Assembly (NCBI GenBank): GCA_008690995.1
Contig: VRMN01000001.1
Span: 992,001-1,056,000, forward strand
Source of the DNA: Porphyridium purpureum
Taxonomy: Eukaryota
Length of the DNA: 64,000 nt
Reading direction: 5' to 3'
Shown here: one piece after another, positions 1-64,000 of the stretch
How the letters are laid out: every line of letters begins with the position of its first letter
Position numbering within the stretch: the first letter of the stretch is position 1
Made by a program: the position numbers and the translations under genes
Notes under the pieces: model-generated
Told to the model about the DNA's origin: nothing
What the model saw: the letters and a program-made list of their open reading frames with translations, nothing else
Databases searched by the model: none

Positions 1-1
1 T

Positions 2-2098
2 GCGCGTGACGTTCTGCTTCTTCGCGACGACGATGAGTCGCGCCGCAGCAGTCGTCGCCTGATCAACTGGGAGGGTTCTTCACAAAATCTCAAGAGCTGG
101 CTGGATAACCATCCCACTAGCGTAGTTCTGGCTACAGGCTTCATTGCGCGCATGCCGGACGGCGTGTCGAGCACGTTGGGCCGTAATGGCAGCGACCACT
201 CGGCGACATGCTTTGCAAGCATGCTGCGAGCGGCTGTATGCGAGATCTGGACTGATGTGGACGGCGTGTACTCTGCGGATCCGCGGCAAGTTCCGGATGC
301 TAGACTGATTGACTCGCTGAGCTACAAGGAGGCCAGCGAGCTTGCGTATTTTGGTGCCAAAGTGCTGCACCCGGACTGCATGTCGCCTCTTGTGAACGAC
401 TCGATTCCTTTGCGCATTCGAAACAGCTACAACCCAGAAGGGCTTGGCACTCTCGTGCGAGAGGACCGGTTGCTTTCCGACGCGGAAGTCAAGGTGACCG
501 ATCGCAGTGTTGGCGTCAAAGGCTTCTCGATCATGAACGATGTCGCACTAATCAATGTGGAAGGTGCCGGCATGATTGGCGTTCCGGGCATTGCCGGTCG
601 TATGTTCAATGCTTTGTTTGAGGCCAACGTGAGCTGTATCTTCATTTCTCAGGCTAGTTCAGAGTACTCAATCTGCTGCGGAGTGTCTGGTTCCGCGGTA
701 CAGGTGGCCAAGAACGCCATTCAGCGAGCCTTCCGTTTTGAGCTGGAAGAGAGAATTATCTCGGCCGTGACCATCGTGCCGGACGTGAGCATCCTCGCTT
801 TGGTGGGAGAGAATATGCAGCGCATTCCGGGAGTCGCGTCGCGGCTCTTTCAGAGCCTCTCGAACGTTGGCATCAGCGCCATTGCCATGGCGCAGGGCTC
901 ATCAGAGCGTAATTTGTCCGTTGTGGTTCGTGGCATTGACGCCAAGCGCGCGCTGCAGGCCGCGCACTCGTCGTTCTACCTGTCGCGGCTCCCGATCGCC
1001 GTAGGAATCATTGGCCCGGGTCTCGTCGGGGGCGTCCTATTGCTGCAGATCCAGGAACAAGCGGATCAGCTCGCGCGCGAGTTTGGCGTTCAGTTGCAGG
1101 TGCATGGGATTACGACATCGAGCAAGATGTTGCTCTCTGCCGCCACCGATGTGGAGGGCATCAATTTGAGCAAGTGGAAGAGCGACTTTGAGGATGCAGC
1201 CGGGCCTTCTAATATGGACCGCTTTGTAGAGCACTTGAAGCAAAGATCGCCCCATGTGGTGCTGTGTGACTGTACGGCATCGGAGGTGGTATCCGGCTTC
1301 TATGAAAATTGGCTCTCGCAAGGCTTGAACATTGTAACGCCGAATAAGAAGGCCAACTCTTCAAGCATGCAGCAGTACAAGAATCTTCGCCGCGCTCAGC
1401 TCGCGGGCAACCATTCGCACTTTTTCTATGAAGCCAACGTGGGCGCGGGCTTGCCCGTGATTTCAACGATGCGCGATCTGCTTCGCACCGGTGACAAGTT
1501 TCTGGAGATTGAAGGGATTTTTTCAGGAACACTCAGCTACATCTTTAATGAGTTTGACGGCTCGCGTCCCTTTTCTGAAATCGTTGGCCTGGCAAAGGAG
1601 CAAGGATACACCGAGCCAGACCCGCGCGACGACTTGTCAGGTATGGACGTAGCTCGCAAGGTTTGCATCTTAGCGCGAGAGATTGGGCTCGAAGTTGAGC
1701 TTGACCAAGTACCTGTGAAGAGCTTGGTACCGGACGAGCTCGCCGGCTCGGACGTGTCGATTGCCACCTTCATGGAAAGGCTACCCGAGTTTGATGGCAA
1801 CCTCGCCCAGATGGCGAGCGAGGCGGCACAGAAGCAAGAGCGCTTAAGGTACGTGGGTGTTATCGACGCCGTCAACAAGAAGTGCCGCGTCGAACTCCGT
1901 ACGTACCCGGAGACACATCCCTTTGGCGCGTTGAAAGGCTCAGACAATATTGTTCTGTTCCGTACTGTCCGGTACGACGCCCAGCCGTTGACCATCCGCG
2001 GTCCCGGGGCCGGGGCCGCAGTCACCGCCGCAGGCGTGTTTGGCGATGTCTTGCGCTTAGCGGCGTACCTGGGAGCGCCTTCAGCTGCCGATCTATGA
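2..2098 (+). CDS. thrA: Bifunctional aspartokinase/homoserine dehydrogenase, 5'-truncated by the window edge
   Basis: Frame is open from position 2. AK motifs TLGRNGSD and WTDVDGVYSADPR, two ACT domains (QASSE, QGSSE), HSDH motifs GPGLVG, TPNKK, YEANVGAGLP, GYTEPDPRDDLSG and GPGAG. Confidence 0.95.
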   Translation, partial: ARDVLLLRDDDESRRSSRRLINWEGSSQNLKSWLDNHPTSVVLATGFIARMPDGVSSTLGRNGSDHSATCFASMLRAAVCEIWTDVDGVYSADPRQVPDARLIDSLSYKEASELAYFGAKVLHPDCMSPLVNDSIPLRIRNSYNPEGLGTLVREDRLLSDAEVKVTDRSVGVKGFSIMNDVALINVEGAGMIGVPGIAGRMFNALFEANVSCIFISQASSEYSICCGVSGSAVQVAKNAIQRAFRFELEERIISAVTIVPDVSILALVGENMQRIPGVASRLFQSLSNVGISAIAMAQGSSERNLSVVVRGIDAKRALQAAHSSFYLSRLPIAVGIIGPGLVGGVLLLQIQEQADQLAREFGVQLQVHGITTSSKMLLSAATDVEGINLSKWKSDFEDAAGPSNMDRFVEHLKQRSPHVVLCDCTASEVVSGFYENWLSQGLNIVTPNKKANSSSMQQYKNLRRAQLAGNHSHFFYEANVGAGLPVISTMRDLLRTGDKFLEIEGIFSGTLSYIFNEFDGSRPFSEIVGLAKEQGYTEPDPRDDLSGMDVARKVCILAREIGLEVELDQVPVKSLVPDELAGSDVSIATFMERLPEFDGNLAQMASEAAQKQERLRYVGVIDAVNKKCRVELRTYPETHPFGALKGSDNIVLFRTVRYDAQPLTIRGPGAGAAVTAAGVFGDVLRLAAYLGAPSAADL

Positions 2099-2253
2099 GC
2101 TGGTCGTGCGGAAGTCGTTTGATTAAAGAGTTTGGGGTCATGGTAGTAGTGGCGTTTGTTTCCTTTGGAGGGTTTAGCTCAAACAGGTTGCGGCGGTAGC
2201 CCTTGTTCGCGCAGGTGCGGCTAGCAAGCTGAACGACTTTGTTTTCTCAGCAG

Positions 2254-2991
2254 ATGGAACGGGAGGCGCAGATCAGGGACATTGAACAGCGCTATGGGTT
2301 CACGCTTCGGCTCCCGTCACCAGACTGCTCGAGCGCGAAAGGACTGACCGTCCTGCTGGGCGGCGCGGCGATCCACGTTTCTGAGTACGAATCTACAATC
2401 CGTGTTCTCGTGGACGAGAAGCAATACGCTGTCATTGCGTTCAATCGCCTCGTCCCGCGTTTCTTTCGAGACTTTTTCAATGGGAAAACCCATGAAGCCA
2501 TGGCACGCGACGTCGTGGGAAGTGTGACGGAAGTCATGCAGTTATTCCCATTTCTCGGCGAGCAGTACTGCCTCGTGGGTCACAGCGTGGGCGGCAAAGT
2601 CGCCCTGTTGGTTGCCTCAAAGTACGAACAGCCAGCGCACCGCGTGAAAACCGTGCTGGCTCTGGATCCAGTTGACGGCAATCCATTGGAATTTACTTGC
2701 AATCCGGTGGCTGTTCCTCTTCAGAATTCACACGCAGCCCTGCATCTCACGCTCGCAGAGGTGAGCAGCTCCGGATCACCAGAAGGACAAAATGCAGAAG
2801 CGATACGAAAGGCGTGCACAGACCCATCGGCGATCAGCTCGTTCACTGTGCACAGAGGCGCGGGACATCTTTGTTGCACAGACCACGGCGGCGGCTGGCT
2901 GGCTTGGGCAGTTGTGCATCCCAAAGGCGAGGCTCACGAAAACGAGAGAGCCAAAGCCAATGCGCACGATATGATTCGAAAGCTTTTATGA
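2254..2991 (+). CDS. Alpha/beta hydrolase, chlorophyllase-like
   Basis: Nucleophile elbow GHSVGGK, LALDPVDG and a C-terminal AGH give a Ser-Asp-His arrangement as in chlorophyllases. First in-frame ATG is 2254. Confidence 0.65.
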   Translation: MEREAQIRDIEQRYGFTLRLPSPDCSSAKGLTVLLGGAAIHVSEYESTIRVLVDEKQYAVIAFNRLVPRFFRDFFNGKTHEAMARDVVGSVTEVMQLFPFLGEQYCLVGHSVGGKVALLVASKYEQPAHRVKTVLALDPVDGNPLEFTCNPVAVPLQNSHAALHLTLAEVSSSGSPEGQNAEAIRKACTDPSAISSFTVHRGAGHLCCTDHGGGWLAWAVVHPKGEAHENERAKANAHDMIRKLL

Positions 2992-3079
2992 GAAGGAGCG
3001 CAAGCATGGAATGCAAATAAGCATGCAGTGTGGCGCGGGGTGCGGCGTGGACCGTCACGTACGGCTCTATTTTTCCTTT

Positions 3080-4369
3080 TCAAAGTGCAATGCCGAGAGC
3101 GTCCTGAAAAGCCGCAGCGACTTCTGTGTCTGCAAAGTCATCCGCTTCGCTACCTTTCTGTGCAACTTGCATTGCAGTAAGCCCTGTGTTGTTCCGAATT
3201 TCATGGTCGGCGCCGCTTCTCAGTAAGATCTCGATACACTCTGCGTCGTCCCAACTTCTGCCCCAGACCGCCGCCATGTGAAGCGGCGTATCTCCGTCTG
3301 AGGTTTTGTCGTTCACTCGGGCGCCATTCTCGACCAATATCTGGACAATGTCAAAGCGACCCCAGCGCGCCGCTTCGTGCAACGGTGAGGCGCAGCTGTC
3401 ACCTGCGGTTACATTGACGTCTGCACCAGCTCGCAAGAGCTCTTCCACAACGTCCTCATGCCCACCTCGCGCGGCTCGATGCAACGGTGTGTTGCCCTTG
3501 TCGTCTGGAAGTTGCGCATCAGCACGCGCAGTGAGAAGCTCGCGCACAATGTCGGCAAAGCCCAGGTAAGCGGCGCTCATAAGCGGCGTTTCGCCCTCTG
3601 CGTTGCGCGCGTTCACATGCGACACTGGTAGCATAACTTTGACTACCTCTTTGTTACCGGAATTCACTGCTTCGTGGAGCGGCGTGTTGCCAAACATGTG
3701 GACGGCGAGAGGATCGGCGCCCGCCTGCAACAATGCTTTAGCAGCGGCTGCGTGGCCACCCTTTCCTGCCCAGTGCAACGGTGTCCACCCAAACTTGTTC
3801 CGCGCTTGAATGAGCTCCTTTCTGGCCTCATCCGATCCTGCCCGCTGCAAGAGTAATTCAATCACGTTCGCATGACCCCAATGCGCCGCATGATGCATCG
3901 AGGATGACTCGAACTTGTTCACCGCCCGCACGTCCGCGCCGAAATCCAAGAGGAGCTGCACGTTCTCCTGATGCCCCGCGCGGCAGGCCCACATCAATGC
4001 CGTCCAACCGTCAGCGTTGCTCTCATTCGCGTCGCCTGGACTCTGCTCCAAGGCGGTGCGCAACGTGTCCAAGTCGCCTGCAAACGCTGACACGCTCACC
4101 ACGCCCTGCGGCTCATTCTTTTCCACACCCGCGACCGAAGCCGGCGGAGTGCTGGACGCCAACGACGACTCATCGTCCTCGCCCGTGGCACGCAAACTAT
4201 GCGGATGTGCGTCGGTCCGTCGCGAGCGGCAAGTACGAGGTGCACGCGCTCGCGCGACGACGAGGCCAGTGACCGAGCGCTCAACACCGCAAACACTCGC
4301 GCCTTGCCGACAGCAGCCGTTCTTCGAGAGCGCACAAGATCCCACGAAGGCCATGGCGAACGCAGGCAT
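3080..4369 (-). CDS. Ankyrin-repeat protein with probable plastid transit peptide
   Basis: Many GxT(P/A)LH/M ankyrin repeats. N-terminus is MAFV followed by an S/R/A/C-rich segment. Confidence 0.9.
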   Translation of the reverse strand: MPAFAMAFVGSCALSKNGCCRQGASVCGVERSVTGLVVARARAPRTCRSRRTDAHPHSLRATGEDDESSLASSTPPASVAGVEKNEPQGVVSVSAFAGDLDTLRTALEQSPGDANESNADGWTALMWACRAGHQENVQLLLDFGADVRAVNKFESSSMHHAAHWGHANVIELLLQRAGSDEARKELIQARNKFGWTPLHWAGKGGHAAAAKALLQAGADPLAVHMFGNTPLHEAVNSGNKEVVKVMLPVSHVNARNAEGETPLMSAAYLGFADIVRELLTARADAQLPDDKGNTPLHRAARGGHEDVVEELLRAGADVNVTAGDSCASPLHEAARWGRFDIVQILVENGARVNDKTSDGDTPLHMAAVWGRSWDDAECIEILLRSGADHEIRNNTGLTAMQVAQKGSEADDFADTEVAAAFQDALGIAL

Positions 4370-4602
4370 GAATCAACTGCTTTCCAACCCACACTAGCAC
4401 GCACCGCCAATCGTCTCTGCAGACTCGATCTCCTGCTGCTTCGCATGCGCGCGAACGCACCTCGTCGCCGGCGCCTGTGACAGGCTTTCCGTGGAAGTAC
4501 AGTAATTAGTGTACTTTGTCATCTGCACCAAATTGAGTTGAAGCAGAGCTCCATAAGCAAAGCCTTGAGCGCGGCTTGGAGCGAAAGGAGCCGTGAGGTG
4601 CC

Positions 4603-5530
4603 TTGGTAGATCGATGCCGCGAAGGAAACGAACGGACACGGCACATGCGGCCTTCGTGTCTTAATGAGGAACACCTAGCGCTCGCCAACGACGCCTTCAA
4701 GTACTTGGGTCAGAATAAGGCAGCTTCAGCACTGGAACTCAACGCATGTCTTGGCGCTACCTTCGTTGACTTTCGTGTCAGGCCTGAGCATCTAGGTCTC
4801 GCCGCTAAAGATGACTAGTTGACGCGGAGGCGCAAGAATCATGACGGTTATCCTGAGACGCATTGTCGAAACGCTGTCGACTGCAGCGACGCCCCGACGT
4901 GCTTCTGTGCGGCCACGTCCGGTCGCACCTTCGACAACATCGTCTCCACACACGACACGGTGTTTGCATAGTTCGTGTACTGGCCACAGAACATGTATGG
5001 TCTCGGCAACGAGTGCGTAGAGGTCACTCACGATAAGACGTCTTCACTGAGCACACGGTCGTCGCTGCATCCACCGGTAGCCACTGTCTGGGGTTGGTAG
5101 CCGATGAAGAAGGCGTTCTGAACCAAGAACGCTTCTTCGATCTCATCCAGGCTTTTCTCACCAAAAAGGTGGCTGAAGGGCTGCCTGATACTGTTCGAGA
5201 ATGCAGGAGAACGTGCAGGCGAGGCATTCAGCAATCTCACTGAGAATTTGACAAACAAGATGTGCTTTACTATTCTATGCAGTCCGCACATTAACGTCAT
5301 CCAGAATTGATTCACGCAGTTTAAGCACTGCATTGGTGACTTGCATACCACAAACTGCGAGAAAATCGCAAAAGCCTGCACGGACGTCTTCACTGAGATG
5401 AAGCCCCAGCACGGCTAGAAACACTTGGACAAGGCATATCGCAAGTATGACTACCCACAGACAAAGAAATACCGGGGTCAACAGGGAAGCACCTTCCAAA
5501 GAACAACAAAGTCGGTCCTGCAGAAAGCCC
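4603..5530 (+). pseudogene. Degenerate DD34E IS630/Tc1-type transposase
   Basis: Read across stops and frameshifts: NIVSTHDT (4936; cf. IISxDET), HTVVAAS..EEGVLNQERFFDLI, CLILFENAG (5182; cf. LILDNA), SPHINVIQN*FTQFK (5281; cf. P..N.IE..F.Q.K). Exactly 34 codons lie between the second (5197) and third (5302) catalytic positions. Confidence 0.72.
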
Positions 5531-5599
5531 TTCCCTGTAAGACGCGCGACATGCACATCATGAGGCTGAGGAGCTACCTTTAGGTGCAACACCGAGAGC

Positions 5600-6790
5600 A
5601 GATACGCTCGAAAGTGATCAGAGCCCTGAGTCTGAATAAGGACAGAGCATGACCCGGTTCACGTTGGACGACAATGCGGAAAGACAAGGACGCCTCGAAA
5701 CTGTTTTCGGAGATGCGTACCTTTAGTGGGTATAGAATGTGGGACAATTTGAAGTAACGCGAGCAGAATAAGTGACCGCTGAGGAGTTTGGTCAAGTTCC
5801 CGACACTCAACCACTACATGGCCCTCATCTGCGTTTATCGCATAGTGCGTCAAGAGAAGCGTACAACATGGTCGAAACGGTACGTGTTCATGTGAAATGC
5901 ACTGCAACAAGGGCTAATGTGGGCTCGCAGAACGTGTCTGCACCTCTCAAGTCAAATGTGCCTTCAAACGTTGAAGAAGGCACTTGCTCTTCTCGTCCCG
6001 AAGTATTAGAAGGTCAAGACTGGCCTCAAAACCAATAATCGAAAAAAAATTGTTGTCATCCAGAGGCTACCGGAACGTGCCGAGCATGATCAGGATGCAC
6101 GGCCTGCAGTTCTTGAGAATGCACGTCCTTCACTGTCGTGATGCCGATGCACAGTTCTTTTCTCTTGGGCAAGGAGTTCGTCAAGGAGGGGCTCAAGGCG
6201 TTATATAAGGACGGCACGCCAAGCAGGTCTACCACAGAGAAGACCACGACGACCAAACATGCATTGCGCGAAGTCTACAATCTGCTCAACAAGCCGGACG
6301 CTAGCAAAACGTGTACCACCCACACCAGAGCACAGCGATCGACTGCGTGACCGCCAGTTTGATCAAGATGTGTGAGAACAGCATGAAGGCACACGTCATC
6401 ACGTACATAGAGTGCTTCGATAACGTAACCAGAGGCAAGAAACAAGCGACGTTATAGCAAGTCCAGAGCGGCGGTCAAGGGCAAGCGTCAGTGCATGTTG
6501 TCGCACAAGGCGGGCTACCAGGAATGCATGATTGATGCGTTTTATGCTAGTTGCCTTTGTAGCTGCTGCGAGAAACTCGGAGAGTACAAAATGACCCTAC
6601 ATTGCAGGAACACAAGCCCGCACAGAAGAAAACGCAGCAGAGGTCATGGGCTCGTCCGGCCATTGGCTCGTCCGATTTCCGTGGAAGAGAGACAAGAAAG
6701 CAACCAGCAACATCAGGAAGATTGCTATCAATTCCATCTAGGGCATGGAGCGAACCGAGCCGATCCGAAGAAGAGATCAAGCCAGATACA
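5600..6790 (+). pseudogene. Degenerate Fanzor1 (eukaryotic TnpB-like RuvC nuclease); 5' limit uncertain
   Basis: VKGKRQCMLSHKAGYQECMIDAFYASCLCSCCE..RNTSPHR..HGLVR (6474-6660), then after a frameshift WKRDKKATSNIRKIAINSI*GMER (6682-6753). This matches the Fanzor1 pattern vDEfrTS-CxxC...hgll.C..C..WnRD.NaalNI..g..RP. Confidence 0.72.
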
Positions 6791-7043
6791 CCGTTGGGAG
6801 TAAAGCTCGCTCGAGTGGTCACAAGGCCTTCACCAAGCACTATAAACAGCCACGAGCAAAGTCTAAAGTCGAAGGAGATGAAATGCTTTTGACATTTGAA
6901 ATCCTCAATGTCTAAACGTAGTGTACGCTGCGGGCACCGGGAGTTGAGCAGAATCCTCCCATCCCGCAAATAGAGCGGCAGGATGAAGATTTCATTACGT
7001 TTATGGATTGCTCACCAATCATTAAGCGAAACACGAGTTTTCA

Positions 7044-8252
7044 TCACAGTTCCAAGACAATGCGACCGGCTACTTTTCCCTCCTTCATTTCCGCAAAGAC
7101 ATCGTTGAGGTCATCCAGGTGTTGGGTTCTGTAGATGGGCTTCACCTTACCTTGGGCGCAAAACTCAAGACACTCGGCGAGATCTTGACGCGTGCCAACA
7201 ATACTGCCGCGTACCGTGATACGCTTGAGAACCACGGGGAAAATCGGGATGCTAAAGTTACCGGGAGGCAGTGACACCAGCACAACGCACCCGTAGCGCT
7301 TGGACATCTGCACACAATCGTTAAAGACCTTGTTGCTGGTAGCCAGACAGAGCACACCCTCAGATCCTTTGCCGCCCGTGATCTTCAGCACTTCGTCTAC
7401 TGTGTTAGGCGTCGTGAGAAAGTCCACATAATGCGCGGCACCCAGCTTCTTGCACATGGCGCCCTTCTCCTCACCGCCATCTATGGCAATCACATTCATG
7501 CCCATCGCCTTAGCGTACTGAACGGCCAAGTGCCCAAGACCGCCGCCTGCGCCCACAATGGTTACATATTCGCCAGCCTTCACCTCGGACTCCTTGAGAG
7601 CCTTGTAGGTGGTCACACCGGCACAAAGAATCGGGGCCGCGTCGGCGTACGAGACGCCATCCGGGATGCGCGCCGCGTACTTGGCGTCAGCGATACAGTA
7701 CTCCTGGAAGGAGCCGTCCTTGGAGTATCCGCCGTTCTGCTGCTTCTCACACACGGTCTCATTGCCCTTGATGCAATGCTCACACTCGCCGCAAGCCGAG
7801 TAAAGCCACACAATGCCAACACGGTCACCGATTTTCAGCGACGTCACGCCGTCCCCGACAGCAACAACCTCACCGGCACCTTCGTGTCCGCCCGTCAGCG
7901 GTTTCTTGGGTGGAACTGGCCAATCGCCATCCTTTGCATGGAGGTCTGTGTGGCACACGCCCGTGACATGCACCTTCATGAGGATTTCACCTTTACCTGG
8001 GCTGGGCATCGGCACCTGCTTGAACACGTAGTCTGCGCCATTGCCCTCTGTTACGGCCGCCTTGTAAGTTTCTGGCAACTCCCCGCTCATGCGCACGAGC
8101 CGGCGAGACACGAGGCGAGCGTTGCGGGGGATGCCGAGCGAGCGACATCCCGCACGCGCGCGAACGCCGTGACTCACGACCGCGCCAGACCCGCATTTCC
8201 TGCGTGTCGCGGCTGAATCAAGAGCCTGCGCGCCGCACTGCGCGAACGCCAT
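7044..8252 (-). CDS. adh: Zn-dependent alcohol dehydrogenase (AdhP/yeast ADH type) with probable plastid transit peptide
   Basis: GVCHTDLH, GHEGAG, structural Zn CGECEHC..C, PILCAGVT, GAGGGLG. ATG 8252 starts MAF plus an R/S-rich leader. Confidence 0.93.
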   Translation of the reverse strand: MAFAQCGAQALDSAATRRKCGSGAVVSHGVRARAGCRSLGIPRNARLVSRRLVRMSGELPETYKAAVTEGNGADYVFKQVPMPSPGKGEILMKVHVTGVCHTDLHAKDGDWPVPPKKPLTGGHEGAGEVVAVGDGVTSLKIGDRVGIVWLYSACGECEHCIKGNETVCEKQQNGGYSKDGSFQEYCIADAKYAARIPDGVSYADAAPILCAGVTTYKALKESEVKAGEYVTIVGAGGGLGHLAVQYAKAMGMNVIAIDGGEEKGAMCKKLGAAHYVDFLTTPNTVDEVLKITGGKGSEGVLCLATSNKVFNDCVQMSKRYGCVVLVSLPPGNFSIPIFPVVLKRITVRGSIVGTRQDLAECLEFCAQGKVKPIYRTQHLDDLNDVFAEMKEGKVAGRIVLEL

Positions 8253-8581
8253 AACCACGCCGAGCGCACACGGGCATACGGACCTCCTGTCACCCACACA
8301 GACCCAAACACACTAAACATCCCCAGCGTCGTGTGGGAACGCCATCCGCGAACGGAAAGCACGTTCTCAGTGTACACTACTCAGGCAGGAGGTTCAGTGT
8401 ATTGGGCCACGTCATGAGCTGTACCCCGGTGAACGTGCACTGTACCGCGACCAGAGCGTGCCGCCCGCGCTTCCGACGACTGCGTGCTGCGTGCTGCGGG
8501 CGGCGGCGTGTGCGTGTGTGTGGGAGAGACACGCGGGAAGATCGGCGCAACTGCTGCGGTCGTTCGGCATCAGTATGCGCC

Positions 8582-11500
8582 ATGGCAGGGAGTAAGAAAC
8601 GGCTGCCGGCAAGTGACGATATCCGCGCCGCGCTGGATGTGCAGCCCTTGCAAGACGCACTGAGCTCCTTGGACGAGCTTCGCGACACCGAGGCTCCGAA
8701 ACGGGAGCACGGCGGGGCGCAAAGTCGGAGCCAGGTAGTGGAGCTGGAAGGCGGCGTGGTGGTCCCAGAATGCTTCGCGGAGTGTGTGGCGCGAGGGAAA
8801 TCGCGCTCTGACGCTGAGCTTGAGCCGCGCTTGCTCACGCTGCTGGCGGTGCGCGAAGGTATTTTGCAGCATGGCGAGGCGCAGTCGAACACGGGCAGAC
8901 GGAATGCGTCCCCAGCTGTGTCCTCGCCTTCAACATACCTTGTGGCATTGGTGCTGGCCTTGGACCAGGCGTCCGTGTCCATTCTTGCAAAGATTCGAAG
9001 CAGTTTGCACGCAATGGAGACGCAGCAGCCCGCTTCGCCGTCACCCGTGCCTGACCACGCACTACAGGCGGCTCATGCTGAGCTGGAAACCTGCGTGAAC
9101 ATTCTGGATTTGATCGTGGCGTGCTTGCCTGCTACAAGCAAGGCACTTTTGCGCAAGCGGGCGTCAGAGGTCTTTCGAATTTTGGAACGAGCATTGACTC
9201 GCTCGCAGATGATGCCCGAGGTCTGGCTTCGCGTGCTCGCTGCGCAGGCTCTCATTTTTCCATGTCTTGATCGGGAAAGTCTGGCTATTCCCGAGGTCGT
9301 GCGTGCTCTCGGTATGCTGCTTGGCTCCTCATGTGCGGCTGGCGCACCATCCGTTGTGCGCGACCGCGCCCACGGAGCTTTAAAATTCCTCTTGATCCGC
9401 GCCAACGTGTCGCCAGACCTCAACTCACGTTTATCAAAACTAGTTGAGAAGTTTACAATGGAGGTTCTGAGTGTCGGTCGCAAAGGCACCAATACGAGTC
9501 GAGGTGTTGCGACTACTATCCTTTCTGCGGGCATGAGACCAGAGCTGTCGCTATTTCTTTCCGACACGTTGCCTGTGCTTTTAGCACATGGCGTGTCCAC
9601 TGCTGCCGCCGAGCGTGTACTTGATGGTCTTGTACAATTTGTTTCCGATGATACAGCTCAGGAAGCGCGGCTCATCTCGCACTTAATCTTCGCGTGCGTA
9701 TCGAGTGTCTTGCAGCGGGGGGACAGTGCGTCTGAGCTAGCATTGAAAAGGAAAGCAGCCCATATTCTGATCACATTTCCGGCACCATTCTATCGAACCG
9801 GAGCCCCAAAGGCCGAGCAGGCCTACATTCGCGTGCTTGGAAAATTTGGATTCTTGCTTGCGACGTGCTCAGCTCCCGGGGAGGATTTCGAAAATGACAT
9901 TGCTAAAGTCGGCACGACAGCACCAAGTATCGCGCACGTTTTCCGTCAGCTGCTTGCGCGGCTTGTACTTTTTGTTGACCCGGTCACCGTGAGTCCACAT
10001 GCTCACCTCGCGATCAGTCAGCTCGTCAGCTTTGCATCAGTCGTGCCCCCGGACTCGTCTACGCTGGTGTGTGCCTTTTTGCAGGAGACGCAGCGCGCGC
10101 TTTTTGAAGACTCCTTTTTGTCCCAGTGGCCTCACAATGAAATGTTCTGCCTGAAGCCAATCAGGATCATGCTGGAGCGCTTGAAAATGGCTCATTGCAC
10201 CAGCGGTGGTCTCATTCCGCAAGATGGTCGCGGTCGATTGCACGATGAGCTAAAAGAAATGGCGAAGCACATGCTTTCGCTCAGGCTCACACTGGAAGCG
10301 CGCGGGCGCGGCTCGCGCAAGCTCGTCAGCTGCCTGGACTCGGTGCTTGCTTCGCTTGTCAAGCACTTTTCAGCATTGGTGCTCGATCATGTCACGCTGC
10401 GATACGATCCATCGCTGGGCTTGGTGGAGAATGCTTGGCTCATTCCGCTACTTCGAGATTCCGTGCACGAGGCAGAGTGGAGTGTGTTTGTTGCGCATCT
10501 GCTGCCTTTGTACGAGCGTCTTGCTGTGGCAGAGATGGACGCCCATCGCAGTGAAGCCCTTGTTCTTGCCAAGAATATTAACATTGTTTCTAGGCAGATC
10601 TGGGCGACTTTTCCTCGCTTTTTGCACCAAGTTTCCCTTGAGCAGTTGGTACAGCAAGCTCGCGAACAAGATCGAGAGCCAAAAGGCAAAAATATTGTTC
10701 ACAATATTCTGCTTCTGCTTGGCCAGTCAGAAGCCGATATGCAGCGGACCGGGGTGCGAAGTCTTGTCATTTTGGCAGAGAAAGTATCCGCTTCCACACA
10801 TGACACCGCGGCTACGCAGGAAGAAATAGAAGCGGCGAGGAAGCAGGCGTCGGATGTGTTGAAGCCGATCTTTCCCGCACTGCTGAACATGATGGCTTCC
10901 GTTTCGGCGACCGATCGTGACGAAATCGTGTCTGCGTTGCGTGCTTTAGCGGCTGCAACGGGCAGCAAAGTACTGGTGCAGAACTGGTTGCGCATCTCGC
11001 TGAAGCGCTTGCTCACCGTGTCAGCCTCAGCGGCTCGCGCGCCGGTGCCAGGGGTGAGATGGACGTCCGAGCAGAGCGTTGCCTGTGAGATTGCCGCCGA
11101 TGCGTCTTACGCATTTGCATCCGCAGGTGTGTTGCCAGCGAGTGCGGAGGAGCTGGCGGTATTCCACAAGGCGTTGCACCCATTTCTGCGCGATCCCTCT
11201 CACGGAGCTATGCAGAAAAAGGCGTACATGGTTTTGGAGGTCATGATTGAGCGCGGGTTGCAACCGTTGGACGCTGAGTTGGTGGCGTATCTGCTTCAAG
11301 CTTATGATGCGTTGTGTCCTACTGCTAAACCTGAGCGTATCGCGTGCATTTCTGCGTGCGCACGGCGTATTGCTGTGGTAGAACCGCAGTCCACATTGCT
11401 CAGCAGTATGCTCGAATCCTTTCTTCTCGAGCTAGTGTTAGGCTGTTGTGACGTATCCTTCAGAATGAGGCAGGCATGCGATGCAGCAACGCAGGCTTTT

Positions 11501-12793
11501 GTGGCCCGACTAGGTCTCACAGAATTTGTGCGCACGCTCTCGGCTGGTCTTGCGCTTGGCGATGTGCCCAAGGTGATTGCGTCTGTCTTGAACGTTTTGT
11601 CGCGCGTTTTGTTTGCGTCCAGAAAAGATGGGCATGGCGAAGAAGCACAACGTTTGCTCTGCGAATTTTTCGAAGACGAGACGTGTGCCTCAGGAGGAAT
11701 CGTGAGCATATTTTTGCGCCATGAAGATGCCCAAGTTCGGCGTGCGGCGCTGCGCACCGTCAAGCTGGCTTGCATAATGCTACCCGTTGTGCAGTTGGAC
11801 ACGGCCCTGGAAGCAACGATCCCCTCGCTGCTGCACGTGGTATCGATCGGGCGGAAGGAGGACTTGCTTCGAGTGCGCGTGGTGATCGAGCGAGCTCTGA
11901 AAAAGCTCGGTCGCGAGAGAATGGAAGAGCTGTTCCCGTCGGGTCATCAGAAATTGCTCACATCTGTACGGAAATCGCACGAGCGCGCCATGCGCAAGAA
12001 GCATTCGACAGCGAAAGCTGGATTCGAAACAGAGTTTGAAGATGGACAGGATATGGACTGGACCACACGCCAAGATATCGATGGAGACTCGGTTTCAGAT
12101 CTCGATTCCACGTCTAGCGAAGAATATGAGTCTGGTAACGACCATGAAGGTCACCGAAGCGCAGGTGCGGCTCTGAAACCGAGAAAACCACCAGCAACTG
12201 AACGTGGCCGAGGCCAAAACAGAGCGGCGCCAGCTTTGGACACGAGTTTGTTGAGCGGTTTAGCAATTCCACAAAGTGAAATTATTGGAAACTCACCGCC
12301 CTTCCATCAAAGAAGCAGTGGCGCTGCTGGAAAGGTCGACACGAGAGCAGAGGTAGCTAGGAAGCGGCGAGATCCTTTCGGTGGGTTTGAGATCAGCCAC
12401 GACGGTCGCCCGATCTTCACCGAGCCCGCTGCATCAAATGACACCTCGGATGCCGAGTTGCAGGCAGAGACTGACTTTGTCAAGATGCGTTCCGAGGGTC
12501 CTGCGGACCGGAAAAGGCGACGCGGTGAATTGGAAGACGATGAGGGTGGAACTTTCAGAAAGGGAAAGGAGTCGGCGCGAGCGAACAGGAAGTCCGTCAG
12601 TGCTGGTATGAACTTTGGCGAAATTTACCAGAGCAAGCGTGCCCGAGGGGACGTAAAGCGTGCTGGCAAGCCAGATCCGTACGCATATTTGCCGCTCGGC
12701 AAGTCGATCTTCCGCCAGGTGCGCGGAAAGCGCACGGTGCGGGGCCAAGGTGGCATTGCAAGGGTGATGGCGAAGAACAAGCAGACGCGGTAA
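8582..12793 (+). CDS. RRP12: RRP12-like ribosome biogenesis HEAT-repeat protein
   Basis: Long helical ORF with AWLIPLLRD, QIWATFP, QKKAY and C-terminal GDVKRAGKPDPYAYLPL. Start chosen at ATG 8582. Confidence 0.88.
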   Translation: MAGSKKRLPASDDIRAALDVQPLQDALSSLDELRDTEAPKREHGGAQSRSQVVELEGGVVVPECFAECVARGKSRSDAELEPRLLTLLAVREGILQHGEAQSNTGRRNASPAVSSPSTYLVALVLALDQASVSILAKIRSSLHAMETQQPASPSPVPDHALQAAHAELETCVNILDLIVACLPATSKALLRKRASEVFRILERALTRSQMMPEVWLRVLAAQALIFPCLDRESLAIPEVVRALGMLLGSSCAAGAPSVVRDRAHGALKFLLIRANVSPDLNSRLSKLVEKFTMEVLSVGRKGTNTSRGVATTILSAGMRPELSLFLSDTLPVLLAHGVSTAAAERVLDGLVQFVSDDTAQEARLISHLIFACVSSVLQRGDSASELALKRKAAHILITFPAPFYRTGAPKAEQAYIRVLGKFGFLLATCSAPGEDFENDIAKVGTTAPSIAHVFRQLLARLVLFVDPVTVSPHAHLAISQLVSFASVVPPDSSTLVCAFLQETQRALFEDSFLSQWPHNEMFCLKPIRIMLERLKMAHCTSGGLIPQDGRGRLHDELKEMAKHMLSLRLTLEARGRGSRKLVSCLDSVLASLVKHFSALVLDHVTLRYDPSLGLVENAWLIPLLRDSVHEAEWSVFVAHLLPLYERLAVAEMDAHRSEALVLAKNINIVSRQIWATFPRFLHQVSLEQLVQQAREQDREPKGKNIVHNILLLLGQSEADMQRTGVRSLVILAEKVSASTHDTAATQEEIEAARKQASDVLKPIFPALLNMMASVSATDRDEIVSALRALAAATGSKVLVQNWLRISLKRLLTVSASAARAPVPGVRWTSEQSVACEIAADASYAFASAGVLPASAEELAVFHKALHPFLRDPSHGAMQKKAYMVLEVMIERGLQPLDAELVAYLLQAYDALCPTAKPERIACISACARRIAVVEPQSTLLSSMLESFLLELVLGCCDVSFRMRQACDAATQAFVARLGLTEFVRTLSAGLALGDVPKVIASVLNVLSRVLFASRKDGHGEEAQRLLCEFFEDETCASGGIVSIFLRHEDAQVRRAALRTVKLACIMLPVVQLDTALEATIPSLLHVVSIGRKEDLLRVRVVIERALKKLGRERMEELFPSGHQKLLTSVRKSHERAMRKKHSTAKAGFETEFEDGQDMDWTTRQDIDGDSVSDLDSTSSEEYESGNDHEGHRSAGAALKPRKPPATERGRGQNRAAPALDTSLLSGLAIPQSEIIGNSPPFHQRSSGAAGKVDTRAEVARKRRDPFGGFEISHDGRPIFTEPAASNDTSDAELQAETDFVKMRSEGPADRKRRRGELEDDEGGTFRKGKESARANRKSVSAGMNFGEIYQSKRARGDVKRAGKPDPYAYLPLGKSIFRQVRGKRTVRGQGGIARVMAKNKQTR

Positions 12794-13157
12794 GTGGCGT
12801 TTCTCACAGACCTACAAATGCCGTCGAGAACTTGCTTGTGCAAACGAAGCGCCGCACAGTCATTTGAAAGGGGAAAATATTTTCCTAGCTTTTCAATTTT
12901 TTTGGGTCTGAGGTTCTTGCTCAGCGATTTTATATGTTTCTTTCATTAAGCAATAATTGAAGGCGAACGGGCGACGTTTTCGACACATTTTGTGCCGCAA
13001 ACGAACCTTACGAAGGCCCACAGTGTTCAGGACACGCACACGTAGAACCAGGCACCGCGTAATTTGACGACTCCAAGAATTGTAGATGATGAATGGATGT
13101 AACAAGTCATACATTTTGTGCAACAATAAATTCAAAGTTTCCAAAATTTCCTACATG

Positions 13158-16100
13158 CTATGCATTGTTCTGTTTGATGACTTGACGTTCCGCAGGTACC
13201 GCTACGGCCTCGAGCCTGGTGCCATCCACGCCTTCTGTGGTCATGTCCACAAACAATGAGGTCAAGCCAACTATGGCAGGTGATAAGCCACGCTTCAAAG
13301 GGCGGATAACTTGCAGGACGCGTTTGCCGTTTGAGAGGCGCCTTGTCTGTTGGTATGATATGCCACGGAGCGCATCCGTGTACAAGGAAAGCTCAGTTGC
13401 ATCATCACAGCCCAGCACTTCTCGAATGGTCTTTCCAACTTCGAGGTTGAGCCCAATGTCCTTTCCGATCTCGCGCGCACCAACCACTGTGGTCACCACA
13501 AGACTAGAATCAGTGGCAAACGTGCACATACTTAAAGAGCGGTGGAGACCCTCAATCTCAGGTACAGCTTTGGTAAGATTTGCCGTCCGAACGGATTCAC
13601 CGAGCGTGACTTCAGAGCAAGACATGGATCCGGGGGCCAGCGGTGGCTTTGCCACGGGCGGTATCGCTGTTTCCACTTGCGCGGCTTGAGAATCGCCCTG
13701 TCCCTGAATTCGTTCAGGTGTGCCAACTACACTTGGAAGGCCACCTCGACTGCCGGCATCAAAACTCTTATCCACTTTGACCCTTTTGAGGACACCATGT
13801 GCCTGCCCTTGAGAGTCGGCATCTTTGCAAGCAGGTCTTCCGGTGTCGGGAGCACTTCGTTTCTGACCATTCGAGCTCGACGACAACTTGACCTCCTTGC
13901 GGGCCCGCCCTGGCCCAAACCCATCACCCGAGCCTGATCCAGTCCCGTCAGCCGACGAGGTACCCTCACCCCCTCGCGAACCTGACCCCGTGCCAGATCC
14001 GGTTCCATCACCAGTACCGTCACCGTCACCGCCAGAGCCCGAGCCCGAGCCCGAGCCCGACCCCGAGCCTGTTGCCTCACCAGTATCCGAAGCGTACCCA
14101 TTATCTTCGCGAGGAACAGAATTGGACGAGGAAAAGTCCACCGCATCCGGTTCCTGCCCACTCGAGCTTCCCCTTCTGATAGGAGATTCCTGATTCGGCT
14201 GTGACCCGGAGCTCTCCGGGTTACTACCATGACGCCCAGAGGGTGCGGAAAGGGACTCGAGAGAGTTTTTCGTGGCCACAAGTTTCGTTCTCTGATGCAC
14301 ATACTGTTGTGGATCCAGATCATGCTGGCTGGCCTCCGGGCCCTCTGCAAGGGAACCTCGCTGCTGCTGCTGCTGCTGCTTTTGCTCCGACTGTTTTGGC
14401 ATCGCAGCAGCCATATTTGCTGCTGAAGTTTCTCTTGCCCATTCCGCAGTGCTCCTGTAGGCCGAGGGCCAAACCGCCGGCGCTTGCGTGGAGGCCACTG
14501 CTTCGTTCAATGCAGCCATGGCACCATGCGAAGGTCCTGCAGGCGGCTGCAGCGGCTGCTGCTGTTCACCCCAGCGTGGTGACTCCATGGCGTGGAACTG
14601 TGCCGCTGTTCTGCTACCAGATTCAACCTCGGATATTCCAGCCATGCCTTCTGGTCTGCGGGCCACTGAAACATTCGAAGATCCGATGCTAGGCCGCCCA
14701 AAGTCTCCGTGCGCAGGGGCATGGTTGTGCGACTGAAGCAAAGAAGCTTCTGGCGGCGCGAAGCCACCTCCCGTCACATCGTGTTTGTGCTGCAGTTGCG
14801 GCCATCCACTGTGCGAGACCAAATCGGCCCGCTGAACCTGGCCGAGATACGAGGGCGGTTGTTGATACTTGGCCCCAGGGTTGGTCGCTGCCAATTGGCT
14901 CGGATAGCCGTAATAGATCGGCAGGTTGGTCCCTTCCTCGGCTTTCCCGCTGCCGTCGTGAAACGTCGCAACAGCCGCGCTGCTTTCGTGAAACGCTCCC
15001 TGCACAACTTTCCCGCGATCATGCCCCAAGGAGCTCTGTGTCACCAACTCTGAAGGGCGTTTGTCAACAGAACCCACGTTTTCACCGCCAGTATTCGCAC
15101 TAGCGCCTTCGGATCCACCTGCAGTACCCTGCCTTTGCGCTTGCGCTACAGCGCTGTATGCAGTCGGGACCTGATCAGGCGGAGCAGGGTATGCGCCTCG
15201 CTCTGTCACCACACCTGACGGATACTGCAGAGCCTGCAAAATATTCGCGCTTCTAAAATCGCGAGACTGGCTTTGCGAATGCAGTTGTTGCTGTTCCTGC
15301 ATTTCCTGATGTCGATATTGTTGATGCTGTTGGTCTTGGTGCAGCTGATGTTGGTGCAGAAGAGCGCGCTGCTGCTGATGTTGTACATGGTCCGAAAGGG
15401 TAGGTGATCCATTGAGGCCTCGTACCATTGATGCATCTGGCGCGCGTACCGCCAAATGCCCGTTGGACTCAGCGACTCCAGGTCCACGGACAGCCATCAG
15501 TTGAGCAGTCGCTGCGTGGTACGGGGGCAAGGACGCACCAACGGAGTCCCAATGCGATAAGCCATCAATCCCCACTCTGCTGAACGTACCTGCAGGAACG
15601 CCCTGTCCCTGCCCCTGTCCCTGCATCTGGCGCTGCATGAGAGCAAAATGATAAAGCTGCTGATCATGCTGAAACTGCTGGATCTGGCGATGCTGAAGCT
15701 GACGCAGAAACTCTTGCTGCTGATGCTGTTCGAGCGTGCGCTGCTGGTCGGGCGTCAACAAGCCGGCGGGAGTCGAGAACGCGCCACCTTGCGATGGCCA
15801 TCCCATGGGTGAATAATATTGGTGCTGCGGCTGTGAGTGCTGTTGCAGCAGCGGAGTGTGCGAACCGCCGTGAACGAAACCATGACTCGCTCCAGCTCCA
15901 CCCACGAACCCAGATTCCTTCTTATCAACCTGCGACTTTTCAGCACCGTTTTCAAACGAGCGCAACATTTTGGCCTTCCTGCTACGTATGCTCTCGATTT
16001 CCTGGGAAAAGTACTCGACGTTATTTTGCGTTCCTTCATGCTCCAGCCGCTCCACCATGCGGTCCAAGCTCTTCAGCCGCCTATGTGGCCAGCGGTTGAT

Positions 16101-16478
16101 GCCAAACTTGCGACAGTGCCGCTTGAGCACGGTGACGCAAATACGGAGCTCCTTGGCTGCCTCGTTAATAGGCATATGGAAGCACGCCTCCAACTCGTGA
16201 TACGTCAGCGGCTTGCTTCGAGTCGACGTTCCCGCCGCAGTTGCGGCACCAGCGCCTCCCCCTGACGGCGCGTTGGAGCCCCCCAATATTCCCGCGCGCG
16301 CGTCCTCAGCATTAGCTTCTTCGAGCTCGTGCGGCTCGTCCAGCTCCTCGTGCTCGTCGTGCTCGGCACCAGACGACTCTTCCGGCACGGGCGTCCTCTT
16401 CGCAGTGTCCGCGCCAACGCCGCCACCGCCACCGTCGTCCACCCCGCCCCCAACGCCGTCCATTCTCCGCTGCTCCAT
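13158..16478 (-). CDS. RWP-RK transcription factor with Q-rich middle and C-terminal PAS-like domain
   Basis: FHMPINEAAKELRICVTVLKRHCRKFGINRWPHRRLKS, poly-Q and GS tracts. First ATG is 16478. Confidence 0.9.
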   Translation of the reverse strand: MEQRRMDGVGGGVDDGGGGGVGADTAKRTPVPEESSGAEHDEHEELDEPHELEEANAEDARAGILGGSNAPSGGGAGAATAAGTSTRSKPLTYHELEACFHMPINEAAKELRICVTVLKRHCRKFGINRWPHRRLKSLDRMVERLEHEGTQNNVEYFSQEIESIRSRKAKMLRSFENGAEKSQVDKKESGFVGGAGASHGFVHGGSHTPLLQQHSQPQHQYYSPMGWPSQGGAFSTPAGLLTPDQQRTLEQHQQQEFLRQLQHRQIQQFQHDQQLYHFALMQRQMQGQGQGQGVPAGTFSRVGIDGLSHWDSVGASLPPYHAATAQLMAVRGPGVAESNGHLAVRAPDASMVRGLNGSPTLSDHVQHQQQRALLHQHQLHQDQQHQQYRHQEMQEQQQLHSQSQSRDFRSANILQALQYPSGVVTERGAYPAPPDQVPTAYSAVAQAQRQGTAGGSEGASANTGGENVGSVDKRPSELVTQSSLGHDRGKVVQGAFHESSAAVATFHDGSGKAEEGTNLPIYYGYPSQLAATNPGAKYQQPPSYLGQVQRADLVSHSGWPQLQHKHDVTGGGFAPPEASLLQSHNHAPAHGDFGRPSIGSSNVSVARRPEGMAGISEVESGSRTAAQFHAMESPRWGEQQQPLQPPAGPSHGAMAALNEAVASTQAPAVWPSAYRSTAEWARETSAANMAAAMPKQSEQKQQQQQQRGSLAEGPEASQHDLDPQQYVHQRTKLVATKNSLESLSAPSGRHGSNPESSGSQPNQESPIRRGSSSGQEPDAVDFSSSNSVPREDNGYASDTGEATGSGSGSGSGSGSGGDGDGTGDGTGSGTGSGSRGGEGTSSADGTGSGSGDGFGPGRARKEVKLSSSSNGQKRSAPDTGRPACKDADSQGQAHGVLKRVKVDKSFDAGSRGGLPSVVGTPERIQGQGDSQAAQVETAIPPVAKPPLAPGSMSCSEVTLGESVRTANLTKAVPEIEGLHRSLSMCTFATDSSLVVTTVVGAREIGKDIGLNLEVGKTIREVLGCDDATELSLYTDALRGISYQQTRRLSNGKRVLQVIRPLKRGLSPAIVGLTSLFVDMTTEGVDGTRLEAVAVPAERQVIKQNNA
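14034..14069. repeat. (GAGCCC)n hexamer tandem encoding a Gly-Ser linker in the RWP-RK gene
   Basis: Directly visible; translates to GSGSGSGSGSGS on the minus strand. Confidence 0.8.
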
Positions 16479-18215
16479 CACTCACGCATGAGCCTATGCC
16501 TCTCCCGTCTCCGCCGTCGCCGCTTTCTCGCCCCAATCCTCACTCTACCGTCGCGTCCTACTCCCATGCACCGCTTTCCGCGCCCTTCAACCCCGCTTTT
16601 CCTTTATACGTGCGCGCAAGCGGCTGTCTAGTAGACGACGGTCCGGAGCCCCCAACAAACAAATCCTCGCCCAACCCAAACCTCACCATCAAAAAATCTT
16701 TTCCCGCCTGCATTAATTATCTTGCGGCGCAAGTGACCAGGCGTGCATGTAAAATGCGCTTGTTTCTCATATTCATATCGATTCACGCGCGCTGTTTCCG
16801 ACTTGTAACCTGCGCTTGTTCCCCTCTCTATTTTTTATATTTTTTTCTTTCATTTGGATGCCGCTTTGACGCATGCCAAGCGCATCTTCCATTTGTGGTT
16901 AATACTGGCGTCACTGCCCCCCGATCAATCCTCGAAACAAACACATACGCATGCGCATGAAAAATGAGGGTACAGTGATCTTCCACTGACGTGTACACCC
17001 ATGCTTGATTCAAAGCGTCCACGAACGGTGCTGGTCGGCAGCACCACAAGAACCGCGCGGTAGAACGTCCGCTTTTGATATTTATTTGTTTTGTTTTTCT
17101 TTTTGGTTTCCGACGGGTGTCGAACTTGTGGTTCCAATGTTTCCAGCATCCAGCACGCGACACGACGTGCAGCGAGAACGCCGGTGGGTGAGTGCGCCAG
17201 CGGGGAATAGAAAGATGCAAGTACGTAAAATTATCTATCGCTGGAATCGAGGCTTGTGTAATGGACGTGCGTGAACGTCACACGCCCGAGGGAACGACTG
17301 ACACCGAACGGGCTGACCGCTCGGTTCGACCAATCGGTACGCCGCCTGCATTACTCACCGGCGGTGCTCCGCCGAGTTCAGTAGAAATACGGCTTGCTGA
17401 GCGAAAAGGTATTCGCATAAGATGGACGGGTCTTGGCGCGAGACGTGCGTTCAGGTGTCGGCGCGTCCGCCCAGGCCGGAGGGTTCCAGAAACGCTGCTT
17501 GTGACGACATTCTATGCTGGAGCGTGGAGGTTCCACCGGTATCGCATGGTGCAGAACCGACGGCGCATGCACGTCGGAGCGCTGATGCACCCGACAGCGC
17601 CTGGCCACACAATATTGCACTAGTGGAACGGTTGAGTGAAGCGGATAATGCAGAGACGTGAGACTCGGTGCAGCTTATCCCGACGTCTAAGGCTACTTTG
17701 CACCCCAAGTTCAACGTAACGGATCGGGCTCGAGCGTCCCGTGGCCTGTGCGCAAGTTTGTCGCGTCTTGACTCTTAGCTCCTAGTAGCCGGAGCATGTC
17801 TGTGTCACAGACCTGTGCGTACAACCCATGGTGATCCGAAAATGTTCGTGTATACTCATCGTACAATAGGGACTGGGCTGGATGGTGAGTGACCTTGGCC
17901 CTCTCGAAGTGTTTCAGTGTGTGACCGTGAATGATCCGGTGGGATTCAGTGCAAATCGAATGCGTATCTCATGCAACGCCCCGAATGCACCCAATGCGCG
18001 CTCGGCTCGCGCGTGGCGGTCACGGCTGTTCTTCAACCATTGCGCAAGGTGTTCACACGCGCCCCTCGATGTCCTCGCATTCGCACAAACGAGGCACCCA
18101 GATTCCTTCATTTCCGCCGTTCCGCACACGCTTCGGCGCCAGAGCATAGTCGACTTATTGCACTCCCACAGAAGCTGGACATTGACAGTCAAAATGTGCG
18201 TTTATCTTTGAAGAA

Positions 18216-19349
18216 TCAGTTCCTCATCTGCCTGGGACTGCCAGCCAGATCTTCACCGATCGTTTCTTGCTCAATGATACGGCCCGTACGGTCCAGCAGC
18301 GGCGCCTTGTATGTCTCTGGATACCAAACTTCCCCAATGACGCCCCTGTGTAGCCCAGTATGCAGCTCTTCGCGCTCGGTGGCGCGCTGAATCTGCTTGC
18401 GCCGGGCCTCCTCTGAGAGCTCAAGCTCAGCCAGATACTCCTGCCCTTGGTTATGCACAGACTCCAATGTCTGGGTTTGGGTCTCGAGCTCGGCGAGCTG
18501 GGGCGAAGGCGGTACAATGTATGCTTCGGCCTGGCTCCAGTCCACCACATAATTGAGATCCTCCATAGCCCCGAGCGTGACTTTGCTCAATCTCTCAACT
18601 GTGGACACTGTGGATGGCGTGAGCACGGTGCTGGCTTCGCTCGTCATGAGCTCGACGTTCATCTTCGACTCATCCCAGTGCTTGCAGTTTGACCCGTCAC
18701 CGTTCCAGTGATTGTACTCGACGGGCGGGGCGCCCGAACCGCCCAGCAGATTCCACTCGCGCTTCGCACCCGGGTACTTGTACGAGGCGGACGACGTCGC
18801 GACGCAGTCCACACGCGTGTTATATCCTGTGCGCGTCGGGAAGCGGTCCGTCCAGAACGACCCGACGCCCAGAACGTGCAACATCTCGTGGAGCACCACC
18901 TCTACCCAAAAGTCCTTCCACGCCGGAAAGTCACAGTTACTGAAAAAGTCTGCTGCGTCAAATACGCACTCTGCCAACGAGGGCAGCACGTCATAGTGGC
19001 ACGGCACTTCGTCGTCTGTACACACGGCAATATGCTGGTAATTACGTGACGAGCCAAGCACACCTCCGAGGCCATCGATAGAGTTTACGCGAAAGTACAG
19101 CGACATTTCAACAGGCTGGGCGACGAGCCGCTGTCCGACAAGCACTCGTCGAAGCGTGGCATGCGCCTCTTCGAAGATCTCGACCACGCGCGGGTCCTGT
19201 GCTCCATTCGGGACCAAGTTGATTGTGAACGGATAGCAGTCGCCGTCACACGCCACCGGCACGGTTTCCGGTGCGGCAGCCGACGCGCCGAGTATCACGG
19301 CACAAAGCAGCGCGAGCAGCGCAGCGCGAACGCGTCCCACGCGCACCAT
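18216..19349 (-). CDS. Secreted zinc metallopeptidase, leishmanolysin (M8)-like
   Basis: Signal peptide, DGLGGVLG, HEMLHVLG zinc motif, distal HWDE third ligand and ELMT Met-turn. Confidence 0.8.
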   Translation of the reverse strand: MVRVGRVRAALLALLCAVILGASAAAPETVPVACDGDCYPFTINLVPNGAQDPRVVEIFEEAHATLRRVLVGQRLVAQPVEMSLYFRVNSIDGLGGVLGSSRNYQHIAVCTDDEVPCHYDVLPSLAECVFDAADFFSNCDFPAWKDFWVEVVLHEMLHVLGVGSFWTDRFPTRTGYNTRVDCVATSSASYKYPGAKREWNLLGGSGAPPVEYNHWNGDGSNCKHWDESKMNVELMTSEASTVLTPSTVSTVERLSKVTLGAMEDLNYVVDWSQAEAYIVPPSPQLAELETQTQTLESVHNQGQEYLAELELSEEARRKQIQRATEREELHTGLHRGVIGEVWYPETYKAPLLDRTGRIIEQETIGEDLAGSPRQMRN

Positions 19350-19963
19350 GTTAGCAAAGTTATCTAGTCAGTAAGTTAGTAAAACCTCGCTCAACGTTTC
19401 CCTCCAACCATCCAAGCCACGGATGTGTTTGGTCTCCCTCTCTCCCCCTCTCCCTGTGCATGCGGCACTACGCGCATGCTCTGAACTGAACGGCCTTCTG
19501 CCTTCTTCGCAGCCCATCGCATTTGCGCAGCACTTATTTGCGTTCTGTGAGCCTATCTCCCAACCTGCCCTGCACTCCAGATGAGGCGTGTTCAACACCA
19601 ATCCACCTCACAGATTCGTGCCCCATGACATCGCATCCTACGAGTCATCGCATCGGATCCCATCCCGCCAGACCACCCCGCTGCTTCGCCGTGCACATCG
19701 AATCGATGCGCAGACCGTGTCGCTTTCGAATTCAGCCGCCGCCGACGCCCACCTTTGCGGTCTTCCCGCGCACCCGTTTCCGCATCAGCAGGCGCGACGA
19801 GGACACACACGCACGCCCCGCACTGAACTCGACATGTACCTCCACCGCTCTTCGTCATGCCGCATGCGATGGCCATCCTCGCACCAGCTGCCGCGCCCGT
19901 GGTGCGTGGAAGCGGCGCGCGCATTATGCCGTGTCGTCTGACGTGTCGTCGCGCATATCCCAA

Positions 19964-20040
19964 ACACACACACACACACATACACACACACACATACACA
20001 CACACACATACACACACACACAACACAAACAGACAGACAG
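19964..20040. repeat. Imperfect (CA)n microsatellite
   Basis: Directly visible CA run interrupted by TA and ending in (CAGA)n. Confidence 0.95.
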
Positions 20041-20929
20041 CCGTCGCGCCTCACCACCTGCGCGTGGATTTGTCGCGCGGCTCCTTTTCACACAAAACTG
20101 CGCGCGTTTCCATACAAACACCACCACCCCTTTTTCTCTTGCCCAAAAAACCCGCACGTCTTCTCTTGCTCGCACGACGTCGTAACGCGAGATGTGTGTG
20201 CGTGATGGTGTCTGATTCTCTATATGCACGTTCATCTTTTTTAATAGGCACACACGTGTGATATTTGACGTGAGACACGAAACGCTGCGTTTTCTTCTTC
20301 CTAGTGGAGAATTGCTCCTCTTTTAGTTTTGTTCGTTCAGTTCTGTTTGTTTTTTTGCTTGTTTTTTTTTTCGTTTCGACGCCGCGAGTCGTCGCGTGGC
20401 GGAAGCCGAGCAAGCACTACGCGCAACAGCGCCAAGTCGGGGGAAAGGCCCTTATAAACTGGCGATTCCGCGCTCAGAATAATCAACCGTGCAAGCGCAC
20501 TTATTTTTCGGTCGTTTTCTTCCTTTTCGTTCCTGGAGCACTCGGCAGGTGGCGAAAGGGGTTCTTGGTCGGTGTGGGAGGAAAAAGCGGCGAGCACGGG
20601 TGTGCGGGCGGGGGTGGTGAGTAGTGGCGGCGGCGTCGGTTGGGAAACGAGCACTCTGAATTTCCGCGACGCGCGTGTTCGTAGCTTCTTGCGCTGTTCC
20701 AAGGCCGGGCCGGGTGAGACACCACGCGGCTCGCCTGCAGAAACGCTGCGCGCAGCGGGTCTCACGTTCGGTCGGGTTTCTCCGTGGTTTTCGGGGGTTT
20801 GCGGGGTTTTCGGCGCCACCCGCGAAGAACGAAACGAAGGGAGCAACAACGCGGCGGTGGGAAGGCGGGTCGAGTTCGCGACGCGGATCGGGAGTGCGTC
20901 GCGCGGTCGCTCGTGCAAGCGAGATAGGT

Positions 20930-22519
20930 ATGCAGTCGCACGCGGCCGGCGAATGCGATGAGGATTATTTGAAGATGAACTCGCCGCAGATTCTCGCTCC
21001 GCTTGGCAATAGCCAGCCGGCCGGTATTGACATGACCAAAAGTTCGATGGGTCTTGACGCAGGGAACCACAAGGATAGTTCGGCAATCAGTAACCGCCAC
21101 CTCACGGGAAAAGGCGTTCAAGGCGCGCGCAATCCATCGCTGCCGCAGCAGTACACGCCGCAAAACATCGACGCGGCAGTGACTCCACTGCTCGGCATGC
21201 GCAATGCTCAAGCGGCGCTCATGAATAGCGGGATGCAGACATCTGCCGGTATGAGTGGGCCGGAACACTACGCCCCAAGCAGTTTGTTTTCATACGCCGG
21301 CGCCGGCGCGCCTCCGCATTCAATTTCCTTAACGAGTGGATTCGGCACTCCCAACTTGTCGGCGTGGCCCGGTGGCGCGTCAATGGGCTCGCCACTTTGG
21401 TCGTTTCCTTCGCCAGCATTACCGGGCCCGACGCCCAACTTTTATCACGTCCAGTTCCCACACACATACCAAAGCTCGGGAACGGGGATGACGGACCAGC
21501 AGCATCAGCAGACGCGGCCGACCAAGCACGGCGGCGAGCACTTCATGTCACCAGTCTCGCATCCGATGCTGCGGGAGCGCGTCGGTGGCTTTGGGGACGT
21601 CGGTTCACCATCAGATGCCGTGCTAGGCAATACGTCCGCGCAGTTTGCTTCCCAACGGTCGCAGCAGCAGGGCGCTTCTTTACCGCAGTCCCAACCTCAA
21701 GCGCTTCTTTCTTCGCAACTGACCATGGCCACTGGTATTCTTTCGCCAAGCAGTTTTGATCCTTGGACGCCTGCTTTCGGCACGAGTCACGCGCTGGATC
21801 AGTCGACGCCTGCGTTCCATGGAACACCGGCAGGGCACGAGGCGCTGTTGCTTCAGCGGGAGAGGAAGAGACGTGAGTTTCTGTCGCTCTCGAGGGAGTG
21901 CGCGCTGGCGCCGCAGCAGCCGGATGGACCAGTAGAGTCGCAATCCGCCGAGCCGCAAGCACAAGGTCTTGCTGTTAATGCGCCCATTCGAAGTGGAGCC
22001 GCCCCAGTAAGCTGGAAGATTTCGAGCAAGAACGACGGATCGTCTGCAAGTGGACTACCCGCGCGCCGCCATTCGGACGCTGAAACCGGAAGTGCGGGCG
22101 CGCCGGATGGCTCTGGCTTGAGCGCGCAAAACTCAGTCTCGTGTGAGACTTGCCTGGAAACGTTCAGGTACCGGAGCCGCTTGCTGTATCACATGTGTCA
22201 TCAGCATGGCGACACGTCCTTGTTCCCGTGTGATGCATGTGAGTCTGCGTTCCGCAGGCCGTCAGAGCTGCGTAAGCATGTTGCGTGTGTTCATGCCAAG
22301 CACCGACCCTTCCGCTGCGACGAATGTGAGGCTGGCTTTTACTTTCGAAAGGATCTTCGCAAGCACGGACTTACTGTGCATGAGAAGTCAAAGAAGCGTA
22401 AGTGCGGGAATTGTGGCGTCATGTATTCGGGGCGCGAGGAGTTCAGAGTACACTCGGAAGGGCTGTGCAGGGATTCGAAGAGGAATGAGAGGCCAGCGCG
22501 CCCAGTGGGACCTTCATAG
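20930..22519 (+). CDS. C2H2 zinc-finger transcription factor (start ATG 20930 or 20975)
   Basis: Three C2H2 fingers (CETC..H..H, CDAC, CDEC with HRPF linker) plus a fourth C2HC-like finger, after a low-complexity N-terminus. Confidence 0.88.
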   Translation: MQSHAAGECDEDYLKMNSPQILAPLGNSQPAGIDMTKSSMGLDAGNHKDSSAISNRHLTGKGVQGARNPSLPQQYTPQNIDAAVTPLLGMRNAQAALMNSGMQTSAGMSGPEHYAPSSLFSYAGAGAPPHSISLTSGFGTPNLSAWPGGASMGSPLWSFPSPALPGPTPNFYHVQFPHTYQSSGTGMTDQQHQQTRPTKHGGEHFMSPVSHPMLRERVGGFGDVGSPSDAVLGNTSAQFASQRSQQQGASLPQSQPQALLSSQLTMATGILSPSSFDPWTPAFGTSHALDQSTPAFHGTPAGHEALLLQRERKRREFLSLSRECALAPQQPDGPVESQSAEPQAQGLAVNAPIRSGAAPVSWKISSKNDGSSASGLPARRHSDAETGSAGAPDGSGLSAQNSVSCETCLETFRYRSRLLYHMCHQHGDTSLFPCDACESAFRRPSELRKHVACVHAKHRPFRCDECEAGFYFRKDLRKHGLTVHEKSKKRKCGNCGVMYSGREEFRVHSEGLCRDSKRNERPARPVGPS

Positions 22520-24289
22520 ACATTTTATCGATTGTGCGGTTGATTTCTATGCAGGAGTTTGCGCGCCTTACAGGATGGACTGTTTGCAGGCGCCAGAGTC
22601 TGGAAGCAAGTATCCCTGGATTTTTGGGCGTTTCTTTCATGGATGCTGGCTGATTCGAATACGCCCAAGACAAGATCCTTTCCTTTGTTTGGTGGAGAGA
22701 ACTATTGGCTCGTGAAGCGATCAAAATCTGGGACTTGCCGAAATCACGTTGCAGGGAGAAAAATTGACAAAGATGTGGGGAACCAGCCATGTTTTGCTCT
22801 GTGTTGTAGATAGCACAAGCCTCGTGGGGCAGCAAGGGCAAAATCACTTGATGATGACGAAGTGAATGGCATGAGGCTGGTGGACCATGGATCAACATTT
22901 TCAGGGGCAGCGTCACCCGGGAAATGCATTTCAGAAACAGTTATTCTGTAAATAGGATAGCTCGATAGAGACCTTAATCGAGCAATACATGATATGATTG
23001 GTATAAGAACCTCTGAGCTGCCGCACACATGTCCACTACTTTCATTTCACTGTTTGGTGCTGAGCACCCGCGAACTTCTTGCGCACAAATCCGCACGGTG
23101 TGGTCGCAGGTGTTGCAAGAGTCACAAAATAGGGTGGCTGCTTCCGTCGCAGTGGTGTCAAAATTTGCAGACTGTCCTGAATTGTTACGCCAAGTGGACC
23201 ACGATAAGAGTGTGGCCGCGTACTTTTATTTGAATGACGCAAAATGTAGGGGCACGCTTCTGTGCCCAGATGACTGGCGGCACGAGGTGGTATTCCGAGA
23301 GCTTTTGCAGAATTCTTTTTTGTTCATTTTTGTTCATTTTTGTTTTCTTTTTTTGTTTTTGAATAGACACCTCCATCGACAGGCGCACATGCGGTGACGT
23401 CCTGGGCTTCATCACAGCAGCCACGATTTTGGATGGGATCGGCAAATGAGAAGGCACTCCACAAAGGAGCAGGCACGTATCGAGTCTCTGTGCACACCTG
23501 CCTGCCCGCCGCGTCGTTTTCTGCGGTGTCGGTGCTTCTGGGAAAACAAACTGATCACCCACGTCAAAGCCAGGCATGACTGAGAGGTCTCGTCCATCGG
23601 ACAGCTTGCGTGCATGTCCAAGCGCCCTGCTTCTTTGGCCAGGTCGCACGCGGTAACCGTCACGACCTTATCGAGTTTCCGAGTCCCTTGTGCATATATC
23701 TTCCTACTCTCAGCCTTGTTCTCTTCCTCGCTCAATTTCTGCGTCTTAGCGAATCCTTGCTCAATCTGATCCACAAAAGCAACACAGGTCTTCCATCCGG
23801 GGATACAAATACGCCGCGACATGGATGCCAATTGCACGGTGATGCGGATCCGCTAGCGCAGCCAACGTGGCTAACCTCATCAACATATCTACTTCGAGCA
23901 TCTTGCTAGCTCCAGACAACGCATGACTTCATCAGCTCGACCAGGTCAAATGGTCTCATCGACATGTGCGTATGCACGCGCTGTTGCGGAATTTCAAACA
24001 AAACCACTGCAGGCGACCGGCACGACGAGGGATACGATTGAAGTCTGACTCGGTTGTGTCCAAATGGGAAGTACACGTTCCTTTGCCTACAGCGTCGATG
24101 TGGGCCATTTCAGTGCAAGAACCGAAAAGTAAGCGCCGTCCACGACAGTCTGCCGGACCAGTAGTGGAGCAGAAGGGACTTCCGAAGGCGGACATGGAAA
24201 CGATAAAGTGAACGTGTTCAGGGAAATCGAAACAACATTTTCATAGCGCTTCAATCTGTGCAACAACTTCATCAAGGATCACGGTCCGA

Positions 24290-25471
24290 TCATAGCCTAT
24301 GATGAGGGCGCAAGGGTGCGTGAACAAGGCTATCCATGTCTGGAGCCTCGTCGAGCTCAACTTCCAGGTTCACTTTCTCACCGTTTCGCAGAACGCAAAT
24401 ACGCAGCGCATCACCGACCTGCGTGTTTTCCAGGTAACGAAACACGTCGTTGATACCGTTGACGGCGACCTCGTTGAGCGAGAGCACAATGTCACCAAGA
24501 ACGAGGCGCCCATTTGGTGCTCGAACCGTGGCAACGACTCCGGCGCGTGCAGCAGGCCCATTCTCGCGAACGCTAAGAACCAATAGGCCCGTCTCAATCC
24601 CCATTTGTCGGCTCAGAACATCCGGCGCGAAGCCCAGACCCAAGTATGTGTGACGTACTCGACCATGCTCAAGGATCTCCTCTGCAGCGCGAACCACACT
24701 GTTCATGGGCAGAGCAAAACCAACACCCGCAAACGTGCCCGAGTTCGACGCTATGGCGCAATTCACTCCAATCACCTGGCCGCTACTGTTAATCAGCGGG
24801 CCTCCCGAATTCCCTGGGTTAATTGCGGCGTCGGTCTGGATCACGTTGAACATGGGACGCACTCTCTTGCCCGCGGCGGCAATCTCACGGCCCAAGCCAG
24901 AGATAATACCTGCAGTTAATGTAAACTCGAGGCCAAATGGGTTGCCAATGGCATACACGCGTTGCCCGACGCGGAGTCCGGCGCTGTCCTTGAGCCGCGG
25001 CAGCGGCGGCGGCAGCGGCGGTAGCGCGTCGGCAATGACTTTCGAGCTTGGCCTTACCAGCTCAATTACAGCAATGTCCCGAAATGCATCGCGCCCGAGC
25101 ACACTTGCCGAGTAGTACAGCCCAGGCTGCAGCGAAGAGAAGCGCACTTGTATTTCTGCCGCATCTCGCACCACGTGCCAGTTGGTAATCGCGTGGCCAT
25201 GTTCATCCCAAATAAAGCCCGTACCGGCGCCTTTGGCCTCCACGCCTCCGCGGTGCTGCTGTTGCTGCAGTACCGTACTGATGTGGATGACAGAATGTCG
25301 CGCGTGCTCAAAGATTCGCGACGCGTGTTGCTCGTCAGCAAACACGAGCTGTGCCGCCTGACTCTCCGACCATGTTTGGGTTTTCGGGACGACCAACTCT
25401 GGCACCGCTGCAGACGGCGCGCTCGTGGCACTCGCGCACCATTGAATTTGCCCCTCTACTTCCGGCTCCAT
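24290..25471 (-). CDS. Deg/HtrA serine protease (Deg1/Deg8-like; trypsin + PDZ)
   Basis: GTGFIWD, TNWHV, DIAV, IQTDAAINPGNSGGPL, and a C-terminal PDZ domain (GDIVLSLN). Confidence 0.93.
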   Translation of the reverse strand: MEPEVEGQIQWCASATSAPSAAVPELVVPKTQTWSESQAAQLVFADEQHASRIFEHARHSVIHISTVLQQQQHRGGVEAKGAGTGFIWDEHGHAITNWHVVRDAAEIQVRFSSLQPGLYYSASVLGRDAFRDIAVIELVRPSSKVIADALPPLPPPLPRLKDSAGLRVGQRVYAIGNPFGLEFTLTAGIISGLGREIAAAGKRVRPMFNVIQTDAAINPGNSGGPLINSSGQVIGVNCAIASNSGTFAGVGFALPMNSVVRAAEEILEHGRVRHTYLGLGFAPDVLSRQMGIETGLLVLSVRENGPAARAGVVATVRAPNGRLVLGDIVLSLNEVAVNGINDVFRYLENTQVGDALRICVLRNGEKVNLEVELDEAPDMDSLVHAPLRPHHRL

Positions 25472-26950
25472 CTTCCCAAACTGGATGTCACCTCGACTCA
25501 GTTCGAATGTGTTTCATCTACCATTCGAACCTGTAGCCGGAATGTCTCTTGGTTCCCGGAAACCAGCAAGGACCGGAGAAGCATCGCAACGCCTGGAAGA
25601 TGTTTCGGTCGAACCGCTGGCGGCTTGTAACAAGGAAGGAGTGTTTCGAATCGCAATGGCCGGATAGGCAATAGAGAGCAAGGTTACGTGTACGCGGGCT
25701 GTGTCTGGAATCACGTCTGCGCATCGTTTTCATGCCACGGACCGTGTTGTCAACTTTGTGTCTTGGCCATTGAACAGGCAGAAGACTGAAAGCATCATCT
25801 CGTCATCGTCGACGCCCATGTTTATTCTGCAAGACAGCGTGATGCGGGTGAACTTCAATGGCACATGATCGCCTTCAAGTATCAACGTACGACATACAAA
25901 CAGGTTCATCAGCGACGTCGGCTCAAGTCACAACTTCAAGCACAAAGGTCTGCTCTCCCTTTTGGACGCTGTCGAAGAAGAGCGTTCCGGGAGGGATGTT
26001 CTCACTCCCTGAGAAAGATGTGGTCGATTTGGGATCAGCTTGCATGAAAGTATGTTCCGAAAACAGAGCCCACGGCTCTATGTTGTTTCGTGTGGCAAAG
26101 GCGCAGCATTCGGTTCCGGCGCAAACTAGTGTTCAAGTATCACTTTTAGTGACAAAGTCATTCTCGTCAAGGAAGCTTTGTACACTAGCAAGACGTGGAC
26201 TCTTTGCAGGCGAGTCAAACCCATTCTTTGTGGTGAAACGACGCGCAAGTTTGGAAATTGTTGAGCAACATTAGATCATGATGACAATGGAGCGAAGAAT
26301 GCTTTTGTGCACGACAACGAAACGTAGGGGTTTTCGGTCTCCATCTTTGGGGTCTGACCCCTGCCGAGCGGTCACGTTCGACCGCACAGGAAGTCTGGAG
26401 CTGCTACGCGTTGAGATTTTGGCGAGTGTTTGAAAACTTCGAATTTAGTCTTATGCAAAGCAACTGTCGTTCCTTTTGATTCCGTCGCACAAAAAGTCAT
26501 GAAGGCCCCTAGATTCTGTGAGGGTGAGCCAGGCTGAAAATACATTCACGCAGAAAGACGTCAGAGAGGCATATTTTGTTCGCGCATTGGTTGCCCGCTG
26601 AAGGGCGCTGCAGGATACTTTGAATATACTTGGTATTTGCGGCGTGCTACTCGAGCGCTAGACGCTTGACCCCGGGACGTCACCAGGCCGTTGCCATGAT
26701 CTTGGAGAAAATGAGTAGGAGGTATTTGTCGCAGTCTCGTGACCTGGAAAAAAGTTTGGAGAAACGCAAGGTTTGTCAACACACAAAAGGCGAGCCAGGA
26801 CACATGCATGACGCGCACTGCTTTCACTCGCGCTAAAGCTCAGCGACAAAGCACGGAGGGCTAATTATGTGCAGATCAAAACATCGAGATCCTGCTTTCC
26901 AGCGCAAAATCACGCGCTTGGTACAAAGCGGTGGTTGCTGCGAGGCAAGC

Positions 26951-27964
26951 TTAGTAGAGACAAATATCTGCTATGAGATTCAAATGGTCACTTGGGAAAG
27001 ATACCGAAGGGAGACGAGTGGCAGGGATCTGCTCGTCGGAAGGCTGAGCAAAACACCCGACTGGCGCAATCGATCGACAACAGTCACAGTCAGCCATGCT
27101 GCTCTCCGGACCGTTTCCGTTGTTGCCGCTCTTGCTATTCTTGGCGCTCGCCTGATCTGTGTCACCATCCCGATAGAAAATGTAATCGATACAGCGCCGC
27201 AGCTCCTTGTCCCGGATTTTCCAGGTCGTCCATAGATTGATGTCCCCTAGTATTTCTCCGTAAAGCGATAGAAGTCGGCCTTCTGATCCCAACGCCATTT
27301 CAACAGCGGTCTCACTTGGCTCAGCGTTGAAGTCCCCAGCGACCACCAGAGCGCAGCCCTGCGGAATCATGCTTCCACTGTTCAGTGCCGCTAAGAGCAT
27401 CTGCATCTGTCTTTGACGCACTGCCGCAAACTCGACTTTGGCTTTCAAATGTGTTGCTGCTAACCCAAAGCGGCGACTCTGTTGGGATGAGACTGTTTCT
27501 GCAAGGCAAAGAAGCACGAGCTGCGGGTCGCCGACGTCACCAAACTTCATGACTCTATTCGCAACAATCCTGACGCGCGCCGGATTCACAAACACGCACA
27601 CTCCAATACCGGTGCCTTTCGCCTCGTCCCCGCGGAAACCGCTGGCGCCCAAAGTCAAACAGAATCCCGTGCGCACGTCTGGCTCGCACAGCTGGGATGC
27701 GATCTGGTCCACTCCAATCGCGCCGCAACGGTCCACTTCTTCCAGACAAACCACGTCTGGCGTGTACGTCCGAATCTGCTCAACGATCAAGGCGAGCCGC
27801 AGCGGCGCTGCGCTCACCGCCTGCTCTGGCACGTACGGAAACGACTCGTTCGTCGCGAGGCTTTGTGCCAAAATGTTCCATTGCATAATGCGCAGCGGGA
27901 ATGCCGGGCTACTGTTTGTCACATCGCGCGGCTCCTTGGCGTACTTGACGTACGGACGATCCAT
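26951..27964 (-). CDS. Nocturnin-like EEP phosphatase (CCR4/nocturnin family)
   Basis: MQWNILA, CLEEVD, THLKA, GDFNAEP, TTWKIR, IDYIFY, PSDH. Confidence 0.88.
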   Translation of the reverse strand: MDRPYVKYAKEPRDVTNSSPAFPLRIMQWNILAQSLATNESFPYVPEQAVSAAPLRLALIVEQIRTYTPDVVCLEEVDRCGAIGVDQIASQLCEPDVRTGFCLTLGASGFRGDEAKGTGIGVCVFVNPARVRIVANRVMKFGDVGDPQLVLLCLAETVSSQQSRRFGLAATHLKAKVEFAAVRQRQMQMLLAALNSGSMIPQGCALVVAGDFNAEPSETAVEMALGSEGRLLSLYGEILGDINLWTTWKIRDKELRRCIDYIFYRDGDTDQASAKNSKSGNNGNGPESSMADCDCCRSIAPVGCFAQPSDEQIPATRLPSVSFPSDHLNLIADICLY

Positions 27965-28113
27965 CACAACGACTCGACGTTCCGGGTGGGCGTCGGCGCC
28001 AACACCAAATACAGTTTTACATCGCTCTCATGCGCTTGAGCATCAACACGAGTTACTGCATTGTCCAAAGAAAAGGGACAGAAAGTCATCGGTGTTGAAG
28101 TTGGCGGGTGATC

Positions 28114-30270
28114 ATGGGTGAATTCCGGACTCTGCACGATGCCGATCCGTTTCGCTTACCGATCACGGCGCTAGAATGGTGTGAGAAGTTCGATCTGATC
28201 GCGGTGGCCACGCAGGCTGAGTTGCACATCTGCCGGCTGGGCCTGCAGCGTCTCGCGGCTACTAACCAACCCGTGCTGTCCCTTTCGTCAGCGATCACGT
28301 GCATGAGCTGGTCACCAGATGGCCGCTATGTGGCAGTGGGAGAGCAACGGGGTATTGTACACCTCGTGCACGTCGACCAGGTTCCCGTGCAGCCGACGCA
28401 AACGCCACCAGTGCGCGAAGGTGGCACTGCCGGTGCCGGTCATGTTACGGCAGCGGTAAGTGCGCAGAGCCAAGGCGCAGACAATCGCAGAATCAAATAT
28501 GGGGTTGCATTTGAGTCGCGCGCAATCTCAAGAACTGAAGGAGTCGCGATCACTGCGATTGCCTGGATGTCGACCGCCGCGCAGCATTCACGCGGAGCGT
28601 GGGACCTGGGCGTTTCAGATGAATACGGCGCTTACGCGGACCGCGTGCAGCTTTTGCATTATGAGCTAGATACACTGAGAAGAGGTTTCGATGATCAGCC
28701 GAACTCAATGGTCCTGTTCTGCGGAGATGCTGCAGGGCGTGTTCATCTCACAGCGTGCGGCCTGCATTACCCTTTCGCTGTGTTTGAAGCCGAAGCAGGC
28801 GTGCGGTCGCAGGAGCCTTTGCGCCGGGATCGCGTGTTAGCCCTCCAACAAGACAACGAAGACCAACCTAGTGCCGTGGCCATCTACGCTGAAGCGGGTT
28901 CAGGCGGCTCTTTTGACATGTACTCTTTGGTGAAAATCGGCCACCTACTCCCTGAAATTCTGCGCGTGGCGCCAGAAGCGTCCGTGCTGCCCCGAGCAGC
29001 AACCGCACTTGAAACTTTAGTGGCAAATGTAGCCGAAAAGATGGCGGAAGTGTCAAGCGCTCTGTCCAAGCGTATGGAGGCTGCGGCTCAAGTACTAAAG
29101 GATTACGGCGATATGAGCACGGTTGAGGAGGCGTTCGCTTCTGTTGCGTGCGGTGCACCGATTGAGCTGGCTTTATCGCAAGCTTTTACACAAGTCTTTA
29201 GTGAACAGGAGTTGCTTCGCTTGAAGCGAACGAGCTTCAACGCGCTGGATCAGGCAGCAAACGCTATTGCAATCGACGCGAAACCACTGCTCCATGTACT
29301 GGTTCTGCGCACAAGTGAGTTGCGGGCGCTGCTTCGCGTCCCTGGCCACCGATTTGGAGAGCTCGGCTTTGACTTTGAGTTTTGGGATCGCATTTGTTCC
29401 CTGAACTTGGAGACAATGCAGCGTTTTGACAGCTTGCTTGTGCACTTGGCGGAAGTGTCGACATTGATTGCCAATCTCTTGGATTGGCTCACCGGAGAAG
29501 CCCTTTTGGTGTCAGGCGAGGACGCGGCTGAAGACGAACAAGAAAGACGTGATACGGAAGCGTGGAACATTTTACAGGGGGTGTCGCTCGGAAGCCTCTT
29601 GCGAGGACTGAAATGTAGGTTTGGACTAGATGCGCTCAGCGTTGCAGTTCGTGAGACTCAGGCCGCGCTCGCTGATTTGCGCGACCGACTGGATGGAGCC
29701 TTTTTTGCGGACGAACGGCATATTGACGGCAAAGACTTCTCCCCATTGTATTCGCATGACCTCGTGTCTTCTGACATCGGAAGGGTACGCAGTGTGGTTG
29801 CGCATTCTTGCGGGCTCTTTGGAACAGACCGTCAGTCCGGCAATGGAGTGGAACTGCTCGGTGTCCTATCCGACGGACGTGTGGGATGCTTAACACTCCC
29901 TGGAGCAGGATTGAAACCCCAGGCATTCAACAGTCTTTGTCTAGAGGAGCTTGGGCGTGTATTGGATGTCTGTCATTACCGGGCGCGTCGTCTGATCGTA
30001 GTGCGAAAGGCGTCTGCAGCGGTGTCCGACTTGATTCTTGAGGTGTGGGAAGTTGAGGACAAACCCAGTGAGAGCCATGAGCACAATATGCCGCGCGTGT
30101 ACAAAGTGGCAGGTAGGAGTGTGCGCGTGTCGCACTCAAACGTCAAGGTTGCTTTGACAGTGAGTCGAGGCCGCGGAATCGTAACACTGTGCATTGGGCG
30201 ACGTAGGCTCGTGTCGTTTGATCTAGAAGATACCGAATCGGGGGATGAGTCTGAGGACGCAAAGGAATGA
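28114..30270 (+). CDS. APC4: Anaphase-promoting complex subunit 4-like
   Basis: N-terminal WD40 (WCEKFDLIAVAT..ICRL..QRL..WSPDGRYVAVG) followed by a long helical region. Confidence 0.75.
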   Translation: MGEFRTLHDADPFRLPITALEWCEKFDLIAVATQAELHICRLGLQRLAATNQPVLSLSSAITCMSWSPDGRYVAVGEQRGIVHLVHVDQVPVQPTQTPPVREGGTAGAGHVTAAVSAQSQGADNRRIKYGVAFESRAISRTEGVAITAIAWMSTAAQHSRGAWDLGVSDEYGAYADRVQLLHYELDTLRRGFDDQPNSMVLFCGDAAGRVHLTACGLHYPFAVFEAEAGVRSQEPLRRDRVLALQQDNEDQPSAVAIYAEAGSGGSFDMYSLVKIGHLLPEILRVAPEASVLPRAATALETLVANVAEKMAEVSSALSKRMEAAAQVLKDYGDMSTVEEAFASVACGAPIELALSQAFTQVFSEQELLRLKRTSFNALDQAANAIAIDAKPLLHVLVLRTSELRALLRVPGHRFGELGFDFEFWDRICSLNLETMQRFDSLLVHLAEVSTLIANLLDWLTGEALLVSGEDAAEDEQERRDTEAWNILQGVSLGSLLRGLKCRFGLDALSVAVRETQAALADLRDRLDGAFFADERHIDGKDFSPLYSHDLVSSDIGRVRSVVAHSCGLFGTDRQSGNGVELLGVLSDGRVGCLTLPGAGLKPQAFNSLCLEELGRVLDVCHYRARRLIVVRKASAAVSDLILEVWEVEDKPSESHEHNMPRVYKVAGRSVRVSHSNVKVALTVSRGRGIVTLCIGRRRLVSFDLEDTESGDESEDAKE

Positions 30271-30495
30271 CAAGCTTGCTTTCAAAAACTAGCATTTTGT
30301 TCCTAATATGTGTATGTGTATGACTACTCCCACTGTGATACTGTGCTCAGAAACCAAGACCGAGGAAGACTCCAAGCCGCCACTGTCATGAATGTAAAAG
30401 AGCACGGGTGCGCGCACGGACGTACGAAAACTCTCTCTCTCTCACACACACACAGTAGCAGCAAAGATAGTCGTAACAGGACATCCGCTTACCTT

Positions 30496-31785
30496 CTACG
30501 AGATCACATTGTAGTTGGCCCTCGCGCTGCGCCTCATTGAAAAGGCGGTTGCCGCGGCTCCAATGACAAGCCCAGTCAGCATCGTGACAACGAGCGATCC
30601 CCAATGTAACATTGAAGCAGACGTGCCATGCCCGGCCGCGCTTTCAGCCATCTGCTCAAGCTCGAGCTGGAAATTCAAGTCATCGTTCTCGGAAGCCCGC
30701 GGCTTTTCACGCAATCCGAACATTCCTCCAACCACTTGGCCCTCACGGAGCGACTGCTCCTCCTTCCAGTCCGGCACTGTGAACCAGCAGTCCTCTTCAA
30801 TGAGCATGTGATTTTCCCCACGCAGGATCTTGAAAAAGCCATTGTCGCCCCAATAAGAGCCCCAGCTGTTACGAGCCTGCCAAAATTTAACTCCTTCTTT
30901 TGTCTTGCCCCAGCCTGTCACCTCAACGACGTGATTCGAATTCTTCATGTTATTCTTGCGCGTCCAGACGCCGCCAGTATAATTATAATCAAACACGTCG
31001 TCCGTGGCGAGCGAGCAAGCCACCGGCCCGCGTTCAAAAATCTCAGTCATGATTGCGGCCTCGTCCTGCGGGATGAGACCATACTCGCGCAAGAAGTACT
31101 TGACGTACTTTTTCACCGGCCAGCACTTGTTATTCTCCATGACCGGCTCGGCGTACGCCATGCAGTTCATGCACATGGCTTCAGCATCGCACTTCTTGGT
31201 CGCCTTGGCCACCCAGTGATTGCAGGTTTCATCTGGAAGCCCGACCTTGTGCATAAAGTCGTAGACCTCCTGCGAGGTGCCGCCATTGCATCCCTCGGAG
31301 CCTCCGCCGGCGTTTTTCCCAACTGCGTCGGAAATGCAGTTGAGAAGCGCCTGTCGCGAAAGCATAATGTCTGGCCCCAGCCCCTTCTTTGCGATTTTGA
31401 TGCGGTCCTGTGCGGCGCTGAGCGACCCATGAATGTAGCACGCGCCGCAGTAGCGCTCGATGTGCTGGTTCCAATTCGGGACGAGGAAGTTCTGCCCCCT
31501 CACATTGGACCAATCGAACGCCTCGGGCATGCTATCGATGGACTTTGCCGGGACCGGCTTTGCATTCGCGTACGCCGGCGCACTCGCATGCTTGCGCACG
31601 CGCGTCTGCCGATCCTCGAGAAGCAGCCCTTCGCGCGAAACCAGGGCGCCATCGGGCGTTCCCCAGTCGCGGCCGCGACGCAGCACCTCCACGTCACGCC
31701 ATCCCTCCTGCTGGTGCTCGTCCGCACACACGCCTACCACCACCAAAACCCCCACCACAGCCGTCACCACCACCGCCGTCAACAT
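30496..31785 (-). CDS. Cathepsin X/Z-like papain-family cysteine protease with signal peptide and C-terminal TM segment
   Basis: NQHIERYCGACY (cathepsin X mini-loop), DRIKIA, NHVVEVTGWG, RNSWGSYWG. First in-frame ATG is 31785. Confidence 0.88.
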   Translation of the reverse strand: MLTAVVVTAVVGVLVVVGVCADEHQQEGWRDVEVLRRGRDWGTPDGALVSREGLLLEDRQTRVRKHASAPAYANAKPVPAKSIDSMPEAFDWSNVRGQNFLVPNWNQHIERYCGACYIHGSLSAAQDRIKIAKKGLGPDIMLSRQALLNCISDAVGKNAGGGSEGCNGGTSQEVYDFMHKVGLPDETCNHWVAKATKKCDAEAMCMNCMAYAEPVMENNKCWPVKKYVKYFLREYGLIPQDEAAIMTEIFERGPVACSLATDDVFDYNYTGGVWTRKNNMKNSNHVVEVTGWGKTKEGVKFWQARNSWGSYWGDNGFFKILRGENHMLIEEDCWFTVPDWKEEQSLREGQVVGGMFGLREKPRASENDDLNFQLELEQMAESAAGHGTSASMLHWGSLVVTMLTGLVIGAAATAFSMRRSARANYNVIS

Positions 31786-31924
31786 CCTCCTCCTTCCTCC
31801 CCTTCCCCCGACGTCGCCCACCCCCCGCCATTACTGCCACCACGCCCTGCCTTATCCAACCGTGTACCTTTCATAAACCATCCCACTGTACCCTAGATTC
31901 CCCCACATCACCGCAGACCCTGTA

Positions 31925-33474
31925 CACTCCTGGCCAAGATGGTTGTCCCAGGTGCAATGTCAAGGTCTGAACTCCAGTTTTATAGTAAAAACGAGCGTTT
32001 TCATATGAAATCAATGTTTATACCTTTTTTTAACATATTTTTGTTCCTTAGGTCAGAGGTAAGCGCGCGCTTTTGCGGGACCCCATGAGGCCATGAAGGG
32101 GTTCAAGACATGTGAAAGAAGACTAACGCATCTACTGCACTCGGGCATACGATCGCGACCAAGTCCAGCAACCGCAAGCATCGGAAACATGGCACCACGG
32201 CTCTCCGACTTCGAGAAAGGCCAGATTGACGCTCTGCACCGGCTCTGTCTGACGCCGCGGGCCATTGCAGCACGTCTTCGTCCGCGACCAGACAAGACCC
32301 GACCATCGTACAAGACTGTGGAGCGATTTCTGAAGAATCGAGGAAGGAAAAGGGTTTCCAAGAAGCCCGGACCGGCACGGACAATATCGCCGAAATTGGA
32401 GCGTCGCCTGATTCGGCACGTCATTACGGATAGGTTGACGTCTGCACAGGCAGTGACGGAGCTGCAGCTTGCGTGCAGTGCGAGAACTGTTCGTCGTATC
32501 CTGCAGAGATCACCAGAGGTTCGTATTATCGCGCAGAGGCGAAAGTTCTTCATTTCGGAAAAGAACCGAGTCAAGCGGCTTGCATTTGCTCGAGAATACG
32601 TCCACAAGCCGCTATCGTTTTGGAAGAATGTCATCTTCTCGGATGAAAAGATCTTTCGGCTGGACGGGCCACACGGGTACAACAAGACTTATCAGCGAAC
32701 GCGAGGCCCTGAGCCCGCGCCAACCATGCGTCGCCATAGTGGCGGAGGATCCGCAATGTTTTGGGGTGCCATGTCGTGGCACGGACTGAGTACGTTGCAT
32801 CGTGTTCAAGGCTCGCTGAATGCCGAGCGATATCGGCAGGTTATGCTGAACGTCATGATGCCCTGGGCACTGGAACTGCCTTGGCGCCTTGATCAGCCGG
32901 ATTGTCCATTCATATTTCAGCAAGATAATGCGCCCGGACATGCAGCGCTGAGCACGCGCGAGCTGTTTGACACGGTCGGAATCGCACTACTTGATTGGCC
33001 AGCGCGGTCGCCGGACTTGAATCCAGTTGAGAATCTGTGGGCGATCGTTTCTCGCCGTGTGCATTGGCAAGGACGCCAGTTTATGCGCCTCGATGACATG
33101 CTTCCAGTTATCTATGGCTGCTGGCGAACGGAAGCGCCAAAGTATGTTGAGGCACTTTTCGAGAGCATGCCCCGTCGCCTGCAAGCTTGCATCGACGCCG
33201 GTGGCCGTCAAACCAAGTACTAGTTTCGTTACTACAGTTAAATCTCTTCTCATAAGCGTGTTTGTCCTCATCAACCTGTTTTATTGTTTTTCTCTTTTTC
33301 GGCACTTCTCACACCTGTTGTTTTGTTCTACGATACCTTTGGACGCCCCTACCCATTTTCCGTGCCGCTGATTCTTTTCGTGCCATCAAAACAGACGACA
33401 ACCTAGTCGAAAAGCCGAGTTATTCACAAAAAACTTCATTTAATCCTGTGGGACAACTAACTTGGCCAGGACTG
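31925..33474 (+). mobile_element. Intact Tc1/mariner-superfamily transposon (1550 bp)
   Basis: 26-bp TIRs at 31925-31950 (CACTCCTGGCCAAGATGGTTGTCCCA) and 33449-33474, with 3 mismatches. TA flanks at 31923-31924 and 33475-33476. Confidence 0.95.
32189..33223 (+). CDS. Tc1-type DD34E transposase
   Basis: N-terminal HTH region, FSDEK, QQDNAPGH and WPARSPDLNPVENLW. 34 residues lie between the second D and E; there are no disruptions. Confidence 0.95.
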   Translation: MAPRLSDFEKGQIDALHRLCLTPRAIAARLRPRPDKTRPSYKTVERFLKNRGRKRVSKKPGPARTISPKLERRLIRHVITDRLTSAQAVTELQLACSARTVRRILQRSPEVRIIAQRRKFFISEKNRVKRLAFAREYVHKPLSFWKNVIFSDEKIFRLDGPHGYNKTYQRTRGPEPAPTMRRHSGGGSAMFWGAMSWHGLSTLHRVQGSLNAERYRQVMLNVMMPWALELPWRLDQPDCPFIFQQDNAPGHAALSTRELFDTVGIALLDWPARSPDLNPVENLWAIVSRRVHWQGRQFMRLDDMLPVIYGCWRTEAPKYVEALFESMPRRLQACIDAGGRQTKY

Positions 33475-33806
33475 TACCCTCTCCCTTTCTCCCTTTCTCC
33501 CTTCCTGCGTGGCTATCAATATTCTGCCCGTTTGGTATAGACCATGTAGGAACCCTAGGCGGTGCGGTGTGTTGCGACCGATTCGATACTGCGCGCTGGC
33601 GGTGTGCTATGCAAGGGCACACACACGCGCGTAGAAGCGTGTGTGGGTGTGTGATGAAGTGGATACTGAAACGTGCATGTTTTAGTAGAACGGTCGCGCG
33701 CCTAGACAAATGGCGAAGAGGCGGGGTAGGGGGGCCATACACTGCGGATAGAAGCACACCGAAGGAACAGGTTGGCGCGTGGGTGTGTGTGCAGTGTGAG
33801 CGGCGG

Positions 33807-33829
33807 GTGTGTGTGTGTGTGTGTGTGTG
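33807..33829. repeat. (TG)n microsatellite upstream of the kinase gene
   Basis: Directly visible. Confidence 0.9.
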
Positions 33830-34014
33830 GGATGGTTGGGATAACGAGGGTTTTGAGGGAACACGTGGGGAGTGTTGAGTATGTGTGGTAAGAGAGAGAC
33901 AAGGAGAGAGTTTGCGCTGGGTAGGGGGTGGGTGGTGGTGGGGGGTCGGTGCGGACGGGGGGGAGAAGGAGGTCGGGCTGGGCTGCTTCTCGGACTGGGG
34001 GAAAGGCGGAGGAT

Positions 34015-37000
34015 ATGGAGGAGAGCGGGGAGACGCTGCCGCTGCATGCATCGGGCCACCTTGTGCAGAAGCAGCTGTCGTTACTGGAGGCCGTGTCGGT
34101 GTCGCCGCGCGAGCAAATAGCTCGGTCCGCGTCGCAGATGGGCGCGCTCGCGGCAGGTGAAGTGGAGCTGGCCGCCTCGGAGGCCGGGCATGAGAATGTG
34201 CGTATGACGCTCCAGAGCCGGCGCATGCACGAGGAGCAACCGCCGCAGGCTGACATGCAAGTGCCCCCTGCGGATGGAGAGCAAGAGACATCATTCCCGT
34301 CCTCGCCAGTGCCGAATCTGAGTTCCGTGCGAAATGCTGCGAACTCGCCCCAATCTATGCGCACCGAACAGAGCGGACCGCTCTCATCTTCTGGTCAGGC
34401 AGAGGCTTCGCCGATGAGGAATACAAACTTATCAGCTGCAGCAGTTCCGAGAGGAAATCTAAGTGCAGCGTCTCGTCTGCAATGGGACGTGAAATTCTCG
34501 GCCCTGCAAGCGCCGAAAACCAATGGAATTGGAAGGAGCGGACAGTTCTGCACGCATGACTCGGGCCTATCGCAGCAATGGAGACACTGTGATTCAACGT
34601 GTTCAGGGGAGACCACTCCGAGTTCAAAACTAGGAGGACAGACTGTGTTATCCGATCCAGCGCAAATATTTGGAGCGGGAGCGCCTCTTCGCAAGTCCAA
34701 ATCTGAGGCCAGGGTATCCGATTCTGTGTCGTCCGCAAGAAATGCAAGGCGAGGGCGTGAAAGACTTCCCGACATTCAACTTCAGGCCACAGACTCAGAG
34801 CAGCAAAAACGTGGGAATGTGCCCCCGTGCTTCCCGTGTGCGGACGAACGGTCATCGGAACTCACGACGACGAAGGCGGTGCAAGGCCGCATGAGCGATG
34901 ACGACCACGGAATCAGCGAAGATTCGGGCGTAGTGTTAGTGCCCATGCAATTAGAAGTGACCGAGTTGCGCCTCATTCAAGCGGAATACCAGAAGTATGC
35001 GCTCGACTCGCGCGGTCTGGACCGCGAACAGTTCGCCCAAGTGGTTGGAAACAGCTGGGGCCCTACGTATGCTGCGGATGCGGAGACATGCTTTGATTTA
35101 TTCGACGTGGACAAGTCCGGTTACCTAACACTTCGCGAATTTGTCTGCGGGTATGCAGTTCTGTGTCGCGGGAGCACGGAACAGCGAGTCCGCTACTTGT
35201 TTAGCATGTTTGACGAATCAGGCGATGGTATGCTGCACCCATCTGAGCTATTCAAAGTTATGTCTTTACTGCACAAGCTTGCTCGACGGGTAGCTTTTGC
35301 GCAGGGAAAGGCGGTATTGGAGCGCAAGTTTTCATTAGGCTCTTCACCGGAGCATTCTCAGCTTGTATTTCGTTCGGACTCTGTGCCTGACGGGGACTGC
35401 ATTGATGTGGAAAGTGCGTTTCGGCGTGTCGCTGGCTCTCGAAATACGATGCAGTTTTCTGAGTTTTACAAGTTGTGCACGGAGGATCTGGAAATGAGCT
35501 CATGGCTGGATGAGCTGTCATTCGTGGCTGACGAACATTTGAAGACTCTGCGACGTACAAAGGAGCACGAAATGATTTCGCTCGAGCTCGAGCGCATGGG
35601 TTTGCTCGATCCTGTGGTAAATGTACCGGCCACTTTGCAAGCGTCGCCTGGTTTGAAACACGCTCAGAATCAGATCACTTCTTCGGACGATGAGCGCGAC
35701 GCCCACACCGGTGCAAGTAGTGGGAGCGGTGTCGGCAGCGGAAGTGCGTCATACCTTAATGGTGATTTCAAGCCACAGGCTGGTGGTCCACTGAGCGCGA
35801 ATTTTGGACATTTGAAGAGAGAAAACTCGACGGCTTCCTCGGCGTCCATTGACCTCGACTTGTCGGTGCCTAATATGCATTATGATAGCCGCGATCTGTC
35901 GAGGAACGGCTCCGTGGCTGCTCTGAATCGTTCGATGGACTCAACGAGTAGTTTGACTCTTGCTCACCATACCTCGTCATCGTTGAAGGCACCCCACTAT
36001 GGGCCTACGTTGGTTGTGCGGCGCGCCATGAATGCCAATTCCATAACTGAGTCGCCCTTCGCGATTGATTATGATAGTCTGCGCCTCAAGAAGATTATCG
36101 GCAAGGGCTCATTTGCGACAGTGTGGGCGGCCGAATGGTTGCACATGCCCGTTGCTGTGAAGGTCTTTCACGACCAGGACGACGACGACACTGCGTCACT
36201 CGACGACAACCATAGGGAAGCTGGGAGCGATGGGCTTGCCGACGCGCGTGCTGCTGAGCGAAGGAAGGACGCGCGCGCGCGTCGCTACGCGTCCTACTTG
36301 CGCGAGATTGAGTTGCTGTCTCAGCTGCGGCATCCGAATGTGCTTTTGTACATGGGTGCCTGCCTTTCGGTAGACAGGCCGTTCTGCATCGTAACCGAGC
36401 TCTACAACGGTGGATCCGTGTACGATCTCTTACAGGAACACCGTCTGAAGATCAAGGAATCGTTGCGCGCTGCTGTGACTTCAGGGTCGGAAAATGGAGC
36501 TCAGAGCAGCGGGGCGTCACAAGCACGCGATCATATGAAGAATAACAGTAGCAGCAGCAGCGGCGGCGGCGGCACGGGAACTGTGGGTCGGCGATACTTC
36601 GGACCAGTGGAAGCGCTGAACCTGGCGCTCGGCGTGGCGCGGGGTATGCTCTATTTGCATTCGTCAAGCCCAGTCATTCTGCATCGCGACCTCAAGACGT
36701 CTAACATTTTGCTCGACCGGCATCGTAGCCACTGTGTAATCTGCGACTTTGGCCTGTCGCGCATTGGTGAGCGGTCTGGCCAGGCATCGGCAAGCCTGTC
36801 GGCCCACGGCGCGACCGCAGTGGGCACTGCGTATACGATGGCACCCGAAATTATGGAAGGCAACGTCTATACGCCTGCTGCAGACGTATACTCCTTTGGC
36901 ATAGTGTTTTGGGAGATCTGGACGTGTCGCATGCCCTTTGAAGGACTCAAGCCCATCCAGCTAATGTTTCAGGTCTACTCAGAGGACCTGCGGCCCGACT

Positions 37001-37839
37001 TTGAGGAGGAGGACCATTTTCATCCGCTCATATCTGAGCTGATTCGGCGCTGCTGGCACGCCGATCAGCGCGCACGCCCAACATTTGGCGAGATTCTGGA
37101 CATTCTAGAAAGCGAGCGTCTGCACGAAGAAATTGAAAGCTTGAGCCGCACATTGAAAGCGTCGGCCGAATTGGTGGAGATGAATGGCAGTGGTGACTTG
37201 ATGGAGACTGTGACGCAAGGTAATGTTGAAGGGCTGCGGAAACTGCTTAACGCCGGGGTGCCACCCTCGTTACCAGACTACGATAGGCGTACACCACTTC
37301 ATATTGCAGCGGCCGAGGGGCGCCTCGATATTGCGAAGCTTCTTGTCGAAAGCGGTGCAAACGTGAATGCGCGTGACCGGTGGGGTAGCTCGCCTCTGCA
37401 GGATGCTGAGCGCGAGAACAGGTCAGAAATGATTGCATTTTTGAAAGAGAGCGGTGCCGTGGAGTTTCCTTCGCAGCATGGCATGTTCAATCCGACATAT
37501 TTGCTCTCGCTCCAGCTCATGGGCACCATTCATGAAGGTTCAATCCCGGATATTGAGTCATTGCTGGCCATGGGCGCGAGCGTAACTTTTGAGGATTACG
37601 ATCACCGGACGCCGCTGCACGTTGCTGCGTCGGAAGGGCGCGCAGACGTGGTCAAGTTGCTTATTGAACGTGGCGCGGATATTTCTGCTGTCGATCGATG
37701 GGGGTCGACGCCCTTGCAAGATGCGCAACGTGTAGGCCATCGCCAGATTGCGCTCTTGATCGAAGTTGCGAGCGACAAGTCGAATTTGTCAAAACTGGGC
37801 TCCCGTCTGCCGGTTGCGCTGGGTTCGAGCGCAAGGTAA
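34015..37839 (+). CDS. EF-hand + tyrosine-kinase-like (Raf/MAP3K-like) kinase + C-terminal ankyrin repeats
   Basis: EF hands DVDKSGYLTLRE and DESGDGMLHPSE; kinase motifs GKGSFA, VAVK, HRDLKTSN, DFG, APE; two DYDxRTPLH ankyrin modules. Confidence 0.92.
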   Translation: MEESGETLPLHASGHLVQKQLSLLEAVSVSPREQIARSASQMGALAAGEVELAASEAGHENVRMTLQSRRMHEEQPPQADMQVPPADGEQETSFPSSPVPNLSSVRNAANSPQSMRTEQSGPLSSSGQAEASPMRNTNLSAAAVPRGNLSAASRLQWDVKFSALQAPKTNGIGRSGQFCTHDSGLSQQWRHCDSTCSGETTPSSKLGGQTVLSDPAQIFGAGAPLRKSKSEARVSDSVSSARNARRGRERLPDIQLQATDSEQQKRGNVPPCFPCADERSSELTTTKAVQGRMSDDDHGISEDSGVVLVPMQLEVTELRLIQAEYQKYALDSRGLDREQFAQVVGNSWGPTYAADAETCFDLFDVDKSGYLTLREFVCGYAVLCRGSTEQRVRYLFSMFDESGDGMLHPSELFKVMSLLHKLARRVAFAQGKAVLERKFSLGSSPEHSQLVFRSDSVPDGDCIDVESAFRRVAGSRNTMQFSEFYKLCTEDLEMSSWLDELSFVADEHLKTLRRTKEHEMISLELERMGLLDPVVNVPATLQASPGLKHAQNQITSSDDERDAHTGASSGSGVGSGSASYLNGDFKPQAGGPLSANFGHLKRENSTASSASIDLDLSVPNMHYDSRDLSRNGSVAALNRSMDSTSSLTLAHHTSSSLKAPHYGPTLVVRRAMNANSITESPFAIDYDSLRLKKIIGKGSFATVWAAEWLHMPVAVKVFHDQDDDDTASLDDNHREAGSDGLADARAAERRKDARARRYASYLREIELLSQLRHPNVLLYMGACLSVDRPFCIVTELYNGGSVYDLLQEHRLKIKESLRAAVTSGSENGAQSSGASQARDHMKNNSSSSSGGGGTGTVGRRYFGPVEALNLALGVARGMLYLHSSSPVILHRDLKTSNILLDRHRSHCVICDFGLSRIGERSGQASASLSAHGATAVGTAYTMAPEIMEGNVYTPAADVYSFGIVFWEIWTCRMPFEGLKPIQLMFQVYSEDLRPDFEEEDHFHPLISELIRRCWHADQRARPTFGEILDILESERLHEEIESLSRTLKASAELVEMNGSGDLMETVTQGNVEGLRKLLNAGVPPSLPDYDRRTPLHIAAAEGRLDIAKLLVESGANVNARDRWGSSPLQDAERENRSEMIAFLKESGAVEFPSQHGMFNPTYLLSLQLMGTIHEGSIPDIESLLAMGASVTFEDYDHRTPLHVAASEGRADVVKLLIERGADISAVDRWGSTPLQDAQRVGHRQIALLIEVASDKSNLSKLGSRLPVALGSSAR

Positions 37840-38335
37840 TCGGTGTCCGTGGAGGCTCAGCATGTGTGCGTGGGTGCGTGTAAATATGTTTGTATAGTAA
37901 ATGTTAGCCATCGCGCATTCCTCAACTGCACCGGATGTTTCTGAGTGTTCGGACCAAACGACTCGAGCTCCCTGTTCCGTACAATGTCTCCCAAGTCTCG
38001 CCAATGATCACGTGTCAGGATGTTTACGTTTGGCAATAGCTAGGCTATCGCGCATACTTTTCTCGCAACGCGCTCGGTTCTGCACACTTTCGCGATACCA
38101 GCTCGCTTTCTCCTCTGACAGCGAATCTGCTGCCTGTTGCTTCACAAAAAATACTTAAAACCTCGTCAAGAAGGTATTTTGCTCACAAGAAGACTTTCCA
38201 AATGATTGCTTGTCGAGGCCTTCATTGAACGGGCAAGGCTTCGTGTAAAAGTGACCGCCCGTATGCACAGCCGCCGAGGGATTCCCAACATCATGAAGAG
38301 CAAGTCTCTTCTGGTCACCGCCCCGTCACGAGCAA

Positions 38336-41300
38336 TCATGTTTGCGGTCGACGTGGGAAAGTTCCTGTCTCAATCTGCTTCAGCGTTTCGCGGATAACTT
38401 TCACAACGTCTGGAGACTCGTGGGGAACCAAGAAGGTTTTCTTCTCGTCCGCCTTGGCGTAGCGATAGTGTGCAAGAAAAGAATCCGTGCCGGGCAAGTA
38501 TGACTCGGTGCAGACAGGGCGCTGAAACTTGTAAGCACCGTGCTGATTCGTGTAAAAAGTAGTCTCGTTTGCAATGAAAATTGCCTTGGATTCGCCTCGG
38601 ATCGAACCAGCGACCTTGTTCCGCCGCTGCTTGTACTGTTCTGTGATCAAATATGGACGCTCGTGGGCAGGAAGCTCACCGGCTTCATCAATCGCGCGAG
38701 ACGTGCGCGGATCGAATTCGTAGTACCTCCATCGAAGGCGAAGTTGACATGCAACTCGTCCACCATCGCTGCGACGCATTCGGCTGCGCCAAACGGACCA
38801 AAACTTTGCCAGTGGCGTCTCAGTACTGCTCGACGAGTTGTCAATTCTGCGTGCATTGTCGATTCCACTCATGTGCATTCGTGCTGCCCCACCCGCGCCA
38901 ATGTCGTCAAAGAACAGAAACTCGTCCACGTCCGAAATGAGGAAGAGTCGGTGATACTTGGCAAAACGATCAACGTGTGCTGAGAAAACTGTGCGCTGAT
39001 GGTCCCTCATCCGGTCGATCTCGTTTGGAATAGGTCCCTTCAGCCGCATCCAAAACTGCGGTCGCTCCGAAAGGATTCGATTACGGAAGGTTTGCAAGAT
39101 CCGCAGCCGTCCAGTTTGCATAAATTTGTGGAGCTGTGCCACTAGCTCCGCCGTTTGCGTCGCATTTCCATCAACGTACACCGTAATGTCGTTGAAGCCA
39201 ATATAGAGATGATATGCGAGCCATTCTTCGATCCTTTCCTCGGAAGTGGGCTGTCGATTTGCGTATGCATTTGTCGCGTAGCCAAGCTGAATCATCGTCA
39301 CGAGCGCAAAGTTTTTCTCCAAGTGAGGACCTCTGGGTGCAAGCATTCCCAAATCGGGATCCCACTCACATAATGTCATCTCGTGCGCCGGCTTGACCGC
39401 CAGGTTGGGCTCCATCAGGCGCATGATTTCTTCTGCTTTTGGGTCTAAAAGCAATGTTGACTTGAGGACTTTTCCGATATTGCATTTTCTGTCCATAGCC
39501 GTCAGGACAAAAGAGTCGCAGTGATAACCGTACCAAGTCTCTGGGTAAGTATCTCCTTCGCCGCGGTAGCTGTAAGGCAGCGGATCGAGGTGACAAGATA
39601 ACAAACTTGCCCTTTTGTCTGCGCCCAATCTCAGTTGGAAAGGAAGTCCGTGATTCAACCAAGAGAGTCGCCCCTGGTCGAATGGCCCTCTGTACTTGAG
39701 AAGAAAATGTACAGAAAACTCGGCCGTCTCCACCGCAAGATCTTCCTCTGCAGCGGACATTCCGCGATTGCCACCGCTGGGGACGCGAACCAAGTATGCA
39801 TCAAGCAGAAAGATTTCGCGGGTGTCGCCTGAAACTCCCCACTGCACGAGCGGCTCCATTTTGCCAAAGTCTCCCGGATGAGAACAGCGAGTCATGGATG
39901 ATGCTCTGTGATCGTAGGGAATGCGAACATCTTTTCTTCGCTCAAATACTTGACCATTCGGATAAAGCTGTTCGCGAGTCATGAATGGAGATGTGCTCCT
40001 AATCGGTACTACCGTTCCCGCCAAGCGAGCATGAAGCAAATTCATCTGGACTGGACCAGATACGCGATGCGACAACATGAATCCTAATACCTTCCATGCC
40101 ACGTTGCCCAGCACATCCCATCTTCTGGCAAAAGATGACTTGGTCTGCTGACTTTTCGGCTTGTGTGCCAGTGCCGAGAAAACGGCGATGGAAGCGTTGG
40201 CTACCGGCCATGAGATCACCTCGCAATATTTCTCAAACATTTTTGCCGAACCATTCTGGATTCCAGGAGGATCAGCTACGCGAGATTTACGTAGAAGGAC
40301 AAGACTTGCTTGTGGATCATCCTCTACGGACTCAAGCTCTGATGAGGAAGCAGGCGTGGATGTGTAGACTTCTTCAATTAGTTTTGCATCCGCTATCGCA
40401 CTCACGTTCGGATGGAGAAGCACTTCCGACAGTCTTATTCCACAGCATGGCGCTGAGGTGCATTTGTGGGCTCTTTTCTGTTCACTGAGCTCAAAAAATG
40501 CACTGAGAGCCGAACCTGTACCATTGTGGATTAGATTGTCGATCACCAAGTACCGATCCGGAGACAGCACACCCAGGTAGTCATAATAGCTGCCAAATCG
40601 ATCCAAATGTACTGCAACAATTGCTTCTTCGATCACATGCTTCGCAATCGTAAGCATCTGTCCTTCCCCTTCGACGCCACGACTCCGCGACAGCCAACCC
40701 CTGCCCATTGATACGCAAGTCACAAAATCCTGCTCTTTCAAACTACTGACTCCATCCTGCGCAGTCGACTTCTGTCGAAGCTTCCATTTCAGATTTTCAC
40801 ACGTTCCAATTACATAAATGTAGACATGATGGAAGCCCAAAGTCAGGTGATAGCTGAGCCATTCTTCGAGTCGCCATCCCATCCAGTCGGTCAGCGCTTC
40901 GAATGCAGATGTGCTACTGTTTACACTTGGCTCATCAAATTCAGAATCAACGACCGTGGCAAGCGTATAGCTGACGTTCGAGCGCGGCGGACCTATGTTG
41001 TCATCCCATTCGCACAGAATGACGTCAACTTTTGGTGCCCGAAGAACTGTTAGGGCAGAATTTACCTGTAATTGCGCCCCTTCGGAGTGTAGCTGAATGG
41101 AGAAAGGCAGCTTCACACTCTCGTTTGCTGTTGCCTGGTTCACCTGAACCCCTTGGCAGTGATACAAAAAAAAGCCTTCTCGTGTTTCGGTGTCGCCTTG
41201 TATGAAGTCTTTGTGACGGCCAGCATTAGTATTGCTTCGGGAGCAATTTAACTCGTCATTGTGAGGGGGCCGCTCCATTCTCTTCGACTGGACCCTCATT

Positions 41301-42172
41301 GTAATCCGAATCTTACTGAGAGCTTGGGTGGAGCGGGTATTCAGGTCGGCTCTTGTTCCAGACCATTCGTACCATATGAGAAGTCGCGGGAACACCACAC
41401 CTGACCTCGCTTTTCCCTCAGAATTCATGAAGCTTGTTCCTGATTCGGCCATGTCGCGACCTCGTACGAGGTATGCATCAAGCAGATACAGAACAAGCGG
41501 CGTTTCGTCCAGGGCGTGTTGGCTGCTGCCTTCCAGGACAATGAGCGGAGCCATGCTGCCGAGATTTCGAAATGAATAGCAGAGAAAAGCATACCGACGC
41601 AGCTCTTGTTCCGATTCTTTGTCGACTGTGAGGACCATCACTGGCTGACCCGCAGGCTCGCTACTTTGGGACTCGTGCTCTGGGCGCATTTGGCCTATTT
41701 GTGCCTGTGCCTGCACGTTCCCTTGGAGCACTGTGCGCTGCTCCCCAACAGAGTCATTTTCGTAATTTCCGGGCGCTGAGCGCGGTTCCTCTCTTTCAGC
41801 TACCTGCTCGTTTGCTGGGGCGGTACGCAGTATCTCTGAGGGCGCCTGACTCGCGCCGTCTCCATCGTCGCGCTCCGCGCTTACTTGCGAGATCGACTCA
41901 ACCGATCTACCCGCTGACATCCACGCTGCCGATCGCGGAAGCACATTGAACTGTACAGAAACAAACGCAATCATAGCCGCAACAACCACAATCGCCAGCA
42001 GTCGCAGCTTCGTTGCTACAAACTGTGCGGAAGGCAAGGTGCCCGTCGATGCCCCTGAGATGAGGGATGGCGACTTTGTGTCCGCCCGTTTGGCTGTTTC
42101 ATCTTCCGTCTCATGCGAATTCGGCGGGTTCCTCGCCGCAGCTCGGAAGCAGTCATATTTTGGACGCGTCAT
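38336..42172 (-). CDS. Type II membrane protein with two tandem GT92/DUF23-like glycosyltransferase domains
   Basis: N-terminal TM helix; duplicated motifs LLDAYLVR, LCEWD, EEWLxYHL..GF...YV, HxDRF; DVDEFL (DxD) in the second copy. Confidence 0.72.
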   Translation of the reverse strand: MTRPKYDCFRAAARNPPNSHETEDETAKRADTKSPSLISGASTGTLPSAQFVATKLRLLAIVVVAAMIAFVSVQFNVLPRSAAWMSAGRSVESISQVSAERDDGDGASQAPSEILRTAPANEQVAEREEPRSAPGNYENDSVGEQRTVLQGNVQAQAQIGQMRPEHESQSSEPAGQPVMVLTVDKESEQELRRYAFLCYSFRNLGSMAPLIVLEGSSQHALDETPLVLYLLDAYLVRGRDMAESGTSFMNSEGKARSGVVFPRLLIWYEWSGTRADLNTRSTQALSKIRITMRVQSKRMERPPHNDELNCSRSNTNAGRHKDFIQGDTETREGFFLYHCQGVQVNQATANESVKLPFSIQLHSEGAQLQVNSALTVLRAPKVDVILCEWDDNIGPPRSNVSYTLATVVDSEFDEPSVNSSTSAFEALTDWMGWRLEEWLSYHLTLGFHHVYIYVIGTCENLKWKLRQKSTAQDGVSSLKEQDFVTCVSMGRGWLSRSRGVEGEGQMLTIAKHVIEEAIVAVHLDRFGSYYDYLGVLSPDRYLVIDNLIHNGTGSALSAFFELSEQKRAHKCTSAPCCGIRLSEVLLHPNVSAIADAKLIEEVYTSTPASSSELESVEDDPQASLVLLRKSRVADPPGIQNGSAKMFEKYCEVISWPVANASIAVFSALAHKPKSQQTKSSFARRWDVLGNVAWKVLGFMLSHRVSGPVQMNLLHARLAGTVVPIRSTSPFMTREQLYPNGQVFERRKDVRIPYDHRASSMTRCSHPGDFGKMEPLVQWGVSGDTREIFLLDAYLVRVPSGGNRGMSAAEEDLAVETAEFSVHFLLKYRGPFDQGRLSWLNHGLPFQLRLGADKRASLLSCHLDPLPYSYRGEGDTYPETWYGYHCDSFVLTAMDRKCNIGKVLKSTLLLDPKAEEIMRLMEPNLAVKPAHEMTLCEWDPDLGMLAPRGPHLEKNFALVTMIQLGYATNAYANRQPTSEERIEEWLAYHLYIGFNDITVYVDGNATQTAELVAQLHKFMQTGRLRILQTFRNRILSERPQFWMRLKGPIPNEIDRMRDHQRTVFSAHVDRFAKYHRLFLISDVDEFLFFDDIGAGGAARMHMSGIDNARRIDNSSSSTETPLAKFWSVWRSRMRRSDGGRVACQLRLRWRYYEFDPRTSRAIDEAGELPAHERPYLITEQYKQRRNKVAGSIRGESKAIFIANETTFYTNQHGAYKFQRPVCTESYLPGTDSFLAHYRYAKADEKKTFLVPHESPDVVKVIRETLKQIETGTFPRRPQT

Positions 42173-42602
42173 GCCAGATGTCAAAGTCGAAGAGAGTTCC
42201 GAAGCTTCTTCTGTGCCCAACTCATCCCCTCTTGCTCATGCTCCAATCCACGTGCACTGGCAACATGTCATGCCACGTCCGCGATGCCTCCGCACGATGT
42301 GCGCTGTACCCATGCAGATGGCGCTCGAGAGAGCACCGCACGCTGAATGGCATGGGGTCCCGCTGTCGCTCGCGCTGGTGTGCGAGCTGCGCGGCGTGCA
42401 AGCACGTTATCATATGCGTCATAGAGGTGGACGCAGAATTCGCCTAACATGCGCGCACCGCGCAAAGTGTTGCTCGGTTGCGAGTAGGCGAGTGACGGCG
42501 AGCACGAGGCTTTCGCTCAGTTTGTAATGTCATTGTGACGAGTAGGCGACATCCGAGTTGGTCAACCAATACTTTTGGACAAAACCTACACATCTACTCT
42601 CT

Positions 42603-45600
42603 TTACGCGCCACCCGACGCCGAGGCAATGGCGGCGGCCTCCTGCCAGCAAGGCTCCTCATCTCTCGGACTCATCATCTCCAACCGAATTACCGAGCTCG
42701 GCGCAGAAGTGTGATTGTACGCCAGCAACACAGAGAAACAAAACTGGCGGAAGGGGTCTCCTCGCAGGGATTGTACGTACAGTTGGGGGCGCATTCTATG
42801 CATGTGGACTGTCTCGTCGTCGCGCATCCCAATGCCGGCCGAACTGGCAACTGTGGAAAGGCCAAGCCGCTCGAAATCCATTTGATACTCTCTCAAGCAG
42901 CGCCCGGTCTTTGCACAACACACGCGCACAAGATCCTCCTCGCAAGAACCGGCCACGATATAGTCCGAGCCATTCATGTAGTACGCACGTGTGTAATTAT
43001 ACGGAGAATGTCGTCGAGGAATCGCAAACTGAGTTGCTAGTCGGCCGTCGCACGCCACATACTGCCGAATCTCATTATCGACTGCCGACACGAGTAGGTG
43101 CTCATCGTTCGGAGCGAAGCACAGCATGACGTTACCGCCATGCGACGAGCGCGAGTAAATCGGTCGCGGCTCGCCACTCGCGCGTATCGTCTCGCGCAGA
43201 TCCCACAGTTTGATCGTCGTGTCGAACGACGACGTCGCAAACAAGTTCGGGTTAAAATGCGAAAACTTGCACACGTTGATATGTTCGGAATGACATTGCC
43301 GTAGCTGATTCAGGCGAACACCCGTGCCAAGATCGTACAGCGAAACGTGCTTCTCATAGCCGCTCACGATCATCCGCTCATCCGTGCAATTAACATGCAA
43401 CGACGTCAAATCGCGAAAGGGTGCGTACTGCATGACGCTCTGTGTCCGATGGCGACGCAGCCAATTGACGTCATACATTTGAATCACACCCTTATCGGTA
43501 CCCGCCACAAACTTCCACGAATCTTTGTTCAACCAGCACAGGCCGAGAACTTGCCCTATTGCCTCGTCTCCACCTCCTCCCGTTTCGGAATCACCCGACG
43601 TCATACCACCCGCGCTGTCATTATCCACGCTGGTACATCCCACCAAGCTCTGCGCCTCATCCTGGATCACCATCACCTTTCCATCGAGAGTTCCGAGTAC
43701 AAGGTAGCCCGCTTCGTGAGGATTATACTCAAATTGCCTCGGACGCTTCGACGCGTGAAAAAGCATGGATGCGCGTGGACGATCGGGCGCGTGAACAAGA
43801 GTGCTCGAAATGTCTCTGCGGAACTTTCGCGCCATGCCTTCGCCCTGATGCGCGAGTGCATGACGAGCCGGTACGAGATCATTGTCCATGACGTGACCGG
43901 TCTCACGAGCCCGTATCAGCGCGAGGGAGGAAACGACCGACTTCCTTGCGTTTGGAAACGGTTCATAGTATTTCCGCACGTCTGCATGCGCACGGATACG
44001 CTCTTCAACACTTACCGGCTCATTGTCCAGGAAGCAGATTGAGGGCACTCCGTCGATCATCAAAGATCGATACAAACTGGTCCAGGCTCGCAACGGTGAG
44101 AACGACTCCCTTGACAATGACACGGGCGACAGACTTGCATTGTTGTGCAAGATGACGTGCATAGCGTCATCACCTTCATCGCTTCTGTCATCAAATTCCT
44201 CATCTTCAAAATCGTCGTCCGCGCTATTCTCATCGTGGACGTTCTCGTCGTCAAAGTTATCGATTCGGTCGACCATTTCACTCCATTCGTTGCTCTCAAA
44301 AGTTGAGGCAGCAGAGCTGTCAGTGTCGTGATCTCTGCCTTGTACGTGCGGGAAGGTTCTACTTTCTTGCTCATGATCATTCTGAGCTTCTTCCGGCGGC
44401 GGGATGAAGTACGTTTCCAGTAACGACGCCTTGTAAAGGGAAAGAAAACGGCTTACCGATACATCATCCGACAAACATACACTTCCATGTCCAACATGGA
44501 CTCCGACGGAGGCAGCACCTAAAGCGGCTTCCGCATTCGATCGGAAATCTGGAGCGTTGTCCATCCCTTCCAAGGCACCCGCCATCATTATTCTCGAGCA
44601 GCTCAATGTCAAAGGAGCATTGATATCTATCAGTGCCTCCTCCCACAACGCGGCAGCAGTCCATGCGACGGGGTGCACGGCCACATTGAAAGCTGAGGTA
44701 CCAAGACTGCTGCTGGGAAGAATGGGGCAGAATTCTGACGCAAGGCCTTTCAGCGAGAGAAGATCTTCAGCATGTGAGTCACTGTGCGCTGGAGCCATTA
44801 AGCTGTCCTTCTGTTCACGTAGCAGGCGTACGGACAGTCCGCAGGTTGCTGGCGAAGCAAAGATACTGGGTTTCAGAAAAAGCGCACTCGGGGCGATTCC
44901 ATGTAAGGCGCGGCACGTCTCGCGAATTTCCGAAAGCTTGGTCCCGAAAAGAACCAATACTCGTAACCCGCGTAAGCATCGTGTACCTGCGGCAGAGAGA
45001 TGTCTGATGGGGCACGAGTGAAGAACCAGCGTGGAAACGCCCGTACAAGTCTGATGTCGAGACAAATTGCGATCAAAGCCTACAGAAATACACAAAGAGG
45101 CTGCCGCACTGGCAATCGCACTCGTGGAAGCAAGCAGCGAGCAGTTGCAGTTGCCATCCTTGCCACTGCTGTCGCCGGCGCCGCCGCCCAAACAGGTACC
45201 GTGGGAGTTATGCTGCACGCAGCGATGATACTCGAACGCTCCTTCCCGCAGGTCAACTCGGTCAATGCGCTTATTATGAGCAAAGAGAACCACTCGACTA
45301 GTCAACGTATGCACTGCGAGAGCGTTGACTATCATTGCCATGCCCACCGAGCTCAAATTATTCCGCGAAAATGATAGCGCTGGAAACCAGCTCATGAGGT
45401 TGGTTGATGCGGAGGCAAATACGATTGCGAGCACTTTGCAATCATTATCATCAAGTTGCTGAGAGGATAAGTCCAACCCTAGTTGTACAGACCGCAACAG
45501 CTCACCAGAAATGTGAGCACACTGGACACACAGCGATTGTGCGCAAGGAGCCGCGTCCAACGCAAAGAAAGGAAATTCGGGAAGCGCAGGATACGCTGTT

Positions 45601-46109
45601 GATGGCGCGTTCAAAGCTTCAACAAAGATCTCTGGGGAAAGATGAGCATGTGTTCTTGCGCGTTCGCAAAGCCAGACCGTCCATAGGACACGACCAGGAA
45701 ATAGTGCTTTCTCGAACGCTAATTTCGCACCAAACGTTATTCTCAAGTCTGCGCAGGCCTGTTCTAGGACTTCACGCAAGGCGGCAAATTCACGTTCCAG
45801 CGCAAGCCATTCCGAGATAGACACAATATCTTGCAAAACGTGCGGCACTTGTGGTTGAGCTTCATTGCTTCGTTGATTGCTCTGTTGTTCTTCATCTTCA
45901 CCTGCAATCGACGTGCCGCAGCACAAACATAATTTGCCCTGCGTTTCGTCCAGCATTGGCTGTGGCGAGAAATCCCGCTCGCTTTCTCTACTTCGAGTAC
46001 TCATCATCATCTCGGCGCCGCTGTCGGGATTCCACGTGCGCTTCTGGCCTCGCAGTCTGGACTCCTCCCCTGGTTGCGCGCTCGGCGCTACTTGGTCTGC
46101 CTCATCCAT
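42603..46109 (-). CDS. LRR + WD40 (DWD) protein, DHU1-like
   Basis: LRR-like N-terminal half, RPRQFEYNP..GTLDG, GLCWL, HINVCKFS, IKLWDLR (WDxR), NYTRAYYMNG. Confidence 0.78.
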   Translation of the reverse strand: MDEADQVAPSAQPGEESRLRGQKRTWNPDSGAEMMMSTRSRESERDFSPQPMLDETQGKLCLCCGTSIAGEDEEQQSNQRSNEAQPQVPHVLQDIVSISEWLALEREFAALREVLEQACADLRITFGAKLAFEKALFPGRVLWTVWLCERARTHAHLSPEIFVEALNAPSTAYPALPEFPFFALDAAPCAQSLCVQCAHISGELLRSVQLGLDLSSQQLDDNDCKVLAIVFASASTNLMSWFPALSFSRNNLSSVGMAMIVNALAVHTLTSRVVLFAHNKRIDRVDLREGAFEYHRCVQHNSHGTCLGGGAGDSSGKDGNCNCSLLASTSAIASAAASLCISVGFDRNLSRHQTCTGVSTLVLHSCPIRHLSAAGTRCLRGLRVLVLFGTKLSEIRETCRALHGIAPSALFLKPSIFASPATCGLSVRLLREQKDSLMAPAHSDSHAEDLLSLKGLASEFCPILPSSSLGTSAFNVAVHPVAWTAAALWEEALIDINAPLTLSCSRIMMAGALEGMDNAPDFRSNAEAALGAASVGVHVGHGSVCLSDDVSVSRFLSLYKASLLETYFIPPPEEAQNDHEQESRTFPHVQGRDHDTDSSAASTFESNEWSEMVDRIDNFDDENVHDENSADDDFEDEEFDDRSDEGDDAMHVILHNNASLSPVSLSRESFSPLRAWTSLYRSLMIDGVPSICFLDNEPVSVEERIRAHADVRKYYEPFPNARKSVVSSLALIRARETGHVMDNDLVPARHALAHQGEGMARKFRRDISSTLVHAPDRPRASMLFHASKRPRQFEYNPHEAGYLVLGTLDGKVMVIQDEAQSLVGCTSVDNDSAGGMTSGDSETGGGGDEAIGQVLGLCWLNKDSWKFVAGTDKGVIQMYDVNWLRRHRTQSVMQYAPFRDLTSLHVNCTDERMIVSGYEKHVSLYDLGTGVRLNQLRQCHSEHINVCKFSHFNPNLFATSSFDTTIKLWDLRETIRASGEPRPIYSRSSHGGNVMLCFAPNDEHLLVSAVDNEIRQYVACDGRLATQFAIPRRHSPYNYTRAYYMNGSDYIVAGSCEEDLVRVCCAKTGRCLREYQMDFERLGLSTVASSAGIGMRDDETVHMHRMRPQLYVQSLRGDPFRQFCFSVLLAYNHTSAPSSVIRLEMMSPRDEEPCWQEAAAIASASGGA

Positions 46110-46577
46110 CTAACTCGAGCACCACTGTACCAGCCTCACGCTCGGTCACGCCGGCCGCAACCCGCCCGTGAGGTTCCGCAACGGCGTCGACACGTTTCGC
46201 CGCCAAGCCCCAGCCGCCAAGTCCCAGCCGCCAAGTACGCGACGAGACCACAGCCTCAGCCCGTCGCGCTACTTCTCCGAACGTAGCGCGCGGATGAGCG
46301 ACACACAACGCGCGCGCCTTTTCCACTGCCTTCACGCGTCTCAGTACGTTGCCGCTCGCGTTCAACACGTATCGTCGGCTTCGTCTCTCCCCCCGCAACT
46401 GCCTACATCACACCGCCCGCGTTGGTGCCTGACAACGACAAAAGTACACTTAGTCACGTACTGTTTCCGAGAACGGTTTATCAGCGCACGGTTCAGGAAA
46501 AAAATGGAGAAACCGATAAAACCGTTTGCACGTGCGGTCTTTCGTTGTGAGTGGAGGGTTCAAGGGAGAGTGTGAAC

Positions 46578-46602
46578 GTGTGTGTGTGTGTGTGTGTGTG
46601 TG
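46578..46602. repeat. (TG)n microsatellite immediately before the SnoaL gene ATG
   Basis: Directly visible. Confidence 0.9.
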
Positions 46603-46603
46603 G

Positions 46604-47239
46604 ATGAACGCCGGAGACAGAATGGGAGACGCATTTGTGGGAACAGTGCGCGTCGGATATTTGCGAGGAAGGCAAGATCTTGCTGTGGGCAGACATGCGC
46701 CGCAGGTTTGTGCGAACAGCCCGAAATGGGGTGCTTTGTCACGCGCACGGTTTTCTCGAGTGAGTGGTTTGACCATGCAGCAGGTCTCGGCTTCGGAAAA
46801 TGCGACGGCGGAAACGCGCAAGGCGTTCGAGAGTGCAACCAATTGTGTGGAATCGTTCTATGACGCGTGGAATCGCGGTAGTATTGACGATATGATGCTT
46901 TGCATTGCTGATGACGCCGAGTACGAGGACGCGATTTTCCCGAGCCCGTTCAAAGGCAAGGCGCAAGTCCAGCAGCTGTTTGAAAAGATCATGAAATTGT
47001 TTCCGCAAAACGCAGAGTTCATGGTGGATAGTATAGCCGACGGTGGGAAAGCCGCCGGCTGCAAGTGGCACGTGGAGCTAAATGGGAAGCCTCTACCGTT
47101 TTCACGGGGGAACAGCTTTTACGAGTTTGATGACGCTTTTCGCATACGGCGTGCGTTCGAAACACCCGAGCCCTTTATTAAGAACGGAAATGTCGTGTTG
47201 GGTCTTCTCTCTGTTGTGACCAAGCTGCTACGCCTGTGA
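46604..47239 (+). CDS. SnoaL/NTF2-like protein, probably plastid-targeted (start 46604 or 46622)
   Basis: FYDAWN..IADDAEYED..PFKGK..WHVEL..LPFSRGNSFY; AFV and R-rich leader. Confidence 0.82.
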   Translation: MNAGDRMGDAFVGTVRVGYLRGRQDLAVGRHAPQVCANSPKWGALSRARFSRVSGLTMQQVSASENATAETRKAFESATNCVESFYDAWNRGSIDDMMLCIADDAEYEDAIFPSPFKGKAQVQQLFEKIMKLFPQNAEFMVDSIADGGKAAGCKWHVELNGKPLPFSRGNSFYEFDDAFRIRRAFETPEPFIKNGNVVLGLLSVVTKLLRL

Positions 47240-47433
47240 TTTCAAAAGTCGCGCTCAGCGACCTGACGCCGCGCCTGAGGAACGGTTTCATAAACCGCAG
47301 GTGTGGGAACGCCGAGATTGTTTTTGCGCCCTTTACGTCTTGGTTGCCTTGAATATACGCGAGCGCTTCACATCACATCTTAAAGTACTCACGGCGCGCG
47401 CTTTTTCCTGTCCAGGCGGTTGCGAGCACGCGT

Positions 47434-49740
47434 TTATGACGCGAGCAGCTGCATGCGGTCTGCCCACTTGAGCGCGCATGAGGCGGCAAAGCGACGTACA
47501 AACTCATCTGAATCACGCTCAGCAACTTGCTCGAGCCACTCGAAGATGGAAAATCCCGAATTAAACTCATCATAGATTCCAAGTGTGAGAGAAAGATCTT
47601 GTAGCGTGTCCTCGACGACTGCGTTTGGAAGTGCCACTGCTACAGTTCCTAGAGCCAGAAAAACGGCTCGCCGCACTGCGGCATCCTCGTGCTGCCGCTG
47701 ATGGGCGCACAGCTGAGCCAGCTGTCCACACATGCGCGCAAGTTGCGGCGACGCGTGCCCCGCCAAGGAAGTTATGCTCGCTAGACTAGCAATCATATGG
47801 CCGAGCAGTCCGGCATCGGTGCGATCAAGGTCGATCATAGGACAACGCCGGGGAGCAGTCTGCATCCCAGTCCACAGAGATTGGAACAGCGGGTACGCAA
47901 TGGACGCAAACGCATTCACATCCCCTTCCGTACTGATCACTTTGGCAGCGCCCACCACAATCGAGAGCGCCTCGCTGCGCAGACTCAGAACTGTGCTAGT
48001 TCCAAAGACAAAGTCTTCGATGAGGATGAGCCCTACATTTAACGGGTGAAGCTCGGCCAGCGCCGACAGGCACGACCTGCGTATGCGAATCATGGACGAC
48101 TCCGTCGATGGCGCAAAACGGCAAGTCTCAAACGACATGATTAGGCGGGCAAAGTCGCCGCAGTATTCATAAATGCCAGGATGCCCGACGGGGTCGCGGC
48201 ACGCTTGAGTCACGTTCTTCAACACCTGCGCAAGGAGCTCGGGCTGGAGTTGCAAGTCATCCTTACCAGTCGCATACTCTCGAAGCACTCGGAGAAGACG
48301 CGGAAGCGAGTGTGGCGCTTGAATACGTCGAGCAAGTTTCACCGCGTCTGCGCTGAACGGTAGGTCCTGCGGAGTCTGTCCATGGTCAGACGACTCGACA
48401 AATTCATCGTCGCTGATATCATATGGCTCTAGTTCGTCATCGTCCACACTAGGTTGGAGTAATCTTTCGGAACGTTCAGGTGGCGCCTTTCTGCTCGCCT
48501 TTTGCACAGAAATTGTGCCTCTATCTGAACTCAACGTTGCTGCGGCAAAAGCAGGCCCGCGAACAAGCTGAATAAGCTCTATTTCCGGACCTGTGGGCGA
48601 CTCGGGAAGCTCAAACTGCACTTTGTGTTCCGAGCTCCACCAGCTTGAGAAACGCTCTGCGACCATCATCCCCATCAACCTTGTTTTGGAGCAAGCTGCG
48701 GTCAAATGCGCGTTTACGCCCGCAAGGGTATTCTCGAGGATTTCAGTTGTGCTGTGCTCATCGTGCACGTGCTCCTTGGAGATTGTGCCGTTCAAAAGAA
48801 GCACGAACAGCGCGCAGTGCATCCTTCTCTTCTCCAGTCCGAGAGACCGTATAAAACTCGGTTGCGACCAGTGGAGAGATGTATGGACAAGCGCACAGAC
48901 CAGATTGCTCGAACTCCATGACATTGCACGAACAAGTGAATCAAGATCAGTCACGCACGCACTTAAGGAAATTGATTGTGTAAGCGCCATTTGAAGCGCC
49001 TGTTCTGACGAATTGAGCAGCTCAGGAAGCAGCTGCTGCTGGTCTGGCATGCTACAATGTTGCAAAATGGTTCGGATCATCCGTCCTGCGTACTGTGGCG
49101 GTACCGTTGCCATAAATCTTTGAATGACACGATTTTCAGAAGACGACTGCAAAATTACCTCTTCATAACCGCGGGCACAAAGCCTCTGCACCAGCTCGTC
49201 ACCTAGCGCCCCAATTTGCGGTTCCTGGTCATGCTGTACGAGCAGCTTTCCGGTTGCCGCGACGAGAGGACGCAAGTAACGACTCTCCCCGAACGGGGAT
49301 TCCGGGTCCAACGCGCCCCCAACTACATTCTGTATGCGTTCCGGTGCGGCGACCAGTGCTGAGACCACTTTTGACTGCAGTGCGGGTGGCAGACGGAGCT
49401 GGACCAAGTCCATGAGCAGCGTGTAGAAAAGGCCATCCCGCTCCATATCCAAGGCCGTTCCACAAGTCAGCCACTGCCTCAGGACATCCACTGCCGCGTA
49501 CTGATGACTCTTGTCCACGTCTGCAGTACACAACTCCAACACAGCGTATGTGGCCAGTGACGCGTATGGCATTGCGCGCAGCCCAGGCACGTCCCCTTGC
49601 CAGTTTACATTCTGCTCGGTACGCTCCGCAGAGTCCAAGATTGAACCGCGTCGGAAGATAACGTCTGCCTGTACTCGTGCCACATATTCTTTTATCTGAT
49701 ACACAAACGTCGACGAGTCTGGATCCAACGTAACATCCAT
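47434..49740 (-). CDS. TEL2: Telomere length regulation protein TEL2 (TTT complex)-like
   Basis: WSQPSFI, GMMVAERFS, acidic DDDELEPYDISDD followed by P..L; helical-repeat character. Confidence 0.75.
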   Translation of the reverse strand: MDVTLDPDSSTFVYQIKEYVARVQADVIFRRGSILDSAERTEQNVNWQGDVPGLRAMPYASLATYAVLELCTADVDKSHQYAAVDVLRQWLTCGTALDMERDGLFYTLLMDLVQLRLPPALQSKVVSALVAAPERIQNVVGGALDPESPFGESRYLRPLVAATGKLLVQHDQEPQIGALGDELVQRLCARGYEEVILQSSSENRVIQRFMATVPPQYAGRMIRTILQHCSMPDQQQLLPELLNSSEQALQMALTQSISLSACVTDLDSLVRAMSWSSSNLVCALVHTSLHWSQPSFIRSLGLEKRRMHCALFVLLLNGTISKEHVHDEHSTTEILENTLAGVNAHLTAACSKTRLMGMMVAERFSSWWSSEHKVQFELPESPTGPEIELIQLVRGPAFAAATLSSDRGTISVQKASRKAPPERSERLLQPSVDDDELEPYDISDDEFVESSDHGQTPQDLPFSADAVKLARRIQAPHSLPRLLRVLREYATGKDDLQLQPELLAQVLKNVTQACRDPVGHPGIYEYCGDFARLIMSFETCRFAPSTESSMIRIRRSCLSALAELHPLNVGLILIEDFVFGTSTVLSLRSEALSIVVGAAKVISTEGDVNAFASIAYPLFQSLWTGMQTAPRRCPMIDLDRTDAGLLGHMIASLASITSLAGHASPQLARMCGQLAQLCAHQRQHEDAAVRRAVFLALGTVAVALPNAVVEDTLQDLSLTLGIYDEFNSGFSIFEWLEQVAERDSDEFVRRFAASCALKWADRMQLLAS

Positions 49741-50011
49741 CCTCTCTGTCTCGTTCTTTCCCTTCGGCTCTTCGTTACCAGCTGCGCGGCCTGTCGCGCC
49801 TTCAAGCTTTCGCACAACCGCTTGCCTTCACAGTTACTGTACCTTTTCAACACGAAGTGTACAAATGAGTACAGTGGTTCTTGCAAAGTTAGGGTATGTA
49901 CAGTGCGTTGGTGTGGACTGTGGATTTGAGAGCATGCTGTCGAGTGGGGTGTTGCAAGGGAGGAGCTGCCGCGCATTTCGGAAGAGACCCGCGGACAGGA
50001 GCAGAGCGAGA

Positions 50012-51904
50012 ATGGCGTCGAGTGGAGGTGGCGGGACGCCGGTGCCGCCAAATGCGGGCCCTGAAAGCGCGACGCGGGCTGCGCACAGCAGCGTGCGAGG
50101 GGAACGGCGGGAGGCCACGCAGCCTGAGGACGGGAGCCCGATGGGCTTGCGTGCGAACGTGTGGTCGCCTGCCAGTATTGTGAGCGTGCTGCTGCTCCTG
50201 GCTGTGATCGGGGTCAGCGTTAGCGCGATTCTGAATTCGCAAAAGGGCGCCGTTGCGTGCCCAGAATGCAACTGCGGCTCGTTGGATGGAGCGCCGCACG
50301 CCCGCGAGACCGTCGACGAAACGGCGCTGGGCCTCGGGCTGTCTGTGCTATGCATCACAGTCGTGGCCTGTATCTTGACCTCCTACTATCTTCAGGAAAA
50401 GCAGATTTCCGCCATGCCTGACTGTATCGCGTACGTCCTGATTGGCGTTTTCGTGGGCTCCACGATTCGGATTGCTGGCGCATCCAATGCGGCGGGGTAC
50501 GCGCTGCCGGGCAAAGAGCAATTGTTCTTGTTTATTCTCCCACCCATCATTTTTGAGGCAGGATATTCTCTCAACAAGCAGGATTTCTTCTCCGAATGGG
50601 TTTCCATTCTCGCCTTTGCGGTAATAGGGACACTGGTGTCTGCCCTCTTCTATGGGTTCGGAATGTATTTGCTCGGCACAGTAGAGGTCAGTTATCCCTT
50701 TTCTTTATGGGATGCGCTGAAATTTGGGGCGCTGATTTCTGCGGTGGATCCGGTTGCAACGATCGCGGTATTCAGCGCGCTGCGTGTCAACAAGACGCTC
50801 CACTTTCTGGTGTTTGGCGAGAGTGTACTCAACGACGCGGTGGCCATCGTCCTGTACCAAACCTTCTCCGATCTTGGGAGTGCCGGTGAGCATACTACAT
50901 TTTACAAGCCAATCTTGAATTTCTTCTTCATGTTCGTTGGCTCGTTTGTGGTTGGTGTGGTCACGGCCTGCGTGACGGCACTGCTGCTCAAGTACACCCG
51001 ACTCAGCGCTACCCCTACGCTTGAACTTTCGCTCTATGTGCTCATGGCTTATCTGCCTTACTTCATTTGCGAGGGGCTCGGTATGAGCGGCATCATGGGG
51101 ATCCTTGCGAGCGGCGTGACGCTTGCCCACTATGCTTTCTACAATCTCTCGCGCATCTCGCAGATTTCTTCGCAACAAGCGTTCCGCTTCATGTCGTTTA
51201 TAGCCGAAACGTTTCTGTTTGTTTACTTGGGCATTGCACTGACGAGCTTCCGGCATCTGTGGGACATCAAGACGCTCCTGTTTGGCATCTTGCTGACGCT
51301 TGTGTCTCGCGCCGTGAACATTTATCCGTTAGCGCTGGTGTTAAACCGCTATCGCTCGCAGCAGATCAGTGCGAAAAACCAATTCATCATGTGGTTCTCC
51401 GGTCTGCGTGGTGCGATTGCGTTCGCGCTTTCGCTCAACTTCACCAGTATTCTGGAAGAAACCCAAAGGGTCGTGGTTGCGACGACTCTAGGCATTGTCT
51501 TGTTTACCGTCATCGTGCTGGGCGGTGGGATCATGCCTCTGCTGCGGCTACTGCGCGTCGAGGGCGCTGCAGACTCTAATATGTATCGCGAGGTGTCGCA
51601 CGGGCCCAAGGTCCTGTCCATGGATGCGGTGAAGAACTCACCTTTGGACTCTGGCACGAACGCGTCGCTCGCAGAGTTTGCCGCAGCGTCGCCAGATGTG
51701 GACCAAGTCGATGAGCAGGCGGACGCCGACCAGATGAGCTTTTTTGCAAAGCTGGACCGCCTTTGGCTTGCTCCGGCACTTACCGTGCCTTATGACCGCG
51801 GAGACCGAACTACGGAGAGCTTTCAGCGGCTTGTAATGCAATCTGACTACCTTTCAGTCAGCCCGCACGAGATGGGCGAGATTTTGTCTGGTGGCACACA
51901 CTGA
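50012..51904 (+). CDS. Na+/H+ exchanger (CPA1, NHE8/NHX-like)
   Basis: LPPIIFEAGY, ISAVDPVA, FGESVLNDAVAIV, WFSGLRGAIAFAL; many TM helices. The upstream in-frame ATG 49865 is a possible alternative start. Confidence 0.93.
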   Translation: MASSGGGGTPVPPNAGPESATRAAHSSVRGERREATQPEDGSPMGLRANVWSPASIVSVLLLLAVIGVSVSAILNSQKGAVACPECNCGSLDGAPHARETVDETALGLGLSVLCITVVACILTSYYLQEKQISAMPDCIAYVLIGVFVGSTIRIAGASNAAGYALPGKEQLFLFILPPIIFEAGYSLNKQDFFSEWVSILAFAVIGTLVSALFYGFGMYLLGTVEVSYPFSLWDALKFGALISAVDPVATIAVFSALRVNKTLHFLVFGESVLNDAVAIVLYQTFSDLGSAGEHTTFYKPILNFFFMFVGSFVVGVVTACVTALLLKYTRLSATPTLELSLYVLMAYLPYFICEGLGMSGIMGILASGVTLAHYAFYNLSRISQISSQQAFRFMSFIAETFLFVYLGIALTSFRHLWDIKTLLFGILLTLVSRAVNIYPLALVLNRYRSQQISAKNQFIMWFSGLRGAIAFALSLNFTSILEETQRVVVATTLGIVLFTVIVLGGGIMPLLRLLRVEGAADSNMYREVSHGPKVLSMDAVKNSPLDSGTNASLAEFAAASPDVDQVDEQADADQMSFFAKLDRLWLAPALTVPYDRGDRTTESFQRLVMQSDYLSVSPHEMGEILSGGTH

Positions 51905-52269
51905 AGCAATGCTGCGGTCGATGTGTGAAACTCATTATTATGGAATCTTTTGCTTGTAAAACAGTAAATTGTATGCGCATGTCCAAGCCTTGCAAAGTTC
52001 CGTCTCAAACCCACACGGACAGGGCGCCACGCGCTACTTTCCACATCTCTTCCTCTTTTTCATCAAGTTGCGCACCTGCGGGACCGAATGAATGCCTAAT
52101 AACGGCTGGCACAGAAGTGGACGTCGTACGAGCGTAGAACTCGGGGCGACTGTCGCGTCATTGTGCGCGGGATTGGTTAGACGCAGCCCAGTTCATCTGT
52201 GCGGGAAGAGGGTGTGGGATTGACGCAGGCATACTCCAAGTAAGGATCCGCGGGAACCTGGTTGCAGAC

Positions 52270-53094
52270 ATGCGGAAAGTAGTGGCGCAGTCAGCCAGCG
52301 TCCTCTTTCTAGCTGTCACCCTTCCGGTTCTCGTGCATGCGTTGAGGAGCATACCCGAGGACGCTTTTTACTTGTTACAAGGCGGGCGTTTGGCTGTGCT
52401 GGTTTGGGCAGCGCTCAGTTTTTTGTCGGTGCCTGCTCTCATTGCATTTTTAATTCTTGACGATGACGCGCAAGTCATGCGTAGCCGCGCGCCGCGCGTA
52501 ATCACACTGTGGCTGGCTTGCGGGATCGGTCCGCTCGTTGCTGTTCTTTCCGTGGATGTGTTCTTCCTCCAGCGGTTCGGTCCGATAGTGGCGCGCGTCG
52601 CGCTTGTGTTCTCGATCGCCTACGGGACGATTGGGTTTGCCGTTGTCGTGGAGAAGTTTATTCGGCCTTCATGGGAACACCACCACGTGGGTGAGCGTAT
52701 CATGCAGCCATTGCAACCGGTCATCCGAACAGGGGGCAGTATTCTGTCCGGCGCGTACAAGCTGCTAGCCGCCGGGCAGATTCGGCTGGTAGCCTACTTG
52801 GAGGAACGAGTTAAAACAGTCGAGGGAGTGGTGGCAGAATTCGAGGCCAAGCTGGCAAGTGAGGTCGCAGAGACCAAGGTGACTACAGATGAGGCTCTGA
52901 AAGAGTTGGGTAACTCGCCGCAGGGCACCTCGCACGTGACGCTGCTGCGGCCTCAGTTGGATTCGTGCCTTGGGACATACGAGAAGGACCTCGAGACGAC
53001 ACTCAAGAATTACCGTGCGGTGCTTGAGATGCTTAATCAGCGGCTCGCGCGGGCTCGTAAGGAATTAGCGATCGCGCTTGGAGAGGGAACTTAG
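52270..53094 (+). CDS. Hypothetical protein with about 4 TM helices and a C-terminal coiled coil
   Basis: 274-aa ATG-initiated ORF with hydrophobic N-half and heptad-rich C-half; no family recognised. Confidence 0.6.
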   Translation: MRKVVAQSASVLFLAVTLPVLVHALRSIPEDAFYLLQGGRLAVLVWAALSFLSVPALIAFLILDDDAQVMRSRAPRVITLWLACGIGPLVAVLSVDVFFLQRFGPIVARVALVFSIAYGTIGFAVVVEKFIRPSWEHHHVGERIMQPLQPVIRTGGSILSGAYKLLAAGQIRLVAYLEERVKTVEGVVAEFEAKLASEVAETKVTTDEALKELGNSPQGTSHVTLLRPQLDSCLGTYEKDLETTLKNYRAVLEMLNQRLARARKELAIALGEGT

Positions 53095-53375
53095 AACGCG
53101 ATTTGAATTTTGGAATTGGCACATAGAGAGGATCGTGCCAGCAGTTATAAACGACGCAGACCATAAATATTCCATGCTGCTTCGGCAACGGACCCGACTT
53201 TGCTCAGAACGAGACGATTGGGTTGCCTTCCCGTCTCCGGACGGAATGAAATACATCGGAAAACTTCCGCGCTGCGGCTGATGCTCGAATCCGTTCGAAC
53301 AGACGATTCAGTCCCATACGAAGCTTTATTGTCGCACGAGGCTAATACACGGATGCTTCTCCTCCGGCGCACTCT

Positions 53376-54182
53376 CTAAGCAGTCATTCGCTTGGCCTCT
53401 TCGAGCTCCATGGCTTTTCGGATCTTCTCTTGCTTGTGCTGGCTCTTGATGCCCATGATGCCTCCGCCCCACTGCTTCCTGATCTCCGTGTATCTGTCAT
53501 TGAAGTTTCCACGAACCGACTCGATTAATTTTGCCAGCTCGTTCTTGTCGTCGGGTCGGACCCCGGTGAACGCGACAACGGTGGCCTTCTTCTTGTGGAC
53601 CACTTCGCCCAAACGCGCCTTGCCCTTGACGATGCAGTACGGCACGTCCATCTTGTGGCACAGCGCGGGGAGCCACAGAACCATCTCAATGGGATCCACG
53701 TCGTGCGCAATCACCACAAGCAGGGCCTTCTTCTGCTCCACCAGTTCCACAATATGGTTCAGACCATACTTCACAAAGACCGGCTTCTTGGAGTCGGCTG
53801 CCGCCGCGCCGTCTGCCTTCTCTTGCGCTGCCTTATTCAGACGCTCCTTCTTGGCCGCTCTGTCCTCCGGCTTGTACTTTGCCAGCAGCTTGAACAGCTG
53901 CGAGCTCAGATTTTTGTCGAGCGTCTTGGTGAACTGCCACACGCTTGGCGGCACCTTGAGGCGCATCGTCAAGATCCTCCTCTGCCTCTGAACCCGCACA
54001 TACTTCGGCCACTTGACGAAGCGCGACAGATTTCTCTTGGGTTGGATATCCTGGCCAATCCCAAAGTTCTTCGGGCGCTTCTCAAACAGCGGATGCTTCG
54101 GCGCCTTCTCGATCGTCTTCTTCAGCGCGGCCGGCGCCTCCGCGACCTTCTTGCCCTTCCCCGTAACTTTCTTCGGAGCCAT
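53376..54182 (-). CDS. RPL7A: 60S ribosomal protein L7a (eL8)
   Basis: [54 protein letters not shown] at 54182. Confidence 0.98.
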
Positions 54183-54572
54183 CGCAGCGTGCCGCACGAC
54201 GAGGTTCCTCTCCTACCTCCCTTTTCCCAGCTGTCTCTGCACTTACTCCCGTCTCCTCACCAAACTTTTTCCCTGCACATACCCCTCCCCCCCTCACGCC
54301 AATTCCCTTCTATCATCAAATGACCCATTCTTCGTACAAAGTACACGTTTCTCTTCTTCCTTCGGGTCCCCGCCGGGAAGCCCATCCGACGGCGCGGGTT
54401 AGATCGAGGGTTGCACATTTCCGCCTTCGCTCCGCGCCAAACCCTCAATCTAACTAACCCTATTCATTCAGGGAAAAAAAAACAAAAACAACTGACCCCA
54501 CGAACCGAAAGCCGAACCGACTGTACCTCCTCATCCCCAAACACCCCTTTGATTTTTGTTGTCCTTCTTCCT

Positions 54573-55369
54573 CTTGGAATTTCTCCCTTTCTGCTTTGTA
54601 ACCGAATCAACAAAACCGGACCGCTTCACCGATAACAGGAACTGGAAACCGCCACACCCCGGAAACTGACAAACCGACGACGAACCGACACACCGAAACG
54701 AACGGAAGGACAAGCAGGACAATCAGAGAAAAGTGGCTAGAAAGGAAGAGAGGACAGAAAATTCAACTTATAGGGGACTACGAGAGGGAGTGGACCGGTC
54801 TTGACAAGTGAAGGGTGATGGAAGGTACGTTTAAACCCCAGCTGCCTTTTTAAAAACACTCCAGACCGATATCCGCTCGCACAACACGCTAGCGTGCCTC
54901 TCCCGCAAATCCAACCCAAGTCTTCCAACGACTGCCTCAATCCAACTAACCAATTCTCTTTTTATTCTATTTGCCCTTACCTCTTCTTCTACCTTGACCT
55001 GGAAATTCCTGGGAACCAGCTTGCCCCTTCGTCCTTTTATACCCTTCGTCCTTGCTCTTTCCAGCAAGGACGGGAGAACAAATTTCTCCAACAGGACGAA
55101 TTTCCACCACAGGTTTTGATTCGTTCCACAACTCGCAACCACAGCCGGCCACGTATCCGGAAAATGGCCGGGAGGGCGCGTCAAGAACGAATCCAGAAGC
55201 TTCGGCCGGCCTTTGACCTTTGCACAAGGCCACACAAAACGACAATGACAAACATTTCGCAGGTCCGAGATCATCACGCTTCTCGAACAATCTTTCATCA
55301 TAGAACTTTCTAGGGTTTTGTACTCAAAACCCTACGGCGTCTCTCGGGGCGGAACCCTAAAATTCCACG
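54573..55369 (-). repeat. 3' LTR
   Basis: Direct repeat of 59537-60333; no differences seen by eye and the ORF-track translations of both copies are identical. 8-bp inverted repeat TGGAATTT/AAATTCCA inset 2 nt from each end. Confidence 0.95.
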
Positions 55370-58300
55370 CTCCTCCTTCCGGTCTGAGGGACGCGTAACT
55401 TCTCCCAGCACTTAATGTGGCCCTCCGGAAATAAGGCCTTGGTCATTAAGTCCGCCACATTTTCGTCCGTCTTCACAAATGCCAGTTTCACAAGTTTCTG
55501 CTTTTCGCACACCTGATGCAACCAGGCCAAATCTGTTGCTCGGGTTATCGCCATATGATGCAACTTTGGCGAGTACCCCATCTCTATTGCTCGCATCACA
55601 GCTTGATTGTCACACATCAAAATCACCGAGAACTCTCCGTCACGTATACTTCGCAAGAAAGACAATGCAGGAAACAACGAGAGTTGCACAGTTTCCTCTA
55701 GGGCGGCCAGCTCCGACTCTGAAGTCGACGAGCTCACGAAACGCTGCTTTCTTGAAGACCAATCCACTAGGTACTTGTAATCTCCAGCAACTAAGTACGT
55801 TGCTCTTCCAGAAGTCGACACACGACTCTCTGGACAACCAGCAAAGTCAGCATCCGTGTATCCAAGAATGTTCACCATTCTGATGCCTTCCTTGAGATTC
55901 CCCAACACGTGATACTCCAATGCTTCCCGAGGTGTTTTCAAATACTGCACGACTCGTACGAGCAGCCTTTCTGCTGCCACATTCCACTTGTCAACGTACC
56001 GGGCAATCATACCGACTGCATACGCAATATCAGGTCGAACCGTTCTGGCGAGCCACATCAGCCTCCCGACGTGTTCTCTTACTTTCAAAGTCTTCCAGAT
56101 GACTTGATAATTCAGAACTTCCTCGCCATCTAGCTTCTCAGATGGTGACTTCACGGCACGCAATACGCGTCTAATATCCTGCTCAAATTCCCGAATGACC
56201 ACATCTTGATACTCTTGATTCGCCAAACTCACGCTCCCATTTTTGAGGGAAATGCTCGTCCCCAGGAATCTCAAGGATCCTCCTTCCGTCAATAGTTCTG
56301 GTGCTTTTTCTATGAGAAACTCTTGTTTCAATTCTTCGATGATTCCTGGGCGTTCCTCCTCTCGACAGGCTAATAGACCATCATCCACGTACAGAGCCAA
56401 CAACGCAACTGACGAACTTGCAGCATTTCTCCGGACGTACACATTCTTTTCACCATGCACGAGCTTCCACTGGAACTTTTGCAATCTCCTCCGAGCATCT
56501 TGTGAGAAATCCGAGCCGCTCCTGGGCAAGCCATACAGCGCCTTTCTCAGCCTGACTACTGTGTCTTTTGAATCACAAATTTCACGCGGTAAGTATGCAA
56601 ACGTAGGTGGCCCAGACAGGTCCGCATGGAGGTATGCCGAGCTGATGTCGAAACTAACAATCTGAAGGCCCAGAATTGCAGCCACAGCTATTATCATTCG
56701 GATAGCTGACAAACCAGCAGGCGTCTCATAATCAAAAATGTCATTCGTCGCAGCTCCATCGGACCCCCATATCCTGTTTCCCCCGGCCACCAAGCGGCAC
56801 TTCACCTTGCGAAATTCTTCCGGCATCTCAGCAAATTTCAGACCGAAAATGAAATGTGTGCGTACGAAACGAGCACCAGGTTGCCTCCGGGCCTCCTCCA
56901 GCGTCAAGGGACTCTCATCCCATACCCCAAATTTCAGCATGGATTTGACTTCTTTTTCCATCGCGGCTCGTCCTTGCTCAGACGCCAACGCCGCTCCAGT
57001 TTTCAGCAAAGTCGTTAAGTTCAACTGTGGGATCGTCACTGGACCACCCGTGCCTGCTGCCCGTTCTTCGTCAACCACTCTCACTTTCAATGCCTCGATC
57101 TCTTTCTCAAGCTCCGCTTCTCTAGCTCTGAGAGCATCGATACGACGATCCAAGTCCTGCACCGCTTCAACCGCGGATGGTTCGTCCACTTCTGGCAACT
57201 CTTCCTGCTGGCTCAGGCTCACCATCTCTCGTTCAATTCCCTTTAAAGGGAACTCATGGGTAAATGCCTTAAAATCCTGAGTGCGAATTACTTTTGGGGT
57301 CTCACTCGTCCAGTCATCCCGAGGAAGCACCAAAATTGCCATCGGATGCTCTCCAACGCCGACGAGAATGCCAACTTTTCCTCGCGGTGCATACTTATTG
57401 TCAGGCTGATCATCTTTGTAGACCACCTTGCACCCGAATGGCAAACTAAGATTTCTCGGCGACCATTTTTCACCATGTCGTAATTCAAACGGCGTCTTTC
57501 CAGACTTCCTGCCCACGTGAAGTCTATTCGTCATGAACGCGAAATGCTGCGCGGCGTGCATGAACCAACGCTTCCCGAGTCCGGCCTGCACAAGATTCGC
57601 ACGGATTCCCTGATTCAGCGTGTGGTGAAACCGCTCCTGTTCAGCATGACTGTTTGGCCTGTACGGAATCCCCACCTCGTGCTTTATGAGGTGTTCACGC
57701 ACCAGTCTCCCCACATCTCCCTTGAACTCATTCCCATCATCCGTTCGCAAAACCTTCGGCCATCCTCTCCCGGCTTGCACACTTTTCCAAGCGTCCGCAA
57801 CCGCCGTGTGGGTTTTCGCACGTAGCCCCGCCAATGTCACCCATCCTGTGGCTCTGTCGATATGCGTCAAAATAAACTTTGAACCATCTACCGACTTCAC
57901 ATTTCGCCCAGGCTCCACCAAGTCAATTCCGACTTCATCATTGAATGACAATGCACTGACATCTTTCTCCAGCCTTCGGGCCGGGCGTCGCTTTATCTTC
58001 GCCACGACACACGTCTCACAGTCTCTTTGCATAGGCATGTGAGTCAACTCGTGTTCCGAAGCAGCCACGCTCTGATTTTTCCCGTCAAGCTCGGGAACCA
58101 CTTCTTCAACATTTTCCAACGTGCATATTTCCTTCCCCTCGGGCCTCGTTTCCATCAGTCCCTTCTGCCAATCAATCTTAGGATTCACCATCTTGAGCCA
58201 TTTCCACCCTAAGATGGCATCCATACGAATGGGACCGATATAAAACTCGACGTTCCCTATCCAGAAACCGAGGTCCACCGCAAGCACAATGGGGCCGTGC

Positions 58301-58521
58301 ACCTTCATTCTCTGTCCTCCCGCAAGCTCGACCATGCATTCATCGCAACTGGACTTTACGCTTGCGTCCAAGAATCGGGACCCCAGGAAATTATGCGACG
58401 CTCCACTGTCAATCAAGAAGTCGATTTTTGAACCACTCACTTTCCCATGTTTGTAGAAGAGCCTTGACCTCGCACCCTCGTGCGCAACACCTTCCACAAC
58501 ACCCATTACAGGAGGCTCCAT
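55357..58521 (-). CDS. pol: Pol polyprotein: protease-integrase-RT-RNase H (probably expressed as Gag-Pol by -1 frameshift)
   Basis: PR LIDSGASHNF; INT HELTH..CETC, VGIDLV, RTDDGNEF, QERF; RT KCRLVAGG, DISSAYL, LRKALYGL, LYVDD; RNase H YTDADFAG, ESEL, CDNQ, NVADLMTK. Confidence 0.95.
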   Translation of the reverse strand: MEPPVMGVVEGVAHEGARSRLFYKHGKVSGSKIDFLIDSGASHNFLGSRFLDASVKSSCDECMVELAGGQRMKVHGPIVLAVDLGFWIGNVEFYIGPIRMDAILGWKWLKMVNPKIDWQKGLMETRPEGKEICTLENVEEVVPELDGKNQSVAASEHELTHMPMQRDCETCVVAKIKRRPARRLEKDVSALSFNDEVGIDLVEPGRNVKSVDGSKFILTHIDRATGWVTLAGLRAKTHTAVADAWKSVQAGRGWPKVLRTDDGNEFKGDVGRLVREHLIKHEVGIPYRPNSHAEQERFHHTLNQGIRANLVQAGLGKRWFMHAAQHFAFMTNRLHVGRKSGKTPFELRHGEKWSPRNLSLPFGCKVVYKDDQPDNKYAPRGKVGILVGVGEHPMAILVLPRDDWTSETPKVIRTQDFKAFTHEFPLKGIEREMVSLSQQEELPEVDEPSAVEAVQDLDRRIDALRAREAELEKEIEALKVRVVDEERAAGTGGPVTIPQLNLTTLLKTGAALASEQGRAAMEKEVKSMLKFGVWDESPLTLEEARRQPGARFVRTHFIFGLKFAEMPEEFRKVKCRLVAGGNRIWGSDGAATNDIFDYETPAGLSAIRMIIAVAAILGLQIVSFDISSAYLHADLSGPPTFAYLPREICDSKDTVVRLRKALYGLPRSGSDFSQDARRRLQKFQWKLVHGEKNVYVRRNAASSSVALLALYVDDGLLACREEERPGIIEELKQEFLIEKAPELLTEGGSLRFLGTSISLKNGSVSLANQEYQDVVIREFEQDIRRVLRAVKSPSEKLDGEEVLNYQVIWKTLKVREHVGRLMWLARTVRPDIAYAVGMIARYVDKWNVAAERLLVRVVQYLKTPREALEYHVLGNLKEGIRMVNILGYTDADFAGCPESRVSTSGRATYLVAGDYKYLVDWSSRKQRFVSSSTSESELAALEETVQLSLFPALSFLRSIRDGEFSVILMCDNQAVMRAIEMGYSPKLHHMAITRATDLAWLHQVCEKQKLVKLAFVKTDENVADLMTKALFPEGHIKCWEKLRVPQTGRRSVEF
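55370..55380 (-). other. Polypurine tract
   Basis: Minus-strand GGAAGGAGGAG directly abuts the 3' LTR. Confidence 0.85.
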
Positions 58522-58569
58522 TCCCCTCGAGATCTCCTCCTGTCTTGGCTCTCGAGGTCTTAGTTTTCC
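58508..58569 (-). promoter_or_regulatory. Putative -1 programmed ribosomal frameshift signal (slippery site + H-type pseudoknot)
   Basis: G_GAA_AAC immediately before the gag stop, a 5-nt spacer, and two perfect 8-bp stems. The pol frame is -1 and open from the slip site. Confidence 0.8.
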
Positions 58570-59507
58570 GGCTCTGGCGGACCACCTGCCAAGCGCTCCT
58601 TCAATTTAGGGCATTTGGGCTTAATGTGTCCACGTTCTCCACAATGGTAACACTTCACTTTGGTCTTGCCAGACTTCCGCTTGTCCATGGCTCCCAAATC
58701 CATTGGTGCGCTACCAGAATGCGACGAGAACGCCCTGCTATGAGTCGATGACGAGTTCTTGATCACTTGACTCATATCTCCTCCGAACTTTGCAACCTGC
58801 TCAGCTGCCAACGCAACTTTCAGTGATTCTTCCAAGGTCCTTGTGTCCTGACGGGCCACCTCAATACGCAGTTTCTCCTTCAAGCCCAGCGTGAAGATGG
58901 TGTTCAGTTCTGCATCTGTCACATCTTCAACTGATAACGCTGTCATCCTGAGATTCTGCTCAAATTCTGCGACCGTCATTTTCCCTTGCTTCAACTGATA
59001 CAGATTGGTGCGCGCTGTCAAATGCGCCTGCGGCGGCTCAAACGCTGTGCGCACGAAGTTTGCGAACGCATCCCATCCGGCCTCTGCAAGGCCCTTTCTC
59101 TGCTCCTCCGGACGAGCTGCCCAAAGCAGCGCTGCGTCCCTCTCGAAAAAGCGACTTGCAACAATCACTTTCTGCGAGTCCAAAGCATCTGCGGGCATGC
59201 AGATATCCAGGTCGCTCTTCATTCGCATCAGCCATTCATTGACAACGAGCTTGTCACGCTGACCATCAAACTTTCTCAAACTGCGCCCAATTAACGCGGC
59301 CATGGCACGATCGTTGTCACCAGACCCAGACGCCACGGTCTGCTGGCGCAACAAAACATGCATCATTTCATGGAGGTTACGATTCGCTTCCTGCACTTGT
59401 GCCATCATCATCTCCTGTCCCGCAATGCGCGCATGCAGCTGATTAGCTGCCTCAATCCATGCCGCATTCTCCTGCGGGACATTCATTTCCATTTCATGGC
59501 TTTCCAT
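58560..59507 (-). CDS. gag: Gag (capsid + CCHC nucleocapsid)
   Basis: KFDG..EWL..W..F..F, LKQG.MTVAEF, FTLGLK, APMDLG, CYHCGERGHIKPKC. First ATG is 59507. Confidence 0.93.
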   Translation of the reverse strand: MESHEMEMNVPQENAAWIEAANQLHARIAGQEMMMAQVQEANRNLHEMMHVLLRQQTVASGSGDNDRAMAALIGRSLRKFDGQRDKLVVNEWLMRMKSDLDICMPADALDSQKVIVASRFFERDAALLWAARPEEQRKGLAEAGWDAFANFVRTAFEPPQAHLTARTNLYQLKQGKMTVAEFEQNLRMTALSVEDVTDAELNTIFTLGLKEKLRIEVARQDTRTLEESLKVALAAEQVAKFGGDMSQVIKNSSSTHSRAFSSHSGSAPMDLGAMDKRKSGKTKVKCYHCGERGHIKPKCPKLKERLAGGPPEPEN

Positions 59508-59518
59508 TTTCTCCAAAC

Positions 59519-59536
59519 AACCGGGCGATGATACCA
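59519..59536 (-). other. Primer-binding site, probably for initiator tRNA-Met
   Basis: TGGTATCATCGCCCGGTT abuts the 5' LTR and resembles the TGGTATCAGAGC-type iMet PBS. Confidence 0.85.
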
Positions 59537-60333
59537 CTTGGAATTTCTCCCTTTCTGCTTTGTAACCGAATCAACAAAACCGGACCGCTTCACCGATAAC
59601 AGGAACTGGAAACCGCCACACCCCGGAAACTGACAAACCGACGACGAACCGACACACCGAAACGAACGGAAGGACAAGCAGGACAATCAGAGAAAAGTGG
59701 CTAGAAAGGAAGAGAGGACAGAAAATTCAACTTATAGGGGACTACGAGAGGGAGTGGACCGGTCTTGACAAGTGAAGGGTGATGGAAGGTACGTTTAAAC
59801 CCCAGCTGCCTTTTTAAAAACACTCCAGACCGATATCCGCTCGCACAACACGCTAGCGTGCCTCTCCCGCAAATCCAACCCAAGTCTTCCAACGACTGCC
59901 TCAATCCAACTAACCAATTCTCTTTTTATTCTATTTGCCCTTACCTCTTCTTCTACCTTGACCTGGAAATTCCTGGGAACCAGCTTGCCCCTTCGTCCTT
60001 TTATACCCTTCGTCCTTGCTCTTTCCAGCAAGGACGGGAGAACAAATTTCTCCAACAGGACGAATTTCCACCACAGGTTTTGATTCGTTCCACAACTCGC
60101 AACCACAGCCGGCCACGTATCCGGAAAATGGCCGGGAGGGCGCGTCAAGAACGAATCCAGAAGCTTCGGCCGGCCTTTGACCTTTGCACAAGGCCACACA
60201 AAACGACAATGACAAACATTTCGCAGGTCCGAGATCATCACGCTTCTCGAACAATCTTTCATCATAGAACTTTCTAGGGTTTTGTACTCAAAACCCTACG
60301 GCGTCTCTCGGGGCGGAACCCTAAAATTCCACG
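59537..60333 (-). repeat. 5' LTR
   Basis: Direct repeat of 54573-55369; contains a minus-strand TATAAAA at about 59999-60005. Confidence 0.95.
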
Positions 60334-61170
60334 TTCCTCCTCCCCTTTGCGACTTCCCTCCTATCGTTGTACTTGCATGCTATAGAAACAGTGTTATTTA
60401 TCGATACATGCTGGCCGAACTTGCGAACATGGTCATACCTAGTAAACCGGTGGAGTTGTATTATCACGACTTACTCTTCGAGGCCCCTTTTCGTAGTGTT
60501 TCAATTACGCAAGCTAGCCCGCTTATAGTGTTTTTTTGGTTTGAGGGGAGCGACGTTTTACTGGAGTGCCGCATTTTCTTTCTGTGTTTTGTTCTTAGGG
60601 TATTGCCCTTCCTATTAAAACAGGTTGTTCAGATATGGAAAAGATGAAGGGGAAAAAATGGTAAACAAGGTGAATGCAAGTAGAAGAAAAATAAGAGAGG
60701 AAGAGCGGGGAGGGGGCGGGGAAAAGAGAGGGGAGTGGGGAGGGGGAAGGGAAGGTGAAGGGTGCACAACGTGAAGAGGAAGGGTGAGTACGTGCTGTTT
60801 GGTTAAAGTGTGTGGCGTGTGGGTTGCGCGTGGTACGAGCAAATGGACAGAGCATGCGAGTGAGTTTGTGTAAGGGGAGGGCGGCAGCTGGGAAACTCAG
60901 GGACTAGTGAAACGAAGAAACCGGGAGGGAAGGGGCGTGCACGGTTTCGGGCGTCGACGTTTCGACGAAGGAAGGGCGGCGTTTCGTGAGAGGGGCGTTG
61001 TCCACTTTGGGCGTGGGTACGAGGTCTTGACGGCGTTGGCACGGAGCAAAAGATACGTGCGCGTTTCGTTGAACGTGTTGGTCGTGCGTTGTGCTGTTCG
61101 CCTCCCTTAACGTCCATGCGTTTTCGGACGCGCGTGGGTCGTGGAGGCGCGCGGTGAGGTTTCGAGCATC

Positions 61171-64000
61171 ATGTCGCCCGAGCAATTAGAGCCGTCGCCT
61201 CACAGTTCCGGGCGCCCGCCCATGCCTGCGTCCTCACCGCCTCCCGTCGCTGCGCCGATGTTGGCGTCTCCGTTGGGGTCCGTTTTTCGACCGGAAGGAG
61301 ATGAGGCCAGTTTGCACCCGTCTTTCTCGACGCCGGGGCAAGCTGGCGCTGTGTTTAACCGTCCTCCCCGACAGGGCCCAATGATGGTGATGAACGGCAG
61401 CGCCGAGGAAGCGCCGCTTTCTACTGGAATTGAGAGACAAGGCCTAATTCCAATGAGCGCGTTACTTGCCAAGGTGAGCTCGTCCGTCAGTGTGCCACCA
61501 TCATCGCAATATCAACAACAGCTTCAACGGCCCAGTGCGGGCGGGTCAAGCTTTTTTGAGTCACGCACAGAGATGACCAGCACGAATCTCTTCATTCCTT
61601 CTTTCGAAAGTCCGAGTCGGTCGTCTATGTCGCCAAATTCTGATGTACAGGGCACCAGGTATACTCCGAGCCCAGACGCGGGACATTTGAATGCTCATAT
61701 GTTGAATTGGCACGCCATCAACAGCGGGAACCGTCTCGCTCCTTCGGCTTGGCCTATGGGTGCTGTTCCGCCGTGGACCATTGCGCAACATTCTGAACGC
61801 TTTGTTGAACAACAGGAGCACTACCAGGCCGACTTTCTCTTGCGGCATCAACAAGGCACACTCAAGCAGGAGCTGCAGCAACCAGCGCATCGACAGAAGC
61901 ACCTTTTGTATACAGAGACGCAAGCGAACCAACAACAAGATCGAAGACATATGCCCGAGCAAGGTCAAAATGTTCATGTCCAGGAGCGGTATCCGAAGGC
62001 GCACGTGGGAGACGTTCCCGCCAGTGTAGAAAATGGCCACTCAAGCGCCTACGGAACCGATTCGCAACCGGTGGAAAGCATCGGAGACGCTCTACCCAGA
62101 CTCGACAAAAACCATGTCGCCGCGGAAGAAAAGGAGGCAAAAGGGAAGGAAGAAGAAGAGGCTACCGTTTGCGTTTGCGGGAGTACCAAGAATCGAGGCT
62201 TCATGATCTACTGTGAAACTTGTCGGACGTGGCAGCATGGCAAGTGCATTGGGTACAAGCGGGAGAGCGAAGTTCCCGAGGAGTACTATTGCACACGATG
62301 CCGGCCGGACCTGATGCTCGCGACTTGTGTAGCGCATCCTCATTTCAAGCCATCGCAGCGCGGGTCAGGTTCGCTGCGGGATGCGAATGTGACTGAGGCA
62401 GAAAGAGCATGTCTTGCGGAAGTGAAAAGTGCTCAAATACGGAAGCTTATCCGCGGTGGAATGAAGTTGGATAGATCAGACAGAGTAGAAACGTTGCGTA
62501 GGTATGCAAAGGACTGGCGAACAGTGTACAGATACCGCGCAGAAGAGGACGCGCTTCGCGCTGATTTTTTAAAGGCGATGCGCATTCTGACGGGTTGGGA
62601 TGTGGAGGCGATTTTGGAACAGCTCAACTCAACAACATCCTCATCAGATCATCCGACCAAGTCTGGGCCCGTATCGCCTTTTGCTTCACCCTCGGTGACT
62701 GGGCGCGTTATGTCGCTATCGCCTCGCCAATCTTCTTTGAGTTCAGATGCGGGCCATGGAAATGGAACTACTTCACTCGATCTTGGACTGAATAATCGGT
62801 CTGGAGGCGAAGACAGTAATGCTAGAAGTGGAGGTGGGCAGCAGCACCGTGAAAAAGAGCGAGTATCGAATGGGAGGAAACGAAAAACCGAGACTGCGAA
62901 CACTGTACCCAAGATCGATTACAAAGACGGCGTCTACTTTAAAGACGGTATGCTCGTCGATCCGAACGCAATGACGCGCGATGAACGCAAAATGTATCAA
63001 CTTGCCCTACAGTTTCAGCGCATGGAAGAGCGCTCCAAGAGGAATAAGCGCGGCGGCGGCGGTAGCCACAGCGAAACGACGTCCTCACCCCGTGCAGACC
63101 CGAAGGAGGTACAAGGCACGCGGAGAGGCTCCCCGAGTCCAAAATCAATCCAGCAATCTAGGCAGAGGAGTCCTTGTGTCTCCAAGAAGCCCTCTCCTGG
63201 AACAGCTGGGGGTGCGGGCGGGACACCACGCGCGTTGACGAAAACAGCCACTGATGCAATAGGCACCCAGAGAAAAAGTAATGTCGCGAACGTCACAACC
63301 TCGGCCGCCAGCGCCGCAGACGCCAGCATAACGCCCAGAACTCCCGGTAGGAAATCGAATGGAGAAAGGAGCACCGGGTTTCCGGCGGCGCTTGCTCCGA
63401 CCAGTCCGGACATTGGGACGTCGAGCCTTCCGCTGCTTTCACCGGAGGACCGTAAGCGATTGTTAATTCCGCTGAAGGCGCCTGGGCCTTCCATAATCGG
63501 TTCATCTTTGTTCGCGCCCAGCAGTGAGAGTGGCACTGGAACTGTTGAGGATATTGGGACAAAGAAGTATCGCATTCTGAACGGCACGCAATTTTGCTCG
63601 AAGGAAAGGTGTGGAGAAGGAGATCATCACAACATCATAGTCCGCGAGGCCTACAATGACCTGAGAGAGGCATCTTGTGCTCCGGAAATGTTTGATTCCG
63701 ACCTGGCTGTTTCGGTTCTACCGCGAAAGCGACTGCTTCTGGAGAAATGGGCCTCCGTTTCTACTGCTCTACCCGAAGCGGAAGGACGGGACCGTCCCGG
63801 TGATTTTGTGCGTTCAGATGCAAGCAGTCGTTGTGGCGGGAGTGAAGGCGAACGTGTCGAAAAGCGTGATGGCGCAATTCAATTTGTTGACACGGGCTTT
63901 AACACCCTCTCATCTCCAGTGGCCGTCACAAAGACAGGTATGGAATGGAAGAAGATCGGCGCGGATGTGCTGGACAAGGACGAAGCGATAAAGGACGAAA
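61171..64000 (+). CDS. PHD-finger chromatin protein (SET3/MLL5-like motifs); runs off the window end
   Basis: ATG 61171, with no stop seen to the window end (hence absent from the ORF track). PHD CVCG..MIYCETCRTWQHGKC..YYCTRC at ~62170-62302, and MTRDERKM..FQRME. Confidence 0.85.
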   Translation, partial: MSPEQLEPSPHSSGRPPMPASSPPPVAAPMLASPLGSVFRPEGDEASLHPSFSTPGQAGAVFNRPPRQGPMMVMNGSAEEAPLSTGIERQGLIPMSALLAKVSSSVSVPPSSQYQQQLQRPSAGGSSFFESRTEMTSTNLFIPSFESPSRSSMSPNSDVQGTRYTPSPDAGHLNAHMLNWHAINSGNRLAPSAWPMGAVPPWTIAQHSERFVEQQEHYQADFLLRHQQGTLKQELQQPAHRQKHLLYTETQANQQQDRRHMPEQGQNVHVQERYPKAHVGDVPASVENGHSSAYGTDSQPVESIGDALPRLDKNHVAAEEKEAKGKEEEEATVCVCGSTKNRGFMIYCETCRTWQHGKCIGYKRESEVPEEYYCTRCRPDLMLATCVAHPHFKPSQRGSGSLRDANVTEAERACLAEVKSAQIRKLIRGGMKLDRSDRVETLRRYAKDWRTVYRYRAEEDALRADFLKAMRILTGWDVEAILEQLNSTTSSSDHPTKSGPVSPFASPSVTGRVMSLSPRQSSLSSDAGHGNGTTSLDLGLNNRSGGEDSNARSGGGQQHREKERVSNGRKRKTETANTVPKIDYKDGVYFKDGMLVDPNAMTRDERKMYQLALQFQRMEERSKRNKRGGGGSHSETTSSPRADPKEVQGTRRGSPSPKSIQQSRQRSPCVSKKPSPGTAGGAGGTPRALTKTATDAIGTQRKSNVANVTTSAASAADASITPRTPGRKSNGERSTGFPAALAPTSPDIGTSSLPLLSPEDRKRLLIPLKAPGPSIIGSSLFAPSSESGTGTVEDIGTKKYRILNGTQFCSKERCGEGDHHNIIVREAYNDLREASCAPEMFDSDLAVSVLPRKRLLLEKWASVSTALPEAEGRDRPGDFVRSDASSRCGGSEGERVEKRDGAIQFVDTGFNTLSSPVAVTKTGMEWKKIGADVLDKDEAIKDE

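What the first reader, a model, noticed from the sequence alone, without database searches (positions are those of the whole stretch)
5600..6790. Hidden Fanzor1 (RNA-guided TnpB-like nuclease) pseudogene
Seen: fragments KGKRQCMLSHKAGY-IDAFYAS-CLCSCC-RNTSPHR-HGLVR and, one frameshift later, WKRDKKATSNIRKIAINSI*GMER. Established: Fanzor C-termini carry the relocated RuvC Glu in a DE..TS motif, a CxxC...CxxC zinc ribbon and the RuvC-III WNRDxNAxxNI motif. Here the Glu is Ala, the second CxxC is replaced by a small duplication (GGCTCGTCCG twice, ~6649-6674), and stops are present. Inference: a dead copy of a Fanzor family in this alga; intact copies elsewhere in the genome would be new programmable-nuclease candidates.
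Basis: partly seen in the sequence, partly recalled or inferred. Interest (0 to 1): 0.8.

Follow-up and report, generated by a model that had tools for sequence, protein, structure and literature searches.

The report
Dead giant-virus-type Fanzor transposon, red alga
This is a broken jumping gene in a red alga that holds the remains of a transposase, a small unknown gene and a Fanzor nuclease missing its middle, in the order seen in giant-virus transposons; it is likely an inert fossil, and no intact copy turned up.

Summary
The Fanzor1 remnant is real, but it is one part of a larger dead transposon (about 4606-6914) lying between ankyrin and alcohol-dehydrogenase genes of a Porphyridium-type red alga. 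The order is IS630/Tc1-mariner transposase pseudogene (4606-5511), a ~115-codon ORF2 pseudogene (5560-5892), Fanzor1 pseudogene (~5960-6780), then a right inverted repeat plus TA (6887-6914). The same order occurs in giant-virus contigs (49 of 79 transposase loci carry both ORF2 and Fanzor). The Fanzor has lost ~360 codons including RuvC-I; its catalytic Glu is Ala and its second zinc pair is gone. All three transposase catalytic residues are changed and no left repeat remains. Contigs of independent runs keep the lesions. Eight runs showed no copy at 80% identity or more; the genome itself could not be searched. Third codon positions are 66% GC (viral median 16%), suggesting the ancestor coded in a GC-rich genome. 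Mariner-Fanzor1 elements have been known since 2013, and this scan met them before in Cyanidioschyzon and giant viruses. ORF2 has no Pfam family and travels with Fanzor; its role is open.

The parts
4606..5511 (+). IS630/Tc1-mariner (DD34E-type) transposase pseudogene; first ~40 codons not recognisable; 2 frameshifts (~5040, ~5170), 4 stops (4816, 4969, 5308, 5416); the three catalytic positions read His, Glu, Gln
   Evidence: phmmer hits down to E 5.6e-15; 13 of those 16 hits carry Pfam DDE_3; profile positions 41-338 of 342, 127.8 bits, frameshift-aware
5560..5892 (+). ORF2 pseudogene: ~115-aa conserved small protein of unknown function; at least 3 stops (5581, 5755, 5773)
   Evidence: 53% identity over 66 aa to P0009; profile positions 1-111 of 114, 41.1 bits; family of 918 clusters, the 120 listed without Pfam
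5959..6442 (+). Fanzor1 N-terminal part (profile positions ~1-165); 5959-6088 weakly supported; stop at 6007, frameshifts ~6089, ~6165, ~6305
6443..6447 (+). Junction of an internal deletion of profile positions 166-526 (~361 codons, ~1.08 kb), removing the RuvC-I DPG motif
   Evidence: contigs of runs X1, X2, X12 and X14, X15, X17 cross it with no gap listed there
6447..6780 (+). Fanzor1 C-terminal part: Glu-to-Ala at 6537-6539, first CxxC 6558-6569, second CxxC lost, RD at 6688-6693, frameshift ~6670, stop 6739
   Evidence: 30.3 bits, iE 1.2e-9; hhalign E 1.5e-6, probability 90%
6642..6673 (+). 16-nt tandem duplication at the site of the lost second zinc pair
   Evidence: family D9
6776..6886 (+). 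Decayed region in the place of the guide-RNA (omegaRNA) scaffold
   Evidence: RD-to-end distance 233 nt against 195-286 in 32 viral ends; keeps 5 of 12 base pairs predicted for the viral ends
6887..6914 (+). Right terminal inverted repeat remnant (6887-6912) followed by TA (6913-6914)
   Evidence: best match in the window to a matrix of 74 viral repeats: 23.7 bits with one base missing; next unrelated site 14.6; aligns with the viral ends

Best explanation
This is a decayed copy of a three-gene mariner-type transposon (transposase, small ORF2, Fanzor1) whose three genes are all broken and whose Fanzor has lost its middle, so it is likely inert. Inferred from relatives and the literature: the intact ancestor would have moved by cut-and-paste into TA sites through its DDE transposase and ~30-nt inverted repeats. 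Its Fanzor, loaded with an RNA read from the right end into the flank, would have cut empty donor sites and so helped the element persist. ORF2 is predicted to be a small DNA-binding accessory or regulator (weak evidence). The lineage is shared with giant viruses and likely reached the alga by horizontal transfer, donor and direction unproven. The GC-rich third codon positions suggest the ancestor kept coding in a GC-rich genome, probably the algal lineage itself, before this copy died.
For: Shown: transposase homology. Colinear tblastx matches of all three genes to single giant-virus loci. The order transposase-ORF2-[cargo]-Fanzor in 49 of 79 transposase loci. The matched viral ORF of L004 hits the solved Fanzor1 structures 8GKH (E 4e-43), 9CF0 and 9CER, and 31 of 33 such ORFs carry PF07282. 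Inverted repeats of 27-36 nt bound 22 of 24 hand-picked viral elements, and the window's best match to them lies where the right end is expected. Lesions and deletion are mapped and crossed without gaps by contigs of independent runs. GC at codon positions 1/2/3 is 0.48/0.41/0.66 over 615 codons (Fisher p 6e-18); 10 host genes have GC3 0.56-0.80; 223 viral ORFs have median 0.16, maximum 0.57. In a quick tree the transposase joins a 6-row clade (SH-aLRT 100) with giant-virus L081 and an Amoeboradix transcript protein. Established: Mariner-Fanzor1 elements and TA duplications (PMC3627910); Fanzor as an RNA-guided nuclease (PMC10432273, PMC10530073); restorative homing shown for TnpB and proposed for Fanzor (PMC13565253).
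Against: No left repeat or left TA was found, so transposition into this site rests on one end. Identity to the best relatives is only 25-41%. The tree is the quick one, unrooted, with a long, compositionally odd branch for this copy, so it names no donor. GC-rich giant viruses exist (L136 is 47% GC), so GC3 does not prove activity in the alga. Only one copy was seen. Contig ends near 4420-4620 in 6 of 8 runs could mean the relic is transcribed.
Confidence: 0.82

Rival explanations
1. The stretch arrived dead, as a piece of giant-virus DNA pasted into the alga's chromosome, and the element never transposed or coded in the algal lineage.
For: All loci with the three-gene order came from giant-virus or AT-rich metagenome contigs. 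ORF2 look-alikes are nucleocytoviral. One copy only, no left end. Fanzor-mariner elements ride in an integrated giant virus of Chlamydomonas (10.1101/2024.09.03.611062, passages).
Against: Homology stops at the right repeat plus TA, and the neighbours are an ankyrin gene and a host ADH. GC3 0.66 exceeds all 223 viral ORFs measured, and neutral decay of AT-rich DNA would not make the third position the richest. The collections searched for context hold no eukaryotic nuclear genomes, which biases the first point.
Confidence: 0.1
2. The relic has been kept as a non-coding RNA locus: a transcript from the ankyrin gene's divergent promoter, or a guide-RNA-only ('ghost') locus serving an intact Fanzor elsewhere in the genome.
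For: The right end is full length and partly alignable (51 of 93 positions match the viral majority). Contigs of two RNA runs of one study cover about 4620-6380. Ghost loci exist in Spizellomyces (PMC10432273, passages).
Against: Only 5 of 12 predicted scaffold pairs survive. Those RNA runs barely cover the scaffold region (none in X19, depth ~5 in X20). Contigs show neither strand nor level, and a SNP-dense stretch at 4418-4644 can explain the breaks. No intact Fanzor partner was found. Rfam gave only chance-level matches.
Confidence: 0.06
3. The motifs are chance, or the broken frames are assembly errors or contamination.
For: No hit in Pfam, NCBIfam or PDB with single frames; none in the word-indexed searches or in plasmids.
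Against: Profile score far above 200 shuffles; three genes and an end in the viral order; 20 runs of 8 studies hold half or more of the stretch's words; run X12 spans element and both flanking genes in one contig with no gap.
Confidence: 0.01

Closest known systems
[quoted passage not shown]
   Same: Mariner transposase plus Fanzor1 between ~29-nt inverted repeats with TA duplications and a middle gene; the published ends begin CACC like the viral repeats found here.
   Different: This copy is nuclear, GC-rich, fully broken and lacks a recognisable left end. Its middle gene is the ~115-aa ORF2, not the 291-aa GIY-YIG nuclease of PGv-1. In the first bases of the published PGv-1 record the transposase appears to run toward the 5' repeat (read by eye), whereas here all genes point to the right end.
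Fanzor1 nucleases SpuFz1 (PDB 8GKH), PpFz1 (9CF0), GtFz1 (9CER)
   Same: The intact viral relative P0049 aligns over nearly its whole length with SpuFz1 (E 4e-43); the window keeps the first zinc pair and RuvC-III RD.
   Different: The window copy lacks RuvC-I and ~360 residues, has Ala for the catalytic Glu and no second zinc pair; it cannot encode the nuclease.
CMe-1A Fanzor1 family of the red alga Cyanidioschyzon merolae (PMC3627910)
   Same: Old Fanzor1 element in a red-algal nuclear genome.
   Different: CMe-1A has ~150 copies, some intact, and no reported repeats or transposase. Here one copy with a viral-type right repeat and ORF2 was seen. CMe-1 was read in supplements only and not aligned.
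Fanzor families A-C of the Chlamydomonas endogenous giant virus (Punuivirus; 10.1101/2024.09.03.611062)
   Same: IS630-Tc1-mariner transposase plus Fanzor1, with degraded derivatives and a fragment in a host chromosome.
   Different: Those are young (>99% identical) and lie in an active provirus; no small accessory ORF is mentioned in the passages read.

Membership tests
Fanzor1 (functional nuclease) | RuvC-I DPG motif (PMC10711439) | tested here: not met
   Lies in the deleted part; present in 27 of 33 intact relatives
Fanzor1 (functional nuclease) | Relocated RuvC-II Glu six residues before the zinc finger | tested here: not met
   Position aligned, residue is Ala; Glu with this spacing in 31 of 33 relatives
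Fanzor1 (functional nuclease) | C4 zinc finger followed by RD | tested here: not met
   First CxxC and RD kept, second CxxC lost
Fanzor1 (descent) | Sequence homology to Fanzor1 rather than Fanzor2/TnpB | tested here: met
   Profile match at both ends; relative P0049 hits only three Fanzor1 structures at E<=1
Fanzor1 (functional nuclease) | Structured omegaRNA at the right end | tested here: inconclusive
   Region present at the expected length, 5 of 12 predicted pairs kept; alignment uncertain
Fanzor1 (functional nuclease) | RNA-guided DNA cleavage | not testable with these tools
   No protein can be made from this copy; relatives were not assayed
IS630/Tc1/mariner, PGv-1-like (descent) | DDE_3-type transposase homology with DD34E spacing | tested here: met
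   invariant D238 and E273 in alignment A1 give 34 residues between
IS630/Tc1/mariner (active element) | Intact D-D-E triad | tested here: not met
   His, Glu, Gln at the three positions
IS630/Tc1/mariner (active element) | Paired terminal inverted repeats and TA duplication | tested here: not met
   Right repeat plus TA found; no left repeat (best local score below 0 bits; shuffle p 0.78)
Winged-helix-like DNA-binding proteins (ORF2 of intact relatives) | Fold match to a solved DNA-binding domain | tested here: inconclusive
   Model pLDDT 92.7; Foldseek PDB none at E<=0.001; VIA best Z 5.0, rmsd 3.2, 78 aligned, to an IRF-type DNA-binding domain, within background

The most novel reading that the evidence does not exclude
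Giant-virus mariner-Fanzor transposons are three-part systems in which the unnamed ~115-aa ORF2 protein is a dedicated Fanzor co-factor or regulator (41 loci with both, 2 with ORF2 only, 3 with Fanzor only, 16 with neither), and one such system colonised and spread in a red-algal nuclear genome under host-like codon use, where an intact GC-rich copy may survive in this or a sister species.
Probability: 0.2. Interest if true: 0.6.

Novelty: new member of a known kind. Interest (0 to 1): 0.27.

Why it matters
As it stands it is a fossil and gives no new nuclease. It adds a second red-algal lineage to the range of Fanzor1: I found no real Porphyridium Fanzor in the supplements of three 2023 surveys. 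It also preserves the giant-virus gene order in a nuclear genome, which supports traffic of these elements between viruses and algae. The by-product of most value is ORF2, a large unnamed family tightly linked to Fanzor in these elements. If it controls Fanzor or its RNA, it would matter for how these nucleases are regulated and used.

Tried and rejected
Pfam on 30 stop-free pieces and on three read-through frames, NCBIfam and PDB sequence search gave no Fanzor, TnpB or transposase hit. Word-indexed protein searches with the Fanzor frame and ORF2 frame, the viral pattern scan and the plasmid tblastn were empty. Self-blastn of the window showed no second copy. I first read 5450-6050 by eye as Fanzor in frame with the transposase (a possible fusion, note); two searches showed it is ORF2 and the fusion idea was dropped. 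Left repeat: not found. Rfam: three chance-level matches. The sigma-70 scan does not apply to a eukaryote and found nothing. Transcription: contigs stop near 4340-4430 and restart at 4580-4690 in X1, X2, X14, X17, X19, X20 while X12 and X15 run through; the two runs on record as RNA are one study and leave 6390-6745 uncovered. A SNP-dense stretch explains the breaks equally well, so this is not used as evidence. ORF2 function: Pfam best E 0.0017 in 6 of 40 members (DUF5737), PDB profile none below E 0.5, Atlas best 0.83, a lead only. No ORF2-Fanzor complex model was obtained, so binding is untested. The careful tree did not finish. Scans for closer viral relatives added L136 and L139 but no closer Fanzor. 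The two Porphyridium rows labelled Fanzor in Table S5 of PMC10711439 look to me like a TFIIH p44 subunit and a Pex2 RING protein caught by a pattern (recalled labels, not tested).

Full report
Setting. The flagged stretch lies in a 2.7-kb gap between an ankyrin-repeat gene (3080-4369, minus) and an alcohol dehydrogenase gene (7044-8252, minus). The gap is ~50% GC and A-rich on the plus strand, against ~55% for the window. The ADH falls in a 90%-identity cluster whose representative is a Porphyridium purpureum protein, so the host is that red alga or a close relative.

Observation. The quoted peptides are in the sequence, and the 16-nt duplication is at 6642-6673. Stock libraries saw nothing. 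An unindexed phmmer search with one read-through frame (4501-6915) against 1.84 billion representatives gave 16 hits at E<=0.001. Fifteen matched 4600-5480, and 13 of the 16 carry Pfam DDE_3. One, P0009, matched 5700-5900 at 53%.

Relatives in context. A transposase alignment fetched the best 80 of 311 loci from viral contigs; searches added 12. tblastx showed colinear matches of the transposase, a middle region and the flagged region to single loci. With profiles built from these loci, 79 of the 80 had a plus-strand transposase ORF (L079 dropped); 52 had ORF2, 53 had Fanzor and 49 had both. Among 62 loci with at least 4.5 kb held downstream, 41 had both, 2 ORF2 only, 3 Fanzor only and 16 neither. 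These loci are related and partly redundant, so the nominal p value is not a test. Variable cargo genes often lie between ORF2 and Fanzor. The same order recurs in many of 42 metagenome loci fetched with P0009. The large ORF is Fanzor1: L004's protein hits SpuFz1 at E 4e-43 and two other Fanzor1 structures, and 31 of 33 carry PF07282. Inverted repeats of 27-36 nt bound 22 of 24 hand-picked elements; the other two loci are cut short.

Anatomy of this copy. Over the whole window the three profiles hit only this locus. The Fanzor score is 33.3 bits against at most -0.2 in 200 shuffles; the profile's members were chosen with this region, which inflates it somewhat. Frameshift-aware alignments give the following. 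Transposase 4606-5511: 127.8 bits, 2 frameshifts, 4 stops, catalytic positions His/Glu/Gln. ORF2 5560-5892: 41.1 bits, at least 3 stops. Fanzor 6089-6780: 93.9 bits, weakly extendable to 5959, with profile positions 166-526 deleted at ~6443. The deletion removes RuvC-I. The relocated Glu is Ala, the second zinc pair is lost and RD is kept. A matrix from 74 viral repeats finds its best window site at 6887-6914 (23.7 bits against 14.6 elsewhere), at the expected distance from RD. No left repeat is left. The guide-RNA region keeps 5 of 12 pairs predicted for the viral ends.

Real and single. Twenty runs of 8 studies hold at least half of the stretch's words. Of 8 runs laid at 80% likeness, contigs from six cross the deletion junction without a gap, and X12 spans both flanking genes. 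The only indel listed is one base at 6042. No diverged copy of the element was laid, whereas an ADH paralogue was. Contigs drop rare variants and some records are filtered, so older copies are not excluded.

History. In the reconstructed frames GC is 0.48/0.41/0.66 at codon positions 1/2/3 (615 codons, p 6e-18). Ten host genes have GC3 0.56-0.80, eight spacers 0.42-0.57 GC, and 223 viral ORFs median 0.16, maximum 0.57. Neutral decay of an AT-rich viral insert would not produce this, so the ancestor likely coded in a GC-rich genome. That may be the algal lineage, or a GC-rich virus such as those behind L081 and L136. A quick tree of 61 rows places the transposase with L081, P0004 (an Amoeboradix transcript protein), P0005, P0013 and P0048 (SH-aLRT 100), far from the window's other Tc1 element, but on a long branch and without a root.

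Mechanism. Shown: three broken genes, the deletion, one end. Inferred from the family: cut-and-paste into TA, and RNA-guided cutting of empty sites by Fanzor with a guide read from the right flank. Predicted and weak: ORF2 as a DNA-binding accessory. Its model is confident (pLDDT 92.7; helices then a two-strand hairpin). It matches uncharacterised giant-virus proteins and, more weakly, parts of viral helicase and origin-binding proteins. It has no clear solved relative. The family has 918 clusters at E<=0.001, and the 120 listed have no Pfam domain.

Literature. PMC3627910: parts 1-4 of 7 of the text, supplement file 1 whole, passages of two sequence files; it describes Mariner-Fanzor1 elements including PGv-1, and CMe-1A in a red alga. 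PMC10711439, PMC10530073, PMC10432273: passages and supplement searches. Porphyridium appeared only in two pattern-matched rows of PMC10711439; one scanned PDF of PMC10432273 could not be searched. PMC13565253 and bioRxiv 10.1101/2024.09.03.611062: passages only (preprint supplements closed). Seven searches (listings only unless named above) gave no paper on a Porphyridium Fanzor or on ORF2. Subscription journals and Repbase were not searched. Earlier notes of this scan describe mariner-plus-gutted-Fanzor relics in Cyanidioschyzon and a giant-virus element with a small accessory ORF; none covers this genome.

Verdict. A correct catch of a dead Fanzor1, better described as the relic of a giant-virus-type transposase-ORF2-Fanzor transposon. 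It descends from both families but fails their functional membership tests. New member of a known kind; interest 0.27.

Noticed in passing
window 31922-33477: Apparently intact Tc1-type element: 376-aa ORF (32093-33223; DDE_3 and HTH_Tnp_Tc3_2) between 29-nt inverted repeats, 90% complementary; only 20% identical to the Fanzor-linked transposases.
   Followed up: partly
window 54570-60344: Young LTR retrotransposon: 811-nt LTRs 99.6% identical, gag 58560-59507 and pol 55357-58521 on the minus strand in separate ORFs; copia-type RVT_2 with a gag that also matches Ty3_capsid.
   Followed up: partly
window 4418-4644: SNP-dense stretch between the ankyrin start and the relic (7 differences in X12, 12 in X15); contigs of 6 of 8 runs break here, which could be a divergent promoter or haplotype splitting.
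   Followed up: partly
L001-L092, between ORF2 and Fanzor: Giant-virus elements carry highly variable cargo ORFs of 120-1280 aa in either orientation at this one slot; cargo was not annotated.
   Followed up: no
P0009, P0024: Two 70-aa ORF2 fragments from short NCBI contigs (540 and 885 bases) are 53-54% identical to this copy, far closer than viral ORF2 (~30%); their origin is unknown and may mark a closer nuclear relative.
   Followed up: partly
L136:5001-7372: ORF2 directly followed by an apparently complete 662-aa Fanzor1 in a 47%-GC giant-virus contig, with no transposase hit in the locus.
   Followed up: no
PMC10711439 Table S5: Two Porphyridium proteins labelled Fanzor (KAA8495554.1, KAA8499273.1) look like unrelated zinc-finger proteins caught by a pattern (my reading, untested).
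   Followed up: no

Follow-up and report, generated by a model that had tools for sequence, protein, structure and literature searches.

Where does an LTR retrotransposon end when its TG…CA motif lies two bases inside the sequence shared by its LTRs, and how was such an element joined to its target? No feature of integration by retroviruses and LTR elements is more constant than the terminal CA, yet the reason for its retention is poorly understood. The question is raised by an LTR retrotransposon of Porphyridium purpureum, found on the minus strand (54573-60333) of a 64-kb window, the whole stretch of DNA that was analyzed. The element has copia domain order and two identical 797-bp LTRs, the 5' LTR at 59537..60333 and the 3' LTR at 54573..55369 (both minus strand), reading CG-TGGAATTT…AAATTCCA-AG in sense.

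Integrated ends across the family

Comparison of the two LTRs bore out the original prediction that their identity extends exactly two nucleotides past TG and CA. The TG…CA cores (54575-55367 and 59539-60331) are identical over 793 bp, and exact identity continues for exactly 2 nt on both sides, with CT at 54573/59537 and CG at 55368/60332. The integrated U5 end thus carries the dinucleotide AG in sense (54573..54574, minus strand) and the integrated U3 end carries CG (60332..60333, minus strand), both of which are kept at other insertions too. The target-site duplication TTCCT lies outside these dinucleotides (left copy 54568..54572, right copy 60334..60338), and a scan for duplications of 4-9 bp agreed with the prediction that none exists at this locus if the ends are set at TG/CA.

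The window locus alone does not settle the length of the duplication: if the ends are set at +1/+2, TTCCTC serves as a 6-bp duplication no less well than TTCCT does as a 5-bp one. The host flanks are pyrimidine-rich, so that with 1-2 mismatches allowed the LTR alignment continues as far as 54570 and 60344. A chance 5-mer match between the flanks has a probability of ~0.001-0.0014 per comparison, but many offsets were scanned, so the duplication evidence from this locus by itself is weak.

Other insertions were read from contigs of public sequencing runs (X1, X3, X5 and X14), of which X1 may come from the same strain as the window. Run X3 contains an empty site, matching the window through 54573 and then from 60340 on, with a single TTCCT, as had been anticipated for an empty allele, and without the CT and CG dinucleotides. 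Two flank pairs, CTTTT/CTTTT in X1 and GGGTC/GGGTC in X3, show a 5-bp duplication outside ends extended by two bases on each side; they were matched by 5-mer within one run rather than by a spanning contig, and came from 10 within-run comparisons with a chance of ~0.0014 each. Neither pair fits a 6-bp duplication, and neither fits ends at TG/CA. The 5-bp duplication is therefore supported by three insertions and one empty site.

At all 14 other distinct host junctions listed (8 U5, 6 U3), the break falls on the extended end or beyond it, and at none does it fall at TG or CA; eight of them are base-exact, and the other six may hide a mismatch in the last aligned bases. Among these junctions, 6 of 8 left flanks and 4 of 6 right flanks have no partner. 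The original prediction would have been contradicted by copies with TG/CA termini and duplications right beside them; the junctions listed include none. Collapsed LTR contigs begin at 59537 (X5 record 27; X14 records 10-13) and stop at 60333 (X5 record 30; X14 record 15), with no break or branch at TG or CA. Across the family copies seen, the integrated ends are confirmed as CG…AG with a 5-bp duplication outside.

The insertion is recent and belongs to a young, multi-copy family that is polymorphic between P. purpureum strains, where read depth ratios were taken to mean multi-copy only and not as copy numbers. No second copy or solo LTR of the family occurs elsewhere within the window, and Rfam returned no matches over the element.

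Coding regions and classification

The pol frame (55357..58605, minus strand; 1082 aa from stop to stop, with its stop codon within the 3' LTR) encodes protease, integrase, copia-type reverse transcriptase (RVT_2) and RNase H in that order, as in Ty1/copia (Pseudoviridae). The RNase H is a putative assignment by its motifs, with no Pfam match. The reverse transcriptase matched RVT_2 above the Pfam cut-off (E 1.7e-18), and the closest full-length matches are RVT_2 polyproteins at 22-29% identity. The integrase region (57250..58146, minus strand) conserves D75, D136 and E171, an intact D-35-E catalytic triad, and has an SH3-like C-terminal part and a shortened zinc motif, H-x3-H-x6-C-x2-C (58009..58053, minus strand). 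Its copia type is indicated by a weak, below-cut-off SH3_retrovirus match and by nearest relatives that bear RVT_2, SH3_retrovirus or gag_pre-integrs. The predicted structure has a retroviral integrase fold with a mean pLDDT of 73.9; the model is unreliable at the zinc motif (blocks of pLDDT 31-58) and uninformative on processing. Among PDB sequences, the match of longest span (E 0.0014) is to 7z0h_W, a chain of 635 aa labelled 'Integrase', which we take to be Ty1 integrase.

The 315-aa gag (58560..59507, minus strand) overlaps pol in the -1 frame, and shows Ty3_capsid, Retrotrans_gag and a CCHC knuckle. The pol protease is of gypsy/retrovirus type (Asp_protease_2), on weak Pfam matches. These families stand in place of the copia gag and protease families (Retrotran_gag_2, Pol_BBD), which ordinary copia elements did return as controls. 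Of the other Ty1/copia features, the 5-bp duplication is present and TG…CA ends are not. Gypsy-type elements carry integrase last, Gmr1 excepted. Membership in Ty3/gypsy (Metaviridae), including the Gmr1-like order, is ruled out by the RVT_2 reverse transcriptase and by integrase preceding it. The arrangement of a Ty3-type gag and protease before a copia-type integrase and reverse transcriptase is real and common to diverged relatives. DNA of relatives was found in none of the metagenome, viral or prokaryote collections.

Primer sites and the joining reaction

The primer sites adjoin the extended ends with zero spare bases, as originally predicted. A polypurine tract, GGAAGGAGGAG (55370..55380, minus strand), lies immediately 5' of the 3' LTR CG, doubles as the coding end of pol and is the probable plus-strand primer. 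The primer-binding site (59519..59536, minus strand) begins TGGTATCA immediately 3' of the 5' LTR AG, so that its TGGTATC follows without a spacer. Over its first 8 nt it is identical to the primer-binding site for plant tRNA-Met (PMC3852365), and the likely primer is an initiator-Met tRNA pairing over a predicted 18 nt. A search for a host tRNA gene that could supply this primer found none within the window and retrieved nine loci elsewhere, none of which was a tRNA. On the U3 side the end coincides with the first pyrimidine past the purine tract; on the U5 side it falls exactly at TGG.

Since both primer sites adjoin the integrated ends, joining without 3' trimming is likely, and we put at roughly 0.7 the probability that the integrase joins blunt DNA-copy ends without removing the two bases past CA. 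Reverse transcription would start from the 3' end of the tRNA and from the point where the purine tract stops, and given those start points the linear DNA should have exactly the same termini as the integrated copy. Its two 3' ends would then read AATTCCA-(A/C)-G-OH; the joined ends of the family are AG-3' and CG-3'. The integrase would recognize the inner TGGAATTT repeat and carry out strand transfer through the terminal G, with a stagger of 5 bp. CA may be a leftover or a sub-terminal binding site, inherited from an ancestor with Tnt1-like trimming.

Primer sites touching the integrated ends are the layout of Ty1 and of non-processing integrases, and an unprocessed U3 end has been described for foamy virus (PMC9728412). 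The intact D-35-E integrase with its retroviral fold also speaks for such joining. The proposed likeness to Ty1 stood in part. PMC8487063 states that the integrated end of Ty1 equals its predicted linear DNA end, making 3' processing unneeded, but also that Ty1 DNA ends in CA, which its integrase required at physiological metal levels. A G-ended blunt substrate is therefore without tested precedent in the literature surveyed.

The genomic sequence alone fits outward-shifted trimming as well as it fits the absence of trimming. RNase H could leave 1-2 primer ribonucleotides, making the linear DNA 1-2 bp longer per end, and the integrase could then cut after G rather than CA. In HIV a single ribonucleotide of the primer stays on the U5 end, which counts for this account, as does the intact catalytic triad. 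The terminal G common to both 3' ends and the 9/10 inverted repeat C(G/T)TGGAATTT at both ends are also what a specific cut site predicts. Shifted trimming nevertheless requires that two unlike primers be removed with equal offsets and that a new cut site arise, an extra step made unneeded by U3 and U5 ends that sit exactly at the purine tract end and TGG, and we consider it unlikely.

Much more improbable is normal CA trimming followed by host repair that, at either end, retains the 5' flap of two bases. Such repair would account for a perfect TG…CA repeat 2 nt inside the ends, the layout of a processed copia element, but bulge repair toward the flap would be needed at both ends of every insertion; all 14 listed junctions keep the bases, and the literature surveyed offers no precedent. 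That TTCCT is a one-off coincidence of pyrimidine-rich flanks in a family truly ending at TG…CA (or at +1/+2), as the TTCCTC fit and a right flank resembling the purine tract might hint, is scarcely credible and is refuted for the copies seen by an empty site lacking CT and CG, flank pairs that fit only two bases per end with 5 bp, and contigs unbranched at TG or CA.

Comparison with known ends

Compared with Ty1 of Saccharomyces cerevisiae (Pseudoviridae), the Porphyridium element shares the copia domain order but differs in its Ty3/gypsy-type gag and protease and in its CG…AG ends with TG…CA 2 nt inside, where Ty1 has TG…CA ends. Among plant copia elements, seven of nine Jatropha families have 2 nt between LTR and primer-binding site, three of the seven with 'ag' preceding TGGTATC (PMC3852365); the tobacco copia Tnt1 is reported to process its ends (reference cited in PMC3907296). 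Tnt1 and Jatropha lineages I and II share with the Porphyridium element CA, two bases and then TGGTATCA, but their two bases lie outside the defined LTR and are unintegrated, whereas those in Porphyridium are integrated. Since plant copia elements commonly carry such spacers, the suggestion that the ends are gypsy-style and independently support a chimera does not hold; it is the proteins, and not the ends, that show the mixed make-up of gag and pol.

Non-TG…CA ends are already known. Plant copia elements such as Tos17 (TG…GA), AtRE1 (TA…TA) and lotus types have 5-bp duplications, often lie near genes and are always T-first (10.1101/137141, PMC9804982). They resemble the Porphyridium element in combining non-canonical ends with 5-bp duplications on copia elements, but theirs are substitutions in TG…CA, while the Porphyridium family keeps the motif, adds two bases and is C-first. 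Troyka elements, reported from animals and with gypsy domain order, have CGCCA…TGGCG ends and 3-bp duplications (PMC12440569). A 5' CG and a 3' terminal G are shared, and membership is ruled out by the CG…AG ends, 5-bp duplication and copia order. Copia elements are known in Porphyridium cruentum, and the GalEa-like elements of red algae (CoPorcru1/2, PyRE10G) have the primer-binding site TGGTAGCAGAGC and an integrase finger H-x4-H-x30-C-x2-C (PMC3587641); the Porphyridium purpureum element has neither that site nor the long zinc finger and falls outside the clade so described. Diatom CoDi3.2, 4.2 and 4.3, which lack TG/CA according to PMC2806351, may hold a similar case, judging by their descriptions rather than their end sequences.

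In the openly available literature we found no description of this family, nor of any C…G-ended copia, including copia-order elements that leave TG…CA 2 nt inside. Tentatively, an old undescribed copia-order lineage with Ty3-type gag and protease and a shortened zinc motif might have lost 3' processing and join G-ended blunt DNA, leaving TG…CA as an internal relic, and motif-based LTR annotation would then miss or mis-trim the whole lineage. If so, nature would provide an example of an integrase in which one of the two reactions has been lost. In this family CA is intact yet is not the joined base, so that substrates either carrying or lacking the two bases can be compared directly to ask how trimming is gained or lost. 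With two bases kept outside TG…CA, the family would be hidden from standard search programs: judging from the LTR_retriever paper, software that relies on TG…CA or on a T-first motif beside the duplication would likely miss or mis-trim it.

Ends of the element in the window

A complete LTR retrotransposon of the copia order occupies 54573-60333 on the minus strand, with its 5' LTR at 59537-60333 and its 3' LTR at 54573-55369. Annotated Porphyridium purpureum proteins match its pol at 99-100% identity, and the pol protein cluster has 16 members spread over several scaffolds. From TG to CA the two LTRs match perfectly over 793 bp, and the perfect match carries on for 2 nt beyond this core at both ends, as originally predicted, giving CG-TGGAATTT…AAATTCCA-AG in element sense. 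On the PBS side TGGTATCA directly adjoins the 5' LTR without spare bases, and the purine tract GGAAGGAGGAG directly adjoins the 3' LTR on its upstream side. The pol frame crosses this tract and the retained CG (55357-55380) and stops within the 3' LTR, which puts a coding constraint on the tract and the dinucleotide as well.

An end-offset scan of this locus bore out the original prediction that no target site duplication exists with ends drawn at TG/CA and that TTCCT (54568-54572 and 60334-60338) lies outside the extra dinucleotides, at +2/+2. A 6-bp TTCCTC at +1/+2 fits too and the flanks are pyrimidine-rich, leaving the window locus by itself ambiguous on the ends.

Other insertions and an empty site

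The element's stretch or part of it was present in 20 of 24 public sequencing runs listed, and contigs of six runs were compared with the LTRs for junctions, which resolved the ambiguity left by the window locus. Run X3 carries the empty site: its contig matches through 54573 and continues with sequence from 60340 onward, so it holds the single TTCCT expected of an unoccupied allele, with neither CT nor CG. Flanks of other insertions were paired by 5-mer identity, with no contig spanning a whole copy, and 10 within-run comparisons gave two pairs (chance ~0.0014 each). In run X1 the left flank (U5 end) ends in CTTTT exactly at the extended end and CTTTT comes right after CG on the right flank (U3 end); in X3, GGGTC lies outside the extended ends on both sides. 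For both pairs TG/CA ends were ruled out and a 6-bp duplication failed. X1 may be the strain of the window; its other insertions are still separate events.

The original prediction had named copies ending at TG/CA as contrary evidence, and a search of the run contigs found none: among the matches listed, each of the 14 distinct other host junctions (8 U5, 6 U3) coincides with the extended end or lies beyond it, none falling at TG or CA. Eight are placed to the exact base, and six may hide a mismatch among their final aligned bases; of the flanks in these matches, six on the left and four on the right are partnerless. In X5 and X14 the contigs of collapsed LTRs begin at 59537 and stop at 60333, and one of 777 nt (X5 record 30) crosses CA without a break, showing that no well-covered copy departs at CA. 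These results confirm CG…AG ends with an outside 5-bp duplication at the family level. Junctions within the LTR (55331/60295 in X3, 55118/60082 in X1) are perhaps truncated copies or nested insertions.

Loose ends at 55364-55399 in X1, X2 and X3 belong to a sister family with the same purine-tract region and a different LTR. Judging from these and its pol C-terminus (…GRRSMD), its U3 boundary would have CA instead of CG ahead of TGGA, in which case the conserved base may be the first C.

Known non-canonical ends and a likely route of integration

Described non-canonical ends include AGT…AnT in errantiviruses (PMC5408687), CT…AA in one shrimp gypsy consensus (PMC3587641) and those of three diatom CoDi families that lack TG/CA (PMC2806351). 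Foamy virus leaves its U3 end untrimmed (PMC9728412). Non-TG…CA plant copia ends always begin with T (10.1101/137141, PMC9804982), whereas this element begins with C, and Troyka combines CG…CG with 3-bp duplications (PMC12440569), unlike the CG…AG and 5 bp found here. The available text of PMC5445492, PMC5371799, PMC9751208 and PMC2774666 mentions neither the Porphyridium family nor such ends. No copia-order element with intact TG…CA 2 nt inside C…G ends was found in the literature searched, a set outside which subscription papers and Repbase fall.

In LTR elements the two primers, a tRNA and the purine tract, define where the linear DNA ends. Here both priming sites abut the integrated ends, making blunt-end transfer without trimming the simplest reading. 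The linear DNA would then carry AATTCCA-(A/C)-G at each 3' end, and the integrase would transfer these ends as made with a 5-bp stagger (probability roughly 0.7); judged from sequence, joining without 3' trimming is likely. The main rival, in which primer removal leaves one or two further bases and the integrase then trims after G, is a lesser possibility beside primer sites that directly abut the ends. Flap retention through host repair is improbable, and a chance match, for which pyrimidine-rich flanks speak and against which the CTTTT and GGGTC pairs stand, is the least credible of all.

Protein make-up and minor observations

Apart from any argument from the ends, the mixed protein make-up is real. 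The gag matches Ty3_capsid, Retrotrans_gag and a CCHC knuckle, the protease weakly matches Asp_protease_2, and the RT is RVT_2, placed after the integrase; ordinary copia controls have Retrotran_gag_2 and Pol_BBD in place of the Ty3-type matches. This mix recurs in the Porphyridium families P0003, P0073 and P0076 (integrases 42-75% identical) and in the further relative P0086, and its presence in such diverged families marks it as an old lineage trait. D-35-E is intact in the integrase, whose predicted fold resembles retroviral integrases. In its zinc motif (58009-58053), H-x3-H-x6-C-x2-C, the second His is separated from the first Cys by 6 residues, versus 20-36 in ordinary copia; taken alone, the short motif was present in 25 relatives among the best 39 and in 30 among the next 108. 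The gag and pol frames overlap at 58560-58605 in a -1 frame, with G GAA AAC shortly before the gag stop as a likely frameshift site.

The original prediction also held that Ty1-like joining of gypsy-style ends independently supported a chimera. Ty1 does join unprocessed ends, but those ends terminate in CA, which its integrase required at physiological metal levels (PMC8487063). Nor is the 2-nt spacer a gypsy trait: 2 nt separate CA from the PBS in 7 of 9 Jatropha copia families, three with 'ag' (PMC3852365), and processing of Tnt1 ends is reported in the title of a paper cited by PMC3907296. The ends thus lend the chimera no independent support, and we dropped that claim.

In X14, contigs cover the U5-side third of the LTR (59557-59821) at a much greater depth and are absent at 59827-59913, which may mark the R-U5 part if this run is RNA, although contigs are unable to reveal a start. 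Run X9, recorded as another organism, contains the element in a single collapsed contig (4963 nt, two differences; compared over 54573-55900 of the window) and lacks the flanking host gene, readable as contamination by a multi-copy element, a one-LTR circle or transfer. The insertion, absent from X3, borders the region 53376-54572 and sits ~390 bp upstream of where a ribosomal L7Ae-family gene begins.

Follow-up and report, generated by a model that had tools for sequence, protein, structure and literature searches.

Retrotransposons of the Ty1/copia and Ty3/gypsy types are classed by their reverse transcriptase (RT) and domain order, and are held to be separate lines. An earlier note on the window analysed here, a stretch of 64,000 nucleotides of Porphyridium purpureum DNA, described an LTR retrotransposon in which a gypsy-derived structural half appeared to be joined to copia-derived enzymes. 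The question raised by this locus is whether the two halves were brought together by recombination and, if so, when and from which lineages.

Anatomy of the element and its ends

The element (5,761 bp, minus strand) has open gag and pol frames, which overlap by 46 nt, pol lying in the -1 frame relative to gag (Table 1). The limits 54573..60333 given in the earlier note were exact, with mismatch-free LTRs at both ends, and every motif that it had quoted was found where it had been placed, on the minus strand. The domain order, given as INT-RT-RNase H, was confirmed as PR-INT-RT-RH (protease, integrase, RT, RNase H), and the junction, put at ~58150-58050, matches the linker between PR and INT. 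Among the seven families of such hybrids that were measured, the ILG motif of the protease and the zinc finger of the integrase were 20-61 residues apart. Hybrid families B, C and D have a Myb-like segment where the coiled-coil-like segment stands in the studied element.

Table 1. Features of the element, with their positions in the window
Feature	Position	Strand	Remarks
Target-site duplication, right copy TTCCT	60334..60338	.	5-bp duplication found for ends 54573/60333
5' LTR, 797 bp	59537..60333	-	reads CG/TGGAATTT ... AAATTCCA/AG
5' LTR core, 793-bp TG...CA	within 59537..60333	-	8-bp terminal inverted repeat; two extra bases at each end
5' LTR signals	within 59537..60333	-	TATAAA at LTR nt 329, AATAAA at LTR nt 404
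Primer-binding site TGGTATCATCGCCCGGTT	59519..59536	-	adjoins 5' LTR directly
gag, 315 aa	58560..59507	-	Ty3/gypsy-type capsid, PMDLG motif, one CCHC knuckle
APMDLG	58709-58692	-	
Sole CCHC knuckle	58652-58611	-	
Candidate -1 frameshift heptamer G_GAA_AAC	58563..58569	-	inferred; directly 5' of gag stop codon
pol frame, 1,082 codons stop to stop, PR-INT-RT-RH	55357..58605	-	crosses polypurine tract, ends 13 nt into 3' LTR
Aspartic protease, Ty3/gypsy (ILG) type	58168..58470	-	
Protease motif FLIDSGASHNFL	58419-58384	-	
Protease motif DAILGWKWLKMVNPKIDW	58221-58168	-	
Linker with inferred gypsy/copia junction	58054..58167	-	spanned by contigs of runs X1, X2, X11
Integrase	57226..58053	-	zinc finger H-x3-H-x6-C-x2-C, D-x60-D-x34-E core, weak SH3-like tail
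Coiled-coil-like segment between INT and RT	57085..57162	-	read from sequence
Reverse transcriptase, RVT_2 (copia) type	56182..56970	-	KCRLVAGG 56802, DISSAYL 56649, LRKALYGL 56550, YVDD 56391
RPDIAYAVG	56037	-	
RNase H, copia type	55396..55872	-	YTDADFAG 55860
Polypurine tract GGAAGGAGGAG	55370..55380	-	abuts 3' LTR
3' LTR, 797 bp	54573..55369	-	same sequence as 5' LTR
Target-site duplication, left copy TTCCT	54568..54572	.	

Transcription is predicted to start from the 5' LTR. Gag would be translated directly, and a Gag-Pol protein of ~1,380 aa would arise by -1 frameshifting just 5' of the gag stop codon. The related Gags P0047, P0046 and P0068 likewise finish in E-N-stop; no significant stimulatory hairpin was found 3' of the heptamer (z -0.72). 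Reverse transcription would be primed by an initiator-type tRNA-Met, whose 3' end appears to fit the pattern of the primer-binding site. No tRNA gene was found in the window.

In canonical LTR retrotransposons TG and CA adjoin the target duplication. Here the TTCCT duplication flanks the CG...AG ends, no duplication is present at the ends of the TG...CA core (54575/60331), and the core sits 2 bp inside. The extra terminal bases were present in all nine LTR-end junctions among those listed from other contigs. Together, these observations suggest integration without end trimming: a full-length blunt cDNA may have been integrated with its two terminal bases kept, which would yield CG...AG ends and a 5-bp target duplication. 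The offset ends, on which the earlier note was silent, as it was on the short zinc finger of the integrase, would hide such elements from finders requiring TG...CA, and they would allow a separate and direct test of integrase function in the absence of a terminal CA.

The matching LTRs had been read as a sign of recent transposition. This is likely to be right for the insertion of the studied copy, but identical LTRs give the age of the latest insertion only; the recombination itself is old (see below).

Affinities of the two halves

Gag, previously described as Retrotrans_gag-like with APMDLG before one CCHC knuckle, matched the Pfam families Retrotrans_gag (4.6e-9), Ty3_capsid (1.3e-8) and zf-CCHC above cut-off, and the protease matched Asp_protease_2 (3e-4) and gag-asp_proteas (6e-4), both below the family cut-offs. 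No Pfam match to copia Gag (PF14223) or copia protease (PF22936) was obtained at E<=0.1. The studied Gag scored 106 bits with the gypsy profile and below 0 with the copia profile, the latter being heterogeneous and weak. With a gypsy profile built without the hybrid proteases, the studied protease scored 71 bits, as against 21 with the canonical copia and 8 with the compact-lineage profile (see below), and the gypsy profile scored best for all 12 hybrid proteases. The studied protease has ILG in place of the LLS motif of Ty1/copia. A quick protease tree separated 12 hybrid and 21 gypsy rows from 30 copia and 13 compact-lineage rows with an SH-aLRT of 100. The PM[DE]L motif was present in 10 of 11 hybrid and 9 of 24 gypsy proteins, and in none of the copia (0/36) or compact-lineage (0/9) proteins. 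By sequence, in profiles as well as in trees, Gag and protease group with Ty3/gypsy.

Ty3-like Gags are also borne by the otherwise canonical copia elements P0163, P0165, P0243 and P0269, therefore Gag alone is not diagnostic. For a capsid model built on gypsy-like Gags, the top Foldseek ranks were dArc1, Ty3 and PEG10, and VIA-align gave Z 13.7 (rmsd 2.2, 84 aligned) with the PEG10 CTD and Z 12.0 (rmsd 5.1, 153 aligned) with the Copia capsid; as judged from this model, the capsid fold does not tell the two superfamilies apart. The best PDB sequence match of Gag was the Copia VLP protein, in the knuckle region (E 2.6e-4).

Pol has the Ty1/copia domain order and matched RVT_2 in Pfam (1.7e-18). 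Its INT, RT and RH scored 136, 163 and 126 bits with compact-lineage profiles, 84, 82 and 67 bits with canonical copia profiles and 60, 0 and 0 bits with gypsy profiles, respectively. Neither an RVT_1-type RT nor an integrase after RNase H, the marks of Ty3/gypsy, was present; RT, RNase H and INT all group with copia over gypsy, and INT+RT+RH trees split from gypsy at 100/100. The zinc finger of the integrase is unusually short (H-x3-H-x6-C-x2-C). This form was found in 9 of 9 hybrid proteins and 13 of 13 proteins of the compact lineage that were examined, and in none of 18 canonical copia proteins. Of the 13 compact-lineage proteases included in the tree, 12 have an LLS-type motif.

In the gypsy-rooted INT+RT+RH tree computed with LG+G4 (34 rows), the hybrids were nested among LLS elements in a compact lineage supported at 95/95; with a mixture model (22 rows, gypsy root) this lineage received 95/93, and the hybrids together with two LLS elements 95/96. 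Judged from the sequences, the hybrid INT-RT-RH belongs to a sister lineage of canonical copia, and the source of the enzymes is a divergent lineage on the copia side that has a compact zinc finger, rather than Tnt1/copia-like elements of the canonical kind. Per-domain scores and trees agree with the earlier placing of Gag and PR with Ty3/gypsy and of INT, RT and RH on the copia side; the idea of a recombinant lineage is supported, with the amendment that its enzymes are not canonical copia.

Origin and age of the fusion

Probably, the Gag-protease of a divergent copia-side lineage was replaced, in an old recombination, by a gypsy module from the same alga. This reading rests on observations of the anatomy, on domains whose affinities are divided between the superfamilies, on the number of copies and on a layout common to divergent families. 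At 90% clustering there were 16 Pol sequences in the family of the studied element and 17 in family B, the same PR-INT join recurs in further families below 50% identity, and the families sharing the layout reach down to 34% RT-RH identity. Since families so divergent have it in common, the recombination predates them. The search for further copies proposed in the earlier note found many of them, in several P. purpureum families, and together with the open frames and identical LTRs of the studied element they bear out its view that this is not a dead fusion.

The protein collection contains five 'mixed' gene models, in which neighbouring gypsy and copia elements are fused, and P0005, a scrambled gene model of the studied element's family, which might suggest that the element was created by misassembly or is a single defunct fusion of two elements, one nested in the other. 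The probability of this is negligible. A single open frame holds both PR and INT, the LTRs around it are identical and flanked by a target duplication, contigs of three other runs span the junction (X2, 54573-59563; X11, 54925-59918; X1, 57712-58707), and with the many copies this explanation is effectively refuted.

In a search of 1.84 billion proteins, P0146, a Ty3/gypsy element of P. purpureum, scored best of the Gag-PR matches that have a gypsy RT. The capsid+protease of nine hybrids grouped with P0146 at 97/96, and the Pol of P0146 sits in a gypsy clade (96/99). When this Pol-based clade was imposed on the Gag-PR tree, it was rejected (p-AU 0.044 and 0.020), the two tests being marginal, picked after the trees were seen and two of seven AU tests run; a further rejection (p 0.017) rested on a group that was no Pol clade. 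Since the Gag-PR profile of the hybrids served to retrieve the gypsy references, and their INT the compact-lineage ones, both reference sets are biased in favour of the result. A capsid insert, 17-33 residues long, is common to P0146 and seven of the ten hybrid Gags; at the same place the remaining 22 gypsy rows have 5-8 residues, and the Gags of the studied element, family B and P0047 are without the insert (6-7 residues). Identity between the studied element and P0146 was 28% in the capsid, 33% in the protease, 16% in INT, 13% in RT and 21% in RH, and capsid identity of hybrids to P0146 reached 40-44% where that of RT was 17%. These sequence relationships make a P0146-type gypsy lineage of the same alga the likely donor of Gag-PR.

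Without any recombination, an early-branching Ty1/copia lineage could have kept an ancestral Ty3-like Gag and ILG protease, LLS having evolved later in other copia elements. This is unlikely, being disfavoured and only partly rejected by the data. It fits with ILG being the state of all non-copia proteases, as stated in the part of the source consulted (PMC2774666), and with the RT-only quick tree (two gypsy rows), whose root falls beside hybrid family E. Nor were the topologies it would require rejected, either for Pol, in which all LLS elements form one group and the hybrids are the first branch (p-AU 0.154), or for the split of all hybrids from all gypsy elements (capsid, p 0.138; capsid+protease, p 0.126). 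However, the hybrids nest among LLS elements in both concatenated Pol trees, and this reading would require that the short zinc finger is the ancestral form and that canonical copia later regained a longer one. Moreover, the hybrid Gag-PR comes closest to one gypsy element resident in this genome, with which it shares the insert, and with the Pol-based position of P0146 rejected for its Gag-PR, P0146 itself would need to be recombinant. It is far less likely still that the module is foreign but of non-gypsy origin, or that its gypsy likeness is convergence of a few motifs: the likeness spans the whole capsid and protease, and the insert and the 97/96 clade link the module to a true gypsy element. 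Long matches to the Gag-PR profile that include an RT have a gypsy RT, except the hybrids, a few multi-element fusions and copia elements matching in Gag only. In favour of such a source are the low identities to P0146 (28-33%), the ESM Atlas neighbours, which scored <0.9 and included non-gypsy retropepsin clusters, and the composition of the trees, which were built without Bel/Pao, caulimovirus or Ddi1 references.

In the favoured replacement by a gypsy module, the swap may have come about when reverse transcription switched between two co-packaged RNA templates; alternatively, one element may have inserted into another, followed by a deletion. In either case the breakpoint would lie in the PR-INT linker. 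The hybrid presumably survived because Gag moved together with the protease that cleaves it and INT-RT-RH moved as a unit, so that adaptation would have been limited to cleavage sites in Pol and to the packaging of RNA. A more tentative extension is that the copia-side lineage captured the entire gypsy front module (LTR ends, primer site, gag and protease), in one or possibly several events, and then gave rise to numerous mobile families, whose copia-type integrase inserts gypsy-style ends untrimmed, CG...AG being the scar of the merger. If this were true, Gag-protease and INT-RT-RH would exchange freely across the gypsy/copia divide.

Comparison with known systems

Recombination between very distant elements is rare, with a handful of cases, according to the consulted part of a review (PMC6894440). 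No description of a lineage combining gypsy Gag/PR with copia INT/RT/RH was found in the literature searched. As far as the source was seen, reference databases build their trees without Gag and protease and have removed chimeric-looking elements (PMC6317226), hence hybrids of this kind would be entered there as ordinary copia. The lineage described here comprises several families, is likely to have inserted recently and has a likely donor within the same small genome of the alga; it would mean that the half that builds the particle and the half that copies DNA remain functional when exchanged between superfamilies.

The compact-zinc-finger lineage, for which no published name was found in the literature searched, shares with the studied element the short zinc finger and has the closest INT, RT and RH (RT 37% identical to P0157), but its protease is of the LLS type and its Gag is without gypsy likeness. 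Its members include P0157, P0294, P0141 and P0156, among others, from metagenomes and transcriptomes, and P0089 from Symbiodinium natans.

PyRE10G was reportedly presented, in a title by Peddigari in 2008, as carrying a gypsy-like integrase. As described, its odd part is the integrase, whereas in the studied element it is Gag and protease; the two are set apart by description only. PyRE10G (Porphyra yezoensis) and CoPorcru1/2 (Porphyridium cruentum) are red-algal elements of copia order, like the studied one, and are called GalEa-like in the part of the source consulted (PMC3587641). The one GalEa-clade element compared, CoRex1, has by the description seen there a long zinc finger, HX4HX30CX2C (PMC3587641), in contrast to H-x3-H-x6-C-x2-C; our reference set was without labelled GalEa or CoDi sequences, and CoPorcru was compared by description only. 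Gmr1 (Goodwin and Poulter 2002), described in the sections seen as a gypsy element with its integrase moved before RT (PMC2774666, PMC3587641), resembles the studied element in this order and in having gypsy-type parts, but the INT, RT and RH of the latter are copia-type, gypsy RT and RH profiles scoring 0 bits.

With Ty1/copia (Pseudoviridae; Tnt1-like and Drosophila copia-like elements) the studied element shares the PR-INT-RT-RH order, an RVT_2 RT, a copia-type RNase H and the 5-bp target duplication, as noted for Ty1 in the part of the source consulted (PMC2939329). It differs in the ILG protease, LLS occurring in nearly all copia elements according to the passages seen (PMC2774666), in the Ty3-type Gag with PMDL, the CG...AG ends and the short form of the zinc finger, and its RT-RH is only 25-30% identical to canonical copia. 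P0146, annotated at source as 'Transposon Ty3-I Gag-Pol polyprotein', and the studied element would be a natural pair for testing processing of copia enzymes by a gypsy protease and RNA packaging. They have in common the capsid, PM[DE]LG, a single knuckle, the protease motifs DSGASHNFL and DAILG..WL...NP.IDW, as well as a Gag annotated in an ORF of its own (P0288), but P0146 has an RVT_1 RT, a gypsy RNase H and an integrase after RH, and identity in these domains is 13-21%.

Structure of the element and its reading frames

The element, an LTR retrotransposon of Porphyridium purpureum, was re-examined on the minus strand of the window, and the observation made in the earlier note was confirmed: all the motifs named there were found, and the proposed break between protease and integrase agrees with a linker at 58167-58054. 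The accompanying interpretation, a gypsy-type Gag and protease (PR) followed by copia-type integrase (INT), reverse transcriptase (RT) and RNase H (RH), is supported, and we consider it highly probable. The features are listed in the table.

Features of the hybrid LTR retrotransposon
Feature	Position	Size	Strand	Basis
Whole LTR retrotransposon	54573-60333	5,761 bp	-	paired LTRs
Two LTRs, identical		797 bp each	-	sequence comparison
Primer-binding site	immediately after 5' LTR		-	sequence
Polypurine tract	immediately ahead of 3' LTR		-	sequence
gag, open	59507-58560	315 aa	-	ORF
pol, open	58605-55357		-	ORF

Besides the element's own pair, no LTR copies were found in the 64-kb window. From its features, the primer site is predicted to match an initiator-type tRNA-Met. 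The two frames overlap by 46 nt, pol being in the -1 frame relative to gag. Because the heptamer G_GAA_AAC lies directly ahead of the gag stop and the ending E-N-stop recurs in three related Gags, passage from gag to pol is likely to occur by a predicted -1 frameshift. GGA is tolerated at such slippery sites. A stimulatory hairpin 3' of the site was unsupported (fold z -0.72; 42 of 200 shuffles equally stable). At its other end the pol frame (55357-55380, minus strand) reads through the polypurine tract and stops 13 nt within the 3' LTR; the Pol C-terminus of family B, the sister family, is a similar peptide.

The public Gag-Pol models P0004/P0066, P0280 and P0146, from three Porphyridium families, skip the zinc knuckle, which is kept in the separate Gag models P0068, P0279 and P0288. 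Reading family B as a single ORF without knuckle was discarded, P0068 being its separate, knuckle-bearing Gag. For this reason the skipping models are probably gene-model joins, their introns probably bridging the frameshift; a genuine knuckle-skipping splice is a possible alternative.

That the junction is real and not an assembly chimera is established by contigs assembled from other sequencing runs, which cross it: 54573-59563 of run X2 (3 differences), 54925-59918 of X11 (8 differences) and 57712-58707 of X1 (0 differences; X1 may be the source data). GC and GC3 show no clear step there (GC3: gag 0.59, PR 0.62, INT 0.55, RT 0.51, RH 0.55), and P. purpureum is given as the host in the source labels of proteins that are identical, or nearly so, to those of the element.

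The element lies between two divergent genes, at 54182 (minus strand) and 61171 (plus strand). It is 390 bp upstream of a ribosomal protein L7Ae gene and points toward it; the second flanking gene has, by eye, a PHD-like Cys pattern. A contig of RNA run X19 at 54593-55009 (LTR nt 361-777) had a depth of 2,754 vs 7-114 inside the element, and begins 32 nt past the first base of the TATAAA box-like motif at nt 329 of the LTR. This edge hints only weakly at transcription starting there, as contigs cannot show starts or levels. Elsewhere in the window, an intact 376-aa ORF (32093-33223, plus strand) looks by eye like a Tc1/mariner transposase.

Affinities of the two halves

According to the available text of Llorens et al. 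(PMC2774666), LLS is the motif of nearly all Ty1/copia proteases, exceptions being very few, and ILG that of the others. The protease of the window element is of the ILG type and scored 71 bits with the gypsy profile vs 21 with canonical copia and 8 with the compact lineage, the copia-side elements that have a shortened integrase zinc finger. A gypsy profile built without the hybrids, i.e. elements with gypsy-type Gag/PR ahead of copia-side INT-RT-RH, was the best scorer for all 12 hybrid proteases. In a quick protease tree of 76 rows, constructed without P0135, where no motif was found, hybrids and gypsy were split from copia and the compact lineage with an SH-aLRT of 100. The element's Gag obtained 106 bits with the gypsy profile and less than 0 with the copia profile; eight of 11 hybrid Gags exceeded 100 bits on the former and the remaining three had 16-38, bearing in mind that the gypsy references had been collected for their similarity to the hybrids and that the copia Gag profile is weak. 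The motif PM[DE]L was present in 10/11 hybrid, 9/24 gypsy, 0/36 copia and 0/9 compact-lineage proteins. Profile scores, protease tree and motif thus bear out the assignment of Gag and protease to the gypsy type.

An alignment-based model (pLDDT 90) confirmed a capsid, which matched PEG10, Copia, dArc and Ty3 about equally; a single-sequence model was set aside (pLDDT 46). Scores in the ESM Atlas with the Gag-PR query stayed below 0.9 and provide leads only.

Four canonical copia proteins with Pol_BBD protease and long zinc finger (P0163, P0165, P0243, P0269) bear a Retrotrans_gag/Ty3-like Gag. The three that were included in the capsid tree formed their own clade (99/92), separate from the Porphyridium hybrids. 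The four represent another type of mixed element, in which the mixture is confined to Gag. In P0163 the INT-RT gap additionally contains a chromodomain.

For INT, RT and RH, the earlier expectation of a copia origin held, with one refinement: profiles and trees place these domains on the copia side, not in canonical copia but in the divergent compact lineage. The INT/RT/RH scores were 136/163/126 bits with compact-lineage, 84/82/67 with canonical copia and 60/0/0 with gypsy profiles. The short zinc finger H-x3-4-H-x6-7-C-x2-C was found in 9/9 hybrids and 13/13 compact-lineage proteins and in none of the 18 canonical copia proteins examined. Non-hybrid members of the lineage have Gags unlike gypsy, and in 12 of the 13 used the protease is of the LLS type.

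In concatenated INT+RT+RH trees with a gypsy root, canonical copia was sister to the compact lineage (95/95 with LG+G4, 34 rows; 95/93 with a mixture model, 22 rows, 12 having been left out), and the hybrids were nested within the compact lineage next to LLS elements (95/96). The simplest reading of these sequences would be an ancestor with an LLS protease that was later replaced in the hybrids. The converse arrangement, in which the hybrids branch first and the LLS elements are monophyletic, was 12.5 log units worse, yet it was not rejected (p-AU 0.154), and a quick RT-only tree with two gypsy rows, 6 of the 8 intended having been left out, put the root beside a hybrid family. For the ingroup tree, 7 rows were left out.

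Probable donor lineage, related families and age

Among the best 150 matches listed, the top Gag-PR match with a gypsy RT was P0146, which is a complete Ty3/gypsy element and has P. purpureum as its source label. Capsid and protease of nine hybrids formed a clade with P0146 (97/96), and a capsid insert of 17-33 residues is shared by P0146 and 7 of 10 hybrid Gags, the other 22 gypsy rows having 5-8 residues at this place; the insert is absent from the window element's family, family B and P0047. The Pol of P0146 falls within a gypsy clade (96/99). Forcing its Pol clade onto Gag-PR was rejected, though marginally and in tests chosen after seeing the trees (p 0.044 and 0.020), whereas the looser split of hybrids from gypsy was not (AU p 0.138 for capsid, 0.126 for capsid plus protease). 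Identity between the window element and P0146 drops from 28% in capsid and 33% in protease to 16% in INT, 13% in RT and 21% in RH. The higher values fall on Gag and protease even though, by the available text of PMC6317226, these domains are too heterogeneous to align. Clade, insert, rejection of the Pol clade and drop in identity make an exchange between the gypsy lineage of P0146 and the hybrids a well supported reading, and the donor lineage of Gag-PR is likely to reside in the same genome. There may have been one capture or several, and the exchange may have run in either direction: family E was separate from families A (the window element's) to D in the ingroup tree and joined them weakly when an outgroup was included (89/61), and the hybrids as a single group were not rejected for Pol (AU p 0.278).

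The search for more copies with the same join, proposed in the earlier note, was successful. Clustered at 90%, the element's Pol falls in a group of 16 sequences and the Pol of family B, 65-69% identical to the window element, in one of 17; family C (P0087) has 34% identity in RT-RH and the same Retrotrans_gag + Ty3_capsid + Asp_protease_2 front. A Gag-PR-INT profile was searched against 1.84 billion representatives. Its best 150 matches included P0129, P0130, P0132, P0134, P0142 and P0139/P0280, in which this integrase type comes after a gypsy-type Gag, a gypsy-type protease or both, and P0138, a Gag-protease part, all labelled P. purpureum; P0135, P0136 and P0137 (a JGI record) were likewise returned. 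As the same join occurs in further divergent families, the layout is old and common to several of them, and the identical LTRs date this insertion only.

No relative was found in viral contigs (27 pattern matches, none confirmed). In 80 metagenome loci, kept from 116, hybrid Gag queries had no match, the protease query had one (L006, 29 bits), and L001 alone was close in INT and RT. This closest metagenome relative (L001:608-6588, plus strand; INT 135 bits, RT 107 bits) is a single ORF with Gag, protease, RT thumb/RNase H, integrase and then RT palm, so that its domain order looks permuted or the contig rearranged.

In the INT-RT gap, at the integrase tail, P0066 (family B) has a Myb/SANT-like segment at aa 797-846 (Pfam Myb_DNA-binding 7.7e-5, under the cut-off). 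The pattern is similar in P0087 and P0130 (families C and D), and the window element's family has a coiled-coil-like stretch at this place. The segment could be a putative targeting module.

LTR ends and comparison with known elements

The LTR core TG...CA has a perfect 8-bp inverted repeat, and in both LTRs it is flanked on either side by two extra bases (CG|TG...CA|AG). A 5-bp duplication, TTCCT, flanks the longer CG...AG form; the core has none. A left end at 54574 with a 6-bp duplication, TTCCTC, also fits, but 54573 is preferred, being the exact position of two further junctions and of one contig end, that of X2. Of 17 loose ends, 11 were listed; 9 of these are LTR-end junctions (54571-54573, 59534, 60334-60336), and all 9 kept the extra bases. 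Host-flank depth was 0 in three runs and is uninformative about an empty site. From these ends we infer that untrimmed cDNA would have been integrated in the window element's family. Such integration might, hypothetically, result from the element's chimeric origin; in Tnt1, a copia element, the ends are trimmed.

In the available parts of the respective papers, Ty1 integrase joins blunt cDNA ends terminating in CA, and the target duplication that results is 5 bp long (PMC2939329), for HIV-1 trimmed ends alone integrate (PMC11054761), and the catalogued non-canonical ends have an altered TG or CA itself and no offset (PMC5659011). Unlike the latter, the window element keeps TG/CA offset by 2 bp.

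In the full-text literature, which covered few subscription journals, neither these Porphyridium families nor any element combining copia domain order with a gypsy-type Gag and protease was found described; the hybrids may be catalogued as plain copia in Repbase, GyDB or REXdb. PyRE10G is reportedly, by the title of its paper, a copia-like element with a gypsy-like integrase. As far as the accessible text goes, elements showing signs of chimeric origin were removed and recombination was reported among copia lineages only in one study (PMC6317226), recombination between very distant elements is rare according to another (PMC6894440), and PMC5445492, PMC8321522, PMC2806351, PMC5718144, PMC11453091 and PMC5890265 contributed nothing about hybrids of this kind. 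A link to a named LTR family of Symbiodinium that bears a DNMT was dropped, as the available part of PMC5890265 did not support it.

The element works like an ordinary LTR retrotransposon, yet it fails one defining test of each superfamily. The nearest cases, as described in the accessible portions of the sources, are PyRE10G, Gmr1, gypsy elements in which INT has moved forward, and CoPorcru, GalEa-like elements of P. cruentum (PMC3587641).
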